A stretch of DNA of 64,000 nt from positions 32,001 through 96,000 of the forward strand of contig JAHHIK010000011.1 in assembly GCA_019358935.1 (NCBI GenBank). Direction: 5' to 3'. Source of the DNA: Tolypothrix carrinoi HA7290-LM1 (lineage in GTDB: Bacteria; Cyanobacteriota; Cyanobacteriia; Cyanobacteriales; Nostocaceae). The translations under genes and the position numbers were made by a program. How positions within the stretch are numbered: position 1 is the stretch's first letter; the number at the start of each line of letters is the position of its first letter. Under the pieces are notes generated by a model that saw nothing but the letters and a program-made list of their open reading frames with translations, searched no databases and was not told the origin of the DNA. Of this stretch, positions 1 to 64,000 are shown piece after piece.

Positions 1-1070
1 TAGGCGTAGGACGCATAGCCACCCTCAGCGGTCGCTATTACGCAATGGATCGCGATCGCCGCTGGGATCGAGTCAAACGCGCCTATGATGTCATGACACA
101 AGATGGCGCGGGTGACGGTCGCTCTTCTGTGGAAGTCATACAAGCATCTTACGCCGAAGGTGTTACCGACGAATTCATTTTACCGATACGCATTGCTCCA
201 GGTGCAGTAGCTGAAGGCGATGGAGTGATATTCTTTAACTTCCGCCCCGATCGCGCCAGACAATTGACGCAAGCTTTTGTCAATCCTCATTTTACCGGCT
301 TTGAAAGACAGCAAATCACCCCGCTGTCGTTTGCTACCTTTACTCAATACGACCCAGAATTAGCAGTAGATGTAGCTTTTGAACCTCAGAATCTCAGTAA
401 TATTCTGGGGGAAGTAATTGCCAATCATGATTTAAAGCAGTTTCGCACCTCCGAAACCGAAAAATACGCTCACGTCACCTACTTCTTCAACGGTGGTTTG
501 GAAGAACCTTTTCCCGGAGAAGACCGGGAACTGGTCAGCAGTCCAATGGTAGCGACCTACGACAAAGCGCCGGCGATGTCAGCAGCACCATTAACAGAGG
601 TAGCGATCGCCGCCATCGAAAAGAAAATTTACTCCTTAGTTGTAATTAATTATGCCAACCCAGACATGGTAGGGCATACTGGTCAAATAGACGCTACGAT
701 TAAAGCACTGGAAACCGTTGACCGATGTTTGGGACGCCTTCTAGAGAGCATCGGCAAAGCCGGAGGTACAGCAATTATTACCGCCGACCACGGCAACGCC
801 GAGCATATGCTAGATGATGCGGGCAATCCTTGGACAGCTCACACCACCAATCCAGTCCCCTTAATTCTGCTAGAAGGAGAAGGCGCAAAAATCCCCGGAC
901 ACGGTACAAATGTCAGCTTGCGAAGCGATGGCAAGCTAGCCGATATTGCCCCCACAATTCTGGAGATTTTACAGCTGCCGATTCCACCAGAAATGACAGG
1001 GCGATCGCTACTCCAAAATGCTGAGTATGAAGTGCAATTTAAACGCACTCCCGCACCAGTTGGACTGTAA
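1..1070 (+). CDS. gpmI: 2,3-bisphosphoglycerate-independent phosphoglycerate mutase (5' end outside window)
   Basis: Motifs GRYYAMDRDRRW, NFRPDRARQ, ETEKYAHVT, ANPDMVGH, TADHGNAE, TAHT; frame open from the window edge. Confidence 0.97.
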   Translation, partial: GVGRIATLSGRYYAMDRDRRWDRVKRAYDVMTQDGAGDGRSSVEVIQASYAEGVTDEFILPIRIAPGAVAEGDGVIFFNFRPDRARQLTQAFVNPHFTGFERQQITPLSFATFTQYDPELAVDVAFEPQNLSNILGEVIANHDLKQFRTSETEKYAHVTYFFNGGLEEPFPGEDRELVSSPMVATYDKAPAMSAAPLTEVAIAAIEKKIYSLVVINYANPDMVGHTGQIDATIKALETVDRCLGRLLESIGKAGGTAIITADHGNAEHMLDDAGNPWTAHTTNPVPLILLEGEGAKIPGHGTNVSLRSDGKLADIAPTILEILQLPIPPEMTGRSLLQNAEYEVQFKRTPAPVGL

Positions 1071-1140
1071 AAAAGTTAGTCCTTCATGAGTGATGAGTTA
1101 AGAATTAATAATTTTTCGCTCCTCTTAACTCTGTACTTTC

Positions 1141-1169
1141 GTACAGACGTTCCACCGGAACGTCTCTAC
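1141..1169. repeat. GTAG-type REP-like palindrome (GTAGAGACGTTCC..GAACGTCTCTAC family)
   Basis: Imperfect palindrome; further copies at 2335-2364, 48001-48030, 49201-49230, 51083-51112, 52672-52743. Confidence 0.85.
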
Positions 1170-1218
1170 CTACTCCTAACTCCTAACTCCGCTCCTCCTA
1201 ATTCATTAAATTCCTACC

Positions 1219-1452
1219 ATGACCGTTACTAATATCGTGCAAGGCATCTGGGCATTTTCTGCCGTTGGTTTGATTGTTTTAGTATTGCTGCATAGTCCGA
1301 AAGGCGATGGCGTTGCTGCCATTGGCGGACAAGCTCAATTGTTTAGCAGCACCAAAAGTGCAGAAACCACACTCAACCGAGTTACCTGGACACTTACGGT
1401 AATTTTCCTCGGCTTAACCGTAGTTTTAAGCGCTGGTTGGCTGCCTAAGTAA
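1219..1452 (+). CDS. secG: preprotein translocase subunit SecG
   Basis: 77 aa, two TM segments, VLLHSPKGDG..IGGQAQLF motif; gpmI-secG synteny. Confidence 0.95.
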   Translation: MTVTNIVQGIWAFSAVGLIVLVLLHSPKGDGVAAIGGQAQLFSSTKSAETTLNRVTWTLTVIFLGLTVVLSAGWLPK

Positions 1453-1453
1453 G

Positions 1454-1502
1454 GATGGGGAGATGGGGAGATGGGGAGATGGGGAGATGGGGAGATGGGG
1501 AG
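1454..1502. repeat. short tandem repeat (GATGGGGA)6
   Basis: Six 8-nt units directly after the secG stop. Confidence 0.95.
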
Positions 1503-2318
1503 AACAACCCAACGCCTAAAACCCAAATAAATATAATTTTCCGACGTTTAATTACAGTTTTTGCCTTAGCTATTGGCACAGGGCTGTTAGTCATTTTTAC
1601 TAACTTCCAAAACAACGCCACCCTTGCACAAAATGGCATCTGGACACAAACACCGAAAGATGCATCAGACTTAAGAAAAATTCCCCCCCTCTCCCTTTCC
1701 CCCATTCTCCCTCTCCCCCCCACTTCCCCAAGACCTCATCCCTTACCGCCGACGCTGCTACAGTGGAAAGACAGCACCAACAGCGGTGATTACTTTTCTG
1801 AAGTTAAATTGACTGAAGTCGGTTATTTAGTTTGGTCACAGCTTCCCATTCGCATTTACGTAGAAACACCGAAAGAAATTAGCAGCGAACAGGCTCAAGC
1901 ATGGGTTAATACTGTTGTGCAAGCAGTGCAAGAGTGGAGTGTTTATTTACCCTTGGAGGTAGTAGAAAAACCGGAAGTTGCTAATATTACAATTGTGCGA
2001 AAAGCCCCACCTCTTCAGAAGTCGCCTAATAGCAACATTCCGCGTGCGCGATCGGCACAAACTACTTACGAGTTATACACAAATAACAAAGTTTTATCTC
2101 ACCGCTTCAGTATTTTGCTGAGTCCTACCCAGACTGGTAATTATCTTACCGCAGCCGCCCGCCACGAATTCGGTCACGCGCTGGGAATTTGGGGTCATAG
2201 TCCGATGCCAAGTGATGCTTTATACTTTTCGCAAGTTCGCAATCCGCCGCCCATTTCTGCTAGAGATGTGAATACTTTGAAGCGCGTTTACGAACAGCCC
2301 ACTAGTTTGGGATGGTAA
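1455..2318 (+). CDS. matrixin/M10-like zinc metallopeptidase (start uncertain: 1455 or 1479)
   Basis: HEFGHALGIWGHS zinc-binding motif, N-terminal hydrophobic segment. Confidence 0.85.
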   Translation: MGRWGDGEMGRWGDGENNPTPKTQINIIFRRLITVFALAIGTGLLVIFTNFQNNATLAQNGIWTQTPKDASDLRKIPPLSLSPILPLPPTSPRPHPLPPTLLQWKDSTNSGDYFSEVKLTEVGYLVWSQLPIRIYVETPKEISSEQAQAWVNTVVQAVQEWSVYLPLEVVEKPEVANITIVRKAPPLQKSPNSNIPRARSAQTTYELYTNNKVLSHRFSILLSPTQTGNYLTAAARHEFGHALGIWGHSPMPSDALYFSQVRNPPPISARDVNTLKRVYEQPTSLGW

Positions 2319-2334
2319 TTATAGCATTTTTATC

Positions 2335-2364
2335 GTAGAGACGTTCCACACCGAACGTCTCTAC
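2335..2364. repeat. GTAG-type REP-like palindrome
   Basis: gtagagacgttccacaccgaacgtctctac between convergent genes. Confidence 0.85.
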
Positions 2365-2418
2365 AATAGGGTAAAAATTTTCAATTCATACTCTTATTCA
2401 GCAACGCCAAATTTATAA

Positions 2419-3555
2419 TTAAAATTTACCTTGCAAAATCGCCTGAAAACGCTTATTTTTTCGTAAACTATCTAAATCTGTATCGGTTTTTGCAGTAGGT
2501 AAATATCTGGTAGGATTCATCTTAATGGCTTGGGCGATGTGATTCACAGCCAAAGTTGTCTTTTTTTGACATGCATAACAGTAACCTTTGTTATATATGC
2601 CGTTTACGTGGTCGGGTTTAATTTGTAGAGAACGGTCAATGCTAGCGTGAGCTTCGCTAAGTTTACCAAGTTTGGCGAGGGCATAACCGCGATTATCCCA
2701 CGCTTCATAGTTGTTTGGATCGGCTTCAATTGCTTTGTCGTAAGATGCGATCGCTTCTTTGCTTTTTCCTAGCCGTCGCAACGTAATACCCCGATTATTC
2801 CATGCATGAGTATCCTGGGGGTCAATTTCAGTCGCTCGATTGTAGCAAATTAATGCTTCTTCATCTTGCTGAAGCTGACCGAGCATATTTCCTTTATTAT
2901 TTAAAGCAGGCGCATATTTTGGGTCTATTTCCAGTGCTTTATCAAAGCTAGAAATCGCTTCTTCTGGCTTTTCCCAACTCATAAAAGCACAGCCACGATT
3001 GAACCACACAGTCGGATCGTCAGGCTGAATGCTAATTGCTTGATCGTAACTGCGAATCGCTGCTTTGAAGCGTTTCAAACTGACCAACGCATTACCCCGG
3101 TTGGTAAAAGATTTATAATAGCTGGGGTTAAATTCGAGCGATCGCTCATAGGCATTCAGCGCTTCTGTATGTCGTCCTAATAACGTTAAAGAGTTACCTT
3201 TAGAATCCCAAGCTGCGTAATCATACGGATACAATAAAAGCAGTTGATCGTAACTTTCTAATGCTTCTTTATGTTTGTCCCATTCAGCCAAAGCCAAACT
3301 GCGATTGTATAAGGCAGTATGGTCTTTGGGATTCAGGGCAAGAGCGCGATTAAAATCCTCAATGGACTCCGCGTAACGCTTTAAGTGTCCAAAAACCAAT
3401 GCGCGACAGCACCAAGCATCAGTATAGTTTGGGTCAAGCTTGAGTGCTGCACTTAAAGGAGCGATCGCTGCGGCAAACTCCCGTGCTTCAAACAGTCGAA
3501 CGCCTTCTTCAAATAAAGTTGTGGCGGTTGCCTGTGTCTCGTCGTTCATAGGCAT
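2419..3555 (-). CDS. tetratricopeptide repeat protein
   Basis: About nine 34-aa TPR units (W.NRG..L..LG...EA...YD.A). Confidence 0.92.
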   Translation of the reverse strand: MPMNDETQATATTLFEEGVRLFEAREFAAAIAPLSAALKLDPNYTDAWCCRALVFGHLKRYAESIEDFNRALALNPKDHTALYNRSLALAEWDKHKEALESYDQLLLLYPYDYAAWDSKGNSLTLLGRHTEALNAYERSLEFNPSYYKSFTNRGNALVSLKRFKAAIRSYDQAISIQPDDPTVWFNRGCAFMSWEKPEEAISSFDKALEIDPKYAPALNNKGNMLGQLQQDEEALICYNRATEIDPQDTHAWNNRGITLRRLGKSKEAIASYDKAIEADPNNYEAWDNRGYALAKLGKLSEAHASIDRSLQIKPDHVNGIYNKGYCYACQKKTTLAVNHIAQAIKMNPTRYLPTAKTDTDLDSLRKNKRFQAILQGKF

Positions 3556-3642
3556 CGACTCTGTTAAATACCTATAATATTACCGTACTGCAAGCGATGT
3601 ACGATAAGCACAGATGTGCGACAGAGATACATTAAATATTTA

Positions 3643-4264
3643 TTAATAAAATTTTGGGTAAAGACCTTTTCGACTTAAGACTTTGATAGCACGACTGACT
3701 AATTTTATATTTGGATGAGTCAGCAGTTGCTGAAGATAGGGAATAGCTTCAGAAATTTCAGATAAGGGTTTTGCACAATCTGTACAATGTAAAAGGCGTT
3801 CTGGCTCACGCTGCAACATCTCAATAATTAGACTTTGGTATATTTGTTGCGAACATTCTGTTGCAACGCTGGCTAAGAGAATGTCAGCTTCTCTATAAGC
3901 TGGTGCCCATGTGACAATTACAAAAGGTTGGGTTAGTTGATAGGCTTTTACTTCTTTTGTTGAACATTGGTTCAGCCACAGTTTGCGTCTGCGCTGAAGT
4001 AAACTTGGTAGATCGTCACGCTCACCAAGATCAAGTGTTATTAAAAGCTTTTCAACTTTTGATGGAATAGCAGTAATTAGTTCAAATCCAAGAACAGTTG
4101 CTGCCAAAAGCTTATCATCATGGGAAGGGATAGCAATACGGTCACTAACTTTTATGCTTCGGTGAAAGCAGCTTACCAATCAAAAAAGTCCAGTGACGGT
4201 AATAAGATTCACCTGGATGGCGATGTATCTGGTGAGCAGATATGATTTCAAATGCAAAAGTCAT
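3643..4264 (-). pseudogene. hypothetical gene, probably frameshifted (ATG at 4264; downstream frame 3643-4179)
   Basis: ATG-initiated MTFAFEII..GKLLSP frame stops after about 39 aa while the adjacent frame continues SIKVSDRIAIP..; total length is 3n+1. Confidence 0.4.
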
Positions 4265-4313
4265 AAAAGCGCGATCGCTCGTTAACTAACCTTTGGTCGG
4301 TACTTATTAACAG

Positions 4314-4344
4314 GTAAGGTGCGTTAACGTGTAACGCACCCTAC
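4314..4344. repeat. GTAG-like REP palindrome
   Basis: gtaaggtgcgttaacgtgtaacgcaccctac. Confidence 0.65.
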
Positions 4345-4375
4345 CGATTTCAACCGGATTTTGTGCTAGTACTTT

Positions 4376-5341
4376 TTACACGCGACGTAGGTTCATGAGT
4401 TCTTCGGGAGATGCTAGCATATCGATCGCCACAAAGAAAATCTTACCTTGGGGATTGATTAAGAACCGCCAAGCAATATTCATACCCACGGTGACGCCAA
4501 ACCAAGGTGTTTGTACCACACCTGTGATTTTCAGTTGCTTAGAACCATCTGGTAGAACTTCGCTGATACCTTGCTTTGGCATCATATTTAGTCCTTGGGC
4601 TTCTTCGCGCATGTATTTAGCGATCGCCTCATGACCGACTATCGGCTTCTGGAATGGGGGTTGCAGCGCACCGTCGGGAGTAAATAAAGCGATCGCCGCA
4701 TCAAATTTATCTGCGTTCATCGCTTCAATGTAACCCAATACAGCAGGCTCTGTGATACCCTCAATCTTGACTGAAGTAACAGGAGGAGCGCTACGTTTAA
4801 ACGCAGGTTCCGCAGCAGGTTTGGAACTACTTGGACCAAGAGCAGATGTATCGAATCCCATATCTACTACAGTGTTACGCAGTACGGTAATTTGCTGACC
4901 TGCATCAAGCTTCTTGGTCGCTTCTAACACTACTTGCACACCAGGAGACATTTGATAACCGCTGGGAATCGGAGCCACAACCCCTTGTTTCATCAACTCG
5001 CCTAACTCGTACCAAAAAGCCAGCTTGGTGTTTACACTGAAGAAACCATAAGAACGGCTGATTGGAGTGTCAGCACGGCTAGCAAGTTCCCGCATGACTT
5101 GGGTTTGCTCTTCTTTAGACATCTGCTTAATTTGGGTGAGCAAACCTTCCGCTAATTGCAAGCGTGCTACTCCAGGAGCTGCGGGAGTAATTGTCTTACC
5201 CATTTCCGTGTAAGCATACCACAGATAAGCCAGTTGATCGTCAACGCCTAGTTGATCGAATAGCGCTATGGTAGCTGGAATTGGGCTAGGAACTTGAGTG
5301 TTAGAGAAAATATTTTGAGCGGACTCGATACTTAAAGCCAT
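4376..5341 (-). CDS. ocp: orange carotenoid protein (N-terminal carotenoid domain + NTF2-like C-terminal domain), possibly OCPx/OCP3 clade
   Basis: LWYAYTEMGKTITPAAPG, NTKLAFWYEL, LQPPFQKPIVG, VQTPWFG..VGMNIAWRF motifs; likely start MALSIESAQ at 5341. Confidence 0.95.
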   Translation of the reverse strand: MALSIESAQNIFSNTQVPSPIPATIALFDQLGVDDQLAYLWYAYTEMGKTITPAAPGVARLQLAEGLLTQIKQMSKEEQTQVMRELASRADTPISRSYGFFSVNTKLAFWYELGELMKQGVVAPIPSGYQMSPGVQVVLEATKKLDAGQQITVLRNTVVDMGFDTSALGPSSSKPAAEPAFKRSAPPVTSVKIEGITEPAVLGYIEAMNADKFDAAIALFTPDGALQPPFQKPIVGHEAIAKYMREEAQGLNMMPKQGISEVLPDGSKQLKITGVVQTPWFGVTVGMNIAWRFLINPQGKIFFVAIDMLASPEELMNLRRV

Positions 5342-5550
5342 GTTCGCAATCTCCAATTTGTTTTTGTTAATTAGCTGATAAGCATTCATTCAAAAAAAGC
5401 GAATCTTCTTTTCTGAGAGAGTGGCAATAAACGCGCGTCAACTCCAATCGAGACTTTTAGCGTCCTAAAAGCCAGACAGAAAAAATTATCACCCTTGCAG
5501 GTGTTCTATTTTTTACGTGGTTAATCAAGCCAATCGAGAGACTGGCTGAC

Positions 5551-5593
5551 AAGCTTTGGTTAAATAACGCTCGTTGCGGTTTAACCAAAGCTT
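5551..5593. promoter_or_regulatory. 14-bp perfect inverted repeat upstream of ocp
   Basis: AAGCTTTGGTTAAA-N15-TTTAACCAAAGCTT. Confidence 0.5.
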
Positions 5594-5994
5594 TTCAACA
5601 ACGTAACTGCTCACAGTCACCAAGGTTTCCTCAAGGGAGGTTTGGTCACGTAAGTAAGTTTATCAAAGTTAATAAACTTTTGTAAAGTTTTTTTACGAAT
5701 TAGTTACAAAATTTGCTTATCGCTCATATTACATATGTAATGTATAGGTTTTACTGAACTGACCAAGGTGGATGAGGCGTTACTTTTCGACATGCATCGC
5801 GATCGCCTACATATATAGTCAAAATATTCCGATAGTCTTTAAAGTATTAAGTGTGAACGCTATGAGCGTCTCCTCCAAAGAGGATAAAGTATAAAATTTT
5901 CATGAGAGCATCCTTTGTGTCTTTAGTTTTAAGCTTTCGTTCGGCGCAAGTAGAAGGTAACTAGGAGATAAAGCGATCGCATAATTGAAAAACT

Positions 5995-7683
5995 ATGACA
6001 ATTCTAATTACAGGGGCAACTGGAACCATTGGCGGTGAAATCGTCAAACAGCTGGCAGCGAAAAACTTGCCGATACGTGCCTTTGTCCGCAACCCTAGTA
6101 AAGCAGCTCGGTTAAAGCAGCTAGGTGTGGAAATTGCCCAAGGTGATTTTTTGCATCAAGATACCCTTGAAGCGGCATTACAAGGGATAGAAAAGGCATT
6201 CCTCGTTACAGCAAACGATCCGCGTCAAGTGGAGATGGAATCAAATTTTATTGATGCGGCTCAAAAAGCAGGTGTGCAGCACATTGTCAAGCTTTCGGTG
6301 CTGGCTGCAAACCAAAATTCATCCAGCACCTTTCAAAGATGGCATGGGCAAATAGAGAAACACTTAGAAAAATCTGGTATCGCTTGGACGCATCTGCAAC
6401 CAAATATGTTGATGCAGAATATCAAGTGGTTTGCCAAAACCATCGCCGAACAAAGTTCTATTTTTTCAACCGTGGGAGATGCCAAAATCTCTCATGTTGA
6501 TGCCAAAGATGTTGCAGCAGTAGCGGCAGTATGTTTATCCGAGTCCGGGCACGAAAATAAGAGTTACGTTCTTACTGGAGCGGAGGCGATCGCATTTAAC
6601 CAAGTCGCAGACAAACTAGCGAAAACACTGAACCGTCCTGTGACTTTTGTCAATGTCACAGCAGCCCAACTCAAACAAGCAAGGCTAGCAGGAGGTGAAC
6701 CAGAATGGTATTTAGATGCAGAAAATGAGTTATTTGCTTTGTGGGCGTCGGGTACGGGTTCGCCGGTTACGAGTGACATTTTTGATATCACCAAACAATC
6801 CCCAACTTCATTTGATGAGTTTGCGCGGGATTTGGCAAGCGAAAAAGCTTTGGACTTTTTCAATGTCGAACGAGTTGCAGACGGTTTTACCTTTGGAGAA
6901 GGACCAGTTTACGATCAAAAGCAAAGCTGTTTGCTGTTCTGCGATACCCAAGGTGATACTATTTACAAGCTTATCGCAGACAACATAGAAGTGTTTCGCC
7001 GTCCTGCTGGATATCCTAGTGGTTTAGCGTTCGATCCGCAAGGGCGTTTGGTTGTTTGCGAAAATGCAGAACGTCGAGTTACTCGTACAGAAAAAGATGG
7101 GCAAATTGTCACACTTGCTGACAAATTTTCAGGCAAGCGTCTCAACAGTCCCAACGACTTAGTAATTCGCAGTGATGGTACAATTTATTTTAGCGATCCG
7201 CCCTACGGTTTGCCGGAAATGTCGCAAGGTAAAGAACTTGATTTCAACGGCGTTTACAAAATTTCGCCTGACGGGGAACTTTCTCTTTTAATTGCGGATA
7301 TTCAACTGCCCAACGGTATGGTTTTCTCACCGGATGAGCGTTTTCTTTATGTCAATGATACTCAAGCACGCATCATTCACCGCTTTGATGTCAACTTTGA
7401 TGGCACGTTGACAGGCAAATGCATTTTTGCCCAAATGACAGGCGATGCGAATGATTGGGGCGCAGACGGTATTACAGTAGACGCAGAAGGAAGCATTTAT
7501 TCTGTTGGACCTGGTGGAGTTTGGGTTTACTCTGCAAATGGCGAGTTGAAAGACCGCATTTACACCCCGGAAGTAGTTACCAACGTTGCTTGGGGCGATC
7601 GCGATTACAAAACTCTTTATCTGACTGGCATTAGCAGCCTTTACCGCATTCACCGTCCAGTCGGTGGTGTAACACCAAAGTAA
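5995..7683 (+). CDS. NmrA-like NAD(P)-binding oxidoreductase fused to SMP-30/gluconolactonase domain
   Basis: N-terminal ILITGATGTIG Rossmann motif; C-terminal GEGPV, NSPNDL, PNG, ADG beta-propeller motifs. Confidence 0.88.
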   Translation: MTILITGATGTIGGEIVKQLAAKNLPIRAFVRNPSKAARLKQLGVEIAQGDFLHQDTLEAALQGIEKAFLVTANDPRQVEMESNFIDAAQKAGVQHIVKLSVLAANQNSSSTFQRWHGQIEKHLEKSGIAWTHLQPNMLMQNIKWFAKTIAEQSSIFSTVGDAKISHVDAKDVAAVAAVCLSESGHENKSYVLTGAEAIAFNQVADKLAKTLNRPVTFVNVTAAQLKQARLAGGEPEWYLDAENELFALWASGTGSPVTSDIFDITKQSPTSFDEFARDLASEKALDFFNVERVADGFTFGEGPVYDQKQSCLLFCDTQGDTIYKLIADNIEVFRRPAGYPSGLAFDPQGRLVVCENAERRVTRTEKDGQIVTLADKFSGKRLNSPNDLVIRSDGTIYFSDPPYGLPEMSQGKELDFNGVYKISPDGELSLLIADIQLPNGMVFSPDERFLYVNDTQARIIHRFDVNFDGTLTGKCIFAQMTGDANDWGADGITVDAEGSIYSVGPGGVWVYSANGELKDRIYTPEVVTNVAWGDRDYKTLYLTGISSLYRIHRPVGGVTPK

Positions 7684-7729
7684 AAGGCAATCATGTGAGG
7701 ATTTCGGGAGAGAGTATTAAATTTTGAAT

Positions 7730-7848
7730 TCCCCTTGTCCCCTTGTCTCCTTGTCCTCCTTGTCCTCCTTGTCCCCCTTGTCCCCTTGTCCCCTTGTCTT
7801 TTTGTCCTCCTTGTCCTCCTTGTCCCCCTTGTCCCCTTGTCCCCTTGT
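7730..7848. repeat. short tandem repeat tract (TCCCCTTG/TCCTCCTTG variants)
   Basis: Visible tandem 7-9-mers between convergent genes. Confidence 0.95.
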
Positions 7849-7851
7849 CGT

Positions 7852-9000
7852 CTAAGCTCCGCGACTAAATTGCACGCGGGGCTGTATTAATACATTAGTA
7901 TAAAGTTCTTCCAGTCGAGTAATATTATTACTGAGGGTGTATCGCTCTAGTACTCGCTTTCTGGCTTTTTGTCCTAACAGTGTTGTTAATTCCGGATGGT
8001 CTTGGAAGAGTGGCAAAAAAGTTTTTAATTGCGATCGCACTGTTTTAGTATTAAGAATCACACCTGCACCCTTGGACAATACTTCGCCATCTGCGCCGAC
8101 ATCTGTGGCTAAACACGCGCTTCCCACTGCCATTGCTTCTAACAAAGACAGCGAAAGTCCCTCTACTAATGAAGGTAAAATAAATACATCTGCACCGCGT
8201 AAAATTTCGATGCGCCGATTTTCGTTGGCAATAAACCCTAACCAACTTACGCCATATTCGGAACCATAAAAGGTTTCTAAAGAAGATTTCAATGGACCAT
8301 CACCGACAATCAGCAATTTACTATCAAAGCGCATTTGGGCTTGTTTCCAAGCGCGGAGGAGGGCTTCGACGTTTTTTTCTGGAGCGATGCGACCTTGATA
8401 AACAAACAAGCGTTCTGCTTTAAATTCTGCTTTGATTTTAGAAGTTCCCGGACAATACTTGGCAGTATCCACACCGTTGGGAATTACGGCAATATTTTCT
8501 TCTGGCACACCCATACGTGCTAGTAATTCTCGCTGAATTTGAGAAAATACAATCACGCGATCGTAGTTACCCAAAAAAGGCGCATAAAGTTGATACGCCA
8601 AAAGTTGTGTTCCTGATATCAGTTTTGCCCCTTTGCCAGCAAACGGTGTGTGAAAAGTGGCAACTAAGGGCAAATTCAGTTCTTCACAGATTTCTGGCAG
8701 AACAAAGTCAAGCGGAGATAAAGTCAAAGAAGCATGAACTACATCCGGCTTGATACGTTTTAACGACTGAGTTAAAACCTTGGTCGCTTTAAAAGTCGGA
8801 ATTGTGTAAACCTGGGACTTGTAAATGAAGGGTAGCGGAACCTCTGGGCAATTGGGCCAGCTGTCGGCTTGAGATTCTTCTTGGGCGAAGTGAAGGAAAC
8901 TAACTTGATGTCCCCTGTCTAGCAAGGCATTTGTGATTTCCCGACTGTAGGTGACATTGCCGCAAAAGGGTGATTTTTTTCCAATCCAGGCTATACGCAT
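7852..9000 (-). CDS. glycosyltransferase family 4
   Basis: PNGVD, GRIAPEKN, PSLVEGLSLSLLEAMA motifs. Confidence 0.93.
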   Translation of the reverse strand: MRIAWIGKKSPFCGNVTYSREITNALLDRGHQVSFLHFAQEESQADSWPNCPEVPLPFIYKSQVYTIPTFKATKVLTQSLKRIKPDVVHASLTLSPLDFVLPEICEELNLPLVATFHTPFAGKGAKLISGTQLLAYQLYAPFLGNYDRVIVFSQIQRELLARMGVPEENIAVIPNGVDTAKYCPGTSKIKAEFKAERLFVYQGRIAPEKNVEALLRAWKQAQMRFDSKLLIVGDGPLKSSLETFYGSEYGVSWLGFIANENRRIEILRGADVFILPSLVEGLSLSLLEAMAVGSACLATDVGADGEVLSKGAGVILNTKTVRSQLKTFLPLFQDHPELTTLLGQKARKRVLERYTLSNNITRLEELYTNVLIQPRVQFSRGA

Positions 9001-9376
9001 TCTTTATTAGCTATCAGGAAAGCGGGTTTGATCTATCAGCTAAATGTCCTTTCTTTTTCGTGTTTTGTGCTGTTGTACTTGCTAGGTTTTTACTTATTAG
9101 AAAATCCCGCGATTACCCAATTCCCAGCGCAAAATTTGACGTTGCTCTACGAAAGTGCATTTTATGGATTTTTTACTTTACTTTTAAGTTGCTAATTCCT
9201 AATAAGTTCATAACAACTTACATAGATGCGATGTATCGCCTCTAGTTAATGTCAGGTTTATTCCCAGCAAGTACCTGATAAATCATTATTGACTTCAGTT
9301 TAGCACGAAAACAAAAGCTTTCAGTAAATAATTGATAATGCCAGAAGAGTGAATAATAACTCCTTTTTTTTGATAA

Positions 9377-11002
9377 CTACTCAGAGAAGTTATACCAGGT
9401 TAATATACTACCTGAAAAGACGATCGCCGCCAATCCCAAAAATACAGCTTGTAATCCAACGAATGTTTCTGCTACTCCTGCCAATGCCAAGGGTAAAGTA
9501 AGGGCAATATTAATCACATTGTTTTGCAGTCCAAAGACTTTACCACGCATTTCGGGTGGGGTTTCGCTTTGGATCGCTGTTTGCATGGGGATACCGACTA
9601 ACGCTCCACACACACCCAACAGCGCTATTAATAAAAGGATAATCCATAACTGTGTTGTGAATATCGACAAACCAATCAAGGATGCTGTCATACCCATACA
9701 TCCAAATACACTTAATTGGGTATAAGAAAAGCGTTGACAAAATTGACCAAGAATGGTTGCCCCAAGAGCAATACCAACACCACCAGATGCGAGTAAAAAG
9801 CCGAATTGGGAGGCTTTTAAGTTGGGAATTATTTCTGCCATGCGAACCGCGAGAACAGTTAAGGCGGCAAAGACAGAAAATAAGATAATAAGTTGGATTA
9901 AAGCATTGCGAAGGCGATGATTTTCTCCTAGATACTTAAAACCATCACGCAGGTCAGCAAAAACGTGGGGGTATTCTGCTTGATTTGAGTGAGATTTTTC
10001 GTTAGTTGACAAAAGTAACAAAATTATGCTGGCGATCGCATAACTACCACCCACCAAAAGTTCTTTACCCAATCCTCCGCTACCACCAACAATTAACTGC
10101 CAAACATGGTCAGCTAAAGCTAACAGCGGTTCCCCGACAGCAAACCCGACAATCACCGATGCCATCATCGTTGTTGTATACAGCGAGTTAGCCGAGAGTA
10201 AATCTTGCTCTTTCACTACCAAAGGAATCGCTGCTTGTTCTGCTGGTGCAAAAAACTGCGTCAGTGTCGAAACCAAAAAAGTTACAACTAAAATCATGCA
10301 AAAACCAACTGGCAAAACTCCGATTGGCTTCCAATCATGAGTTAACCACAACAGCATTGGAATTGCCAAAACCAAAATACCGCGCCAAACATTCGTTGCT
10401 ACTAGCACTGCCTTTTTTGACCAGCGGTCTACAAATACACCCGCAACAGAACCAAACAACACCGCAGGAATGGTAAAAGTCATCATCAGCGCTGATACCC
10501 AACCGCTAATACTTTGATCGCTTGCCTGAAACTGAGTATTTATCAAAGCAATCATCAGCACTAGATATACTTTATCTGCCAATTGGCAGAAGACTTGACC
10601 ACCCCAAAGAGCTAAAAAATTAGGATTTTTGAATACAGGTAAAAAACCCTGTTCACCATCAGCTGATACAGCTTCCTTATTATCTGGCGGTTCTTTGCCA
10701 TTTGTAGAGGTTAATGGCTTATGCTCAGAAGCATCAATTTTGCCATTTTCAGCGGTTTTTTTTTCGCCACCTTTTGTGAGATCGCTTTTTGGTATTTCCG
10801 AGTTTGACAAATTTTTCTCGTTTTGATAAACGTCTGGAGACATTTCTTGGCTATACAAGCGATCGCTTGTATTCGGTACAGCACTAAGATGTGGTGCTTG
10901 TGGTGATGAGTTGAGTGTCCTATTATGTTTTTTGCCGTGACTGGGGGAGCGCGGCAAGATTTTTGGTTCTAAATCAGACGGTTGCATCATAGTTGGCAGC
11001 AA
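9377..11002 (-). CDS. MFS transporter
   Basis: About 12 TM segments, [11 protein letters not shown] motif A, polar N-terminal extension. Confidence 0.9.
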
Positions 11003-11978
11003 AATAAGAATCGATCAACGCAGCGGAGCGAATAGGACGACCTAAATGATATTGAGCATATAAGCGCAAAATTTGCTCAACAGATAACCAGCCATCATTG
11101 GCAGCATCAATAGGCATTATCTCTGGTTGCGACAACTGCTGGAGCATAGCCAGTTCTGTCGCATTTAGTCGGCTAGAAAGCACTGGTATTTCTTGGCGAT
11201 GGACAATGGTTTCGTAGGTTGAGGAGGATGGGGAAGACAAGGGAGAGGGGGGAGACAAGGGAGAGGGGGAGGACAAGGGAGAGATAGGAATTTGTTTCTT
11301 ACCCCCTTGTCCCCCCTGTCTCCCTTGTCCCCCTTGTCCCCCTTGTCCCCCTCTCTCCCACTCCCCCCCTCTCCCTTTCTCCCCTTCTTTTCGCAAGCGC
11401 TCCAAAGCTTGTAAACTAACTGTTCCACCAGCAGAGACACTAAATCCTACCTGAGCCTTGGGGTCTGAAAAGTCTGGTATTAAGGGACTTTGAGTCAAGC
11501 AACAAACTTGCACTTGGGGGGTGAGTCCTGAATTCGCTAAAAGGTGAAATACAGCATGTGCCAGATGAGCGAAAATACTTTTTACTTGTGTGGTGGGTAT
11601 CGCTTCCAACCTACCCAGATGTTCATTGAGTAACTCATACAATTCCTCTTGGGGTTGTTCGCTTAGAGCTTGACATAATACAATTTCTGCTAAATACTGA
11701 CTAGCAGCTAGTTTTCCTAAGTCTTTACCAAGACCTGGATAAGTTTTTATAGTTTGCGCTTGTGTAATTTTGTCAAGCGATCGCCCTTGGGCAATCAGTA
11801 GTTCATTGACAACAAACATCCCGCTCCTACCACCAAGGCTTGATTTGTGCTTGCGTGCCCCTGGAGCAATTGCTCGAATCAAACCAAACTCTCGTGTCAA
11901 AATTGTCACTAGCCTATCGGCTTCGCCAAACGCCTGGGTTTTCAGATTAATCCCAGTTGCTTTATAAGTTCTACTCAT
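10974..11978 (-). CDS. recO: DNA repair protein RecO with repeat-derived insertion
   Basis: [27 protein letters not shown]-terminus; deoC-recO-MFS synteny. Confidence 0.92.
11230..11386. repeat. two opposed short-tandem-repeat tracts inside recO
   Basis: GACAAGGG-type tract followed by CCCTTGTC-type tract within the reading frame. Confidence 0.9.
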
Positions 11979-12155
11979 TAGTCATTGGTCAAAGTCGGTT
12001 AGTAGTTAGTGGTTAGTAGTTAGTGGTGAGGCAGCGCGGTCATGTTCGTTACCCCCATGAGCGACTGCCTCTCCCGTTGGGTTAGTAGTTAGTAGTGAAG
12101 AAAATCGACTAACTACTAACAATTCCCCGACTAACAAAAAACAAATAACTACTCT

Positions 12156-12830
12156 CTATGATTCCAGGGTATCGCGCTGGCGGATCAAATCGATACCGCG
12201 AGAAGTGCCTAATCTAGTCGCACCCGCTACAATTAAGTCTAAAGCTTGCGAGGCGGTACGAATTCCTCCTGAAGCTTTAATTCCCACTCTTTCTCGTGCC
12301 ACTTCTTTCAAAAGTCGTACATCTGCCACTGTCGCACCACCATTCCAGCCTGTACAGGTTTTGAGAAATGCTGCCCCTGCATCCATAGCTATTTCTGCTG
12401 CCACGCTTTTCTCCGTATCCGTCAGCAGATTAGTTTCCAATATTACCTTTACTTGTTGCCCAGCGGCTTCGCAAATTTCGGCAATTTCCCGATGTATTTC
12501 CTCAGTTTTGCCAGCTTTCAACCAGCCCAAATTAATTACCACATCCAATTCAGCAGCACCATTTTCTAGTGCTTCTTGAGCTTCAAACAGCTTGACGGCT
12601 GAAGTTGTAGCCCCAGTGGGAAAGCCAATCACCGTACAGACTTTAGGATTTTTGCCGTGGAGGAGTTCCGCCGCTTGCTTGACATGGACGGGGTAGACGC
12701 AAACCGCTGCAAAGCCAAATCTGTCTGCTTCTTCACACCATTGCTTAACGTGCTCGCTTGTAGCCGTGGGCATCAGCAGCGCATGATCGATGTATGGCGC
12801 AATATCAATGTCTGGATAATCTGCTGCCAT
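12156..12830 (-). CDS. deoC: deoxyribose-phosphate aldolase
   Basis: [41 protein letters not shown] motifs. Confidence 0.96.
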
Positions 12831-12974
12831 TGTTACTTTTACCAGTAATTGATTATTAAACTTTATTTAGAATCTTAAAGACATTTTTATTAAATTAAAC
12901 CATAATTCGTGACATTTTTCTTGAGTATGTGACAGCTGATTGAGTGTTGAGGGTAGTTTCGCTCTCTATTACCC

Positions 12975-14219
12975 TTAGTGTTTAAGTTGACATTCGGCAC
13001 TCGTCAGGGTAAGAAAATGAAAAGCATTGCGATCGCTGCAAAGCGTGCCGTAGCGATCGCCCCCGAATCGAGCATCGCCTGTTGCTAAAAAGTCAAGGAT
13101 AGTTTGCGCTAACTTTTTTGCAGCTAGATATGGTACACCATTACCAATAGTTTTAAACATATTCGTCAACGTCATATTCTCTGGAAGCACAAAATTTGCG
13201 GGTAAAGATTGTATCGCTAAAGCTTCCGCTACAGAAATTCTTCTAACTTTGTAGGGATGCAAATGTACTTCATTATTGCCATAACAAGCTGTGGGAGAAT
13301 AACGCCATCGGTGAAGACGCTTATAAGACTTTTTGGAATCATCTCCTTCATCAACAACAGCAAATTTTTTTATACCAGCCCTAGGTTGAAAATAGTGTTT
13401 TGAATTGGCATGATTTAATACATCATTTTTTCTAAACCAGTATTCAACAGTTAGTTCCTGAAGAATCCCATCAGGAGATGACAGTATAGAATCTTCTTTG
13501 AATAATTCACGCATCCCCCAAGGGTAAGAAAAGACTTTATCTTGAGGATATAAAATATGCTTTTTCCAAGGAAAAGTACCTTCAGGAAGAATATTTTCAC
13601 TCGGAAGTATTATTCCCATATCTTGAATAAGCTTTTTTTGAAAGCCAATAAGAATAATTCTTTCTCTATCTTGAGGTACACCATATTCAATCGCATTAAT
13701 TAACCGCTCTGTTAATACATAACCAGCTTGCTGCAATTGTTGTTTCAGCGCTTCAAAAAATAAACGGTGTTTTGTCGTCTTCCACAATCCCTTGACGTTT
13801 TCAAATAAAAAGAAATCAGGTTGCTGTTGGCAAATTAATTCAACATAGGAAGCCGAAAGTTTACCATTATCTCCCAAGCGTCCTTTGTTCTTACCACCAA
13901 CAGAAAAATCAGGACAAGGAGGACCACCAATAAAACCAATTATATTATTAGATTTGCGGCAATCTTGTACTAACTCTCGCAGACGTTGTGCTGGTAAACC
14001 TTCAATAAGTTTGGTTACGTCGGCTTCTTCCCCATAATGATATCCGTATTTCGGTAATGGCAGATTGAGAGCCTGCCGTGAATAACGATATGCTGTCATG
14101 AAAGGGGAAAAAAGTTCATTTACATAAACGATATTAAAACCGTTGGTTTCAAAACCTAAATCAAGGAAACCAGAGCCGGCAAAAAAGGAAAAGATGGAAG
14201 GGCGATCGCTTGTCATCAC
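12975..14219 (-). CDS. DNA (cytosine-5) methyltransferase, apparently orphan
   Basis: Motif I FAGSG, IV GGPPCPDFS, VI ENV, VIII QDRERI, X IGNGVP. Confidence 0.95.
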   Translation of the reverse strand: MMTSDRPSIFSFFAGSGFLDLGFETNGFNIVYVNELFSPFMTAYRYSRQALNLPLPKYGYHYGEEADVTKLIEGLPAQRLRELVQDCRKSNNIIGFIGGPPCPDFSVGGKNKGRLGDNGKLSASYVELICQQQPDFFLFENVKGLWKTTKHRLFFEALKQQLQQAGYVLTERLINAIEYGVPQDRERIILIGFQKKLIQDMGIILPSENILPEGTFPWKKHILYPQDKVFSYPWGMRELFKEDSILSSPDGILQELTVEYWFRKNDVLNHANSKHYFQPRAGIKKFAVVDEGDDSKKSYKRLHRWRYSPTACYGNNEVHLHPYKVRRISVAEALAIQSLPANFVLPENMTLTNMFKTIGNGVPYLAAKKLAQTILDFLATGDARFGGDRYGTLCSDRNAFHFLTLTSAECQLKH

Positions 14220-14284
14220 ATTAACGCTGCTTACTCTAAACTAAAGTATATTAGCGCCATATCCCGCTGCTAATTGCAAGTTTT

Positions 14285-14555
14285 ATGCCGAAAGAAGATA
14301 AATTTGATTTATCACAAGCTAGCACCTCTGATATCCTCGGTTATGATGACTTTCGAGCGTGAACTGAAAACACGGATTTCTCACGCTCAATTACGAGCGG
14401 CTGTTGCTGTCAACAAAGAGTTAGTATTACTTTACTGGCAAATTGGGCGAGATATTCTTCACAGACAGCAGCAGCAAGGATGGGGAGCAAAAGTAATCAA
14501 CCGTCTTGCAACTGACTTGCAGCAAGCTTTTCCAGAAATCAAAGGTTTCTCACCA
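14285..14555 (+). pseudogene. DUF1016/YhcG N-terminal fragment, frameshifted and truncated
   Basis: ATG at 14285 (MPKEDKF..GYDDF) shifts frame into ELKTRI..AVAVNKELVLLYWQIG..GWGAKVI..LA.DL..FP..KGFS, then ends at a palindromic element. Confidence 0.75.
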
Positions 14556-14617
14556 AAGACGGCTTCGGTTGCCCATCCCACGGCTGGGGTGGGAGGAATC
14601 GCCGTCCGCCGTCTTGG
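14553..14617. mobile_element. small palindromic element
   Basis: AAGACGGC ... GCCGTCTT terminal inverted repeat at the DUF1016 breakpoint. Confidence 0.5.
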
Positions 14618-14827
14618 GCACAGTCTAATTCCGTATTCCTTAGAAGCACAAAAGCCAGTTTTTGATTGTACTAGTGCAGATGGTCTTCGGGGGGCACACA
14701 TTAGTAGAGCCAGAGACTCAGTTGATTATTTTGAACCGATAGTAAAAAGGCTTCTGACCGTAATTAATAATATCTAAAAATACATTGCTTTAATAAGTGT
14801 AGGGTAGGCAATGCCCACCCTACTCAA

Positions 14828-14915
14828 CTTTGCGCCTTTGCGCCTTTGCGTGAGATTACTCTTCCTACCTTTTAATCACCAATAGCTTCAGCCTGTGCTT
14901 CTGGTAACAAACGCT
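14828..14915. repeat. 88-bp direct repeat, copy A (duplicate of DUF697 gene 3' end)
   Basis: 83/88 identical by eye to 15671-15758. Confidence 0.92.
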
Positions 14916-14962
14916 GCATATCCCAAGTCGATATTTAGAGCAATCTCACAAGGATTTGAACT

Positions 14963-15211
14963 ATGTCTGAACCATTCATTGACCTTGATGCAATTTTCAA
15001 TCATGCTTTGCAGGAAACCGAAGATGGTATGAAACTTGGCTTTGATATTAGTGAACCTTGTCTTGTGACACCGTTAGAATGGTACGCCAATAAATATCCA
15101 GAGATTGCGGAACGCTGCAATAAAGCTTTGTTAGAACTTATTGATAAGCAAGCAGCTACTACTCCTGAATTAGTAGCTGCATACTCTGAAATTGATCTGG
15201 ACGGATTTTAA
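14963..15211 (+). CDS. hypothetical acidic protein
   Basis: 82-aa ORF with ATG and AAGGA upstream. Confidence 0.6.
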   Translation: MSEPFIDLDAIFNHALQETEDGMKLGFDISEPCLVTPLEWYANKYPEIAERCNKALLELIDKQAATTPELVAAYSEIDLDGF

Positions 15212-15268
15212 AGGCAGCGGAGATATTGGAATAAATAAAAATAACCTAGTAGGTTAAAGAATTAAAAC

Positions 15269-15607
15269 TTATTTTGGCAAAATTTTCATGATATAGTCAA
15301 TCATTTGTTTAACAGTTACGTACCCATTTAAAAAGTATCCTTCAGGAATTTTTATCCCGAATTCTTCTTCTATAGCTATCAAGAATTCAACTTGATCTAT
15401 TTCATCTATACCTAGAGGATTTACTTTTGGATCAGTAGTGACACGACTAAAACCGCAAGAAATCCTCGCGTCAAATGGAGATATGAATTCCACAGGAAGA
15501 AAAATTGGTGTGTCTAAAGTGATACTCTCTTTCTCTGCTAATAATTGTTCTGCTATAACTTGCTGCAATTTTGGGAAAATATCTAAAAAAGAATATTTAT
15601 CAACCAT
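15269..15607 (-). CDS. acyl-carrier-protein-like protein lacking the phosphopantetheine serine
   Basis: KLQQVIAEQL...LGIDEIDQVEFLIAIEEEFGIKIP...TVKQMIDYI aligns with acpP at 63732 (DSLD becomes DEID). Confidence 0.8.
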   Translation of the reverse strand: MVDKYSFLDIFPKLQQVIAEQLLAEKESITLDTPIFLPVEFISPFDARISCGFSRVTTDPKVNPLGIDEIDQVEFLIAIEEEFGIKIPEGYFLNGYVTVKQMIDYIMKILPK

Positions 15608-15670
15608 TTAATTTAATACGTTTTAAATAATTTACTTGATTAAGTCTCACGCAAAGACAAAGAAGAAATC

Positions 15671-15758
15671 CTTTGCGTCTTTGCGGCTTTGCGTGAGATT
15701 ATTCTTCCTACCTTTTAACCACTAATAGCTTCAGCCTGTGCTTCTGGTAACAAACGCT
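15671..15758. repeat. 88-bp direct repeat, copy B
   Basis: Last 14 codons of DUF697 gene plus one arm of the downstream hairpin. Confidence 0.92.
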
Positions 15759-17136
15759 TCACACCTTGCTTAACAAACCCCTGCAAAAAACCAATTTGCT
15801 GATTTTGCACAAAGACATTTTGCAACGTTTGCCGCAATTTATCGAGATTCAAACCACCTTCAGAATTTAAGGCAATTTCCTGCTGCTCGAAATACTCGAT
15901 TAAGCTTAAACCTGCTACTCTGGTAAGATAAGCTGCACTCACACCTTGCACGACACCACCAGCAACAAAGGTGACAGCATTACTCTTGAGGACAGTGCTA
16001 ACAGCTTTCGTAGAAAGTTCTACCAAACCGAGTTTCAGCATCAAACTTCCCATTGCACCGGCTACAGTTTGCGCTTGTTCAAGGGAAAATTTCTGCTGAT
16101 AAATACCACCCAAATCGATTACCATTTGGGCATTAATTGCCGCTGTTGCCAAAATATCCAACGCTGGTACTGGGTTAGCGAATGCCGCAGCCGCAGCGAT
16201 CCACTGATATTGTTCTATTATGGGAGTTGCGCGATCGCCTCTCACCTGATTCAACAACTTCTTCGCATCAGCTTTCAGCAACTTCGCTTTTCTCATCGTA
16301 GTTGTCCACACCAGTTGTTGTTTTTGCTGTGCGACAATCTCATTTAACTGCTGCGTCAACTGCTGAATGTCTGGTGCAGGTTGTTCCATCCATTCTTGCA
16401 GGGAACCGTCTTCTTGATGCTTCCGCACCTTGATGGGCAAAGGAGACACCGCTGTTGCAACTACATTCGTCTGCATCCGCTGTTTCAACGACAGTAACAC
16501 GCTTGCGCGTTCGTCTGGTAAATACTGGTCTTGTTTGTTGAAAACCAGCATTGCAGGTTGATTTGCTGCCTTTAACTGCTGTAAACTTTTAAATTCTGAA
16601 TCTGTCAAATCACCGTTTGTCAAAAACAGAACAAAATCAGATTGATTAACTTCTGAAGTAGCAGTATCTGACTTTTCACTTGCTTCTACAAACAAAGGTG
16701 CTGTTTCGTTGAATTGTACAGATGCGAAATTTTTCCGTAGAACTTGAATTAAGGTGGTTTTACCTACCGACTTTCCACCAGTAACAGCTAGTTTAATTTC
16801 TTGTCTATCTAATTCAAAGAATAATTGATTAACTTGTTCTCGCAGCGTTTTTAAAGCTGGATGGTTTTCAGCTTCACCTGCAAGTTGGTTAATTACGACT
16901 TCAGTAAGTGCGATCGCTTCTTCTACTCTAGCCCGATTTACAGGCATTCCATCAAAGATATCAGAAGCATTTTTGCCGCGATTTGGCTTAAATAACCACA
17001 AACCACCACCAACTGCTACGAGACTCAATAAACCAAACTCTCCCACCTGCACCATTGAATGGTGCATATTTTGCAAAATCCATAGAGAAAAGGACAGTCC
17101 CAATCCTCCCACTAAAATCGGTCGCTGCAACTTCAC
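15715..17136 (-). CDS. DUF697 / GTPase-like membrane-associated protein
   Basis: GGKSVGKT P-loop, NKQD, C-terminal ANPVPALD DUF697-type region; likely GTG start at 17136 after GGAG. Confidence 0.82.
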   Translation of the reverse strand: MKLQRPILVGGLGLSFSLWILQNMHHSMVQVGEFGLLSLVAVGGGLWLFKPNRGKNASDIFDGMPVNRARVEEAIALTEVVINQLAGEAENHPALKTLREQVNQLFFELDRQEIKLAVTGGKSVGKTTLIQVLRKNFASVQFNETAPLFVEASEKSDTATSEVNQSDFVLFLTNGDLTDSEFKSLQQLKAANQPAMLVFNKQDQYLPDERASVLLSLKQRMQTNVVATAVSPLPIKVRKHQEDGSLQEWMEQPAPDIQQLTQQLNEIVAQQKQQLVWTTTMRKAKLLKADAKKLLNQVRGDRATPIIEQYQWIAAAAAFANPVPALDILATAAINAQMVIDLGGIYQQKFSLEQAQTVAGAMGSLMLKLGLVELSTKAVSTVLKSNAVTFVAGGVVQGVSAAYLTRVAGLSLIEYFEQQEIALNSEGGLNLDKLRQTLQNVFVQNQQIGFLQGFVKQGVKRLLPEAQAEAISG

Positions 17137-17348
17137 AACTATGATTCTCCGCGCTTTTTCGATCCCTTCTCCTCCAGAATAGATCAAAAATTCCCTTGGA
17201 CAAATTCCACAGGCAACTCCAGACAATCTTCTTTACTTACAAACGGCAGTAAAATTAACTCCCAAGTGTTGTGATACCGGGCTAAACGTGGTTTACCTGC
17301 CGCTTGTCAGTCTCAACAAAGTGTATTTTGGTATCATAGCTTATGAAC
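17108..17348. repeat. 241-bp direct repeat, copy A (endonuclease 3' remnant + DUF697 start)
   Basis: Matches 19126-19367. Confidence 0.95.
17182..17348 (-). pseudogene. 3' remnant of PD-(D/E)XK homing endonuclease gene
   Basis: Homologous to the C-terminal third of 19202-19684 with a 1-bp deletion; truncated at a MITE. Confidence 0.88.
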
Positions 17349-17351
17349 CAT

Positions 17352-17441
17352 AGGACTTACGCAACAAGGACTTGAAAGCGTTATACCGTAGCGATAATTC
17401 ATGAATTATCGCTACTTGAGTTATGTTTTGCGCTCATTCCT
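17352..17441. mobile_element. MITE-like element (AGGACTTACGCA...TGCGCTCATTCCT) with internal GTAG palindrome
   Basis: Imperfect terminal inverted repeats; related copy at 25327-25421. Confidence 0.7.
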
Positions 17442-17557
17442 GAACCAATACGGTTCAGTTAAAACTCAAATTTAGGTAAATAAAGTATTGTTGCCAAAAA
17501 TGATAATTGAGTGTCGTGTATCTCAGGGATTTATAGCCGCTCCAAAAGGTGAGAGTC

Positions 17558-18457
17558 ATGTCAAAGACAGAGCATGAATGCTGCGCTATAGAAAAGGCAA
17601 TCTTAAAAAGCTTTAATCGTCAATCTCTACTCTCCAACGACAATTTGCTTTGGAGCGGTATCCGCTTCCAGTTCACTCATAGCAACAGCGCAAGTGCATT
17701 GCCAGAGGAGATTATCTTTCCAGAAAATGCGATTCATATTTATACAGAAATGCCGTCTGATTATGTTATTGAAGCGCGAATTAATGGACGATCGCAAAAA
17801 AGCTCGCTTGTCACGGGTCATAGTCTCATCATTCCACGCGGCACTGCTTATTGGCAATCAGACAACCACAAAAGCAAAGGCATTACTTTAGGTTTGAATT
17901 CCAGCTTTCTTGCCCGCACTCTCTCTGAATCGATTGACTTAGATTGTCTGGAACTGCAACCGCAATTTCCGACGTTTGACCCCCTCATTTATCAAATTGG
18001 GCTAGCGCTAAAAGCTGAATTAGAACAGAATCGGTATTCTAGCCGCTTATATGCAGAATCTGCCGCGACGTTTCTCGTCACCCATCTTTTCCACCATTAC
18101 GCTTGTCGCTTGACAAAAGAGCAAATCACAACAAGTGGCTTGCCTAAGTACAAATTACAACAAGTCATTGATTACATTCATGCCAACCTTGACTGTGATA
18201 TTGGCTTGACTGAATTGGCTGACTTGGCTTTGATGAGTCTCTCCCACTTCTCTCGATTATTCAAACAATCAACGGGATACTCACCCCATCAGTTTGTCAT
18301 CAAGTGCCGCGTCGAGCAAGCTCGTGAACTCCTCCTCAAAAGTGATTTGTCGATCGCGGATATCAGTTATCAAGTCGGCTTTGCCAATCAGGGGCATTTA
18401 ACCAATCATTTTAAGCGTCTGCTAGGAGTCACGCCTAAAGTCGTTCGAGAAAAATAG
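17558..18457 (+). CDS. AraC family transcriptional regulator
   Basis: C-terminal double HTH (SHFSRLFKQSTG..P, VGFANQGHLTNHFKRLLGVTP). Confidence 0.95.
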   Translation: MSKTEHECCAIEKAILKSFNRQSLLSNDNLLWSGIRFQFTHSNSASALPEEIIFPENAIHIYTEMPSDYVIEARINGRSQKSSLVTGHSLIIPRGTAYWQSDNHKSKGITLGLNSSFLARTLSESIDLDCLELQPQFPTFDPLIYQIGLALKAELEQNRYSSRLYAESAATFLVTHLFHHYACRLTKEQITTSGLPKYKLQQVIDYIHANLDCDIGLTELADLALMSLSHFSRLFKQSTGYSPHQFVIKCRVEQARELLLKSDLSIADISYQVGFANQGHLTNHFKRLLGVTPKVVREK

Positions 18458-18652
18458 CAGAAACGTGTAAAAAAAGTCAAAACTTGTAAGATTAACTAAG
18501 AGTGCGATCGCTACTTTAGAAATCAGGATGCGCTGCAAGTGTCATTTGCTAGGCTGGATACTTTTATCCACCCTACAAGTTAAAAATTATAGCAGATTGC
18601 AACTGCGTCCTAGAAGTAACAAAACTTAGAGCTTCCAAGGAAAGATATTCTT

Positions 18653-19066
18653 ATGGGAATAAAATTTACCGGCGGTTGTCTGTGCGGATCTGTCCGCTAT
18701 GAATGTTCAGCCGAACCGCTTGCAATGGGCAATTGTCACTGTCGCGATTGTCAACGAGTGACAGGAAGTGCTTATGCTTCCGGACTTATGGTGCCGCAGA
18801 ATACAGTTACCATCACCGGAGATGTGAAATACTATGATGTAATTGGCGATAGTGGCAGCATTGTTGGTCGGGGCTTTTGCCCAAACTGCGGTTCCCGATT
18901 ATTTAGCAAACCCCCAAACCCTGAGCTTATGAACATTATGGCAGGGAGTCTCGATGACCCAAGCTGGTTTAGACCTGTAATGGATGTTTATACAGCCAGT
19001 GCCCAGCCGTGGGATTACATGAACCCGGATCTGCACAAATTTGCCAAGATGCCACCGATGCTTTAA
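18653..19066 (+). CDS. GFA (glutathione-dependent formaldehyde-activating / CENP-V) family protein
   Basis: GGCLCG, CHCRDCQR, FCPNCGS zinc motifs. Confidence 0.93.
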   Translation: MGIKFTGGCLCGSVRYECSAEPLAMGNCHCRDCQRVTGSAYASGLMVPQNTVTITGDVKYYDVIGDSGSIVGRGFCPNCGSRLFSKPPNPELMNIMAGSLDDPSWFRPVMDVYTASAQPWDYMNPDLHKFAKMPPML

Positions 19067-19125
19067 AGTCCCGCGTCATGATGCCTGCCAGACCAACCAC
19101 GCTTCGTCCGCATCAAGAGTGGCAG

Positions 19126-19367
19126 CCCACTAAAATTGGTCGCTGCAACTTCACAACTATGATTCTCCGCGCTTTTTCGATCCCTTCTCCTCCAGAATAG
19201 ATCAAAAATTCCCTTGGACAAATTCCACAGGCAACTCCAGACAATTTTCTTTACTTACAAACGGCAGTAAAATTAACTCCCAAGCATCACGATACTTAGC
19301 TGAACGTGGTTTACGCTGCCGCTTGTCTGTTTCAACAAAGTGTATTTCGCTACCATAGCTTATGAAC
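19126..19367. repeat. 241-bp direct repeat, copy B
   Basis: Matches 17108-17348. Confidence 0.95.
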
Positions 19368-19684
19368 ACATCTACCGGGAAGATATAGAACAGATCAAGT
19401 TTCTCTATATATACCAAGGCAAAATCAAAGTCGGATTTTTTGTACGCTTCTCTAACCATTAGTCGCCGATTTGTCTTGGTGCGGCGATTATCTACGACAT
19501 AATTACCTGAAGGCTGATCAAACCAGGCATATTTAACTTGGATTTTAATCAGAGTTCCTTCGACATCAAACGCCAAATCGTAAGGAAGGCGATCGCCAAC
19601 GGGCTTTAAAACTCCCCAACCACGCTTTAAGGCATGAAGAATTGCAGCTTGTTCTGCTATGTCTCCTCTTAGCTTTGTGTCCAT
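19202..19684 (-). CDS. free-standing group I intron-associated PD-(D/E)XK homing endonuclease (I-Ssp6803I-like)
   Basis: GDIAE...G..V..PVGDRLPYDL...IKIQVK pattern; about 160 aa; adjacent to intron-containing tRNA-fMet. Confidence 0.88.
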   Translation of the reverse strand: MDTKLRGDIAEQAAILHALKRGWGVLKPVGDRLPYDLAFDVEGTLIKIQVKYAWFDQPSGNYVVDNRRTKTNRRLMVREAYKKSDFDFALVYIEKLDLFYIFPVDVFISYGSEIHFVETDKRQRKPRSAKYRDAWELILLPFVSKENCLELPVEFVQGNF

Positions 19685-19715
19685 TTGTTACTTGGATATA
19701 GCTGCTAATCAGCAT

Positions 19716-19760
19716 AAAACAAAACCCTGCAACTTTTGAGTGTTACAGGGTTTTGTTTTT
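19716..19760 (-). terminator. intrinsic terminator hairpin after tRNA-fMet
   Basis: AAAACAAAACCCTG...CAGGGTTTTGTTTT stem with A/T tails. Confidence 0.75.
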
Positions 19761-19765
19761 TAAGT

Positions 19766-20086
19766 TGGTGGCGGGAAGTGGATTTGAACCACTGACCTTC
19801 GGGTTATGCTTACCATCTACAGTTTTCACTGCCTGGATTAACCAGTTTGTGGTCTGGACTGTCCCTTTACCCTCAGCTTTCCTGTTAGGGTACCTGCCTT
19901 CCAGTCTCTACACCTTCTCCATTTCTGGAGCTTGGTTCGGGATTACCGCGCTAGTGGCTTCCCCGAGTTTGACAGGTAATCATACGTAAGTTTCTTTACG
20001 TACCGCCCATAGTAAGACTAACTTTTAAGCGTTTAGTCAATCTTACTCGTTGAGCCCGACGAGCTACCAGGCTGCTCTATCCCGCG
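19766..20086 (-). tRNA. trnfM: tRNA-fMet (CAU), split: exon 1 20086-20053, exon 2 19808-19766
   Basis: Spliced 77 nt CGCGGGATAGAGCAGCCTGGTAGCTCGTCGGGCT/CATAACCCGAAGGTCAGTGGTTCAAATCCACTTCCCGCCACCA; three G-C pairs in the anticodon stem, 1:72 mismatch, encoded CCA. Confidence 0.97.
19809..20052 (-). ncRNA. group I self-splicing intron (244 nt, no ORF) between U33 and C34 of tRNA-fMet
   Basis: P1 GCU|CA:UGGGC with U-G wobble; P AAACUCGGGGAAG, Q AAUCCCGAACCAAG, R GUAGAGACUG, S AAGGGACAGUCC; terminal G. Confidence 0.95.
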
Positions 20087-20127
20087 TCGTCTTTATTTAC
20101 TATAACCCAAGCTTTTAAATTTGGCAA

Positions 20128-21081
20128 CTACAAAAGTGATAATTCTCCAACAACTTCTAAACGCTTGTATTTCCCGAAGTTCATAAACTTTTCTGACAAA
20201 CTTTGAGCGACGCTGGGGCTAATCCAGCCCATCTGCTGAAGCACATGAATAGCAACAGCGTATTTTGCTCGCTTTGCTCCATCTATGACTTTAATTGCCA
20301 ATCCCATGCCTTCACCAAGTCGAGAAATGCACTGCACTCCTTCGGCACCGGATTTACTTACCAGTTCTCCTGGAGCCAAACGCATCAGTTCTGTATCAAA
20401 TTCTCCGTCTCCCGCTACCAAATTGGGATGATGAGTCATGGCACGGACAATGCGCTCCATATCCAAATTGTTACCCGACGCTAGCAGAGCATATAAAGAC
20501 GCTATTTGAGCAAGTTGCATGAAATAGGTGGGTACACCACAATCATCACGAGCGCTGATAAATTCTTCTGCCGGCATTCGTAGCAATTCTGCTACTTTGC
20601 TGACAATCAATTGCTGGATGGGGTGTTTGCGTTCCAAGTAGTTATTTAAAGGAAAATGGCGCTGCTGACACACGGCTAACATCCCCGCATGTTTACCAGA
20701 GCAGTTGTATTCCAAACGACTTTTTTTACCTTCGGGAATCGGACATTGAAGTGCGCTGGGATCGAGATCGGCACGCCAAAGAATATTAAATGCTTGTCGT
20801 ACCTGCTCGATTGTACCTTTGTGAGAAGATACGATAATTGCTAAGTCGCGATCGCTCAAATCATAACGTTCCAGTGTACCTGTGCTGGTAACAGCCAGTG
20901 CCTGAAATGGTTTGAGGGCTGAACGGACAAAAGTTGCTGTTTCGGCGTTTCCCGCAACGGATAGCACCCGTCCCCGTTCATCGCAGACAACAGCTTGGAC
21001 TATGTGCCTCGATTCAATAATCCCTTCCCGCAGCAACCTTACTTCAAGTGCTGCCGCTTGAGTTCGTTTTCCCCTGGTCAT
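20128..21081 (-). CDS. L-asparaginase II family protein
   Basis: RSALKPFQA, SH, NCSGKHAGML, SKSGAEG, KVIDGAKRA motifs. Confidence 0.92.
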   Translation of the reverse strand: MTRGKRTQAAALEVRLLREGIIESRHIVQAVVCDERGRVLSVAGNAETATFVRSALKPFQALAVTSTGTLERYDLSDRDLAIIVSSHKGTIEQVRQAFNILWRADLDPSALQCPIPEGKKSRLEYNCSGKHAGMLAVCQQRHFPLNNYLERKHPIQQLIVSKVAELLRMPAEEFISARDDCGVPTYFMQLAQIASLYALLASGNNLDMERIVRAMTHHPNLVAGDGEFDTELMRLAPGELVSKSGAEGVQCISRLGEGMGLAIKVIDGAKRAKYAVAIHVLQQMGWISPSVAQSLSEKFMNFGKYKRLEVVGELSLL

Positions 21082-21168
21082 GGGTGAGAATATATCATTT
21101 TTTGGAGTTGTGAGTTATGAGTTATGAGTTATGAGTTATTCCTTGATTAACTAATCACTCCTAACTAT

Positions 21169-21669
21169 TTAAAGTAAATGCCAAATTATCGTACCAGCAA
21201 CTAGCAATCCCGCCAAGCAAAGACTCGTTATTTGTAAGCGACGGATAATTGGTTTGATTTCATAGCTGACGATTAAGCGATCGCGCATTAGGACTTCTTG
21301 GGGTTTTGCCCAAGTTTGTCCGTCGTACCAACCTGATTCTTCATAAAATATTACCGGACTGAACAGGCGATCGCGTATATAAGACCAGCCCAAATACAGC
21401 CTTATCAGTCCCAGAACTACCCCTACACTCGCTCCACCAGCTCCACACAGCAGAAACTGGGCAATATACTTATTTGGGGTAAAACTTGCTGCCGCAACTG
21501 GTGCTGCCACCACCCAAGATAAACCCCAAATCCAAACCATTTTTGTGATATACTCGCGCCAACTTAAGGTGCAATCACGAAATAGCCAAGAAATTTTTAA
21601 TTCTTCATACTCATTCAGCGGTTGCTGTTCAGCGGGAACTGGGCAATTTGAAACCGAGGAATTTATCAT
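21169..21669 (-). CDS. Ycf36/CGLD27 (DUF1230) membrane protein
   Basis: [33 protein letters not shown] motifs. Confidence 0.9.
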
Positions 21670-22121
21670 GTTGGTTTACCCCCACCCTCAGAAGGTTTTG
21701 GATACTCTATGCGTTCCGCATGACCCCAAAACGCTTCTAAATTATAAAACTCGCGTTCTTTAGGCATCATCACATGAACGATTATGTCGCCGTAGTCTTG
21801 CAAAACCCAATTTCCCTCGGCTTTTCCTGCTGTCCGCAAGGGATTTCGTTGTAACTCTGTAAAGACTTTTTCTTCTATTGCGTCGGCGATCGCTCTTACT
21901 TGTACTCTTGAATAACCAGTCATCATCACAAAGTAATCCGCCAAGTAAGATACTTCTGCTACATGAAGCAATACAATATCACCTGCTTTGCGATCTGATG
22001 CTGCTTCGACGATAGTTTCCGCTAACTTTCTACTCATCTGGTCGCTGTCAGTTGATGAGCTTGGAAATGCTTTCTCGCTTAAAAATACAGATTGTAATGG
22101 AATTCCTTGGAAATCAGACAT
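21666..22121 (-). CDS. rsfS: ribosome silencing factor
   Basis: [36 protein letters not shown]. Confidence 0.95.
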
Positions 22122-22284
22122 TAAACCTCAGGTGCTTTCTGTTTTTTGGCAACTACTTTTTACAATTCTTAATTAATAAAATTTAAGAGAATTGTAAAAG
22201 TGCGAACTGGTTTTTTTGAATACTAACAAAAAATCGATTGTCGTTGAAGTTGCATTGATAATTGGTGTGATGTTACCATCGACC

Positions 22285-22884
22285 TCAGCTGACAAAGGGA
22301 CGGATTGTGGTTTGCTTGCGTGATTTTTGCAAGAACCAATTCCGGGTTAAGATTGTGCGCTGATGAATCAAGCAAGAACTTTCGATTAAGAATTTTAAAG
22401 AATAATCGCTAGTTTTCCAGACAGCTCTGTCTATATTTTCTCGGCTAATAGCTCGTAGATTTTCTAATTCTGGGGTATCGCCGCGTCCTGGTTCCAGAGT
22501 ATCTGCTACAAACACGATACAACTTAGGAGACTCATACCTGGTCTACCTAAAGTGTGATTGGCGATCGCTTGTAATACTTCTTCATCTTCTACGCCAAAT
22601 GTATCTCTAGCGATAATAGCACTTACGTCTGCATGTAACAGATGGGGGGCGGCTTCCATCACATAATCAACTTCCAAACCTTCTTTACGTGCGATTGACA
22701 AGAGTTTTTGTGGCGGAAAGTATTTTGCCAAATCGTGCATCAACCCTGATGTAGCAGCTTTTGTTACATCTTCAAGTTGATAATGAACAGCTAGCTCAAT
22801 TGCCATCTGCTCTACTCTGAGAATATGGTTGACTCTAGAAGGAGGCACATTTTCTGCTAACCAGGCGAGGACTTGTTCGCGCAT
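22285..22884 (-). CDS. yqeK: YqeK-type HD-domain Ap4A hydrolase
   Basis: H..RV, GLMHDLAK, LLHA, NHTLG, ADTLEPGR; adjacent to rsfS. Confidence 0.88.
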   Translation of the reverse strand: MREQVLAWLAENVPPSRVNHILRVEQMAIELAVHYQLEDVTKAATSGLMHDLAKYFPPQKLLSIARKEGLEVDYVMEAAPHLLHADVSAIIARDTFGVEDEEVLQAIANHTLGRPGMSLLSCIVFVADTLEPGRGDTPELENLRAISRENIDRAVWKTSDYSLKFLIESSCLIHQRTILTRNWFLQKSRKQTTIRPFVS

Positions 22885-23115
22885 AATGGCTATAACGAAT
22901 TGAAGCTTTTGGCAAAAAACCGCTTTCGAGGTGAATGATAAATTTATATTTTATTTTAACCGAGTTCTCACTTTGAATTGGGTTAACTGAGCGATCGCCT
23001 AACTTTTTGCCATATATACCTATATTTTACACATTTAAACAGCCAGAAGCAGGAGCTAGTTTAAAACTATCTCCTGCTAATCTGACGTGCGATTTTAATC
23101 TAATGGTACTATAGA

Positions 23116-24387
23116 TTACACTTCCTGTTTTGACACTACCGTAGACTCAATAATTGGAGTCTGTGCCTTGACTGAGTAACACAACAACTCATAATTATTT
23201 AAGGCTTGGTCAAACGAATATTGCTCAATCGCAAATTGGCGACTGTTATAACCGAGAGTTTTAACTTTTTCTGGATTTTGGTACAAGTCTAAAACTGCCG
23301 CTGCTAAAGCTTGCGAGTCTTCTGGAGTCACCACAAGACCCCCGCCACTTTGTTTAATCGCTCTTGCTGCTGTACCATTATCGGGTACAGATGCGACTAA
23401 CGCCCGACCGCTGGCAAGTAGCACTTGAATTTTTGATGGCATATTGAAGGATATAACATTTTTCTTTTGCACCACCAAACCGACATCAGCAGCTGCTAAC
23501 ATTTCTGGCAGCTTTTCGCGGGGTTGAAAAGGTAATAGTAAAACGTTATCTGCACCGATATTTTGACATTCTTGTTGCAATCGCTGCAAACCTTTTGCCT
23601 CACCGACAATCACAAAAGCAATATCGGGAACATCGCGCAACGCAGCAGCAGCTTTCACAACAGTTTCTAAGCCTTGGGTGAGGGCAATATTTCCAGAATA
23701 CAAAACGACAAATTTGCCATCTAGGTTGTGTGCGGCACGAAAAGCGTTATTTTCTTTCGGCAAAGGGCGGATAAAATTAACATCAACCCAGTTAGGAATT
23801 TGCACAATTTTGTTAGCAGGTACACCTTTAGAACGCAAATTATCTACAAAACCATCGGCGATGACGCTTATTTTTGTTGCAGTGCGGTAAGCAAATTTTT
23901 CTAAAGTGGCAAAAACCTGGATGAGAAATTTATTTTTGAGTAAACCGACGTGAACAGCGGCTTCGGGTAATATATCTTGAAGATTTAACACTACCGGGCA
24001 ATCATGCAGCCATCCTAAAAGGGTAGTTGGGATGCAAACCGGTAAAGATGGTGACGTGGAGAGAATTACATCTGGACGCCAGCCAAAAAGCGCGGGCAAA
24101 AAACTGGAGACAACGAAGCTAGCATCTAGCAACACTCGATCTAGCAAGTTGGGTTGAGGACGAATCCAAACATAACTGCGTTGGATTTGAACGCCATTTT
24201 TATATTCATTTACATATAACTTGCCCCGATAGCCTTCGTATATTTGACGTTCAGGGTAGTTAGGCATAGCAGTAACTACGCGTACTTCATGCCCGCGTTT
24301 GACTAGTCCCTCTGCTAATTCAGTCATTAGAGGGGCGATACCAATTGGTTCTGGATAGTAGTTGTAGGAGTAAATTAAAATTCGCAT
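23116..24387 (-). CDS. glycosyltransferase family 4 (WcaI-like)
   Basis: YNYYPEPIG, PNWVD, YSGNI, MPSKI motifs. Confidence 0.92.
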   Translation of the reverse strand: MRILIYSYNYYPEPIGIAPLMTELAEGLVKRGHEVRVVTAMPNYPERQIYEGYRGKLYVNEYKNGVQIQRSYVWIRPQPNLLDRVLLDASFVVSSFLPALFGWRPDVILSTSPSLPVCIPTTLLGWLHDCPVVLNLQDILPEAAVHVGLLKNKFLIQVFATLEKFAYRTATKISVIADGFVDNLRSKGVPANKIVQIPNWVDVNFIRPLPKENNAFRAAHNLDGKFVVLYSGNIALTQGLETVVKAAAALRDVPDIAFVIVGEAKGLQRLQQECQNIGADNVLLLPFQPREKLPEMLAAADVGLVVQKKNVISFNMPSKIQVLLASGRALVASVPDNGTAARAIKQSGGGLVVTPEDSQALAAAVLDLYQNPEKVKTLGYNSRQFAIEQYSFDQALNNYELLCYSVKAQTPIIESTVVSKQEV

Positions 24388-24641
24388 AAAAAATTATTCA
24401 GAATGACCCCAGTTTTTTGTTTAATGAATGACAACACTTGCTAGCAAAATCGTTTCGCACAAGCGTAGCGCCTATGTTTTAATTTTGGCTTTAAAATCTC
24501 TTCATGTCAGTGATTATTCGTTGAAGATTGAGTAAAATTTGATAGCATGTGCTGAGTTAGTACATGATATTTTTTTTACTATTTGATTAATTTTTGGAGT
24601 ATATGTTTTTATTATTCATTTACGTAAAAACCGTTTGAAGA

Positions 24642-24818
24642 AAGGCAGAGGGCAGGAGGCAGCTATGCTGAAGGAGCAATCGGATGGGGATTCAAACCCC
24701 AACCGATTGAATCCACCGTGTAGACGGTGGGGTTTTATACCCAGTTGGCTCCAGCCAGAAGGCTGAATCAAAGACATAATTTATACCTTCTGCCCTCTGC
24801 CCTCTGCCTTCTGCCTTC
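24642..24818. mobile_element. MITE-like element with opposed GGCAGA(G/A) / TCTGCC tandem ends
   Basis: Inverted terminal tandem heptamers flank internal hairpins. Confidence 0.6.
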
Positions 24819-25087
24819 CGCCGAAGGCGGATAATTATTAGTAGAATAGGACACGAGACACGGCAGATTTTGCTAACAATAGCGGTATTGCCACGGTTTT
24901 TAATCAATTTCTGACTTAAAAATTGAGATAGTAGAACTTAAAAAATATTGCTAAGTTGTGTGCCAGCAGCTTTGCCTGGAGGCATTTTTAAAGAGAAAAT
25001 ACATTGGCAACATACAAACCATCGCTTTGCGGGTTCTGTTGCTTAATCGCTAGGGGTTTTTTCAAAAAGACTATTGGGAGTATGAAG

Positions 25088-25123
25088 GCGATGTCTATCG
25101 ACAAGCCTTTCCCTTGTCTACGC
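25088..25123 (+). repeat. small dispersed repeat inserted in a HIP1 site
   Basis: GCGAT-[gtctatcgacaagcctttcccttgtcta]-CGC. Confidence 0.7.
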
Positions 25124-25216
25124 ACTCGTATGGTTACAAAAATTTATGTAAATCTACTCAAATAACTTTTAAAATCTTTATTTTGGCAGATGTTTTGCGT
25201 AAGGCGGGTAAAAACG

Positions 25217-25249
25217 AGAATCCCGGTTTCTTTAAGAAACCGGGATTCT
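25217..25249. repeat. palindrome AGAATCCCGGTTTCT-N3-AGAAACCGGGATTCT
   Basis: 15-bp perfect inverted repeat. Confidence 0.75.
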
Positions 25250-25326
25250 GAACGTCATGCTGAATAGTTAAAAGACAAGAATAGGACACTTGCGTGCTTT
25301 GGTAAAACTGTCCTTCTTTCTTGCAT

Positions 25327-25421
25327 AGGAATGAGCGCAAAAATAATAGCCAAAGCTTATTATACAGTAGCGGGAATTCATGAATTACCGCTACTTACGA
25401 CGTTACTATTGCGTAAGTTCT
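25327..25421. mobile_element. MITE-like element related to 17352-17441
   Basis: AGGAATGAGCGCA...TGCGTAAGTTCT ends; internal gtagcgggaattcatgaattaccgctac. Confidence 0.7.
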
Positions 25422-25444
25422 GTTGTACTAATTTGGGTAATTGG

Positions 25445-26440
25445 CTAAACAGCACCACTATTTCTATTAAACAGGATGGCTACCGTTTTGAAAATCAGTT
25501 TTAAATCGTACAGTAAGCTCCAGTTTTTTTGATACTGCAAATCTAAGCGAATTACATCCTCAAAACTACGTACAGCAGAGCGCCCATTTACTTGCCATTC
25601 TCCTGTCATACCGGGTTTAACATCCAAACGTTGCCACTCCGGTACTTCATAGCGTTCCACCTCATCGGGTGTGGGTGGTCTGGTGCCAACTAAACTCATT
25701 TCTCCTTTAAGGACGTTCCAAAATTGGGGGAGTTCATCCAAACTGGTTCGCCGCAAAAAGCGCCCAACCCGTGTAATTCTTGGGTCGTTGTCATTCTTAA
25801 AGAAAGCACCTTCGACTTGATTTTTGACTTGAGCTTTCTTCGCTTCTGCATCGACACACATCGAGCGGAATTTCCAAATCTGAAAACGTTTACCCATCCA
25901 ACCACAGCGGGTTTGCTTAAAGAAAATCGGACCGGGATCGTTGATTTGAATGGCAGTGGCTATGGGAATAAATAAAACTGCCGTAATTACCAAACCTACC
26001 AATGACCCGATAACATCTATAACCCGTTTCATCCAAGAGCGCACGCTTGGATGAGTAGTCGGTAACTGCTCACCCAACTTTTGGGGTTCTCTTGGGGGTG
26101 TGTCTCCAAGAGACTCAATCGAAAAAACCTGATCCAGTCCTGTGAGGTTAAGCACTGCCATTACCTGAGGGGTAACATTTTGCAGTGTAAGAGCGATTCC
26201 TTTTTCCTGAGCGGTTTTCAAATTACTGACGAGGGCACCTAAACCACTACTGTCCATAAAAGTAGTTTGGTGGAAGTCAATAATTATTTGCTTGGGATGG
26301 GAATTTACCTCGATTAACTCTTGGCAGGTTTGCTTAAAGGTTACAGCCTCAAGCACGCTCAACCGTGCGGGTATCTGCACTATAGCCGTGTCGTTTAGGG
26401 AAGTAACCGGAAAATCCACCTCTTTGGGTTGGCTAGTCAT
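25445..26440 (-). CDS. STAS (anti-anti-sigma) domain + bacterial sugar transferase
   Basis: FMDSSGLGALV STAS motif; KR..D, KFRSM, DPRIT, SLDELPQF, GEMSLVGTRP, KPGMTG. Confidence 0.92.
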   Translation of the reverse strand: MTSQPKEVDFPVTSLNDTAIVQIPARLSVLEAVTFKQTCQELIEVNSHPKQIIIDFHQTTFMDSSGLGALVSNLKTAQEKGIALTLQNVTPQVMAVLNLTGLDQVFSIESLGDTPPREPQKLGEQLPTTHPSVRSWMKRVIDVIGSLVGLVITAVLFIPIATAIQINDPGPIFFKQTRCGWMGKRFQIWKFRSMCVDAEAKKAQVKNQVEGAFFKNDNDPRITRVGRFLRRTSLDELPQFWNVLKGEMSLVGTRPPTPDEVERYEVPEWQRLDVKPGMTGEWQVNGRSAVRSFEDVIRLDLQYQKNWSLLYDLKLIFKTVAILFNRNSGAV

Positions 26441-26661
26441 GAAGCTCTGCACTTTCGTTGCCTTATAAATGTAATCTGCCAAACAGTGTTTTGTCTTAGC
26501 GAATAACCGAACTATCGTGCTTAACCAATAGGAATCAAAGTTAATTGCTAGTAGCTTAGTGTGAAATTGAATATCGTCTGCGACGATTCACAATATAACA
26601 AAAAGCTAAAAAACATCCTTGTTGTTGTGTCGGCGCGACGAGTAGGCGTTGCTATCATCGA

Positions 26662-27062
26662 ATGACTGCTAATACTGTTACACCAACCGCACGCCCAGTC
26701 GAGGTCTTTTGTGCCATTCAAGAAGAAGGACTAAATGTGGGAACACGTCAAATTTTTATTCGGTTTGCTCTTTGTGATTGGCATTGTCACTTTTGTGATA
26801 GCGCTCACACTTGGAATGCACCCTCGATTTGTCGGATAGAGCGATCGCCTGGATTACGTGATGAGTGAAATTCACAAAGAATCCTGTCCCACTACCCATT
26901 TTAATAGAATGGGTTGAGCTGCAAAATCTACCTTGTCTACACGATAACATTAGCAAGACTTGGGGCGAACCACTTCTTCATGCCTTATTTTCAGATAATT
27001 TTTACCTCAAATCCGCTCCACCACTGGTTTACCTATATACCTGGAGACCGGCGGACATCGCA
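26662..27062 (+). pseudogene. queE: degenerate 7-carboxy-7-deazaguanine synthase (radical SAM)
   Basis: EVF.AIQ.EG..VG.RQIFIRF..CxxxCxxCDS, T(W)GEPL, YLETGG spread over three frames; truncated. Confidence 0.82.
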
Positions 27063-27133
27063 TGACAAACAATCATAGCGATGATTTTGCCCTACTTAGA
27101 TTCTGTAGGTTTGATGGGAGCGTTGTTGGTGGT

Positions 27134-27283
27134 TGGGCAATGGGCATTGGGCATTGGGCATTGGGCATTGGGCATTGGGCATTGGGCATTGGGCATTGGG
27201 CAATGGGCAATGGGCATTGGGCATTGGTAATTGTCTCCCTTGTCCCCCTTGTCCCCCTTGTCCCCCTTGTCCCCCTTGTCCCC
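27134..27283. repeat. STRR tracts (TTGGGCA)n and (TGTCCCCCT)n
   Basis: Tandem 7-mers and 9-mers. Confidence 0.95.
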
Positions 27284-27444
27284 ATGCCCGATGCCCGCTT
27301 GCCTGCTTGCCCCATGCCCCATGCCCCACTAACCCCAAACAGTTTTGTAAAGCTATCATCAAGCAAAAAATAAATTTGATGAATTTTTGGCGTCAAAATC
27401 AGTACATACTTTTACGGTTAATCTGTTCTTAATACCAAAGTCAG

Positions 27445-29007
27445 ATGCTGAGAAAGGTGATTATTTGGGTCTTAGCCATGATGAAAGCAAAACATTGGCT
27501 TTCCGTATTAAGCTGTTCGGTGATGGTCTGTGCAGCTAGCATTACGGGGTATGCAACATCAGCCTACGGTCTTTCTCTGACCAATACTCTGACAATTCCT
27601 GGTGAAAGTACGGATTTATATTCTTCTCTTGGTAATGGTGCTAACGCCAACCGTTTGGGATTTTTCTCGGATCTCTACTACGATCGCTACCAGAACGTTT
27701 ATTACGGTTTAAGCGATCGCGGTCCGGGTGGTGGTGTAATTGACTATAATCCGCGAGTAGAGAAATTTTCTTTGGATGTTGACTCAAAAACGGGGGCGAT
27801 CGCTAACTTTAAACTATTAGACACTATTCTTTTCACTAAGGATGGTCAAAACTTCAACGGCTTGAAGCCTGATTTATTACCTAACGGCAATAAAGCATCT
27901 CTTGGTCTTAGCTTTGACTCTGAGGGGTTTGCTGTCGCTTCTAACGGCAACTTCTACGTCTCTGATGAATATGGTCCGTCTGTTTACGAATTCAGTCCTA
28001 CAGGCTCATTTATCCGGGCATTTGCAACTCCAGAAAATATAATTCCCAAACAAAGTGATGGGACAATTAACTATGTTGATGGTCGTCCAACCATTACCAG
28101 CGGTCGTCAAGATAACCGAGGATTTGAAGGATTGACTCTTAGCCCGGATGGTAGCAAACTATATACATTGCTGCAAGACCCCTTGGTAAATGAAGGTTCG
28201 CCAGATGGTCGGCGCAGTCGCAATATAAGATTAGTAGAATTTGATACGAAAACAGGTAAAAGTACTGCTCAGTACATTTATCAATTAGAAAGTTTGGCAG
28301 ATATTAACGATCGCATTCCCGGAACCAATGATGATTTTGGGGCAAATTCCCAAGGTCGCAATATTGGGATCAGTGCAATTACAGCTTTGAATGACAAAGA
28401 ATTTTTGGTGCTAGAACGAGATAATCGCGGGTTTGGGGTAGACGCGCTACTAGGTCTAACTGAAAACCCATCGACAACACCACAGCCTGTTGGTAGCAAG
28501 CGTGTATATAAGATTAACCTGACGGATGCAACCGATGTTAGCGGTATCAGTCTGGCAAATACTAATACTTTGCTAGCGCAAATCAATCCCGTCAACAAAT
28601 CGCTATTTTTGGATATTGCGAAAGCTTTGAGTCCAGATAATTCGGGAGATTGGACAAAGATAGCAGAAAAAATGGAAGGACTAGCGATCGGTCCACAACT
28701 TAAAGATGGTTCCTATACGCTGCTAATTGGTACTGATAATGATTACAGCGTGACGCAAATTGGCGATCAGTTAACACAGTTCGATATTTGCAGTAACAAC
28801 AATGGTACTAGCGTTAGTCGCCTACCCATCGACAAAGGCTGTCCTACAGGTCAAAAGTTAGTCCCTGGCTACCTTTATTCATTTAAAGTGACTGCCGCTG
28901 AGTTAGGCAACTTTATTCCACCATCTAAGAAAGTACCAGAACCAACGGCAACTGTTGGGATAATGCTGCTAGGTTTAAGTGGCTTTTGGTTGAAACGGCG
29001 TTCTTAG
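27445..29007 (+). CDS. esterase-like/phytase-like secreted protein with PEP-CTERM tail (start may be 27478/27481)
   Basis: Signal peptide, SDRGP, DSEG, SDEYGP, NRGFEG, KMEGL, DND motifs; VPEP-TM-KRR C-terminus. Confidence 0.9.
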   Translation: MLRKVIIWVLAMMKAKHWLSVLSCSVMVCAASITGYATSAYGLSLTNTLTIPGESTDLYSSLGNGANANRLGFFSDLYYDRYQNVYYGLSDRGPGGGVIDYNPRVEKFSLDVDSKTGAIANFKLLDTILFTKDGQNFNGLKPDLLPNGNKASLGLSFDSEGFAVASNGNFYVSDEYGPSVYEFSPTGSFIRAFATPENIIPKQSDGTINYVDGRPTITSGRQDNRGFEGLTLSPDGSKLYTLLQDPLVNEGSPDGRRSRNIRLVEFDTKTGKSTAQYIYQLESLADINDRIPGTNDDFGANSQGRNIGISAITALNDKEFLVLERDNRGFGVDALLGLTENPSTTPQPVGSKRVYKINLTDATDVSGISLANTNTLLAQINPVNKSLFLDIAKALSPDNSGDWTKIAEKMEGLAIGPQLKDGSYTLLIGTDNDYSVTQIGDQLTQFDICSNNNGTSVSRLPIDKGCPTGQKLVPGYLYSFKVTAAELGNFIPPSKKVPEPTATVGIMLLGLSGFWLKRRS

Positions 29008-29013
29008 GTAAGA

Positions 29014-29196
29014 GGGAATGGGGAATGGGGAATGGGGAATGGGGAATGGGGAATGGGGAATGGGGAATGGGTAATCGGGCAAGAGAGGGAAAATTCCTCC
29101 TTGTCCTCCTTGTCCCCCTTGTCCCCCTGTCCCCTTGTCCCCTTGTCCCCCTTGTCCCCCTTGTCCCCCTTGTCCCCCTTGTCCCCCTTGTCCCCC
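29014..29196. repeat. STRR tracts (GGGAATG)n and (TTGTCCCCC)n
   Basis: Tandem repeats between convergent genes. Confidence 0.95.
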
Positions 29197-29203
29197 TATC
29201 TCC

Positions 29204-29848
29204 CTACATTCCCCCATCATCAATAGTCTTAGATTTAGCTTTTGCCTTATTAGCGCTGCGTTTGAGTGCAGAAAGGCGTCCTTCGTATTTAGAACGTTCG
29301 CGCTTGCTGGCAGTGTTGTCAATTAGGGTTTTTAAAGCGCTGCCGAGACTTTTGTAAGCGTTGGGGAGACTATAACCAAAGCGAGTTGCGAGTGCGATCG
29401 CTTTTTCATCTGCGTCGATCAGTTCTCTTATTTGCTTTTCGCCATTATTCTTTTGATATAATCGCCAGCCAGAAACGCCACACAAAGCCAAGGCTAACAC
29501 CAGCAGCAATCCATCCTGCACCCACAATTCACCGACAGCACCTCCTAAACCAATCGCTAGAGCCGCCATTTCCCATCCATCTTTGGGGATGGTATCATTT
29601 TGCACGCGGGCGACTTCGTGCCAAAAAAGTAGGTTACGCTGATCCATTGCGAGCGCATCCCATTTCACCAGGTCAATTTGGATTTCTACCTGGTCTTTGC
29701 CAATTTCTTCGCAGCGGACCAGGGGTGGATTAACCTCAGTTGTGCCTTCAACCGTTACCCAGCTCTGCAATTCTGGCGGTAGTAAGTTTTTCAACCGCCG
29801 AAGTTCACTCATTTCCGCTTTGGCAGAGGAGGTTGCATAGGATGTCAT
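29204..29848 (-). CDS. DUF3318-like conserved cyanobacterial membrane protein
   Basis: ELRRLKNLLPPEL, LLFWHEVAR, two TM segments. Confidence 0.75.
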   Translation of the reverse strand: MTSYATSSAKAEMSELRRLKNLLPPELQSWVTVEGTTEVNPPLVRCEEIGKDQVEIQIDLVKWDALAMDQRNLLFWHEVARVQNDTIPKDGWEMAALAIGLGGAVGELWVQDGLLLVLALALCGVSGWRLYQKNNGEKQIRELIDADEKAIALATRFGYSLPNAYKSLGSALKTLIDNTASKRERSKYEGRLSALKRSANKAKAKSKTIDDGGM

Positions 29849-29926
29849 AAAATCCAGCCCTAGAAAAATTCAGTATATAGTGAGGGTATCACTTTGGAGT
29901 ATAGCTATAAAGAGTGATAATTTGCC

Positions 29927-30484
29927 TCACTCGTTAGGAAAACTTCCGCGTTTTTTCCGTGCTTCCATTGCCTTCTCCAGAAGTTCTAGTAATCCTGGAG
30001 CTTCTTCTTGAATACTCAGCAATAGTCTTTCGCCAAGTTCGACATTTCCAGGATCTTGTCCTGTTACCATCACCTCTAAGAGACGCGGGATGGCAACGCT
30101 ATCCACAATTTGAATTAAACCCGAAAGACAACGGTTAAATTGTTTTTCGGTAAGAATCGAGTCTTCTAAAGGAAACTCAATAATCGCCCGGATTTCGCCA
30201 TCAGATGGGTCATACTCCCATTGAAGCATTTTCGTTTCCCAGGAAATAGCAAGCATCGTCTGGAGGATAGCTCCTTTATAAGGATGGTCTTTCACTCCCT
30301 GAAGAACTTGAGGGGCAAATACCCGGAAAAATTTTCCCTCTTCATCCAACTGGACAACAATCAGAAAATCCTCTAAATTTTCTGCTTCCACACCTGTGAT
30401 AATACGGTCTTCTTCGTCATCAAGACGGTAGTCCCAACCAAGTTTGTCTAGGTATTTGGCAATCTGTTGCAGATTAGCTCCCAT
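29927..30484 (-). CDS. conserved hypothetical protein (YbjN-like)
   Basis: 185-aa acidic ORF, WEYDPSDGEIRA motif. Confidence 0.7.
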   Translation of the reverse strand: MGANLQQIAKYLDKLGWDYRLDDEEDRIITGVEAENLEDFLIVVQLDEEGKFFRVFAPQVLQGVKDHPYKGAILQTMLAISWETKMLQWEYDPSDGEIRAIIEFPLEDSILTEKQFNRCLSGLIQIVDSVAIPRLLEVMVTGQDPGNVELGERLLLSIQEEAPGLLELLEKAMEARKKRGSFPNE

Positions 30485-30708
30485 AAAAGCCTCACAACGA
30501 ACGGTGGAGCGGCTGTCACCAGACCTAGTTTAACTTGGCTTTGGTAACGCCATAACATCATAAGGGGAAGGGGGAAAGGGGGAAAGGGGGAAACGCTGCC
30601 TTCTGGGGTTGCTAGGGGCGTTTGGAATCATGCGATCGCCATTATCCGTCCAATAACAGATTTAAGTAAGTTGTGGTTGTTACTTAAAATAGAACGAATT
30701 CTGTATAA

Positions 30709-31716
30709 ATGAATATGTCAGACTATTCGAGCATAACAGCAGCCATCATCCAGCAAGCTAAAAAGCTTGAGAATACTTTACCAATAAAAAACGAAGCTTG
30801 CCGTCCCAAATTCTTTTTTCACCCCGAACCTACTGCAAAAGTTTTTATTTTCTTCCACGGATTTACAGCGGGTCCTTATCAATTTGAACCGTTAGGAAAA
30901 GCATTATTTGAAGCAGGTTATAATGTTTTAGTTCCATTGCAGCCCGGTCATGGAGTCGCAGGAAAATGGGACAAGGATAATCCACCTCCTTTGCCAAGTG
31001 AAATCGAAATTTATCAAAATTTTGCTTTTTCTTGGTTGGAAGTTGCTCAAAAGTTAGGAGATAAAGTAATAGTTGGCGGATTATCTACTGGGGCAAATTT
31101 AGCAGCTTGGTTAGCATTAGAACGTCCTCAAGAAATTGAGCGAAATTTATTATTTGCGCCATCGCTTGGTAGTAATAATGCAGTGGTAGATTTTTTAGTA
31201 GAAGTGTTGCCTATTTATTACGAATGGTTAAACAAAGATAATTCCGGTAACTTTGGTTATGATGGCTTTTTGATTCCAGCATTTAGGATATTTTTAGATA
31301 TGGGTAAAGAGATTTTGTCGCGCGTGGAAAAAGAGCCAACAGTGCCGATGTTTGTGATTTATAGTGAAAGCGATCGCGCTATCAACCACCATGAAATAAA
31401 GATTTTATTTGAATCTGTATTAAAACAGCAGCCATCATGGTATCACCGCTTTGATAAAACTCTAGAAATTCCCCACACGATGATGACTAAAGCTGAGGGA
31501 AATAAATATCAAGACTTGCTGATTACTTTAGTTAAAGCTTATGTGGAAAGCGATATAACTTGGGATGAATTGATAAAAGTGGGTTATTTGATACTTCAAG
31601 GTAAAACTTTTGAGGCTGCTGTGAGTGAATTAGATTTAGGTGAAAGAGTTACTCCAGATTTGTCAGTTTTGGTGGCGGTGATGGATGATAAAATGATTAT
31701 TGATGGTTATAATTGA
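30709..31716 (+). CDS. alpha/beta hydrolase (carboxylesterase-like)
   Basis: FHGFT, PGHG, GLSTG nucleophile elbow, D and H triad candidates. Confidence 0.88.
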   Translation: MNMSDYSSITAAIIQQAKKLENTLPIKNEACRPKFFFHPEPTAKVFIFFHGFTAGPYQFEPLGKALFEAGYNVLVPLQPGHGVAGKWDKDNPPPLPSEIEIYQNFAFSWLEVAQKLGDKVIVGGLSTGANLAAWLALERPQEIERNLLFAPSLGSNNAVVDFLVEVLPIYYEWLNKDNSGNFGYDGFLIPAFRIFLDMGKEILSRVEKEPTVPMFVIYSESDRAINHHEIKILFESVLKQQPSWYHRFDKTLEIPHTMMTKAEGNKYQDLLITLVKAYVESDITWDELIKVGYLILQGKTFEAAVSELDLGERVTPDLSVLVAVMDDKMIIDGYN

Positions 31717-31748
31717 AGTCAAGATATAAGTTTTTCAACGCAAAGGGG

Positions 31749-31882
31749 AGGCAGCGCGTTGCGGAGCCAGCGCTGTGCGGAGGTCACGAGCGTTGAGGAG
31801 CCAGTGCGTTGCGGAGGTCACGAGCGTTGTAGCACCTGGCGTGCGACTGGCGTGGGGTTCCCCCCGTTGTAGCGACTGCCGT
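31749..31882. repeat. nested small dispersed repeats
   Basis: GGCAGCGCGTTGC..GCGACTGCC element containing two GAGCCAG..CTGGCGT relatives; similar elements near 12030-12069 and 59895-59943. Confidence 0.7.
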
Positions 31883-31992
31883 CGCGCAGAGGTAAACGCA
31901 GAGGAGCGCAGAGTTATAGTTTATTATCTTATTGTGTTCCTACTCTGTGTTCTCTGTGCCTAGTAAGGTTCGTAAAAGATACGAAAGCGAGT

Positions 31993-32229
31993 TTATAAAA
32001 TTTGGATAGAAGCGGTGCGTCGCTTAACTAAGTAAATGGCAAATAGCTGCTCTGAAGCCTCTGCTAACTGTAAAAGTTCACGCAAGTTTTCACTATGAGC
32101 TATTAAGCCATTTGCATTGTAAGCAACATATTGATTTTTATATAAATCTAATAACATTTGGCGGTTTTGGTTCAGCCACTTCAGCATCTCGCGGCTTTCA
32201 TTTTGGTCAGGTGTTTTACTCATACTCAT
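31993..32229 (-). CDS. DUF5678-like small protein
   Basis: WL.QNR..L...Y.NQYVAY....LIAH..NL pattern. Confidence 0.6.
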   Translation of the reverse strand: MSMSKTPDQNESREMLKWLNQNRQMLLDLYKNQYVAYNANGLIAHSENLRELLQLAEASEQLFAIYLVKRRTASIQIL

Positions 32230-32322
32230 CTAAATAAACATAAATTAGATTTACTTTGTCTACATTTTCCATAGCTTTAAGCAGATGTTTTTTGTTAGCT
32301 AAAGCAAATTCATAAAATATCA

Positions 32323-32754
32323 TTAATCCTCTGGAGGATGCCAACCAGCAAGCACCCAATAACTGCGAACTTCTAAGGCATCCGGATCATCACTTAAATG
32401 TAAAACTGCAACAGAAGCGCGACCAGTTGGTGTTTTGCCAACAATACGCAAACCATCTTCAGTCCAGCAAAAATGTTCAGACCAAACTTGGTTGCGCGGG
32501 TTAAAAAGTTTTACCGTTTCCCTCGTCTCCAGGTCAATTCCTGTCGTTTTATCGCTTTTGTAGCCATTACAAAGTGGGCAGGCTAACCACAAGTTCGATT
32601 CATCATTGCTGCCACCTTTAGAAATCGGGATAATGTGTTCAATCTCCAAACGTGCCATCACTAAACGTTGAGGACTTAAGCAATAACCACAACGGTTTCT
32701 AGCAGCAGTGCGGACACGACGCTCTATCTCTACAGGGATGTAACTTCGAGCCAT
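32323..32754 (-). CDS. HNH endonuclease
   Basis: CGYC, EIEHIIP..KGG, NL.LACPLCN..K, LFNPR..W..HF. Confidence 0.93.
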   Translation of the reverse strand: MARSYIPVEIERRVRTAARNRCGYCLSPQRLVMARLEIEHIIPISKGGSNDESNLWLACPLCNGYKSDKTTGIDLETRETVKLFNPRNQVWSEHFCWTEDGLRIVGKTPTGRASVAVLHLSDDPDALEVRSYWVLAGWHPPED

Positions 32755-32759
32755 TGCTG

Positions 32760-33122
32760 TTAAGTAAGAGCCGATTTCAAGCCACGTTCAACAGCTACTT
32801 TTAAGGCTCTCGCTTTACGTACCAAACCCTTTCGGTAGACTTGCATCAGTTCATCTAATTGTCTAACTTCTGCTTCATTAAGCTGTCCCTCTTGGTTACG
32901 CGCTAAGAGATCGCTAAAAACCTCTTGCTGCTCAGTTTCCATCTGCATATCGCACAGAGCCAAAACCTGCTCATTAGGTAATGACTCTATAGGTAATTCG
33001 GTAATCGCACGGTCAATAAATTCTAGTAATACATCTTCAAGTCGCTGATGTGTGAAAGCAGCGATTTCCTTAGCTCTTTGTGCCAGCGTCTCAGGAAGTT
33101 GAAGGGTGACAATTTCAGCCAT
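32760..33122 (-). CDS. putative antitoxin-like DNA-binding protein paired with HNH nuclease
   Basis: N-terminal ribbon-helix-helix-like VTLQLPETL; 5 bp from the HNH gene. Confidence 0.65.
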   Translation of the reverse strand: MAEIVTLQLPETLAQRAKEIAAFTHQRLEDVLLEFIDRAITELPIESLPNEQVLALCDMQMETEQQEVFSDLLARNQEGQLNEAEVRQLDELMQVYRKGLVRKARALKVAVERGLKSALT

Positions 33123-33306
33123 TTGCTACCAGATAAGCCTTTTACTTTCGATTGTATCCATATTTGGATGTAGTCGGTCGTAGTAGTATGCGGCTCCTTA
33201 CATAACCCAAACCGAGAATAACTGAATTGTTAGATACTGGCAGCACTGCGGGAATACTGAGTAAAGCGCAGATAGTTGGTGAGTGCGCTGCTGACAATTT
33301 AGCAAT

Positions 33307-34383
33307 TTGGAGAAGATTATGGACACAGTTACAGCAACATTTTCAATTCCTGAGTGGATTGAACAGAAGTTGAAAACTAAAGCCTACGAACGTGTTGGAG
33401 GTGTTATTCGTGATTCACAAACAAAGCACATAGTTGCTATGTTACGTGAAGCAGCACCTAATCTGACTCAAGCCTCAACAATACTTTCTCAATTTGGTTC
33501 AGCTGCAAGTATTCTCAATCTTGGTGTCTCCGTAATAGGATTTGCCTTGGTAATCAATCGCTTAGAGGAAATTGAACAGCGTCTCAAACTTGTAGAAAAA
33601 GACCATTAGCAGCTTAATCGTAAATTTGACATTTCTGTATACGCTAATTTTCGTGCTGCTCTTGATTTAGCGCGTGATGCTTTTACAATGACTAAACCTG
33701 AAAATCGCGTCAACATGGCAAATTTAGCTATTAACAGATTTTTGGAAGCTCAACATACTTATGTTGGTTATCTTGAAACAGCATTGGAAGAAGATATTCA
33801 AGTTGCTGATGAGGATATTTCATCCGTGTTAACGTCTGTAATTAGACCGCGTTGGTATGTTGCGGAGGAATATCTTTTGTCATTATTTTTAACGTATGTA
33901 GTTAGAGCGCGTTGCTATTTAGAACTAGAAGAAATTGAAACTGCACGTCGTTGTCTACAAGAAGGTGCAGAAGTTCTTCGTCCTTATATTGGACAGTTTA
34001 GCGGACATGTAATGGTATCCAATCAAAAATCTGATGAAAAAGCTCAACATAAAATGATGGGAGCGATGTTTCAAGAAGGCTTCCGACAGACATATTTGCC
34101 CTTTTTGCCACCCTCCAATGATACCTTAGAATGCCATGCTGAGGGCGTTATAGCAATTATTCAACAACCTGAACTAAAACGTGCAGCAAAGAAAAAAGCT
34201 ATGTCCATGTGGGAAAACTATCGCCGTTTTGAAGCATATCAAGCCGAAATTCAAGCGATCGCCCAACTAAAAATCAGCTTTCACGAATGGCTTAAACTAA
34301 CTCCATCTGACGCAAAACCCGACAGCGCCGAATTGATGTATATCATCCCATCCAAACCTCTAGAACTACAGCCATCTTGTTGA
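33307..34383 (+). pseudogene. hypothetical gene interrupted by one in-frame TAG (33607-33609)
   Basis: ORFs 33307-33609 and 33688-34383 share a frame with an open 78-nt linker. Confidence 0.75.
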
Positions 34384-34486
34384 AACTTAGCTCTCTTCTC
34401 TCTGCGTTCTCTGCGCCTCTGCGGTTCGTATAAAAAAAGGCGAACAAAAGTTCGCCTAACTTCACATAATTTCGCTAATAAAAACC

Positions 34487-35914
<1,428 letters not shown>

Positions 35915-36067
35915 TTAAAGTTAGGAGAACGGAGTTATGAGTTAGGAGAACGGAGTATGAGTTATGAGTTATGAGTTGAAGAATTTTTAACTTTTCACTT
36001 GAAACTCCTAACTCCTCACTCCTCACTTTTAACTCCTCACTTTTACTTTCTTCTCCTAACTTTGTAA

Positions 36068-36892
36068 TTACGCGTTGGGGAAAAGGCGGGCAATTTCCGA
36101 GTCGTCAAAAACGCCAGATGGCAAATCTTCCCCTGATGCCGATCTCTCTTCACCCCAGACATCAGACAACACGTCGCTAAATGCATTTTCGTCTGGTGTA
36201 TCCAAATCATCCAGCATGTTTTGCGCCAAGTTAGCTGATGGTGTTGCTGCGGAGATTTTGCTGTCGCTATCCTTCAAGTCATCAAAGGAAATATCGCCAA
36301 AATCATCTACAGATTCGTTGCTGGGTGTTTGGTTTGAGTTTTGCCCATTCGTGAAGGAAATATCGCCAAATCCATTTGCAGTTTGATTCGACACTGGTAC
36401 TTCAGCAATTTCCCCTAGGGACATTTGGCTAAACTCATCTGGTATTAGCATTTCTTGATGAGAATCTACCATCACGAACTCGTGAATAATCGCCTCTTCC
36501 CCAAAGCCATTTTCATTCGGAATCGTCAAGGTTTCATCATGAGGCTTTCCCTGCATGATTCCTTCTGATTCCATATCTTCTTCTGCTTTGGGCATGACGC
36601 GGTTGCCCAAAGCCATGTCAGGATCGAAATGCAAATCCAGCACTTCTATCAAAGTATCTGCGTCTGGATTCAATTTCGCAAAGGGCAGCATTAACTGCGC
36701 TAGTTTCGGTTCCAGCGCGTTAACGACTCCCAGGATGAGGTAAGACGGTGGTCGCTTTCCACCATCGGGGGTGTAAACCGATTCCACCTCCATGTGGAGA
36801 GTAATCCAGTCACGATTCACCTGAAAAAATTGCAACCACTTTTGTCTTAAAGAATCTGTAAAGCTGTAAAAGAAAGCCATATTGTCCCTCAT
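36068..36892 (-). CDS. DUF5331-like protein between chlL and chlN
   Basis: LRQKWLQFFQ.NR.W..GGKRP.S N-terminus with acidic low-complexity tail. Confidence 0.75.
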   Translation of the reverse strand: MRDNMAFFYSFTDSLRQKWLQFFQVNRDWITLHMEVESVYTPDGGKRPPSYLILGVVNALEPKLAQLMLPFAKLNPDADTLIEVLDLHFDPDMALGNRVMPKAEEDMESEGIMQGKPHDETLTIPNENGFGEEAIIHEFVMVDSHQEMLIPDEFSQMSLGEIAEVPVSNQTANGFGDISFTNGQNSNQTPSNESVDDFGDISFDDLKDSDSKISAATPSANLAQNMLDDLDTPDENAFSDVLSDVWGEERSASGEDLPSGVFDDSEIARLFPNA

Positions 36893-36910
36893 CCTGAGAA
36901 AATAGATGAT

Positions 36911-37777
36911 TTATACAATCATCAAGTCTAATTCCTCTTCCGGATTAGTAACCTGGGGTTTACTCGGATTTAAGTAAAAATCAGACAACAAAGAGAACAA
37001 TTCCCGGTCTGGGCTGTCGTTAGGTACAACACCTTCTGGACGCGCTAAAATTTGGTCGGCGATGTTGAGGTAGTAATCGCAAACGTAGTTCAGAGAAGGA
37101 TCGTTTTCTGCCATTTCAAACAAAGTCTTGCCTTTGACGCGAGAAACACGGATGTCTTCTATCAAAGGTAATACTTCCAGTACTGGCATGGGTACTGCTT
37201 CTATGTATTTCTCGATCAAGTCGCGCTTGGAAGTGCGATTACCAATTAATCCAGCTAAACGCAATGGGTGAGTGCGTGCTTTTTCGCGTACTGAAGCTGC
37301 AATGCGATTTGCTGCAAATAAAGCATCAAAGCCGTTGTCGGTAACAATCAAGCAGTAATCAGCATAGTTGAGAGGTGCTGCAAAACCACCACATACAACG
37401 TCACCGAGAACGTCAAATAATATCACATCGTACTCATCAAAGGCGTTGAGTTCTTTGAGTAATTTCACGGTTTCGCCGACTACGTATCCGCCACATCCGG
37501 CACCAGCAGGCGGTCCACCGGCTTCAACACAATCGACACCACCGTAGCCTTTGTAGATTACATCTTCGGGCCAGACATCTTCGTAGTGATAGTCTTTTTC
37601 TTGCAGGGTGTCGATAATTGTCGGAATCAAAAACCCTGTCAAGGTAAAAGTACTGTCGTGTTTCGGGTCGCACCCAATTTGGAGAACTTTCTTCCCGCGT
37701 CTGGCTAGGGCGACGGAGATGTTACAGCTGGTTGTGGATTTACCGATACCACCTTTTCCGTAAACTGCTAATTTCAC
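36911..37777 (-). CDS. chlL: light-independent protochlorophyllide reductase Fe-S ATP-binding subunit
   Basis: [44 protein letters not shown] start at 37777 after AGAGG. Confidence 0.98.
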
Positions 37778-38417
37778 TTTTGTTTGCCTCTTATAGTTTC
37801 TTTTCAAACTTCTTGGCTAAAACATTTGCCTTCACCTAGCCGCACAAGGCGCGATGTGTGAGGTCTTCGTCATTATTGTCTAAATTCAATGTAAAAGAAA
37901 GTGGCGGTGAATCTGTCATAGGGTTATATTAGACAGATTTTGTCTCAATCAATCATATTTGGGTTTTAATTCGCTATAAAACTATACAAAGCCTCAAAAA
38001 AGTCAAAATTAATATTTTTAGTAACTTAATAAATAAAATTAGTTACAAAACACAAAAAGCTTAATTGCCTTTTTCAATGGACTTTATAGAAGTAACTTAT
38101 GGTCAAATTAGTTTATTTTGGGAAATGGCAATTTAGTTATGAGTGCTTGCGGCTATCTGATGAAGCACTGACAGCAAAAGCTGTGTAGGCTAAGTTGGTT
38201 TCTATAAACTCAGTTTTTCGGCTTGGAAATCAAGGTTTTTTTGGCGAATATGCAGATAAAGTTGCTTTTGTCAATCACAATAAATGGGTAATTGACTGGG
38301 AAAGCAAGATTGGGCGATCGCTCATTTCGACTAATTTCTAGTTATTTGTAAAAAATTATTAATTTCCAGAATATTGATTAAATTTCTTTAAGAAGAGGCA
38401 TTTTCTTATCTTCTGAG

Positions 38418-38672
38418 TTAAGATACATCCTCGGATACTGCCCTTATTTCTTCTAATGTTTGCCAGCCGGCTTGCCACTGAGAATTATCTTGTAATAATT
38501 TGGCATTGAGCCAAAAACGAACATTGGGATCGCAAGCAGCAACCATCTCAGCATAAACCCACTTAGCCTGATTTTTGCGATTGACGACTTGGAAATGTCG
38601 CCAACCATCTACTTTTTGCTGCGCTGTCCATTTAGAACCGACTAAATAAGGAAATTTTTGTTTTTTAGGCAT
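38418..38672 (-). CDS. TIGR02450-type Trp-rich protein
   Basis: LVGSKWTA..GWRHFQV..W..GW; ATG at 38672 (upstream extension is repeat translation). Confidence 0.85.
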   Translation of the reverse strand: MPKKQKFPYLVGSKWTAQQKVDGWRHFQVVNRKNQAKWVYAEMVAACDPNVRFWLNAKLLQDNSQWQAGWQTLEEIRAVSEDVS

Positions 38673-38863
38673 TGGTAATTGGTAATTGGTAATTGGTAAT
38701 TGGTAATTGGTAATTGGTAATTGGGCATTGGTCATTGGGCAATGGGCATGGGGCATTGGTAATTTTAACTCCTCCTGCTCCCCCTGCTCCCCCTGCTCCC
38801 CCTGCTCCCCCTGCTCCCCTTGTCCCCCTTGTCCCCCTTGTCCCCCTTGTCCCCCCTGTCCCC
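38671..38863. repeat. STRR tracts (ATTGGTA)n/(ATTGGGC)n and (CCCCTGCTC)/(CCCCTTGTC)n
   Basis: Tandem 7-mers and 9-mers. Confidence 0.95.
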
Positions 38864-39223
38864 TCATCCCCCACGGACAAAGGTGTGACAAACCAACTCA
38901 CCATTTTCTTCAACGCAGAGGGAAAACGATTTAATATGAAGCCAACAACTGCTGATCTGATTGTTAATTTTGCGGGTTTTTTTAGATAAGCGTTGCCGGA
39001 CGACTTCGTTTGGACAGAGAATTTCTAAAGTACCCTTGCCATCTTCGTGGTATTCAATGCGAAATCGGCAGTCTTGCAACATTGCGCGGCTGCTACTGTC
39101 GAAAAACCGCTTAAAGCGCTGTAGCAATTCGCCTTCGTTCATTTCGCTGACGCGCTTCCGGAGAATGAAATCTTCTTCTTCAAATTCAAAGTCATCATCC
39201 TCGAAGTCGTGGGTGTCAATCAT
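38864..39223 (-). CDS. hypothetical protein
   Basis: 119-aa ORF, acidic N-terminus, protein-like composition. Confidence 0.6.
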
Positions 39224-39410
39224 AAGATTGTATTAACTATTCGACTTAAGATTATGGTAACTTTTTGTGTGCCGGGGGGGATGGGGAGAGGGGGAGAGGG
39301 GGGGATGGGGGGATGAGGGGGAAAAGAAAGAATTCAGCAAGATTCCTCATAAATTGGGGAATTGTGTGATTACACTGTGAAGGTGATTGTTGAATCTACT
39401 GGTTTAAATT

Positions 39411-40320
39411 ATGCCTATAACCTTCGCCTTCGCCCTCAGTCAACAGCAAACTTTTGAATTGCGCTGTGATTATGGGTCACGTCGCTTGGATAAAGTAGAG
39501 TTATTAGCATTAATTGACCAGTGTGAGCAAAATTACTACTCTAAGGAGAGCGATCGCCTACCCTATCTTACCGAAATTGGACGACAGCTTTATTCTTGGC
39601 TGGATGGCAAGGAAGGATGGCTGAGAAAGTCGCTAGATGAGACGGATGAACAAACGATTTATTTAGATTTGATCCAAACTAGCGAAGCGCAGGGATTGAA
39701 CCCAGAAACGGAACGTGTCGCTTTGGGATTGGCACATTTGCCTTGGGAATTGCTATGCGATCGCACAGGGTTTTTACTGCAACGGCAAGATATTGCCGTG
39801 TTGCCAGTGCGTTCTGTGCAGCAACGCAATACCAAAGTTGCTGAGGTGGCAAATCGCCCGTTGCGGCTGTTGTTTATGGCGACTTCTCCAGAACACCCAG
39901 CAATTGCACCGTTACAATTTGAGCAAGAAGAGGCGAATATTCTCACAGCGACGAAAGAACAGCCTTTGGCGTTGATTGTGGAAGAAAGCGGTTCGGTGAC
40001 TGAGTTGGAGAATTTGGTTCAGTCATACCCACCAGATTATTTTGATGTGTTCCATTTGACGGGACATAAAGTAATTTATACAGAAGAATATTTCGGTAGC
40101 TATCTGCCAGAAAAACCCCAAATCAAGGATTATACTTTCTGCTTTATCACTGAGGATGAGGTAGGTAATGTGCAATTTACTACCGTTGAGCATTTGGCGA
40201 AAGCCTTCAAGAAACGCTTTCCCCGCGTGATATTTCTCTCTGGCTGTCACACGGGGTAAGTTGCCAATAAAGGAACAGTACCTTCGATGGCGCAGGCTTT
40301 GGTGAAAGCGGGTGCGGGTG
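39411..40320 (+). pseudogene. CHAT (caspase-like) domain protein, nonsense-mutated and truncated
   Basis: HLPWE, PLRLLFM, VFHLTGH, LSGC motifs; TAA at 40257 followed in frame by VANKGTVPSMAQALVKAG, then foreign DNA. Confidence 0.85.
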
Positions 40321-40360
40321 ACGAAAGTCAGTTTTATACAAGGAAAGCGCCAAACAGTTA

Positions 40361-42574
40361 TTACTCTTTGACGCAATCAATCATGTAGCGCTTGCCCGAC
40401 GAACTTTGCTCAATACGCAGCCCGTGGATTTCAATCTCGAAGCCGGGGAACTGTCGGTCAAATTCGCGTGTGAACCTGAGGTACTCGATAATCGAGCGGC
40501 TTTCAGGGATGAAGCGTTCTCCAGGCATGATGACGGGGATGCCTGGGGGGGTAGGAGCTACCATGGTTGCAGAAATCCGACCAATGGCTTCCTCAATATC
40601 TACATGCTCAACATGACCATGCACCAAGGCGTTGTAGGCATCGGCTGGACGCATCGCCGGTTCGGGAAGCGTTAGATACATATCATGCATAGCTTGCAAT
40701 ATATTGTTGGCACGGTAGCACTCGTGGATTGCAGTGCAAAGGTCGCGCAGACCCTTGCTATGTACGGCATTATGTGGCGCAACGCTCTTGAGCGCCTTAT
40801 CAAGGGGGGCGTTGGAGTCGTAGAGACGCTTGAACTTCAGGAGCTCCGTTAGCAACGTACTCCACTTGCCCTTGGTGATCCCGATTGAGAATAACACTAG
40901 CAGGGAGTATACCCCAGTTTTCTCCACCGTCAGCCCCTGCTCCCACAGGAACTTGGAGAGAACTGCCGCCGGGATACCAACCTCTCCTTCTCCTGCGCCC
41001 ACTCCAGGACAGATAATGGTGACTTTAATCGGATCGAGAATTGCTTGACCCGAAGTGAGACCGGCGAAACCATGCCAGTTCGCTTCTGCTTGTAGCTGCC
41101 AATCCTCTGTCTTGACCGCATCGTTGTTGAGGGGAACGTCCTCAGGCTGCCACGTAGAAAACCACCAATCGCTAGGCTCGAATTCCTTACGCATGTCACG
41201 CATTAGCCGTCGGAATGTTATCGCTTCATCAATGGTTTCTTGCAGAAGGGTGCGTCCGCCACGCCCTGCCATCATCCGCGATGCCACATCTAAAGAAGCC
41301 ATTATCGGGTAATGGGGCGAGGTGGAGGTGTGCATCAAAAAGGCATCATTAAAACGATGGATGTCGAGGGACTGCTTCTGACTGTTTTTCACATGAACCA
41401 TCGCAGCTTGGGAGAAGGCAGCGAGAAGTTTGTGAGTGGACTGGGTCGCGAACACAATTGGGTGTTCCGCCCGTGGAGAACTCTTTGACATCCCGTAATG
41501 ACCCTCGTAGAACTCGTGAAACGCAGCATAGGCAAACCATGCCTCGTCAAAATGTAGGGCATCTACTGCATCACCAATTTGCTCCTTGATAGCATCTGCG
41601 TTGTAGCAGATACCGTCATACGTCGAGTTAGTTACCACCGCCATCCGTGCTTTCTTACCGTAATTGCGGGCAAGGGGATTTGCCGCGATCTTCGCCTCAA
41701 TTGCTTGCGGTGAGAATTGATCTAGGCTAATAGGTCCGATAATGCCATGCTCATTCCGTGACGGCGTTAAATAGACAGGGATAGCCCCAGTCATAACGAT
41801 GATATGCAAAATAGACTTGTGGCAGTTGCGATCGACCAAAACGATATCATCGCGACCCACCATCCCGTGCCACACAATCTTGTTTGCCGTCGAGTTGCCG
41901 TTGATGACAAACAGGGTGTGGTCAGCACCAAAATTGCGTGCCGCTTCTATCTCAGCATCAGCGATCGGACCAGTGTGATCGAGAAGCGATCCCAGTTCAG
42001 GCACGGAGATTGAGAGGTCAGTGCGGAAAACGTTCTCACCATAGAACTGGTGAAAAGCCCGACCTACAGGGCTTTTGATAAAGGCAACCCCCCCGGCGTG
42101 TCCGGGTGTATGCCAGGAATATGCGGACTCCTCGGCATGATGCACCATCGCTTTGAAAAACGGAGGCAAGAGATTCTCCAGGTAATCTTGGGCAGCACGC
42201 GCAACCTGGCGAGCGAGGAACTCAGAGGTATCCTCAAACAAATAGATCACGCCTTCTACCTGACTCAGATACTGTAGCTGCAACTCCTCGACAGTTTTTC
42301 GTTCACCTACGTAGAAGATTGGTATGTTCTCGTTCTTCCGATGAGCAGCATCTAGGAGAGCCTGCAAATGCGCTGCGAAGTGAACCCCCTCCTCGGAGCC
42401 TTCCACTGAAATCAAGATACAGGAGAAGGCGTTGAAGCCTCCGGCTACGGTTGCTGCGTCTGTGTAGGTTTCTAAATTCAAGACTTTGAAGTTCAAGTTT
42501 TCTAATTCCGTTGCCAGCCTCCGCATGAAAACACCAGCAGCGTTCTCTGAGTGGAAGTCAGCATCAACAATCAA
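40361..42574 (-). CDS. PLP-dependent lysine/arginine/ornithine decarboxylase (wing-domain LdcA/AdiA type); canonical ATG at 42604 is followed by TGA
   Basis: WHTPGH.GG, DRNCHKS, HFDEAW, TQSTHK (PLP lysine), HTSTSP, PPGIP, FPGFE motifs. Confidence 0.93.
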   Translation of the reverse strand: MIVDADFHSENAAGVFMRRLATELENLNFKVLNLETYTDAATVAGGFNAFSCILISVEGSEEGVHFAAHLQALLDAAHRKNENIPIFYVGERKTVEELQLQYLSQVEGVIYLFEDTSEFLARQVARAAQDYLENLLPPFFKAMVHHAEESAYSWHTPGHAGGVAFIKSPVGRAFHQFYGENVFRTDLSISVPELGSLLDHTGPIADAEIEAARNFGADHTLFVINGNSTANKIVWHGMVGRDDIVLVDRNCHKSILHIIVMTGAIPVYLTPSRNEHGIIGPISLDQFSPQAIEAKIAANPLARNYGKKARMAVVTNSTYDGICYNADAIKEQIGDAVDALHFDEAWFAYAAFHEFYEGHYGMSKSSPRAEHPIVFATQSTHKLLAAFSQAAMVHVKNSQKQSLDIHRFNDAFLMHTSTSPHYPIMASLDVASRMMAGRGGRTLLQETIDEAITFRRLMRDMRKEFEPSDWWFSTWQPEDVPLNNDAVKTEDWQLQAEANWHGFAGLTSGQAILDPIKVTIICPGVGAGEGEVGIPAAVLSKFLWEQGLTVEKTGVYSLLVLFSIGITKGKWSTLLTELLKFKRLYDSNAPLDKALKSVAPHNAVHSKGLRDLCTAIHECYRANNILQAMHDMYLTLPEPAMRPADAYNALVHGHVEHVDIEEAIGRISATMVAPTPPGIPVIMPGERFIPESRSIIEYLRFTREFDRQFPGFEIEIHGLRIEQSSSGKRYMIDCVKE

Positions 42575-42759
42575 GATTGGAAAATCTAAAGCACGGTTTC
42601 ACATTGTAGTTTTTTTACTGTGATGATTTTGCATTACTCTTAAGATCGCATTTTATAACGCTTATACCCCAAGGCAAAGGCACCTTAAAGAGGCACAGAT
42701 ATAATTGACGAAAAATCTATTTTGTGTATTAAGTCGAAAAATCAGATTGCTCGCTTTTA

Positions 42760-43075
42760 CGTTGTCTGGCTTGAACAGGAGTTTTAACAGTGCTCGTTCT
42801 TGACAATGCTTCCGTGCATCAAAGTAAATTGACACAAAAGAATTTTCAACACTGGTACTCTCAAGGACTATTGTTATTTTTCTTGCCTGCTTATAATCCA
42901 CAAATGAACCGTATCGAAGATGAATGGTTGCATCTTAAACGTGACGAACTTGCTGAAAGGGTATTTGAAGATGAATACGAGAAGCGCGATCGCCATTATC
43001 GAAGGTATAGAAAGTAGAAAGCACAAGGTCAGTATCAAATTGAGCGTTTTACGTTTAATTAGGTTGACCTACTTA
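42760..43075 (+). mobile_element. IS630-family transposase remnant (C-terminal DDE fragment)
   Basis: VLDNASVH, FLPAYNPQMNRIE.EW..LK motifs; frameshifted end. Confidence 0.85.
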
Positions 43076-43089
43076 GGAGAAACAAAAGT

Positions 43090-43119
43090 GCGTAGAAAGT
43101 AGCCCGTCGTAGACATCGC
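43090..43119 (-). repeat. small dispersed repeat inserted in a HIP1 site
   Basis: Reverse complement reads GCGAT-[gtctacgacgggctactttcta]-CGC. Confidence 0.75.
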
Positions 43120-43167
43120 ATCACCCTGCGTTACCCTAAAATTAGTTGTTGATGGTGTCGGTAGCTT

Positions 43168-43437
43168 ATGGAATCTATAAACATTACACTACCAGATGAG
43201 CTAGGTGATGCTCTCAATTCTTATATCCGCGATCGCGAAGTTTCCTTACCTGCTAATGCGATTGTAGAAACTGCGCTCAAAGAATTTTTAACCCAACGTG
43301 GCTATTTACCCCCGCAACGACAAAGTTTACACCTCACTCCTGCACCAAAGCAAAGTGGTTTTCAAGATACCTCAGTAAATCACGATAAAATTCTCGCTGA
43401 ACAAGCATCGCAGAAATTACCGCCAAATATACGTTGA
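43168..43437 (+). CDS. putative antitoxin (ribbon-helix-helix type)
   Basis: INITLPDEL..AL..Y...IVETALKEFL, SGFQDTSVNHD; precedes a PIN fragment. Confidence 0.7.
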   Translation: MESINITLPDELGDALNSYIRDREVSLPANAIVETALKEFLTQRGYLPPQRQSLHLTPAPKQSGFQDTSVNHDKILAEQASQKLPPNIR

Positions 43438-43440
43438 GAG

Positions 43441-43674
43441 CCAGAAAACGCCGACACTGGACTTTTATATGCTGCTGTAGATGTAGATGACCAATATCAT
43501 GAGCGATCGCAAGCCGAACTACAGCGTATAGACCTAGAAAATTTAACAGTTGTAGTTGGGTTTCCTGTATATTTAGATACTTATAATCTGTTGCTATATC
43601 GTCTTGGAACTCAACAAGCGATCGGTTTTGCCAGACAATGTATAGAAGCCGTTAATTTCCTTATTGACGGCTAG
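43441..43674 (+). pseudogene. PIN-domain (VapC-like) toxin fragment
   Basis: ADTGLLYAAVD.DDQYH..ETY-like DTY..LLYRLG; no start codon, C-terminal half missing. Confidence 0.7.
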
Positions 43675-43742
43675 AGAGTAGCTAGGTGAATTAGGGTCAC
43701 TAGACCTTAAAAGAATATTGGTATCAAGAAGATATCTAGCCA

Positions 43743-43985
43743 TCAATCCTCATAAATGCTGTCACGGCGTAGGGCTTCATCTGGAAGTCCTGGGCTATCT
43801 TTGTCATGGCTTTCTGCCCAATCTATCCATTGTTTAACCCGTTCTGCCGTCGTCAGAGAATTTAGGGGTACGTGTTTTTCTGGGGTAGATTTGTGCAAGA
43901 TAAAATCGACAAAATCTAAAACTTCTTGCTGTTTATCGGCAGTTAAATCTCGCCATTTATTAAGTAACAGTTGTTCGGTATTCAT
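43743..43985 (-). CDS. DUF2281-like putative antitoxin
   Basis: L..DKQQEVLDFVDF and LPDEALRRDSIYED motifs. Confidence 0.7.
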   Translation of the reverse strand: MNTEQLLLNKWRDLTADKQQEVLDFVDFILHKSTPEKHVPLNSLTTAERVKQWIDWAESHDKDSPGLPDEALRRDSIYED

Positions 43986-44038
43986 CAGCTTATTTATCCT
44001 GTGATATAAATTAGATAAAACGTTCAGTGTAAAGCTTT

Positions 44039-44236
44039 TTACTCTTCACCTTCAATTTTGCGCCGGAATACCTCTTCCATTTGTTGCCAACCTTCTTCAG
44101 TATCGGGAAACTTATACTGTTTAGCCTTGGGATTACGACGACTCATTAAAATACGCAATGCTTCAATATCTTCTCGATGTGCCAGTACATAAGCTCTCAG
44201 TTCGGCTCTAGGCATTTTTTCAAAATCCGGCTTCAT
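44039..44236 (-). CDS. DUF6887-like small protein
   Basis: KPDFEKM.RAELRAYVLAHRED.EA. Confidence 0.75.
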   Translation of the reverse strand: MKPDFEKMPRAELRAYVLAHREDIEALRILMSRRNPKAKQYKFPDTEEGWQQMEEVFRRKIEGEE

Positions 44237-44411
44237 TTATAAACTCCCAGATTCCCTCACGGTTGATAATAATTTCGATAGTTTCTCCAGCCAGAATATA
44301 TATCTCTCCTGTTTTTTCATCAAAGCGAAATAAATGAATATCCTGATACAGATTGGATAACATCTGACACACCTTGATGCATTCGATTCCTTGCTTTGCC
44401 GTGGGTAAAAT
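44220..44411 (-). CDS. DUF6888-like small protein (not in ORF track; start codon unclear, possibly ATT)
   Basis: LPTAKQGIECIKVCQMLSNLYQDIHLFRFDEKTGEIYILAGETIEIII...W overlapping the DUF6887 start. Confidence 0.65.
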   Translation of the reverse strand: MLPTAKQGIECIKVCQMLSNLYQDIHLFRFDEKTGEIYILAGETIEIIINREGIWEFINEAGF

Positions 44412-44517
44412 AGTCTTTCCTCAATTGTGACATAGCTATTTTCACACGAGGCGTTACTTTTTAATTAGTTATTGACAATGCCACAAGCTTATGAATTCAT
44501 TTTTTAAATAACGTGAA

Positions 44518-45072
44518 TTACGCTGTTGTAGCAAGGCGAAAATCTGCTATAATAGGTAACTCGAATAAAGTTTTCTCTGACAGCCTTTTGGAGAAAAATA
44601 AAATTTCCAAGTTTTCAATTTCGCCAGTATCTGGGTTGAGCCGAGCAATTACACCATAGTCAATTTCTTCTGATTCTTGTTCTGCGTATGGTTGGCGTTT
44701 GTTGATATAGAGAATATCACCCTCGCGATCGTATTCAAACCCTAATTTCGCGTCCATATAGTTTCTCCTTTCCTTCATTTTTTTGGAAATATAAGCTGTA
44801 ACAATCCAATGGCGTTCTTGGGGAAATGTATCGGTAACTACGGCTACTATGGCAAAAGAGCCTTTGCGGAGAGTAGGAAACCAGCGAGAAAATAAGAGCG
44901 TATTTTCAAAACGTAGATCGCACCGAACTTCGTCAGGATCGCTCAAGGTGTCAGCAATTAAGTCAAGGTAGGTTGTTGGTAAATCGGGATGCCTTTGAAG
45001 AATATGTCTTTCGCGTTCTTGGGTTAGTTCAACCTCACTATCAAGATAGGGGCAAAAAAATTGCTCTGCCAC
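44518..45072 (-). CDS. RelE/barnase-like nuclease toxin fused in frame to DUF2283 antitoxin
   Basis: ERHI..RHP...WIVTAY toxin motif; MDAKL.FEYDREGDILYI DUF2283 motif with its own AAGGAG/ATG. Confidence 0.75.
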   Translation of the reverse strand: MAEQFFCPYLDSEVELTQERERHILQRHPDLPTTYLDLIADTLSDPDEVRCDLRFENTLLFSRWFPTLRKGSFAIVAVVTDTFPQERHWIVTAYISKKMKERRNYMDAKLGFEYDREGDILYINKRQPYAEQESEEIDYGVIARLNPDTGEIENLEILFFSKRLSEKTLFELPIIADFRLATTA

Positions 45073-45350
45073 AGTTTCTCTACTTTATTTATATATTCCA
45101 GTAAAAGGTATAAAAATACTCTTCACGCATACACTCTGCTGTTGACAATTGTAAAAGCAAATACCGCCTTTAGTGCTTCAGGGTTGGGGGTGAGGTTTTT
45201 TCCCGGACGGTAATCCTACTTGAGAATGACGTGAAGACCGATCTTTGTAGTTGTCCGCGTCTTTTTACAATCAGTTTATCAGAAAAAATTTTATTGTTTT
45301 TCTCTTGGCGCTGTTTAAACGCCTTCATTAGTTAGTTGAGTCAAAAGCCT

Positions 45351-47969
45351 ATGCAACCCACTAACCCCAACCAATTTACCGAAAAAGCCTGGGAAGCGAT
45401 CGCGCACACTCCAGATATTGCTAAACAATATCAACTTCAGCAGATCGAAAGCGAACACTTAATGAAGGCACTGCTAGAACAAGAAGGACTAGCTAGCGGT
45501 GTTTTTACTAAAGCCGGTGTAAATCTCCAAAAATTACGCGATCGCACTGAACAATTCATTCAACGTCAGCCGAAAGTTTCCGGTAGCAGCAGTTCCGTTT
45601 ACTTAGGACGCAGCTTGGATACACTGTTAGATCGCGCTGATGGCTATCGCAAAGAATTTCAAGACGAATACATCTCTATTGAACACTTATTACTCGCCTA
45701 CGCCAAGGATGACCGCTTTGGCAAAAGTCTATTCCAAGAATTTGGATTAGACGAAGGCAAATTAAAGAATATCATTAAACAAATTCGTGGGAACCAGAAA
45801 GTGACCGACCAAAATCCAGAAGGCAAATATGAAGCACTGGAAAAATATGGGCGTGACCTCACCGAAGCTGCCCGTCAAGGTAAACTTGATCCAGTGATTG
45901 GACGCGATGATGAAATTCGCCGCACCATTCAAATTCTCTCGCGTCGTACCAAAAATAACCCCGTACTGATTGGGGAACCGGGTGTGGGTAAAACTGCGAT
46001 CGCTGAAGGATTAGCACAGCGCATCGTTGCAGGTGATGTCCCTCAATCTCTCAAAGACCGCAGGCTGATAGCTTTAGATATGGGTGCTTTGATTGCGGGA
46101 GCAAAATTCCGGGGTGAATTTGAAGAACGTCTCAAAGCAGTATTAAAAGAAGTTACCGAATCTGGCGGCAATATTGTATTATTTATCGATGAAATTCACA
46201 CCGTAGTCGGTGCCGGTGCGACTCAAGGTGCGATGGACGCAGGTAACTTGTTAAAACCGATGTTAGCGCGGGGTGAATTGCGCTGTATTGGGGCGACAAC
46301 TCTTGACGAATACCGCAAGTATATCGAAAAAGATGCCGCTTTGGAAAGACGTTTCCAGCAGGTTTATGTCGATCAGCCGAGTGTATCCGATACTATTTCG
46401 ATTTTGCGGGGGTTGAGAGAACGTTATGAAAACCACCACGGGGTAAAGATTTCTGATAGTGCTTTAGTTGCAGCTGCTATCTTGTCGAGTCGATATATTA
46501 GCGATCGCTTTCTTCCCGATAAAGCGATCGACTTGGTAGACGAAGCCGCAGCGAGACTGAAAATGGAGATTACCTCCAAACCCGAAGAACTCGACGAAAT
46601 CGACCGCAAAATTCTCCAATTAGAAATGGAAAGGCTTTCTCTCCAAAAAGAAAGCGATGCAGGTTCTCGCGAACGTTTAGAAAGACTAGAAAAAGAACTT
46701 GCGGATTTTAAAGAAGAACAAAGAACGTTCAATACTCAATGGCAGTCTGAAAAAGATATTATCACCAAAATTCAGTCTGTTAAACAAGATATTGAACGGG
46801 TAAATCTGGAAATTCAACAAGCAGAACGCGACTACGATCTTAACCGCGCTGCTGAGTTGAAATATGGCAAATTAACAGATTTACATCGTCAATTAGAAGC
46901 CGCAGAAACTGAACTTGCCCAAACGCAACACAGTGGAAAATCACTGTTGCGAGAAGAAGTAACTGAAGCTGATATTGCGGAAGTTATTTCTAAGTGGACG
47001 GGAATTCCTATCAGCAAGCTGGTGGAATCTGAAAAAGAAAAACTCCTGCAATTAGAAGATGAACTGCACCACCGGGTCGTCGGACAAGATGAAGCGGTAA
47101 CAGCTGTAGCGGATGCAATTCAACGTTCTCGCGCTGGACTTGCAGATCCCAATCGTCCCATTGCTAGCTTTATTTTCCTCGGTCCTACGGGTGTGGGTAA
47201 AACCGAATTAGCGAAAGCGCTAGCCGCATATCTCTTCGACACGGAAGAAGCGCTGGTACGAATTGATATGTCTGAGTATATGGAGAAACACGCAGTTTCT
47301 CGCCTCATCGGTGCGCCTCCCGGATACGTGGGATACGATGAGGGCGGACAACTCACCGAAGCCGTTCGTCGTCGTCCTTATGCGGTGCTGCTATTCGACG
47401 AAATCGAAAAAGCACACCCCGATGTATTTAATATCTTTCTGCAAATTCTTGATGATGGGCGTGTGACTGATGCTCAAGGTCATACAGTTGACTTTAAGAA
47501 CACGATCATCATTATGACTAGCAACATCGGTTCGCAGTATATTCTCGATGTGGCGGGGGATGATTCACGTTATGATGAAATGCGTCATCGCGTGATGGAA
47601 GCGATGCGGAATAGCTTCCGTCCGGAGTTTCTCAACCGCATTGACGAAACGATAATCTTCCACCCACTGCACAAAGGCGAATTGCGGCATATTGTACAGT
47701 TGCAAGTAAATAGACTGCGACAAAGATTGAGCGATCGCAAGATTTCTCTCAAACTCTCCGATTCTGCTCTTGACTTTTTGGCAGAAGTAGGATATGACCC
47801 AGTATTTGGCGCACGTCCTTTAAAAAGAGCGATTCAACGCGAGTTAGAAACTCAAATTGCCAAAGCTATCTTACGCGGTGAATTCAACGATGGCGATACA
47901 ATTTTTGTGGATGTGCAAAATGAGCGTTTGTCTTTCAATCGTTTGCCGGCTGAGGTATTTACCAGCTAA
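45351..47969 (+). CDS. clpB: ATP-dependent chaperone ClpB
   Basis: Two AAA+ modules ([16 protein letters not shown]), coiled-coil M domain, GARPLKR. Confidence 0.98.
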
Positions 47970-48068
47970 TTAGATGCAAGATTAAGACCCCCCACATATT
48001 GTAGAGACGTTCGGTGTGGAACGTCTCTACGACGGTATGGTGTTTTTATTAATGTTAATTCAACAAAG

Positions 48069-48536
48069 ATGAAAAGCCATCTAGCACTCGCAGGTCCGTT
48101 TTACGGCAAAGCTGAGGTTTGTGAATCAATACTTAGAACTTTACCCGAATGGTTTGGGAAAGAGACAGCGCTAATTCAATACCTGAAAGACATAGAAAGG
48201 CTACCAAGTTTACTTGCTGTAGTAGATAATGAGTGTGTAGGTTTTCTTACCTTCAAGCTGCATAATGAATACGCAGCGGAACTGTATATTATCGGTGTTC
48301 GTCCCGAATATCACCGTCAAGGTATTGGTCGTGCGTTAGTGAACCGCGTAGAGTCGATTATACGTCAGCAGAGTATAGAATATTGGCAGGTTAAGACTCT
48401 TGCTTCATCTCACCCAGATAAATTTTATGCACAAACAAGAGCGTTTTATTTCAGTATGGGATTTAGACCCCTAGAAGTATTTACACAACTTTGGGGCGAA
48501 GATAATCCCTGTATGTTAATGGTCAAGCGCTTATAA
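48069..48536 (+). CDS. GNAT family N-acetyltransferase
   Basis: GVRPEYHRQGIGRAL acetyl-CoA motif; FY..MGF. Confidence 0.9.
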   Translation: MKSHLALAGPFYGKAEVCESILRTLPEWFGKETALIQYLKDIERLPSLLAVVDNECVGFLTFKLHNEYAAELYIIGVRPEYHRQGIGRALVNRVESIIRQQSIEYWQVKTLASSHPDKFYAQTRAFYFSMGFRPLEVFTQLWGEDNPCMLMVKRL

Positions 48537-48817
48537 ATTGCTTATATTAAAAAAATTATTCATCAAAAAATACTTCATATATCTCAGTAACTAAGTGGCG
48601 CAATTAAAGATAAAATGTAATTATTGTTCGTAGTGAGCGGTTTACCGCTCAATTGCATTCATTTTTAAGCACTTTGAAGCACTGAAGTGCTTACTACGTT
48701 AAAATGCTTTTATTTACACTTGAGTACTTAAGTCGATTATGAAATCTGGAATTATCTAGTTAAGTAATGTAGTTTTACAATGAATGCACAAGTAACAATC
48801 ATTGGAGGATAAATTTT

Positions 48818-49057
48818 ATGTCTTTAGAACAGGTTGATGCTTTTTATGACCTTGTGAGTTCAGATCAAGCTATTTACGAGCAATATTACAATAAGTGCTG
48901 TCGTCTGGGGTTTTTAGGCAGCTATCATTGGGATAAAAGCAAGATTGTTGATTTTGCGGCTAATTTGGGCTACAGCTTTAGTGAAAATGATTTAGATCAA
49001 GTATGGTTTGGAAATGAGCCAAGTTTTTCTGCTCAATCGCTGAATTTATCCAAATAA
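48818..49057 (+). CDS. Nif11-like leader peptide family protein
   Basis: MSLEQVDAFY..V..D and IVDFAANLGYSFSENDL motifs; GGAGG RBS. Confidence 0.75.
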   Translation: MSLEQVDAFYDLVSSDQAIYEQYYNKCCRLGFLGSYHWDKSKIVDFAANLGYSFSENDLDQVWFGNEPSFSAQSLNLSK

Positions 49058-49140
49058 AAGCATATGTCTTGAATTAATTGGCATTTTTATATTTTTTAAC
49101 TGAATAATTTTAGAATATACGTTTTGATATGACTACAAAC

Positions 49141-49174
49141 AAAGACGTTTTCCCCACCGAGGAAAGCGTCTTTT
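49141..49174. terminator. intrinsic terminator
   Basis: AAAGACGTTTTCC..GGAAAGCGTCTTTT. Confidence 0.6.
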
Positions 49175-49325
49175 ATAGTATCCGACAAATCACATATATT
49201 GTAGAGACGTTCCGGACCGAACGTCTCTACGACGGTTTTTTGGTAAAATGAGGGGTCAGACCTACCATTCGCCAACGGTATCCTGGTAGGGGGGGGTTAG
49301 GTTCCGATTTTGATGTTTACATCTT

Positions 49326-49901
49326 CTAAAAACCTGAACCTGGTTGCTGTAAAAATTCTTCTTCCTCTAAGCTGGAAATGCGCCCTAAAATTGCATTGCG
49401 ATGAGGAAATCGCCCAAAACGCTCAATTATTTCTAGGTGACGATATGCATATTCAATTGCTTCAGCGCTGTCAGGATCGTGGCTGAGTTGCTGAAATAGC
49501 TTTACACTCTGATGCTGATGATCTAGATTTTCGCTGTGTTCAAAAGGTAAGTAGATAAACCAGCGTTGTACAGGCAAAAAGTGGCGATCGTAACCGAGTG
49601 CGATCGCCTGCTGCGCTGCTGAAAGTGCTTCCCAATCAGTCGCGAAGGCTTCAGGAGTACCCCGAAATATACTTCGGGGAAACTGATCTAACAACAAAAT
49701 CAGCGCCAGACAAGTTTCCGGTAAATCGATCCAATCGTCTAGGTGTCCCGCTGCCGCTTTTTGGTAATCTGTGCCGAATCGAGTTCGCAGTTCCTCATCA
49801 AACTCTGGTGTTTTATTAAACCAAGTTTTTCGAGGTTTACCGTAATTCGGTTCATCAGGATGACCAAACCAAAATTCTAAAATAGGTTTTGCCTGTGACA
49901 T
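49326..49901 (-). CDS. DUF924 family protein
   Basis: ILEFWF, LDQFPR, FIYLPFEHSE, RFGRFPHRN..LGR. Confidence 0.93.
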   Translation of the reverse strand: MSQAKPILEFWFGHPDEPNYGKPRKTWFNKTPEFDEELRTRFGTDYQKAAAGHLDDWIDLPETCLALILLLDQFPRSIFRGTPEAFATDWEALSAAQQAIALGYDRHFLPVQRWFIYLPFEHSENLDHQHQSVKLFQQLSHDPDSAEAIEYAYRHLEIIERFGRFPHRNAILGRISSLEEEEFLQQPGSGF

Positions 49902-49906
49902 TGGTA

Positions 49907-50461
49907 TTACTGACCTAACATAAGCACTTGTCGCATTTTACGCATATTTGCGGGCAATTCTAAATTCATTGCTTGTTGAATAAACATCGATGGTATGGGA
50001 ATATTAGGCGTAGCTTGCACAGTATAAGCTAGCAATGTGCCGTTACCGCAATCTTTTAGCTCTAAATTAGCTGTAAAGTCTTCAAAAGTTCCTTTTTCCA
50101 TCCGAAATTGAATTCGCTGCCCAATTTCTTCGGCAACGTTCAGGTAGATTTCAACTTGTGCTGTAAAAAAGAAAAATGCCTTTTGTGCCGCTTGATACAG
50201 ACGCTTGACTTCACCTCGTTGTATAATCTCGCTTTTTGTTATATCAGGAAAATATTGCACCCAACGCGGGTAATCTGTGAGTTGCTGCCAGACATGCGAT
50301 CGCACTAAAGGCACATACATCCAAGCGGTGACAGCACCACCCCAAGCATTGTGCGATCGCGTTTCTACCAAAATCTCACCCTGCATCAGTAACTTTTGCT
50401 TGTCTTGACTCCAAGTCATATCGGAACCTCTAGTAATATTTGGGATATAAGACGCAGACAT
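49907..50461 (-). CDS. SRPBCC / polyketide cyclase-like protein
   Basis: VWQQLTDY.RW..YFPD and FRMEKGTF..F motifs. Confidence 0.8.
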   Translation of the reverse strand: MSASYIPNITRGSDMTWSQDKQKLLMQGEILVETRSHNAWGGAVTAWMYVPLVRSHVWQQLTDYPRWVQYFPDITKSEIIQRGEVKRLYQAAQKAFFFFTAQVEIYLNVAEEIGQRIQFRMEKGTFEDFTANLELKDCGNGTLLAYTVQATPNIPIPSMFIQQAMNLELPANMRKMRQVLMLGQ

Positions 50462-50771
50462 ATTGATTTTGGTTACTCCTCAAACCCACTTACGCAGTTG
50501 AAATGTAAAGTCTTTAACTTCATCGATGACAACCGACTAATTGTAGTTCCACTTCCATAGATAAATTTTCCGGAAAAACTGCTTCTAAGGTTATTATTCC
50601 CAAGATTTACGGAAAAGTATGTAATTTTATGATGAATTTCCCCCTTCATCGGTAAATACTGAACTAGCTTTAAAGTACAGCCTTTGACACTACTCGTCTA
50701 TGACGTAAAATTATGAAGTTTTTGCCTTTTCGTTATGCTTTGATAAGCTGTTGCGTTCTGAGGGCAATTAT

Positions 50772-50972
50772 ATGAGTCAATCTTCTAATAAATTAAATCG
50801 TCGATTAACCCAAACTTGCGGCTTCCTTTTTGGAATTGCGATCGCCGTTTGGGTACTCAGAGGTTTTGGAATTCTCGGTTTTATGCCGGGAGGTGTAATT
50901 TGGCTGTTGTTTTTGGCGGCGACGATGACAGCGATTCTCAGTTACATGCAAAAAACTTGGTGGCGGTTTTAA
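50772..50972 (+). CDS. small two-TM membrane protein
   Basis: AVWVLRGFGILGFMPGG motif, hydrophobic. Confidence 0.65.
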   Translation: MSQSSNKLNRRLTQTCGFLFGIAIAVWVLRGFGILGFMPGGVIWLLFLAATMTAILSYMQKTWWRF

Positions 50973-51041
50973 AAGCGCAAAAACGCCCGTCCCCCCCGCA
51001 GGCTTTGTTTGTATAGCTTCACCCTTCTAGGGTGTAATATC

Positions 51042-51135
51042 ATGTCCGGTTAATTAACAGTAATAAAAACATCCTAACCCTCGTAGAGACGTTCCGGACC
51101 GAACGTCTCTACAATATATGTAATTTGCCGGACAT
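51042..51135. mobile_element. MITE-like element with ATGTCCGG terminal inverted repeats enclosing a REP hairpin
   Basis: ATGTCCGG...CCGGACAT; flanks shared with copies around 47992-48060 and 49179-49240. Confidence 0.65.
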
Positions 51136-51182
51136 AATATAAAATATCAGGGAATGCAGATGATTAAACAGGGGAGGCAAAC

Positions 51183-51344
51183 ATGGAACAGTATGTATGT
51201 AGCGTCTGCGCCTATGAATACGATCCCGAAGTAGGCGATCCAGATAGCGGAATTGAAGCAGGGACAGCTTTTGAAGATATACCAGATGATTGGGTGTGTC
51301 CGGTTTGCGGTGCAGGCAAAGAGGAATTTGAACCCGCAGAATAA
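51183..51344 (+). CDS. rubredoxin (53 aa, absent from ORF track)
   Basis: [61 protein letters not shown]. Confidence 0.97.
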
Positions 51345-51403
51345 TAAAAAAATAGCTAGTCTAGAATTAAGACGCTGTTATTTTATTAGGGAATTTAAGT
51401 CTG

Positions 51404-52627
51404 TTGCAATTGAAAGTTGTTGTAATTGGAGGTGGGGCAGCCGGATTTTTTAGCGCGATCGCTACCAAGAAAGCGAATCCGCACGCCCATGTTACTTTAA
51501 TTGAAGCCAGCCAAATCGTGTTGGCGAAAGTTCGCGTTTCTGGTGGGGGACGCTGTAATGTCACTCACGCTTGTTTTGACCCAGCCATTTTAGTGCAAAA
51601 TTATCCCAGAGGTGGAAAAGCCCTCCGGGGTGCTTTTTCTCGCTTTCAAACCAAAGATACGATAACTTGGTTTGCGATGCATAAAGTACCGCTGAAAACT
51701 GAAGCTGATGGACGAATGTTTCCGATTACGAATACTTCGGAAACGGTTGTCAACTGTTTGCTGAATACTGCTTTTGAAGCTGGGGTAGAAATTCGCACTT
51801 CTGCACCTGTTGTTGGTGTAAAACGACAAAATGAAGGCTTTGAAATTATTTTCAAGTCGGGAGAAACTATAAAGTGTGATCGCTTGCTCTTAGCAACGGG
51901 AAGCAACCCTGTAGGCTATAGAATAGCTAAAGAACTCGGTCATCAAATTGAGGCACCTGTTCCTTCTTTATTTACTTTCAATATTGGTGATGAAAAATTG
52001 CGCTCATTAGCTGGTGTTAGTGTAGAATCGGCACGTTTGCGCTTATTGTGCGGTGGAAAATCTCAATTAGAACAAACAGGACCTTTGCTAATTACTCATT
52101 GGGGTTTGAGTGGACCGGCGGTGTTGAAACTTTCGGCTTGGGGTGCGAGAGTACTGCGCGAAAGTCACTATCAAGCGACTTTGATGATAAATTGGTTGCC
52201 TGATTTGCAGCAAGATGAAGTGCGGCAAAAAATCTTAGCAGTTAAAAATGAATGGGGCAAGAAGGCGATCGCTTTACATCGCGGTGTTGATTTACCGCAT
52301 CGTTTGTGGCAATACATCATTGCCCGTTCAGATATTACTACAGAAGAACGTTGGGCAGAAATATCTAACAAAAAATTAAATAAACTTATTCAAGAACTGA
52401 CTCAGGGAGAATATTTAATCAACGGTAAAGGTGTTTTCAAAGAAGAATTTGTTACTTGTGGTGGTGTCAACTTAAAAGAAGTCAACTTTAAGACAATGGA
52501 AAGCCGCATAATTCCCGGACTTTATTTTGCTGGAGAAATCCTCGATATTGATGGAGTTACCGGCGGTTTTAACTTCCAAAGTGCTTGGACTACAGGACAT
52601 TTAGCCGGTTTAGCAATGGCAAGATAA
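51404..52627 (+). CDS. HI0933/YhiN (BaiN-like) flavoprotein
   Basis: GGGAAG, SGGGRCNVT, THWGLSGP, VTCGGV, GE.LD.DG.TGGFNFQSAW. Confidence 0.93.
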   Translation: MQLKVVVIGGGAAGFFSAIATKKANPHAHVTLIEASQIVLAKVRVSGGGRCNVTHACFDPAILVQNYPRGGKALRGAFSRFQTKDTITWFAMHKVPLKTEADGRMFPITNTSETVVNCLLNTAFEAGVEIRTSAPVVGVKRQNEGFEIIFKSGETIKCDRLLLATGSNPVGYRIAKELGHQIEAPVPSLFTFNIGDEKLRSLAGVSVESARLRLLCGGKSQLEQTGPLLITHWGLSGPAVLKLSAWGARVLRESHYQATLMINWLPDLQQDEVRQKILAVKNEWGKKAIALHRGVDLPHRLWQYIIARSDITTEERWAEISNKKLNKLIQELTQGEYLINGKGVFKEEFVTCGGVNLKEVNFKTMESRIIPGLYFAGEILDIDGVTGGFNFQSAWTTGHLAGLAMAR

Positions 52628-52671
52628 TATTAACAAAAGACTCGCATTTTAAATCGGTAAAAACTGTAGTT

Positions 52672-52743
52672 TAGAGACGTTCCACAACCGTCGTAGAGAC
52701 GTTCCACAACCGTCGTAGAGACGTTCCGGTGGAACGTCTCTAC
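52672..52743. repeat. tandemly amplified GTAG REP (two 22-nt half units + full palindrome)
   Basis: (gtagagacgttccacaaccgtc) units then gtagagacgttccggtggaacgtctctac. Confidence 0.85.
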
Positions 52744-52766
52744 ATCATATGTAATAAACCTATGAA

Positions 52767-52989
52767 CAGGGTGTGGGGGGTAGGGTGTAGGGTGTGGGGA
52801 ACCCCATAATTAAAATCAGGGGTTTCAAGCATGGACGCTGTATTTCTCGTACTACGTATCTCGAAATACATATTTTCTTTAATTCCATGTATAAATACAG
52901 GGGCTTGTATCATGAGTCTTTGGGGCTAGATTTAACCTGCAACCCCTACACCCCACACCCTTACACCCCGCCCCAAAGGGGCTTGGTCA
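52767..52989 (+). mobile_element. MITE-like element (GGGTGTA/TACACCC ends, GGGGCTTGGTCA terminus)
   Basis: Shares blocks with the reverse complement of 59864-60097. Confidence 0.65.
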
Positions 52990-53270
52990 TGATATTAGTT
53001 GTTGATGATGGTTCACTAGACTGAATTGCGATCAAAGATAAACGTGTCACTTTATTGCAACAATCTAATGCTGGAGTTGCAGCTGCTGTGTAAGTGTGCG
53101 ATGACGATCGCACACTCACAATAAGTGAATATATTGCCCCAATTGATGCTGATGACATTTGGTATCCGCAAAATCTAGAAAAACAAGTGCAATGTATGCT
53201 ATCGTCCGAACAATCACAAGGATTGACCTATGCACTTGTCAGCACACATTGATAAGGAAGGATTACTAAC
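52989..53270 (+). pseudogene. glycosyltransferase family 2 remnant
   Basis: ILVVDDGS, QSNAGVAAA, EYIAPIDADDIWYPQNLEKQV with stops and frameshifts. Confidence 0.8.
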
Positions 53271-53392
53271 TGGCAGATATGATTATTAAAGATTAACTCA
53301 AATTGCTAAAAATTATTATCAAACATATTAAAACTAGACAAGCTTTTTTGGTAATTAAGTGCTATTATATACCTAACATTTAATATAAACTA

Positions 53393-55183
53393 ATGAAAAG
53401 TACGGGAATAATTAAAAAACTATTTCCACTGCTAAACCTGTATCCGTGGGCAATTCCAGTAATTATCATCTTAGGAATTTTAACTTCTTTATCTGAAGGT
53501 TTGGGAATTAGTTTATTTATTCCATTTCTTCAAAGTTTAGAACCCGGAAACTCTCAATCGGCAAGTGGAACATTTTTAGGAACTATTTTAAATCGATTAT
53601 TTAGTGATATTCCCCCAAGTAACCGACTGCTAATTATTCCTTTATCTATTTTCGGGTGCGTTCTTCTAAAAAATTTACTTGCTTATAGCAGTTCGCTTCT
53701 TTCGGTTTGGCTTTATTGGCGTATTGGTTCTCAATTAGTATCTAAACTTTTTCAGCAGATATTAAGCGTCAGCTATAGTTTTTTAGACTCTAAGCAATCA
53801 GGTAAATTAGTCAATACACTGCATACGGAAAGTTGGCGTGCATGTGATGCGATATTAATTTTAATTAATATAATCATCAATTTATCTACAGTTCTTGTTT
53901 TTGTTGTCTTCTTAATGCTAACTTCTTGGCAACTGACTTTTTTAGTAGCTGTTGCTTTGTTAGGAATTTCACTAATAATTCAGCAAGTAACACGTAAAAC
54001 AAAGAAGCTAGGAAGACAAGCAGTACAGGCAAACGATCACCTTGCTAATCGGATGATCGAAGGGTTTTATGGAATGCGGGTAATTAGAGCTTTTGGTCAA
54101 GAAGCTTACGAATATAAGCGTTTTGAGAAGCTAACAAACGAGGTAAGTCTTGCCGCATTCAAACTGGCGAAACTCTACACCATCTCTGGACCACTTTCGG
54201 AAGTTTTATCGGTGGCTTTGTTGGTGTGTATTATGATTATCGCTTTGCAAAATAAAGCGAATCTACCGACTTTGCTAACCTTTATCTTTATGCTTTATCG
54301 CTTACAGCCATCGGTGAGGAAATTAGATAGCGATCGCGTAAATTTAATTGGCTTATTAGCATCAGTTGAAGATGTCGTATCTCTGTTAGAAATTCCCGAA
54401 CAGCAATTTATTCGTACAGGAAATGTTTATTGTCATGGTTTAAAGCGATCGCTCACATTTAAATCTGTTGGTTTCCGCTACAATCCCACAGACAAACCTG
54501 CACTAAACGGCGTTTCTTTTTCTATTAACAAAGGAAAAACTACAGCGATAGTTGGACCTTCAGGTGCGGGTAAATCGACGCTGATTGGTTTAATTTGCCG
54601 TTTTTATGACGTTACACAAGGAGAAATTTACGTTGACGATCATCCTCTACGAGAATTAGATTTAGCCTCTTGGCGAAATCACATTGCGATTGTCAGCCAA
54701 GACATTTATATTTTTAATACCACAGTGCGGGACAACATAGCTTACGGTCGTTTAGATGCTACAGAAGCGGAAATTATCAACGCGGCTAAACAAGCAAACG
54801 CTCATGAGTTTATCAATAAATTACCCGAAGGCTATGATACCATATTGGGCGATCGCGGCGTTCGTCTTTCCGGCGGACAAAGACAGCGCATAGCTTTAGC
54901 GCGTGCTATTATCCGCGATCCGCAAATATTTATTCTCGACGAAGCAACTAACGCACTCGATAGCGTTTCTGAAAACATAATTCAAGAGGCAATTAATACA
55001 TTTGGTCAAAATCGCACAGTAATTATTATCGCCCATCGTTTATCCACAATTGAACAAGCAGATAAAATCCTTGTATTACAAGAAGGACGAGTTGTAGAAC
55101 AAGGAAATTTTCCGCAATTGTTACAAATGAACGGGTTATTTTCCCAGCTTTATCACTTACAATACGGTGGAGTTGAAAACTGA
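53393..55183 (+). CDS. ABC transporter, fused permease/ATPase (HepA/MsbA-like exporter)
   Basis: Six TM segments, GPSGAGKS, LSGGQRQR, ILDEAT, IAHRLST. Confidence 0.95.
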   Translation: MKSTGIIKKLFPLLNLYPWAIPVIIILGILTSLSEGLGISLFIPFLQSLEPGNSQSASGTFLGTILNRLFSDIPPSNRLLIIPLSIFGCVLLKNLLAYSSSLLSVWLYWRIGSQLVSKLFQQILSVSYSFLDSKQSGKLVNTLHTESWRACDAILILINIIINLSTVLVFVVFLMLTSWQLTFLVAVALLGISLIIQQVTRKTKKLGRQAVQANDHLANRMIEGFYGMRVIRAFGQEAYEYKRFEKLTNEVSLAAFKLAKLYTISGPLSEVLSVALLVCIMIIALQNKANLPTLLTFIFMLYRLQPSVRKLDSDRVNLIGLLASVEDVVSLLEIPEQQFIRTGNVYCHGLKRSLTFKSVGFRYNPTDKPALNGVSFSINKGKTTAIVGPSGAGKSTLIGLICRFYDVTQGEIYVDDHPLRELDLASWRNHIAIVSQDIYIFNTTVRDNIAYGRLDATEAEIINAAKQANAHEFINKLPEGYDTILGDRGVRLSGGQRQRIALARAIIRDPQIFILDEATNALDSVSENIIQEAINTFGQNRTVIIIAHRLSTIEQADKILVLQEGRVVEQGNFPQLLQMNGLFSQLYHLQYGGVEN

Positions 55184-55238
55184 CATTTTCAGTTTTATTT
55201 ACTCTTAAAGAAAGAATAAATAACTCTTAACTAAATAG

Positions 55239-55997
55239 ATGAAAGACACTCTAAAATCAATTGCCAAACGCACATTACCTGCTTATCTTCACCGTTGGAT
55301 AGGAATACAATTAAAGGGTGACAGATATATCCCACCGGTGGGTGCAGTAGACTTTGGTAGTCTGCGAAGAGTAACGCCAATCAGCCGACAATTTGGCTAT
55401 GACCGAGGTTTACCGGTTGACCGTTACTATATAGAAAAGTTTCTCGCCAAAAATGCGGCTGATGTCAAAGGACGTGTATTAGAAATTGGTGACAATTCAT
55501 ACACGCGCCAATTTGGAGGTAATAACGTCACTCAAAGCGATGTGCTTCATATAGTTGAAGGTAATCCACAAGCAACCATCGTTGGCGATTTAACCAACGC
55601 CGAACACATACCTTCAGATATCTTTGACTGCTTTATTCTGACGCAAACATTGCAATGTATTTACGATACGCGGGCAGCACTCAAGACAATATACCGTATT
55701 CTCAAACCAGGTGGAGTTGTACTAGCTACATTTTCGGGTATTAGTTTGACACCTGCCGATGAATGGGGAGATTACTGGTGTTGGAATTTTACCAGCCAAT
55801 CAGGAAAACGGCTGTTTGCAGAGTTCTTCTCAGAAGCAAATATTCAGCTAGAGAGTTACGGAAATGTGTTAGCAGCGATCGCCTTTTTGCAAGGTTTAGC
55901 CACCGAAGAACTGCATTCATCAGAATTAGATCACCGCGATCGTCCATATGAACTACTAATAACTGTCCGCGCTGTCAAACCAAAGGAAATATTATGA
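55239..55997 (+). CDS. class I SAM-dependent methyltransferase
   Basis: GRVLEIG, FDCFI..TL, RILKPGG. Confidence 0.85.
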   Translation: MKDTLKSIAKRTLPAYLHRWIGIQLKGDRYIPPVGAVDFGSLRRVTPISRQFGYDRGLPVDRYYIEKFLAKNAADVKGRVLEIGDNSYTRQFGGNNVTQSDVLHIVEGNPQATIVGDLTNAEHIPSDIFDCFILTQTLQCIYDTRAALKTIYRILKPGGVVLATFSGISLTPADEWGDYWCWNFTSQSGKRLFAEFFSEANIQLESYGNVLAAIAFLQGLATEELHSSELDHRDRPYELLITVRAVKPKEIL

Positions 55998-57010
55998 GGA
56001 TACCTGGAAGCGGCAAATTAAAGCGAATAGCAAGACGAGTGCGAAACCGCATCGCACCAGGAGGATTGATTCTCATGTACCATCGCGTAACTGAAATTGA
56101 ATCCGATCCTTGGAAATTGTGCGTTAGTCCAGCTTATTTTGCCGAACATTTGCAAGTATTACAAAAACTCGGTTGTGCCGTGCGCTTACAACAATTAAAC
56201 CAAACTTTGAAAAATGGTAAGCGTCCCCATCGTCAAGTAGTCATCACCTTTGATGATGGTTACACCGATAATTTGTATAACGCAAAACCTTTATTAGAAC
56301 AGTATGAAATTCCCGCTACCATCTTTTTGACAACAGGATACATGCAACAAAAGCGTGAATTTTGGTCGGATGAACTGGAGAGGATATTGCTACAACCAGG
56401 GATTTTACCAGAAGTTTTGTCTTTAAATATTAACGGCACTAGCTACGAATGGAAGTTAGACGCAACAGCTAATGATAGCGATAAATCAAACAACTTGGAT
56501 CTTAAACATGCGAACGAACGTTATTCTCTTTACTACTCGCTTTATGAATTACTTTACCCCTTATCCGCAATAGAGCGATCGCATCTTTTAGATCAACTAC
56601 TTTTATGGGCAAACAAAAAGCCAGAATTACGTTTAACTCACCGGATGATGACAATGAAGGAATTATCTAGTTTACAACCAGGAAACATCATCGAAATTGG
56701 CGGTCATACAGTCACACATCCATTTCTTGCCACAATTTCCCCAGAACAACAGCTTCATGAAATTCAAGAAAATAAAATCCAACTAGAAGAGATTTTCGGA
56801 CATCCAATCGAAAGTTTTGCCTATCCCCACGGAAATTATAACAGCGAAACTAGCGAAATAGTCCGCCAAGCCGGATTTACCTGCGCTTGTACTACCAATG
56901 CAAACATTGTCGGCAAAAATAGCGATCGCTTTCAACTACCTCGCTTTGCTGTCGAAAATTGGAATGGAGAAGAATTTGCCAAACAATTATCAAAATGGTT
57001 CCTTAACTAA
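55994..57010 (+). CDS. polysaccharide deacetylase
   Basis: LMYHRV, TFDDGY, GGHTVTHP, FAYPHG. Confidence 0.93.
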   Translation: MRIPGSGKLKRIARRVRNRIAPGGLILMYHRVTEIESDPWKLCVSPAYFAEHLQVLQKLGCAVRLQQLNQTLKNGKRPHRQVVITFDDGYTDNLYNAKPLLEQYEIPATIFLTTGYMQQKREFWSDELERILLQPGILPEVLSLNINGTSYEWKLDATANDSDKSNNLDLKHANERYSLYYSLYELLYPLSAIERSHLLDQLLLWANKKPELRLTHRMMTMKELSSLQPGNIIEIGGHTVTHPFLATISPEQQLHEIQENKIQLEEIFGHPIESFAYPHGNYNSETSEIVRQAGFTCACTTNANIVGKNSDRFQLPRFAVENWNGEEFAKQLSKWFLN

Positions 57011-57160
57011 GAATAAAGGATGGGAAAAAGACCTTTAAACAAGAAATATTTTGAGCAACTAAATACAAACACTCTGCGTTACTCTGCGCTAACCTCAGCG
57101 TTCCTTTGCGTTTAAACTCTTTATTCCCCCTTCTTCCTAAATATTATTCAAAAAAACGCC

Positions 57161-58081
57161 ATGAGTAGCAAACCATTAATTTCTGCTATAATTATTTTCT
57201 TAAACGCTGAAAAGTTCATCTCTGAAGCGATCGCCAGCGTATTTGCCCAAACTTATGATAACTGGGAACTATTATTAGTAGATGACGGTTCCACCGATAA
57301 TAGCACTGCGATCGCTCAAAAATATGCAGAGAAATATCCAGAAAAAGTCCGCTATTTAGAACACCCAAACCACCAAAATCTGGCACAGAGTGTTTCCCGC
57401 AACCTGGGTATCAGCAAAGCTAAAGGAGAGTATATCGCCTTTTTAGACGCTGATGATATCTGGCTTGCGCCAAAACTAGAAAAGCAGCTAGCAATTTTGC
57501 AATCATACCCCGAAGCAGGGATGGTTTACGGAGCAACGCAGATGTGGTTTAGCTGGACTGGTAAGCCAGAAGATATGACACGCGATCGCTACCGCAAACT
57601 TGGCGTCAAACCCGATACATTGATTCAACCACCAAATCTGCTTCCGCTGTTTTTACGCGCAAAAGCAGAAACACCCGGTACTTGTGGAGTTCTGATTAAA
57701 CGCGAAGTCATAGAAGCTGTTGGTGGACATGAAGAAAGCTTTGGCAGCATGTACGAAGACCAAGCTTTCTTCGCGAAAATTTGCTTGAAATACCCTGTAT
57801 TTATCGAGAGTGGCTGTTGGGATAAATATCGACAACACCCTGATTCTACTTGTTACGTAGCCGAGCGAACAGGAGAATATCATATCACAGACATCACTCC
57901 TAGCTACGCGACTTACTTAAATTGGCTGGAGGAATATTTGGTAAAAGAAAAGCTCGTAAATACCGAAGTCTGGCAAGCTTTACAAAGAGTATTATTTTTC
58001 GTGCGCCATCCTTCAATTTATCACTATTATCGACGTCTCCGGCGCGTTATCTGGAAATTCAAGGCACTACTCAAGAAGTAA
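57161..58081 (+). CDS. glycosyltransferase family 2
   Basis: VDDGSTD, SRNLG, AFLDADD, ED motifs. Confidence 0.93.
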   Translation: MSSKPLISAIIIFLNAEKFISEAIASVFAQTYDNWELLLVDDGSTDNSTAIAQKYAEKYPEKVRYLEHPNHQNLAQSVSRNLGISKAKGEYIAFLDADDIWLAPKLEKQLAILQSYPEAGMVYGATQMWFSWTGKPEDMTRDRYRKLGVKPDTLIQPPNLLPLFLRAKAETPGTCGVLIKREVIEAVGGHEESFGSMYEDQAFFAKICLKYPVFIESGCWDKYRQHPDSTCYVAERTGEYHITDITPSYATYLNWLEEYLVKEKLVNTEVWQALQRVLFFVRHPSIYHYYRRLRRVIWKFKALLKK

Positions 58082-58281
58082 TTTGGGGAAGAATGGGAAA
58101 AAACAGACGTTGCATAACTTTCAGCAGCGCCGAAAAATTTCAACTAATGCAAAGCTGTACTTATACCATTTTACTAAAAGTCTGATATAAATCATTCTCT
58201 TTTCCCCTGCAAGAATGCAAGATGTGTCCCCTGCGGTCTATTTGTATCAACCTTAAAGTGAAACGGTATTAGCCTCGTATC

Positions 58282-59862
58282 ATGAGAATGCGTATTTCCC
58301 AAATTAATAAATCTTATCTGCTGATAGCTATTCTATTAGCTGCTGCAATCCTGCGCTTCGATGGGATAAACCAACCATTCATTGATCTGACCACTTGGCG
58401 AGAGTCGGACACAGCAACGATAGCAGACAACTTTTACCGTGGAAATTGGAATATTTTATATCCAGAAATTAGCTGGAATGGTCCGGGACAAAACTACGTT
58501 GGGTACGAATTTCAAACGTTGACCTATATTACAGCAATGTTATATCGCCTTTTTGGTCAGCATGACTGGGTTGGGCGCAGTGTAACAGCGTTGTTTGGCT
58601 TATGGAGCATTTTTGCATTCTATCAACTGGTTCGTCGTGTCTGGGATGAAAAACATGCTCTTGCCAGCGCCACATTCCTGGCAATTTTACCAGGGAGTAT
58701 CTACATCGATCGCTCTTTTGTTCCAGATCCCGTGATGGTTTCGCTGGTAGTAACCAGCTTCTGGTTGCTGGTCGCCTACTTACAAACCGAACGCCTATAT
58801 TATTTATTATTAGCAACCCTGATTGGGATGTTGGGTTTCTTAACTAAAATTACTGGTATTTTCGTCGGAATTCCGATGCTAATTGCAATTATAACAATCC
58901 TGGCTCGCAAGCGAATGCTACGCTCAAAGCAGCTATCCCTCATTTGCGTTGCAACCATTGTAATGTTTGTACCAGTGATTGCATACTATTTGTGGGCACA
59001 TTACATTTCTTTCAATTACCCACCTTATCACATTGCCGCTTCCGGAAATTGGCTTTGGAGCCAGGGGTTAAGCAAATGGTTGCAAGAAAAATATTTCCTT
59101 GAAAAACTGTTTTGGATTTTGAGGGACTTCTGGACAAAACCTGCAATCATTCTTGTTTTTGTTGGTTTGTTGCTTCGTCCGGACCTATACAATCGTGATG
59201 ACAATAAAGCACCGTGGCTGTTCCATTGGTGGATCGTTGCTATAGTTATTTATTATCTCATTGGAGCCAAACAGCTTGTTGATAACCCCACAAATTTAAA
59301 TATTATTAACCCGGCTGCCGCAGCATTAGCAGGACATGCCGTGATTGCGATCGCATTATGGTGCAAACGCAGAGTGGGATATCCTGCTACAGTGGCGTTT
59401 ATGGCAGCAATAATCTTGTTTATCGGTGGATTTGGATATCAGGATTTGAAGGGTATATACTACCAGCCCACGGCTGAAAAAGACTACAAACTAGGACTTG
59501 CACTGCGATCGCTAAGTCAACCAAGCGATTTAGTCGTCACTATAGCCCATAATATTGGCAATCCGGTTGCTATCTACTACAGCCAACGACGTGGCTGGGT
59601 ATTTCCACCTGCTTGGAAAGGGGTCGTATGGTGGGCAGATGATGACATGAAAAATAATAGCAAGACAATTCGACTATTAGAAGAACTTCGCGCTAAAGGT
59701 GCAGACTGGCTTGGCATTGTTAATGACCAAAAAATTCAGCTTTCAAAAGATAATCCTAAATTCTTTAAGTATATACAGCGAACATTTGAAGTTAATCAAG
59801 AAAGCCCAGATTACGTTATTTATCGAATTTCTTTAGATAAGAGACTGCCTTCTAAGACCTGA
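58282..59862 (+). CDS. ArnT/GT39-like multi-TM glycosyltransferase
   Basis: WRESDT..IA.NF motif, many TM helices, periplasmic C-terminal domain. Confidence 0.82.
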   Translation: MRMRISQINKSYLLIAILLAAAILRFDGINQPFIDLTTWRESDTATIADNFYRGNWNILYPEISWNGPGQNYVGYEFQTLTYITAMLYRLFGQHDWVGRSVTALFGLWSIFAFYQLVRRVWDEKHALASATFLAILPGSIYIDRSFVPDPVMVSLVVTSFWLLVAYLQTERLYYLLLATLIGMLGFLTKITGIFVGIPMLIAIITILARKRMLRSKQLSLICVATIVMFVPVIAYYLWAHYISFNYPPYHIAASGNWLWSQGLSKWLQEKYFLEKLFWILRDFWTKPAIILVFVGLLLRPDLYNRDDNKAPWLFHWWIVAIVIYYLIGAKQLVDNPTNLNIINPAAAALAGHAVIAIALWCKRRVGYPATVAFMAAIILFIGGFGYQDLKGIYYQPTAEKDYKLGLALRSLSQPSDLVVTIAHNIGNPVAIYYSQRRGWVFPPAWKGVVWWADDDMKNNSKTIRLLEELRAKGADWLGIVNDQKIQLSKDNPKFFKYIQRTFEVNQESPDYVIYRISLDKRLPSKT

Positions 59863-59863
59863 G

Positions 59864-60097
59864 TTGACCAAGCCCCGAGTCTCGCGGGGTGTGGGGGAGC
59901 CACTGCGGTGGACGGGTTTCCACAGCAGTAAGCAAGTGGCGTTGTGGGGTTGCAGGTTTCGGGGAAGAAACAGCCCCAACAACCGCCGATCGCGATACAA
60001 GCCCCGTAATTTCTGCGACGATTGCACCATGCAAAGTCCAAGCGAAGTCCAATGCCGTCTTCCCCCTACACCCTACCCCCTACCCCCTACACCCTTC
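59864..60097 (-). mobile_element. MITE-like element related to 52767-52989 (inverted), with a nested small repeat
   Basis: Reverse complement shares GGGTGTAGGG, GGGGCTTGTATC, AACCTGCAACCCC, GGGGCTTGGTCA. Confidence 0.65.
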
Positions 60098-60209
60098 TTC
60101 GTGACCTAAGTATAGTACGATCGCATGGCAACCTTCATCTACAGAAAACAATCATTACTACGAGAGCGATAATTATCTAGCCCTTGTAAATGGCTTCTGA
60201 ACAAACAAC

Positions 60210-61253
60210 ATGAAATTTAGCGAAATCGTTGAAAAACTCAAAGGCAGTGCCACCGCGAACAGCCTCACACCTAATAAAGACGAAGATATCGAAATTACAG
60301 GAGTAGCAGCGGTTGATGAAGCGATCGCAGGTCATCTCAGCTACATAGAGGGACCCAAATTTGCCTCTTTTGTCGGCAAGACCAATGCTAGTGCTTTAAT
60401 TTTACCACAAGACGAAACATTACAAAAGCTTGCATCAGAACGCGGTATCGCTTGGATAGCCACGCGAGATCCGCGCTTGATGTTTGCTGCATCGATCGCA
60501 CTTTTTTATCAACCATACCGCCCAACTCCAGAAATACATCCTACCGCCGTAATTCACCCGACAGCAAAAATTGGCACTGATGTTTACATTGGTCCTCATG
60601 CAGTGATTCAGCAAGAAGCAGAAATCGGCAATCAAGTCTGCATTCATCCGAATGCAGTAGTTTATCCAAATGTGAAAATAGGCGATCGCACAATTTTACA
60701 CGCTAATTGTACCATCCACGAACGCGCCCACATTGGCGCAGATTGCGTCATTCACAGTGGTGCTGTCATCGGTTCTGAAGGCTTTGGCTTTGTTCCCATT
60801 GCCACCGGTTGGTTCAAAATGGAACAATCCGGTTATACTGTCTTAGAAGATGGCGTAGAAATTGGCTGCAACAGCGCCATAGACCGCCCATCCGTCGGTG
60901 AAACCCGCATAGGACGCAGTACAAAAATTGACAACTTAGTGCAAATAGGACACGGTTGCCAAATAGGTGCATACTGTGCTATAGCCGGACAATCTGGCAT
61001 GGCAGGAGGCGTAAAAATTGGCAATCGGGTTATATTGGCTGGACAATCAGGAATAGCCAATCAAGCGAAAATGGGTGATGGTGCGATCGCTACAGCGCAA
61101 GCGGGAATTCTTAGCGATGTTCCCCCAGGAGAAATTGTTTCTGGAACACCTGCAATGCCTCACAAAATCTTTTTGAGAGTAGCAGCGATTTATAGCCGCT
61201 TACCACAAATGTATCAAACATTGAAACAATTGCAGCGTTTAGGGGAAAAGTAA
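60210..61253 (+). CDS. lpxD: UDP-3-O-(3-hydroxyacyl)glucosamine N-acyltransferase
   Basis: Hexapeptide repeats, GSEGFGF, IDR, KIDNLVQIGH. Confidence 0.96.
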   Translation: MKFSEIVEKLKGSATANSLTPNKDEDIEITGVAAVDEAIAGHLSYIEGPKFASFVGKTNASALILPQDETLQKLASERGIAWIATRDPRLMFAASIALFYQPYRPTPEIHPTAVIHPTAKIGTDVYIGPHAVIQQEAEIGNQVCIHPNAVVYPNVKIGDRTILHANCTIHERAHIGADCVIHSGAVIGSEGFGFVPIATGWFKMEQSGYTVLEDGVEIGCNSAIDRPSVGETRIGRSTKIDNLVQIGHGCQIGAYCAIAGQSGMAGGVKIGNRVILAGQSGIANQAKMGDGAIATAQAGILSDVPPGEIVSGTPAMPHKIFLRVAAIYSRLPQMYQTLKQLQRLGEK

Positions 61254-61460
61254 GTCCTAACTTATTTCTGGGAAGCACTACAAAAGTGGTAGGGTTTCCC
61301 TCACTAATCAAACTTTGATTTGATTTTAATATAAACTCAAAGGCGATAAAGAAAGCGCCTAATAAAAACAAAATACAAGCTGCGCCTTGTGTTTTTTGCT
61401 AAAGCTTGACTGAACTTTTACTTCAATCACAACACTGATTTAATGGAGGTTAATTAAGTT

Positions 61461-61922
61461 ATGGCATTAATACGTTGGCAACCTTTCCAAGAAATGGAAA
61501 CTCTGCGGCATCAAATGGATAAAATGTTTGATGAACTAGCAGGATATAACCGAGAAGTGACAAAAACTTGGTCCCCTGCGGTCGAATTGGAAGATACAAA
61601 CGACCAGCTAATTTTACGCGCTGAAGTTCCTGGTCTTGAAGGTAAAGACTTAGATATTCAAGTAGCGCGGGAAGCAGTTTCGATAGCGGGTGAAACTCGC
61701 TATGAAAACAAAGCCGAAGAACGCGGTTATTTGCGCTCAGAGTTCCGTTATGGTAAATTCCAACGGACAATCCCGCTACCTGCTGCAATTAAAAATGACC
61801 AAGTTCAAGCCGAATTCAAAAATGGCATTTTAACATTAACAATGCCTAAAGCCGAAGAAGCCAAAAACAAAGTAGTGAAAATTAACTTGGCAGATGACAA
61901 AACGGCGCTTCCTAGTTCATAA
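61461..61922 (+). CDS. hspA: small heat shock protein Hsp20
   Basis: AEVPG, SEFRYGKFQR.I.LP, A.FKNGILTLT.PK. Confidence 0.9.
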   Translation: MALIRWQPFQEMETLRHQMDKMFDELAGYNREVTKTWSPAVELEDTNDQLILRAEVPGLEGKDLDIQVAREAVSIAGETRYENKAEERGYLRSEFRYGKFQRTIPLPAAIKNDQVQAEFKNGILTLTMPKAEEAKNKVVKINLADDKTALPSS

Positions 61923-62039
61923 TTAGCTAAAACTGTGGAAGTTTGTTTAATTGCCATAGGTGAATAGTTTACTCTCACGCGATCGCCCTTTTATAGCAGT
62001 GCGATCGCGGTTATTTTTTCAAGTAAAACAATACCGATT

Positions 62040-62270
62040 TTATAAATCGTTTAAATCATCCTCGCTTTCATCAGCAGCAGCGTGAGGTAATATAGAGCGA
62101 TCGTCATCTGCGATTCGCGTGGGTACACCCAAATGCTTGCGAGCATCTTGCTCTGCAATATTACGGTCTTCATCGGTATCAAACTGTTGCTCATCCAGGA
62201 GATATTTGCTACGTGCTGCTTGATCTAGACTTGGAGCTTGACCATTCTTCCACTTATACTTAAAGTCCAT
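62040..62270 (-). CDS. hypothetical acidic protein
   Basis: 76-aa ORF with GAGG RBS. Confidence 0.6.
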   Translation of the reverse strand: MDFKYKWKNGQAPSLDQAARSKYLLDEQQFDTDEDRNIAEQDARKHLGVPTRIADDDRSILPHAAADESEDDLNDL

Positions 62271-62394
62271 AAATCAACCTCAACTAATCACTGGCATTTA
62301 ATCTCATCGCCTTTGTTGAGTACCTCTAACGCTAGATAGGTTGAGGAAATTATATTTACCATGATTTTGGGGGATGTTTGTAATTTGCCGCGTG

Positions 62395-62446
62395 AAAAAA
62401 GCGCGATCGCATTTGTTGAATTTGACTCATGCGATCGCGCTTTTTT
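62395..62446. terminator. bidirectional terminator-like hairpin with a HIP1 octamer in each arm
   Basis: AAAAAAGCGCGATCGCAT...ATGCGATCGCGCTTTTTT. Confidence 0.7.
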
Positions 62447-62492
62447 AACGTAATAACGACTTTAGTCGTTAAATTAAGCGTTAAAACGCTTA

Positions 62493-63398
62493 CTACAAGC
62501 CTAATTTCTCCAACACTGGCTTAGTAGAAACAATGTGCCTTTCTAAACCGAGTTCTTGCGGACTAACTCCTAACGCCAAAGCAATCAACTGCGGTAAATG
62601 CAACACCGGCAAACCTAATTTTTGCCCGATGACTTTTTCCACCTCAGGCTGACGAGAATCTAAATTCAAATGACACAACGGACAAGGTGTAACAATACAA
62701 TCAGCGCCTGATGTTAGTGCATCTTGAATATGCATCCCCGCCATTTTAAAAGATTGGGTAGTAGCATAACTCGAAAGAGGCCATCCGCAACATTGCGTCC
62801 GACCTCGATAATAAATTGGCGTTGCACCGATTGCCCGAAAAACATTTTCCATTGCTTCCGGTTGGAAAGGGTCATCATAAGGCATAGATTTTTGGGCACG
62901 GAGAAGATAGCAGCCATAAAAAGCCGCACATTTTAACCCACTCAACTTACGGGTGACTCGTTTTTGAATTTCCTCTATACCATAATCTGTTACCAAAGCA
63001 TACAGGAGATGTTTAACTTCAGTGCTTCCCCGATAAGGTGAACAGCTTTCTTTTTCCAAAAAGCCATTAACTTTGTCGATGTATTGGGGGTCAGTTTTTT
63101 GACATTCTTTCAAGCGCTCATCAACGTGACCAATCACGCCTTGACAAGTGCTGCAATGTGTGAGTAGCGGCAAATTTAATTCTTCTGCTAAAGCGATATT
63201 CCGGGCATTAACCGTATCTTCCAACAGTTGGGAATCTTCCTTAAAAGTGCCCGAACCGCAGCAAGCAGCCTTTTTCAATTCTACTAGTTCAATACCCAGA
63301 GCTTTAGTTAAAGCTTTGGTTGACAAGCTTAACTCGCGGCAAGCACCTTGGGCAACACAACCTGGAAAGTAAGCGTATTTTAGCGTCTGAGATAGCAT
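62493..63398 (-). CDS. CCG-domain heterodisulfide reductase B-like protein (probable succinate dehydrogenase anchor subunit)
   Basis: YFPGC, ACCG, CSTC, FYGC, QCCG, CPLCH motifs. Confidence 0.88.
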   Translation of the reverse strand: MLSQTLKYAYFPGCVAQGACRELSLSTKALTKALGIELVELKKAACCGSGTFKEDSQLLEDTVNARNIALAEELNLPLLTHCSTCQGVIGHVDERLKECQKTDPQYIDKVNGFLEKESCSPYRGSTEVKHLLYALVTDYGIEEIQKRVTRKLSGLKCAAFYGCYLLRAQKSMPYDDPFQPEAMENVFRAIGATPIYYRGRTQCCGWPLSSYATTQSFKMAGMHIQDALTSGADCIVTPCPLCHLNLDSRQPEVEKVIGQKLGLPVLHLPQLIALALGVSPQELGLERHIVSTKPVLEKLGL

Positions 63399-63731
63399 AA
63401 AAGTATATTTGAGTTAGGCAGTTGCCCTTAAACAATAACTGTTTTATCATTTCTTGTCCGTGATGCTGGCAAAGCTTTGTATCTAAATTGGGACATCGGC
63501 AAAAAATTTAGTCAGAATTGAATAAGGAAAGCATTTACATTCATCAGCGCGATCGCGCATCTTCAATTGGCGTTGCCCAACTGTTCTTTAATAGAAAATG
63601 GGTCAGGGATTTTCCTAAGAAAAACCCTAATCCTGTGTACGGGCGATCGCGGTTGACGATAAGATGTATATGCTCAAAACCACATCGCCCATAAAGGGCG
63701 GATCGTAGCAACTGGTTAAGGACTTTTATCT

Positions 63732-63986
63732 ATGAGTGAAGCGGAAATTTTTGAAAAGGTCAAGAAAATCGTCGCCGAGCAACTTAGCGTTACTGAGGCT
63801 GACACGATTAAACCACAATCCAATTTTGCCAACGATCTACAGGCTGATTCCTTAGATACAGTTGAACTGGTAATGGCTTTAGAAGAAGAATTTGATATTG
63901 AAATTCCCGATGAAGCCGCCGAAAAAATTACCACCGTTCAAGAAGCAGTAGACTACATCAACAACAAAGTTGCCGCATCCGCCTAA
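63732..63986 (+). CDS. acpP: acyl carrier protein
   Basis: [31 protein letters not shown]. Confidence 0.98.
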
Positions 63987-64000
63987 AGACTGGGGACTGG

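Follow-up and report, generated by a model that had tools for sequence, protein, structure and literature searches.

The initiator tRNA gene (trnfM) of Tolypothrix and the endonuclease open reading frame (ORF) that follows it appear to be the parts of a dismantled mobile group I intron, which would now operate as a two-part unit of trans, or collaborative, homing. We give this reading a probability of roughly 0.7. On the minus strand of the window, by which we mean the whole 64-kb stretch of DNA that was analysed, exon 1 of tRNA-fMet, an intron, exon 2, a terminator-like hairpin and the endonuclease ORF follow one another in this order (Table 1). What is new here is an ORF tail of apparent intron origin, together with a hairpin arm in the intron that resembles the A-W-E-L-I-L codons of the endonuclease gene.

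The association of endonucleases with self-splicing introns, and their parting, have been argued mostly from a few phage cases, while the invasion, decay and loss of homing endonucleases are described by the Goddard-Burt cycle. I-Ssp6803I is an intron-encoded PD-(D/E)XK enzyme with a 23-bp pseudo-palindromic target (PMC3384342), and the tRNA-fMet intron of Synechocystis PCC 6803 is given in Table 1 of PMC1995217 as 655 nt with a 150-aa ORF. In phages, free-standing endonucleases have been described with ORF-less introns as collaborative or trans homing (PMC3984707). A free-standing I-Ssp6803I homologue behind trnfM was not found described in the literature covered; the primary papers (Bonocora and Shub 2001, 2009; Zhao 2007, 2008), which lay outside its scope, may mention such homologues.

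Table 1. Features of the split trnfM locus and the neighbouring endonuclease gene, in window positions
Feature	Position	Strand	Basis and remarks
Sigma-70-like promoter (TTGCCA, 17 nt, TATAGT), upstream of trnfM	20099..20127	-	Consensus scan, 10/12 matches; pattern match only
tRNA-fMet 5' exon	20086-20053	-	34 nt, last base U33; ARAGORN with introns allowed
ORF-less group I intron, 244 nt, between U33 and C34	20052-19809	-	Rfam RF00028, ARAGORN, covariation
13-bp hairpin extending P1	20011..20047	-	20047-20035 paired with 20023-20011; -14.1 kcal/mol, z -3.6
Internal guide sequence UAUGGGC	20005..20011	-	P1 from consensus fold; P10 read from sequence
tRNA-fMet 3' exon	19808-19766	-	43 nt, first base C34 of the CAU anticodon; CCA encoded
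Terminator-like hairpin, 18 bp and U tract, between tRNA and endonuclease gene	19759-19716	-	Fold -25.8 kcal/mol, z -7.0
Leader of the endonuclease cassette, ~30 nt	19685..19715	-	Left edge inferred from empty site L075
Free-standing I-Ssp6803I-type PD-(D/E)XK homing endonuclease gene, intact, 160 aa	19684-19202	-	PF11645, PDB 2OST
Putative intron fossil in the 3' end of the ORF	19209..19285	-	Aligns to 3' arm of P1 hairpin, guide, P2, P3, P4 5' strand
Second, dead copy of the endonuclease 3' end	17108..17348	-	242-bp direct repeat of 19367-19126

With introns allowed, ARAGORN called a tRNA-Met(cat) with a 244-nt intron, and the sequence shows two features of an initiator, the mismatch C1/C72 and an anticodon stem with three G-C pairs. 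The 34-mer of the 5' exon is identical in 46 related loci. Neither the tRNA nor the intron was found in the 64-kb window by default ARAGORN or by Rfam at gathering thresholds, so that, as a practical matter, the cell's sole initiator tRNA gene is overlooked by tRNA and Rfam searches run with default settings. In the assembly of 7.96 Mb (99.65% complete) the exon sequences are found a single time; no intron-less copy of trnfM was found in that assembly, where the other tRNAs with a CAU anticodon stayed unmatched even when 6 or 8 mismatches were allowed. The split trnfM is the genome's only initiator tRNA gene and, since its exons are single-copy, an intron-less target for the endonuclease is lacking in this genome.

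The original prediction, made from the letters of the window alone, had placed a 244-nt group I intron between U33 and C34 of tRNA-fMet, without an ORF and with a 13-bp hairpin in its P1 loop, and each of these statements held. ARAGORN, Rfam and covariation among 28 introns agree on the position of the intron, and no ORF of 40 aa or more was found on the intron's own strand, the only listed ORF within it being a mechanical 78-aa ORF on the opposite strand. The hairpin is placed after the 5' strand of P1 and before the internal guide sequence, at the site where the ORF sits in composite introns, i.e., those with the ORF inside the intron, and its stem covaries, with compensatory pairs in the 28 introns. 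The proposed search with a group I model came out in part: a focused Rfam search (601 nt) matched Intron_gpI (RF00028) over the full model (1-253) with an E-value of 7.2e-11, but the score of 47.1 bits falls under the curated gathering score of 50 bits. The RNAalifold consensus of the 28 homologous introns contains P1, P2 and the core helices, with compensatory changes in 24 of 71 predicted pairs. In P1 the guide UGGGC pairs with the exon/intron sequence GCU/CA, where the U.G pair at the 5' splice site is present in all 28 aligned introns; P10, as read from the sequence, would pair the guide UAUG with CAUA of the 3' exon, and the terminal base of the intron is G. The intron probably self-splices, and splice it must, because it interrupts the only initiator tRNA gene of a genome assembled to this degree of completeness. 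In four RNA-library runs, the contigs obtained extend over the tRNA and intron region only. The one clean contig in which the exons are joined without the 244 nt (X3) was rejected as evidence of splicing: its flank differs, so that it derives from the intron-less gene of some other organism. In a second contig, of low depth (X2), 249 nt are skipped and four different letters stand in their place.

A complete PD-(D/E)XK gene had also been predicted about 80 bp beyond the CCA of the tRNA on the same strand, and the ORF found there has 160 aa and starts 81 nt past the CCA, i.e., outside the intron. The profile suggested for its verification, PF11645 (PDDEXK_5), matches ORF residues 1-137 on profile positions 1-137 of 138 (E 1.5e-55; 187.4 bits against a curated cut-off of 26.1 bits), and PDB 2OST matches residues 2-141 (E 6.9e-68). 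Identity to the ORFs of Synechocystis-like introns is 71-72%. E, D and Q-x-K, which we take to be the catalytic motif residues of the I-Ssp6803I type, are present in the window's ORF as E11, D36, Q49 and K51. Of 18 aligned sequences, 17 share these residues; the degenerate copy L048 does not (L numbers denote loci).

Across the family to which the window belongs, the order asparaginase II, trnfM, terminator hairpin, endonuclease (where there is one) and a gene of 503 aa is conserved, and comparison of the flanks places the terminator-like hairpin behind trnfM in genomes that have no endonuclease as well. At one such empty site (L075) the terminator is joined directly to TTTGATCTATTCT, the sequence that comes after the last codons of the ORF in the window; the cassette thus comprises the leader of ~30 nt and the ORF, and ends in the P4 5' strand. 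Two candidate pieces of this region were rejected. AGCGCGGAGAATC, which follows the stop codon, was considered as an extra intron piece, but it also follows the terminator in endonuclease-free genomes, e.g., L075, and is host flank; the likeness of GCTGATT in the cassette to the exon end and intron start GCT/CGATT of two composite introns is too short to carry weight. In the leader a simple consensus scan detected nothing resembling a promoter, and a strong terminator hairpin stands ahead of the gene, two points that weigh against a working unit; low-level read-through past the terminator would probably supply the endonuclease, but this is a guess.

A scan with one genome per species returned 52 loci, which fall into three groups. 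An ORF-less intron of 242-245 nt with an endonuclease gene behind the tRNA characterises 43 of them, the ORF being intact in 33 and broken in 10, and the gap between tRNA and ORF is mostly 52-95 nt, reaching 200-1,190 nt in a few. Three loci have an intron-less trnfM with a mere degenerate ORF or fragment. In the remaining six (Patescibacteria, a deltaproteobacterium and a gammaproteobacterium) the ORF, intact every time, is enclosed in an intron of 648-713 nt. Sampling 401 genomes of the phylum brought in seven more loci from outside the window's family: one further free-standing endonuclease (L070) and six composite introns of 624-655 nt, of which three are Synechocystis-like and two have a broken frame (L069 and L072). 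Composite introns are therefore represented by 12 loci of 624-713 nt, from Synechocystis-like and other cyanobacteria, Patescibacteria and Proteobacteria. Within the window's family, every endonuclease gene that was checked against the position of the intron (43 loci and several genomes of the survey described below) lies downstream of the tRNA.

The direction of the move is suggested by the end of the ORF. In the window its last ~80-90 nt align to intron positions ~20-95 with a score of 39, as against 22.4 +/- 2.9 and a maximum of 33 in 300 shuffles. An nhmmer profile of 49 trnfM-plus-intron genes, run against the 1,500 nt behind each tRNA, gave matches at 27 of the 49 loci, which are relatives, so that the matches are not independent; the best E-value was 1.2e-6 and that of the window itself 0.046. 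These matches are always collinear and always at the 3' end of the ORF, and reversed sequences gave none. The P3-P4 21-mer of the fossil carries 5-10 mismatches and, taken alone, is weakly above chance, with seven or fewer mismatches in 20 of 49 loci compared with 63 of 980 shuffles.

Composite introns indicate how such a tail could have arisen. Ten have a full-length frame, and in these the ORF starts within the P1 loop, 9-32 nt past the 5' splice site. In eight of the 12 (L037, L039, L045, L046, L049, L067, L068 and L071) the ORF stops just ahead of P3, at the P2/P3 border, so that its final codons run into the guide sequence and P2. Another ORF (L035) continues across P3 and P4, with CCTGTCAAACTCGGGGAAGCC read as PVKLGEA, and the tails of the free-standing genes, e.g., SPVQLGEAGF, or LPVEFVQGNF in the window, align with this read-through at both the protein and the DNA level. 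In its P2 part the fossil resembles the Nostocales intron more than it does other composite introns. Since ribozyme core sequence has no reason to stand at the end of a stand-alone gene, the gene would seem to have once been inside an intron of the same lineage. A corresponding trace is found in the ORF-less intron, where the loop and 3' arm of the hairpin align to the A-W-E-L-I-L codons of the endonuclease gene; this stretch falls within the part that matches PF11645, and A134, W135 and I138 are invariant in the protein alignment. The resemblance of the arm to conserved codons suggests that the hairpin is the remainder of an ORF deletion. Whether the pair was a precursor of the composite intron or a derivative from it had been left open by the original prediction; the intron-derived tail speaks for the second, and the pair is most likely a derivative of a composite intron, not its precursor.

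The reverse course, in which the free-standing endonuclease is ancestral, pre-adapted to the insertion site and yet to enter the ORF-less intron, is the route proposed for phage collaborative homing, and we regard it as improbable at this locus. Its proponents could point to the protein tree, which forces no direction: being effectively unrooted (the paralogue L054 was left out) and weakly resolved, it neither supports nor contradicts a move either way. They could also point to two free-standing genes outside the family, L036 and L070, in neither of which a clear fossil was found. Set against these are a free-standing ORF that ends in homology to the guide, P2, P3 and 5' P4, parts of a core that have no reason to occur outside an intron, and a hairpin arm whose likeness to the conserved A-W-E-L-I-L codons points to a deletion of the ORF.

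For the survey of the family, 389 species genomes were searched with the endonuclease protein, the intron and the 29-nt intron-less junction, and the results were cross-tabulated. A strong intron match was obtained in 99 genomes and the intron-less junction in 279; no genome had both, and 11 had neither. Several of these 11 are incomplete or have the site at the edge of a contig, and four, which make up one genus, are unexplained. Among the matches listed, a near-full-length endonuclease, defined by an alignment that begins at residue 1 and reaches residue 134 or beyond, was present in 69 genomes, all 69 of them intron-bearing, and in none of the 279 that are intron-less, a split that overstates the number of independent events because the surveyed genomes are kin. 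The original prediction had named intact orthologues beside an intron-less trnfM as the finding that would speak against it, and this is the observation of which, among the matches listed, there was no instance. Fifty-five of the 69 near-full-length genes are free of stop codons, while 14 have one, which in some cases falls only in the variable tail and in others cuts the domain short.

Remnants alone were seen in at least 38 genomes (at least 17 with the intron, at least 20 intron-less and from eight genera, and one at a contig edge), all counts being lower bounds, with 56 weaker protein matches beyond those listed. A further 13 intron-bearing genomes have no endonuclease among the matches listed, and a small C-terminal remnant was detectable in four of the ten that were fetched. 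At the four intron-less loci examined in detail the gene is disabled in every case: the region from D36 to Q49 is missing in L048, L051 retains a piece of residues 1-23 and a C-terminal piece of residues 93-160, and residues 1-103 alone are kept in L055 and the first 20 residues alone in L052. States of intron and gene are mixed within single genera, the window's own included, and one family contains the intact gene with the intron, the broken gene with the intron, the intron alone, the intron-less gene with a remnant, and the empty site. The intact gene goes with the intron, and loss of the intron is seen only where the gene is dead, which is what an enzyme that cuts intron-less trnfM predicts. 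This comparative pattern lends support to the idea, put forward in the original prediction, of a chromosomal collaborative-homing unit.

The intact genes of 30 loci have a median dN/dS of 0.083 at a median dS of 0.77, and the adjacent asparaginase II genes of 30 loci a median dN/dS of 0.073 at a median dS of 0.85. The dS of the endonuclease follows that of its asparaginase neighbour (rho 0.69, median ratio 0.96); a few pairs depart strongly from it, in both directions, which hints at exchange. Judged by these rates, the intact copies have a long history, have for the most part been passed on together with the locus and are subject to strong purifying selection, and the tracking of the neighbour's dS looks mostly vertical, with little direct sign of recent horizontal homing between genera. 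A dN/dS this low makes neutral decay after fixation an unlikely explanation, and fits either ongoing homing among close relatives or a benefit to the host.

A benefit to the host could mean that the nuclease has been domesticated, no longer homes and is kept for intron retention across chromosome copies or for cutting foreign intron-less DNA. We hold this to be unlikely: a dN/dS close to that of a neighbouring housekeeping gene, a similar dS that tracks the neighbour, which suggests long and largely vertical persistence, and the synteny of the locus across the family are all in keeping with it, but the gene is broken in 10 of 43 loci, and the 389 genomes include, among the matches listed, at least 38 with remnants only and 13 with the intron only, a pattern of breakage and loss that matches the cycling of a selfish element and not an essential host gene. 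Moreover, 279 of the 389 genomes manage without it. That the window's gene is an inert relic, a leftover that has not yet decayed and has no present activity, seems to us very improbable. Fixation of the intron does indeed leave a homing endonuclease with no target in the genome that encodes it, and many relatives hold decayed copies, yet the ORF of the window is full length with all four motif residues (E11, D36, Q49 and K51) kept, and neutral drift cannot give the dN/dS of 0.083 over a dS of 0.77 that the intact copies show as a group. As a speculation, and a rather doubtful one, the escaped endonuclease, which would have stayed under purifying selection of housekeeping strength since the genera diverged, might have ceased to be purely selfish and serve as a guardian that destroys intron-less chromosome copies, phage or transforming DNA, in the manner of an addiction or defence module; the homology of ~90 nt between tail and intron would also let the ORF return by ectopic gene conversion.

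Under the preferred reading of a dismantled mobile intron, the ancestor would most likely have had a composite tRNA-fMet intron of the Synechocystis type, with the ORF in the P1 loop. A copy of a segment, reaching approximately from the leader of the ORF to the P4 5' strand, would have come to lie behind the tRNA terminator in the Tolypothrix lineage, and the ORF would then have been deleted from the intron itself, with the 13-bp P1 hairpin left behind. By extension from the published I-Ssp6803I, the host allele should be immune to the endonuclease because the intron splits the 23-bp target in the anticodon region, whereas intron-less trnfM alleles, whether on other chromosome copies, on incoming DNA or in relatives, would presumably be cut. 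Repair from the intron-bearing allele would copy the intron in and, with only ~125 bp between the insertion site and the endonuclease gene, would carry the gene along. In this scheme we infer the specificity for the target, the immunity of the host allele, the expression of the gene, co-conversion and the sequence of rearrangements.

The Tolypothrix unit has in common with I-Ssp6803I of Synechocystis PCC 6803 the protein family (~70% identity), the host gene, the insertion site and a homologous intron core, and one of the composite loci found here, the Synechocystis-like L068, matches the published Synechocystis intron in having 655 nt and a 150-aa ORF. It differs in that the ORF is outside the intron, behind the tRNA and past the terminator hairpin, in that the intron keeps just the 13-bp hairpin at the ORF site, and in the longer tail of the free-standing ORF, which appears to consist of decayed intron sequence. 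As in phage collaborative homing, a free-standing endonuclease gene adjoins an intron without a working endonuclease, and the presumed target is the insertion site of the intron, which would thereby give immunity. Unlike the phage cases, the Tolypothrix unit is chromosomal, lies in a tRNA gene, has a PD-(D/E)XK enzyme and is conserved across a cyanobacterial family, and the direction is apparently reversed, the gene having left the intron here, whereas phage genes are read as being about to enter. All stages of the Goddard-Burt cycle are found within this one family, with the difference that a composite intron leaves no trace when it is lost, whereas a gene outside the intron leaves remnants, which survive precise intron loss and so record it.

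The same intron is thus shared by about a hundred bacterial genomes of one family, with every stage represented, which makes them a natural series, and the putative sequence fossil would orient one step as a move out of the intron. In such a series the loss of introns, the decay of endonucleases and their possible domestication can be counted, and tested in culturable cyanobacteria. The window itself contains one more trace of the gene, the dead second copy of its 3' end (Table 1); the two copies of the 242-bp repeat flank a 2-kb insert with AraC and GFA.

The CGCTT motif in the loop of the ORF-less intron's P1-extension hairpin (alignment columns 28-35; about 20026-20033 in the window) is invariant in 28 of the 28 aligned homologous introns and the A's flanking it are retained in at least 90% of them, in contrast to the surrounding stem, which is variable and covarying. 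In alignments with the endonuclease gene the motif falls on the A-W codons. A tertiary contact may account for such strong conservation in a loop left by an ORF deletion.

Composite tRNA-fMet introns with intact endonucleases were found in Patescibacteria, a deltaproteobacterium and a gammaproteobacterium (loci L035, L037, L039, L045, L046 and L049). These endonucleases share 60-76% identity with the cyanobacterial ones, which implies cross-phylum transfer of the element. Where the endonuclease is free-standing, the gap between the intron-bearing tRNA gene and the endonuclease gene is usually 52-95 nt, as against 200-1,190 nt at four loci (L012, L032, L033 and L038), where secondary insertions into the spacer appear to have occurred.

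The split tRNA-fMet gene of the window (19766-20086) and its intron were missed both by ARAGORN at default settings and by Rfam at the gathering score. This is the genome's sole initiator tRNA gene, and tRNA-fMet would be absent from routine annotation output. With introns allowed, ARAGORN proposed several further intron-split tRNAs in the same genome, the insert being 247 nt long in Arg(CCU) and 420 nt in Trp, for example; some of these may be genuine group I introns and others artefacts. Of the family genomes surveyed, 63 matched the trnfM intron only over 60-100 nt of its core, presumably through another group I intron. Neither the intron nor an intron-less trnfM junction (≤1 mismatch) was found in four nearly complete genomes of one genus (G048-G051), whose initiator tRNA gene may be divergent or carry another insertion.

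A further PF11645 family member in the genome (locus L054; 218 aa, 75.5 bits) has a C-terminal extension and begins 65 nt behind an intron-less tRNA gene, and may be another free-standing nuclease linked to a tRNA gene. Among the matches listed in a protein search of the family genomes, paralogues of this type (205-244 aa) occur in many genomes, with about 31-39% identity over residues 3-103 or 3-110.

Coordinates of the features discussed
Feature	Location	Strand or source
Proposed split tRNA (example)	C18:56035-56358	ARAGORN, introns allowed
Proposed split tRNA (example)	C12:86637-87151	ARAGORN, introns allowed
Proposed split tRNA (example)	C61:41399-41914	ARAGORN, introns allowed
L054 tRNA-Arg(UCU), intron-less	C50:1355-1429	
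L054 PF11645 ORF	C50:1495-2151	same as tRNA-Arg(UCU)
Direct repeat, endonuclease 3' end and flank	window 19126-19367	minus
Second copy of direct repeat	window 17108-17348	minus
AraC-family regulator, between repeats	window 17549-18457	
GFA-family gene, between repeats	window 18653-19066	

The 3' end of the window endonuclease gene is duplicated together with its flank. The two copies of this 242-bp repeat are about 92% identical overall, near-perfectly so over the last ~170 nt, and bracket a segment of about 2 kb which looks like an insertion with its junction duplicated. This second endonuclease 3' fragment is likewise present in G113, a genome of the same genus.
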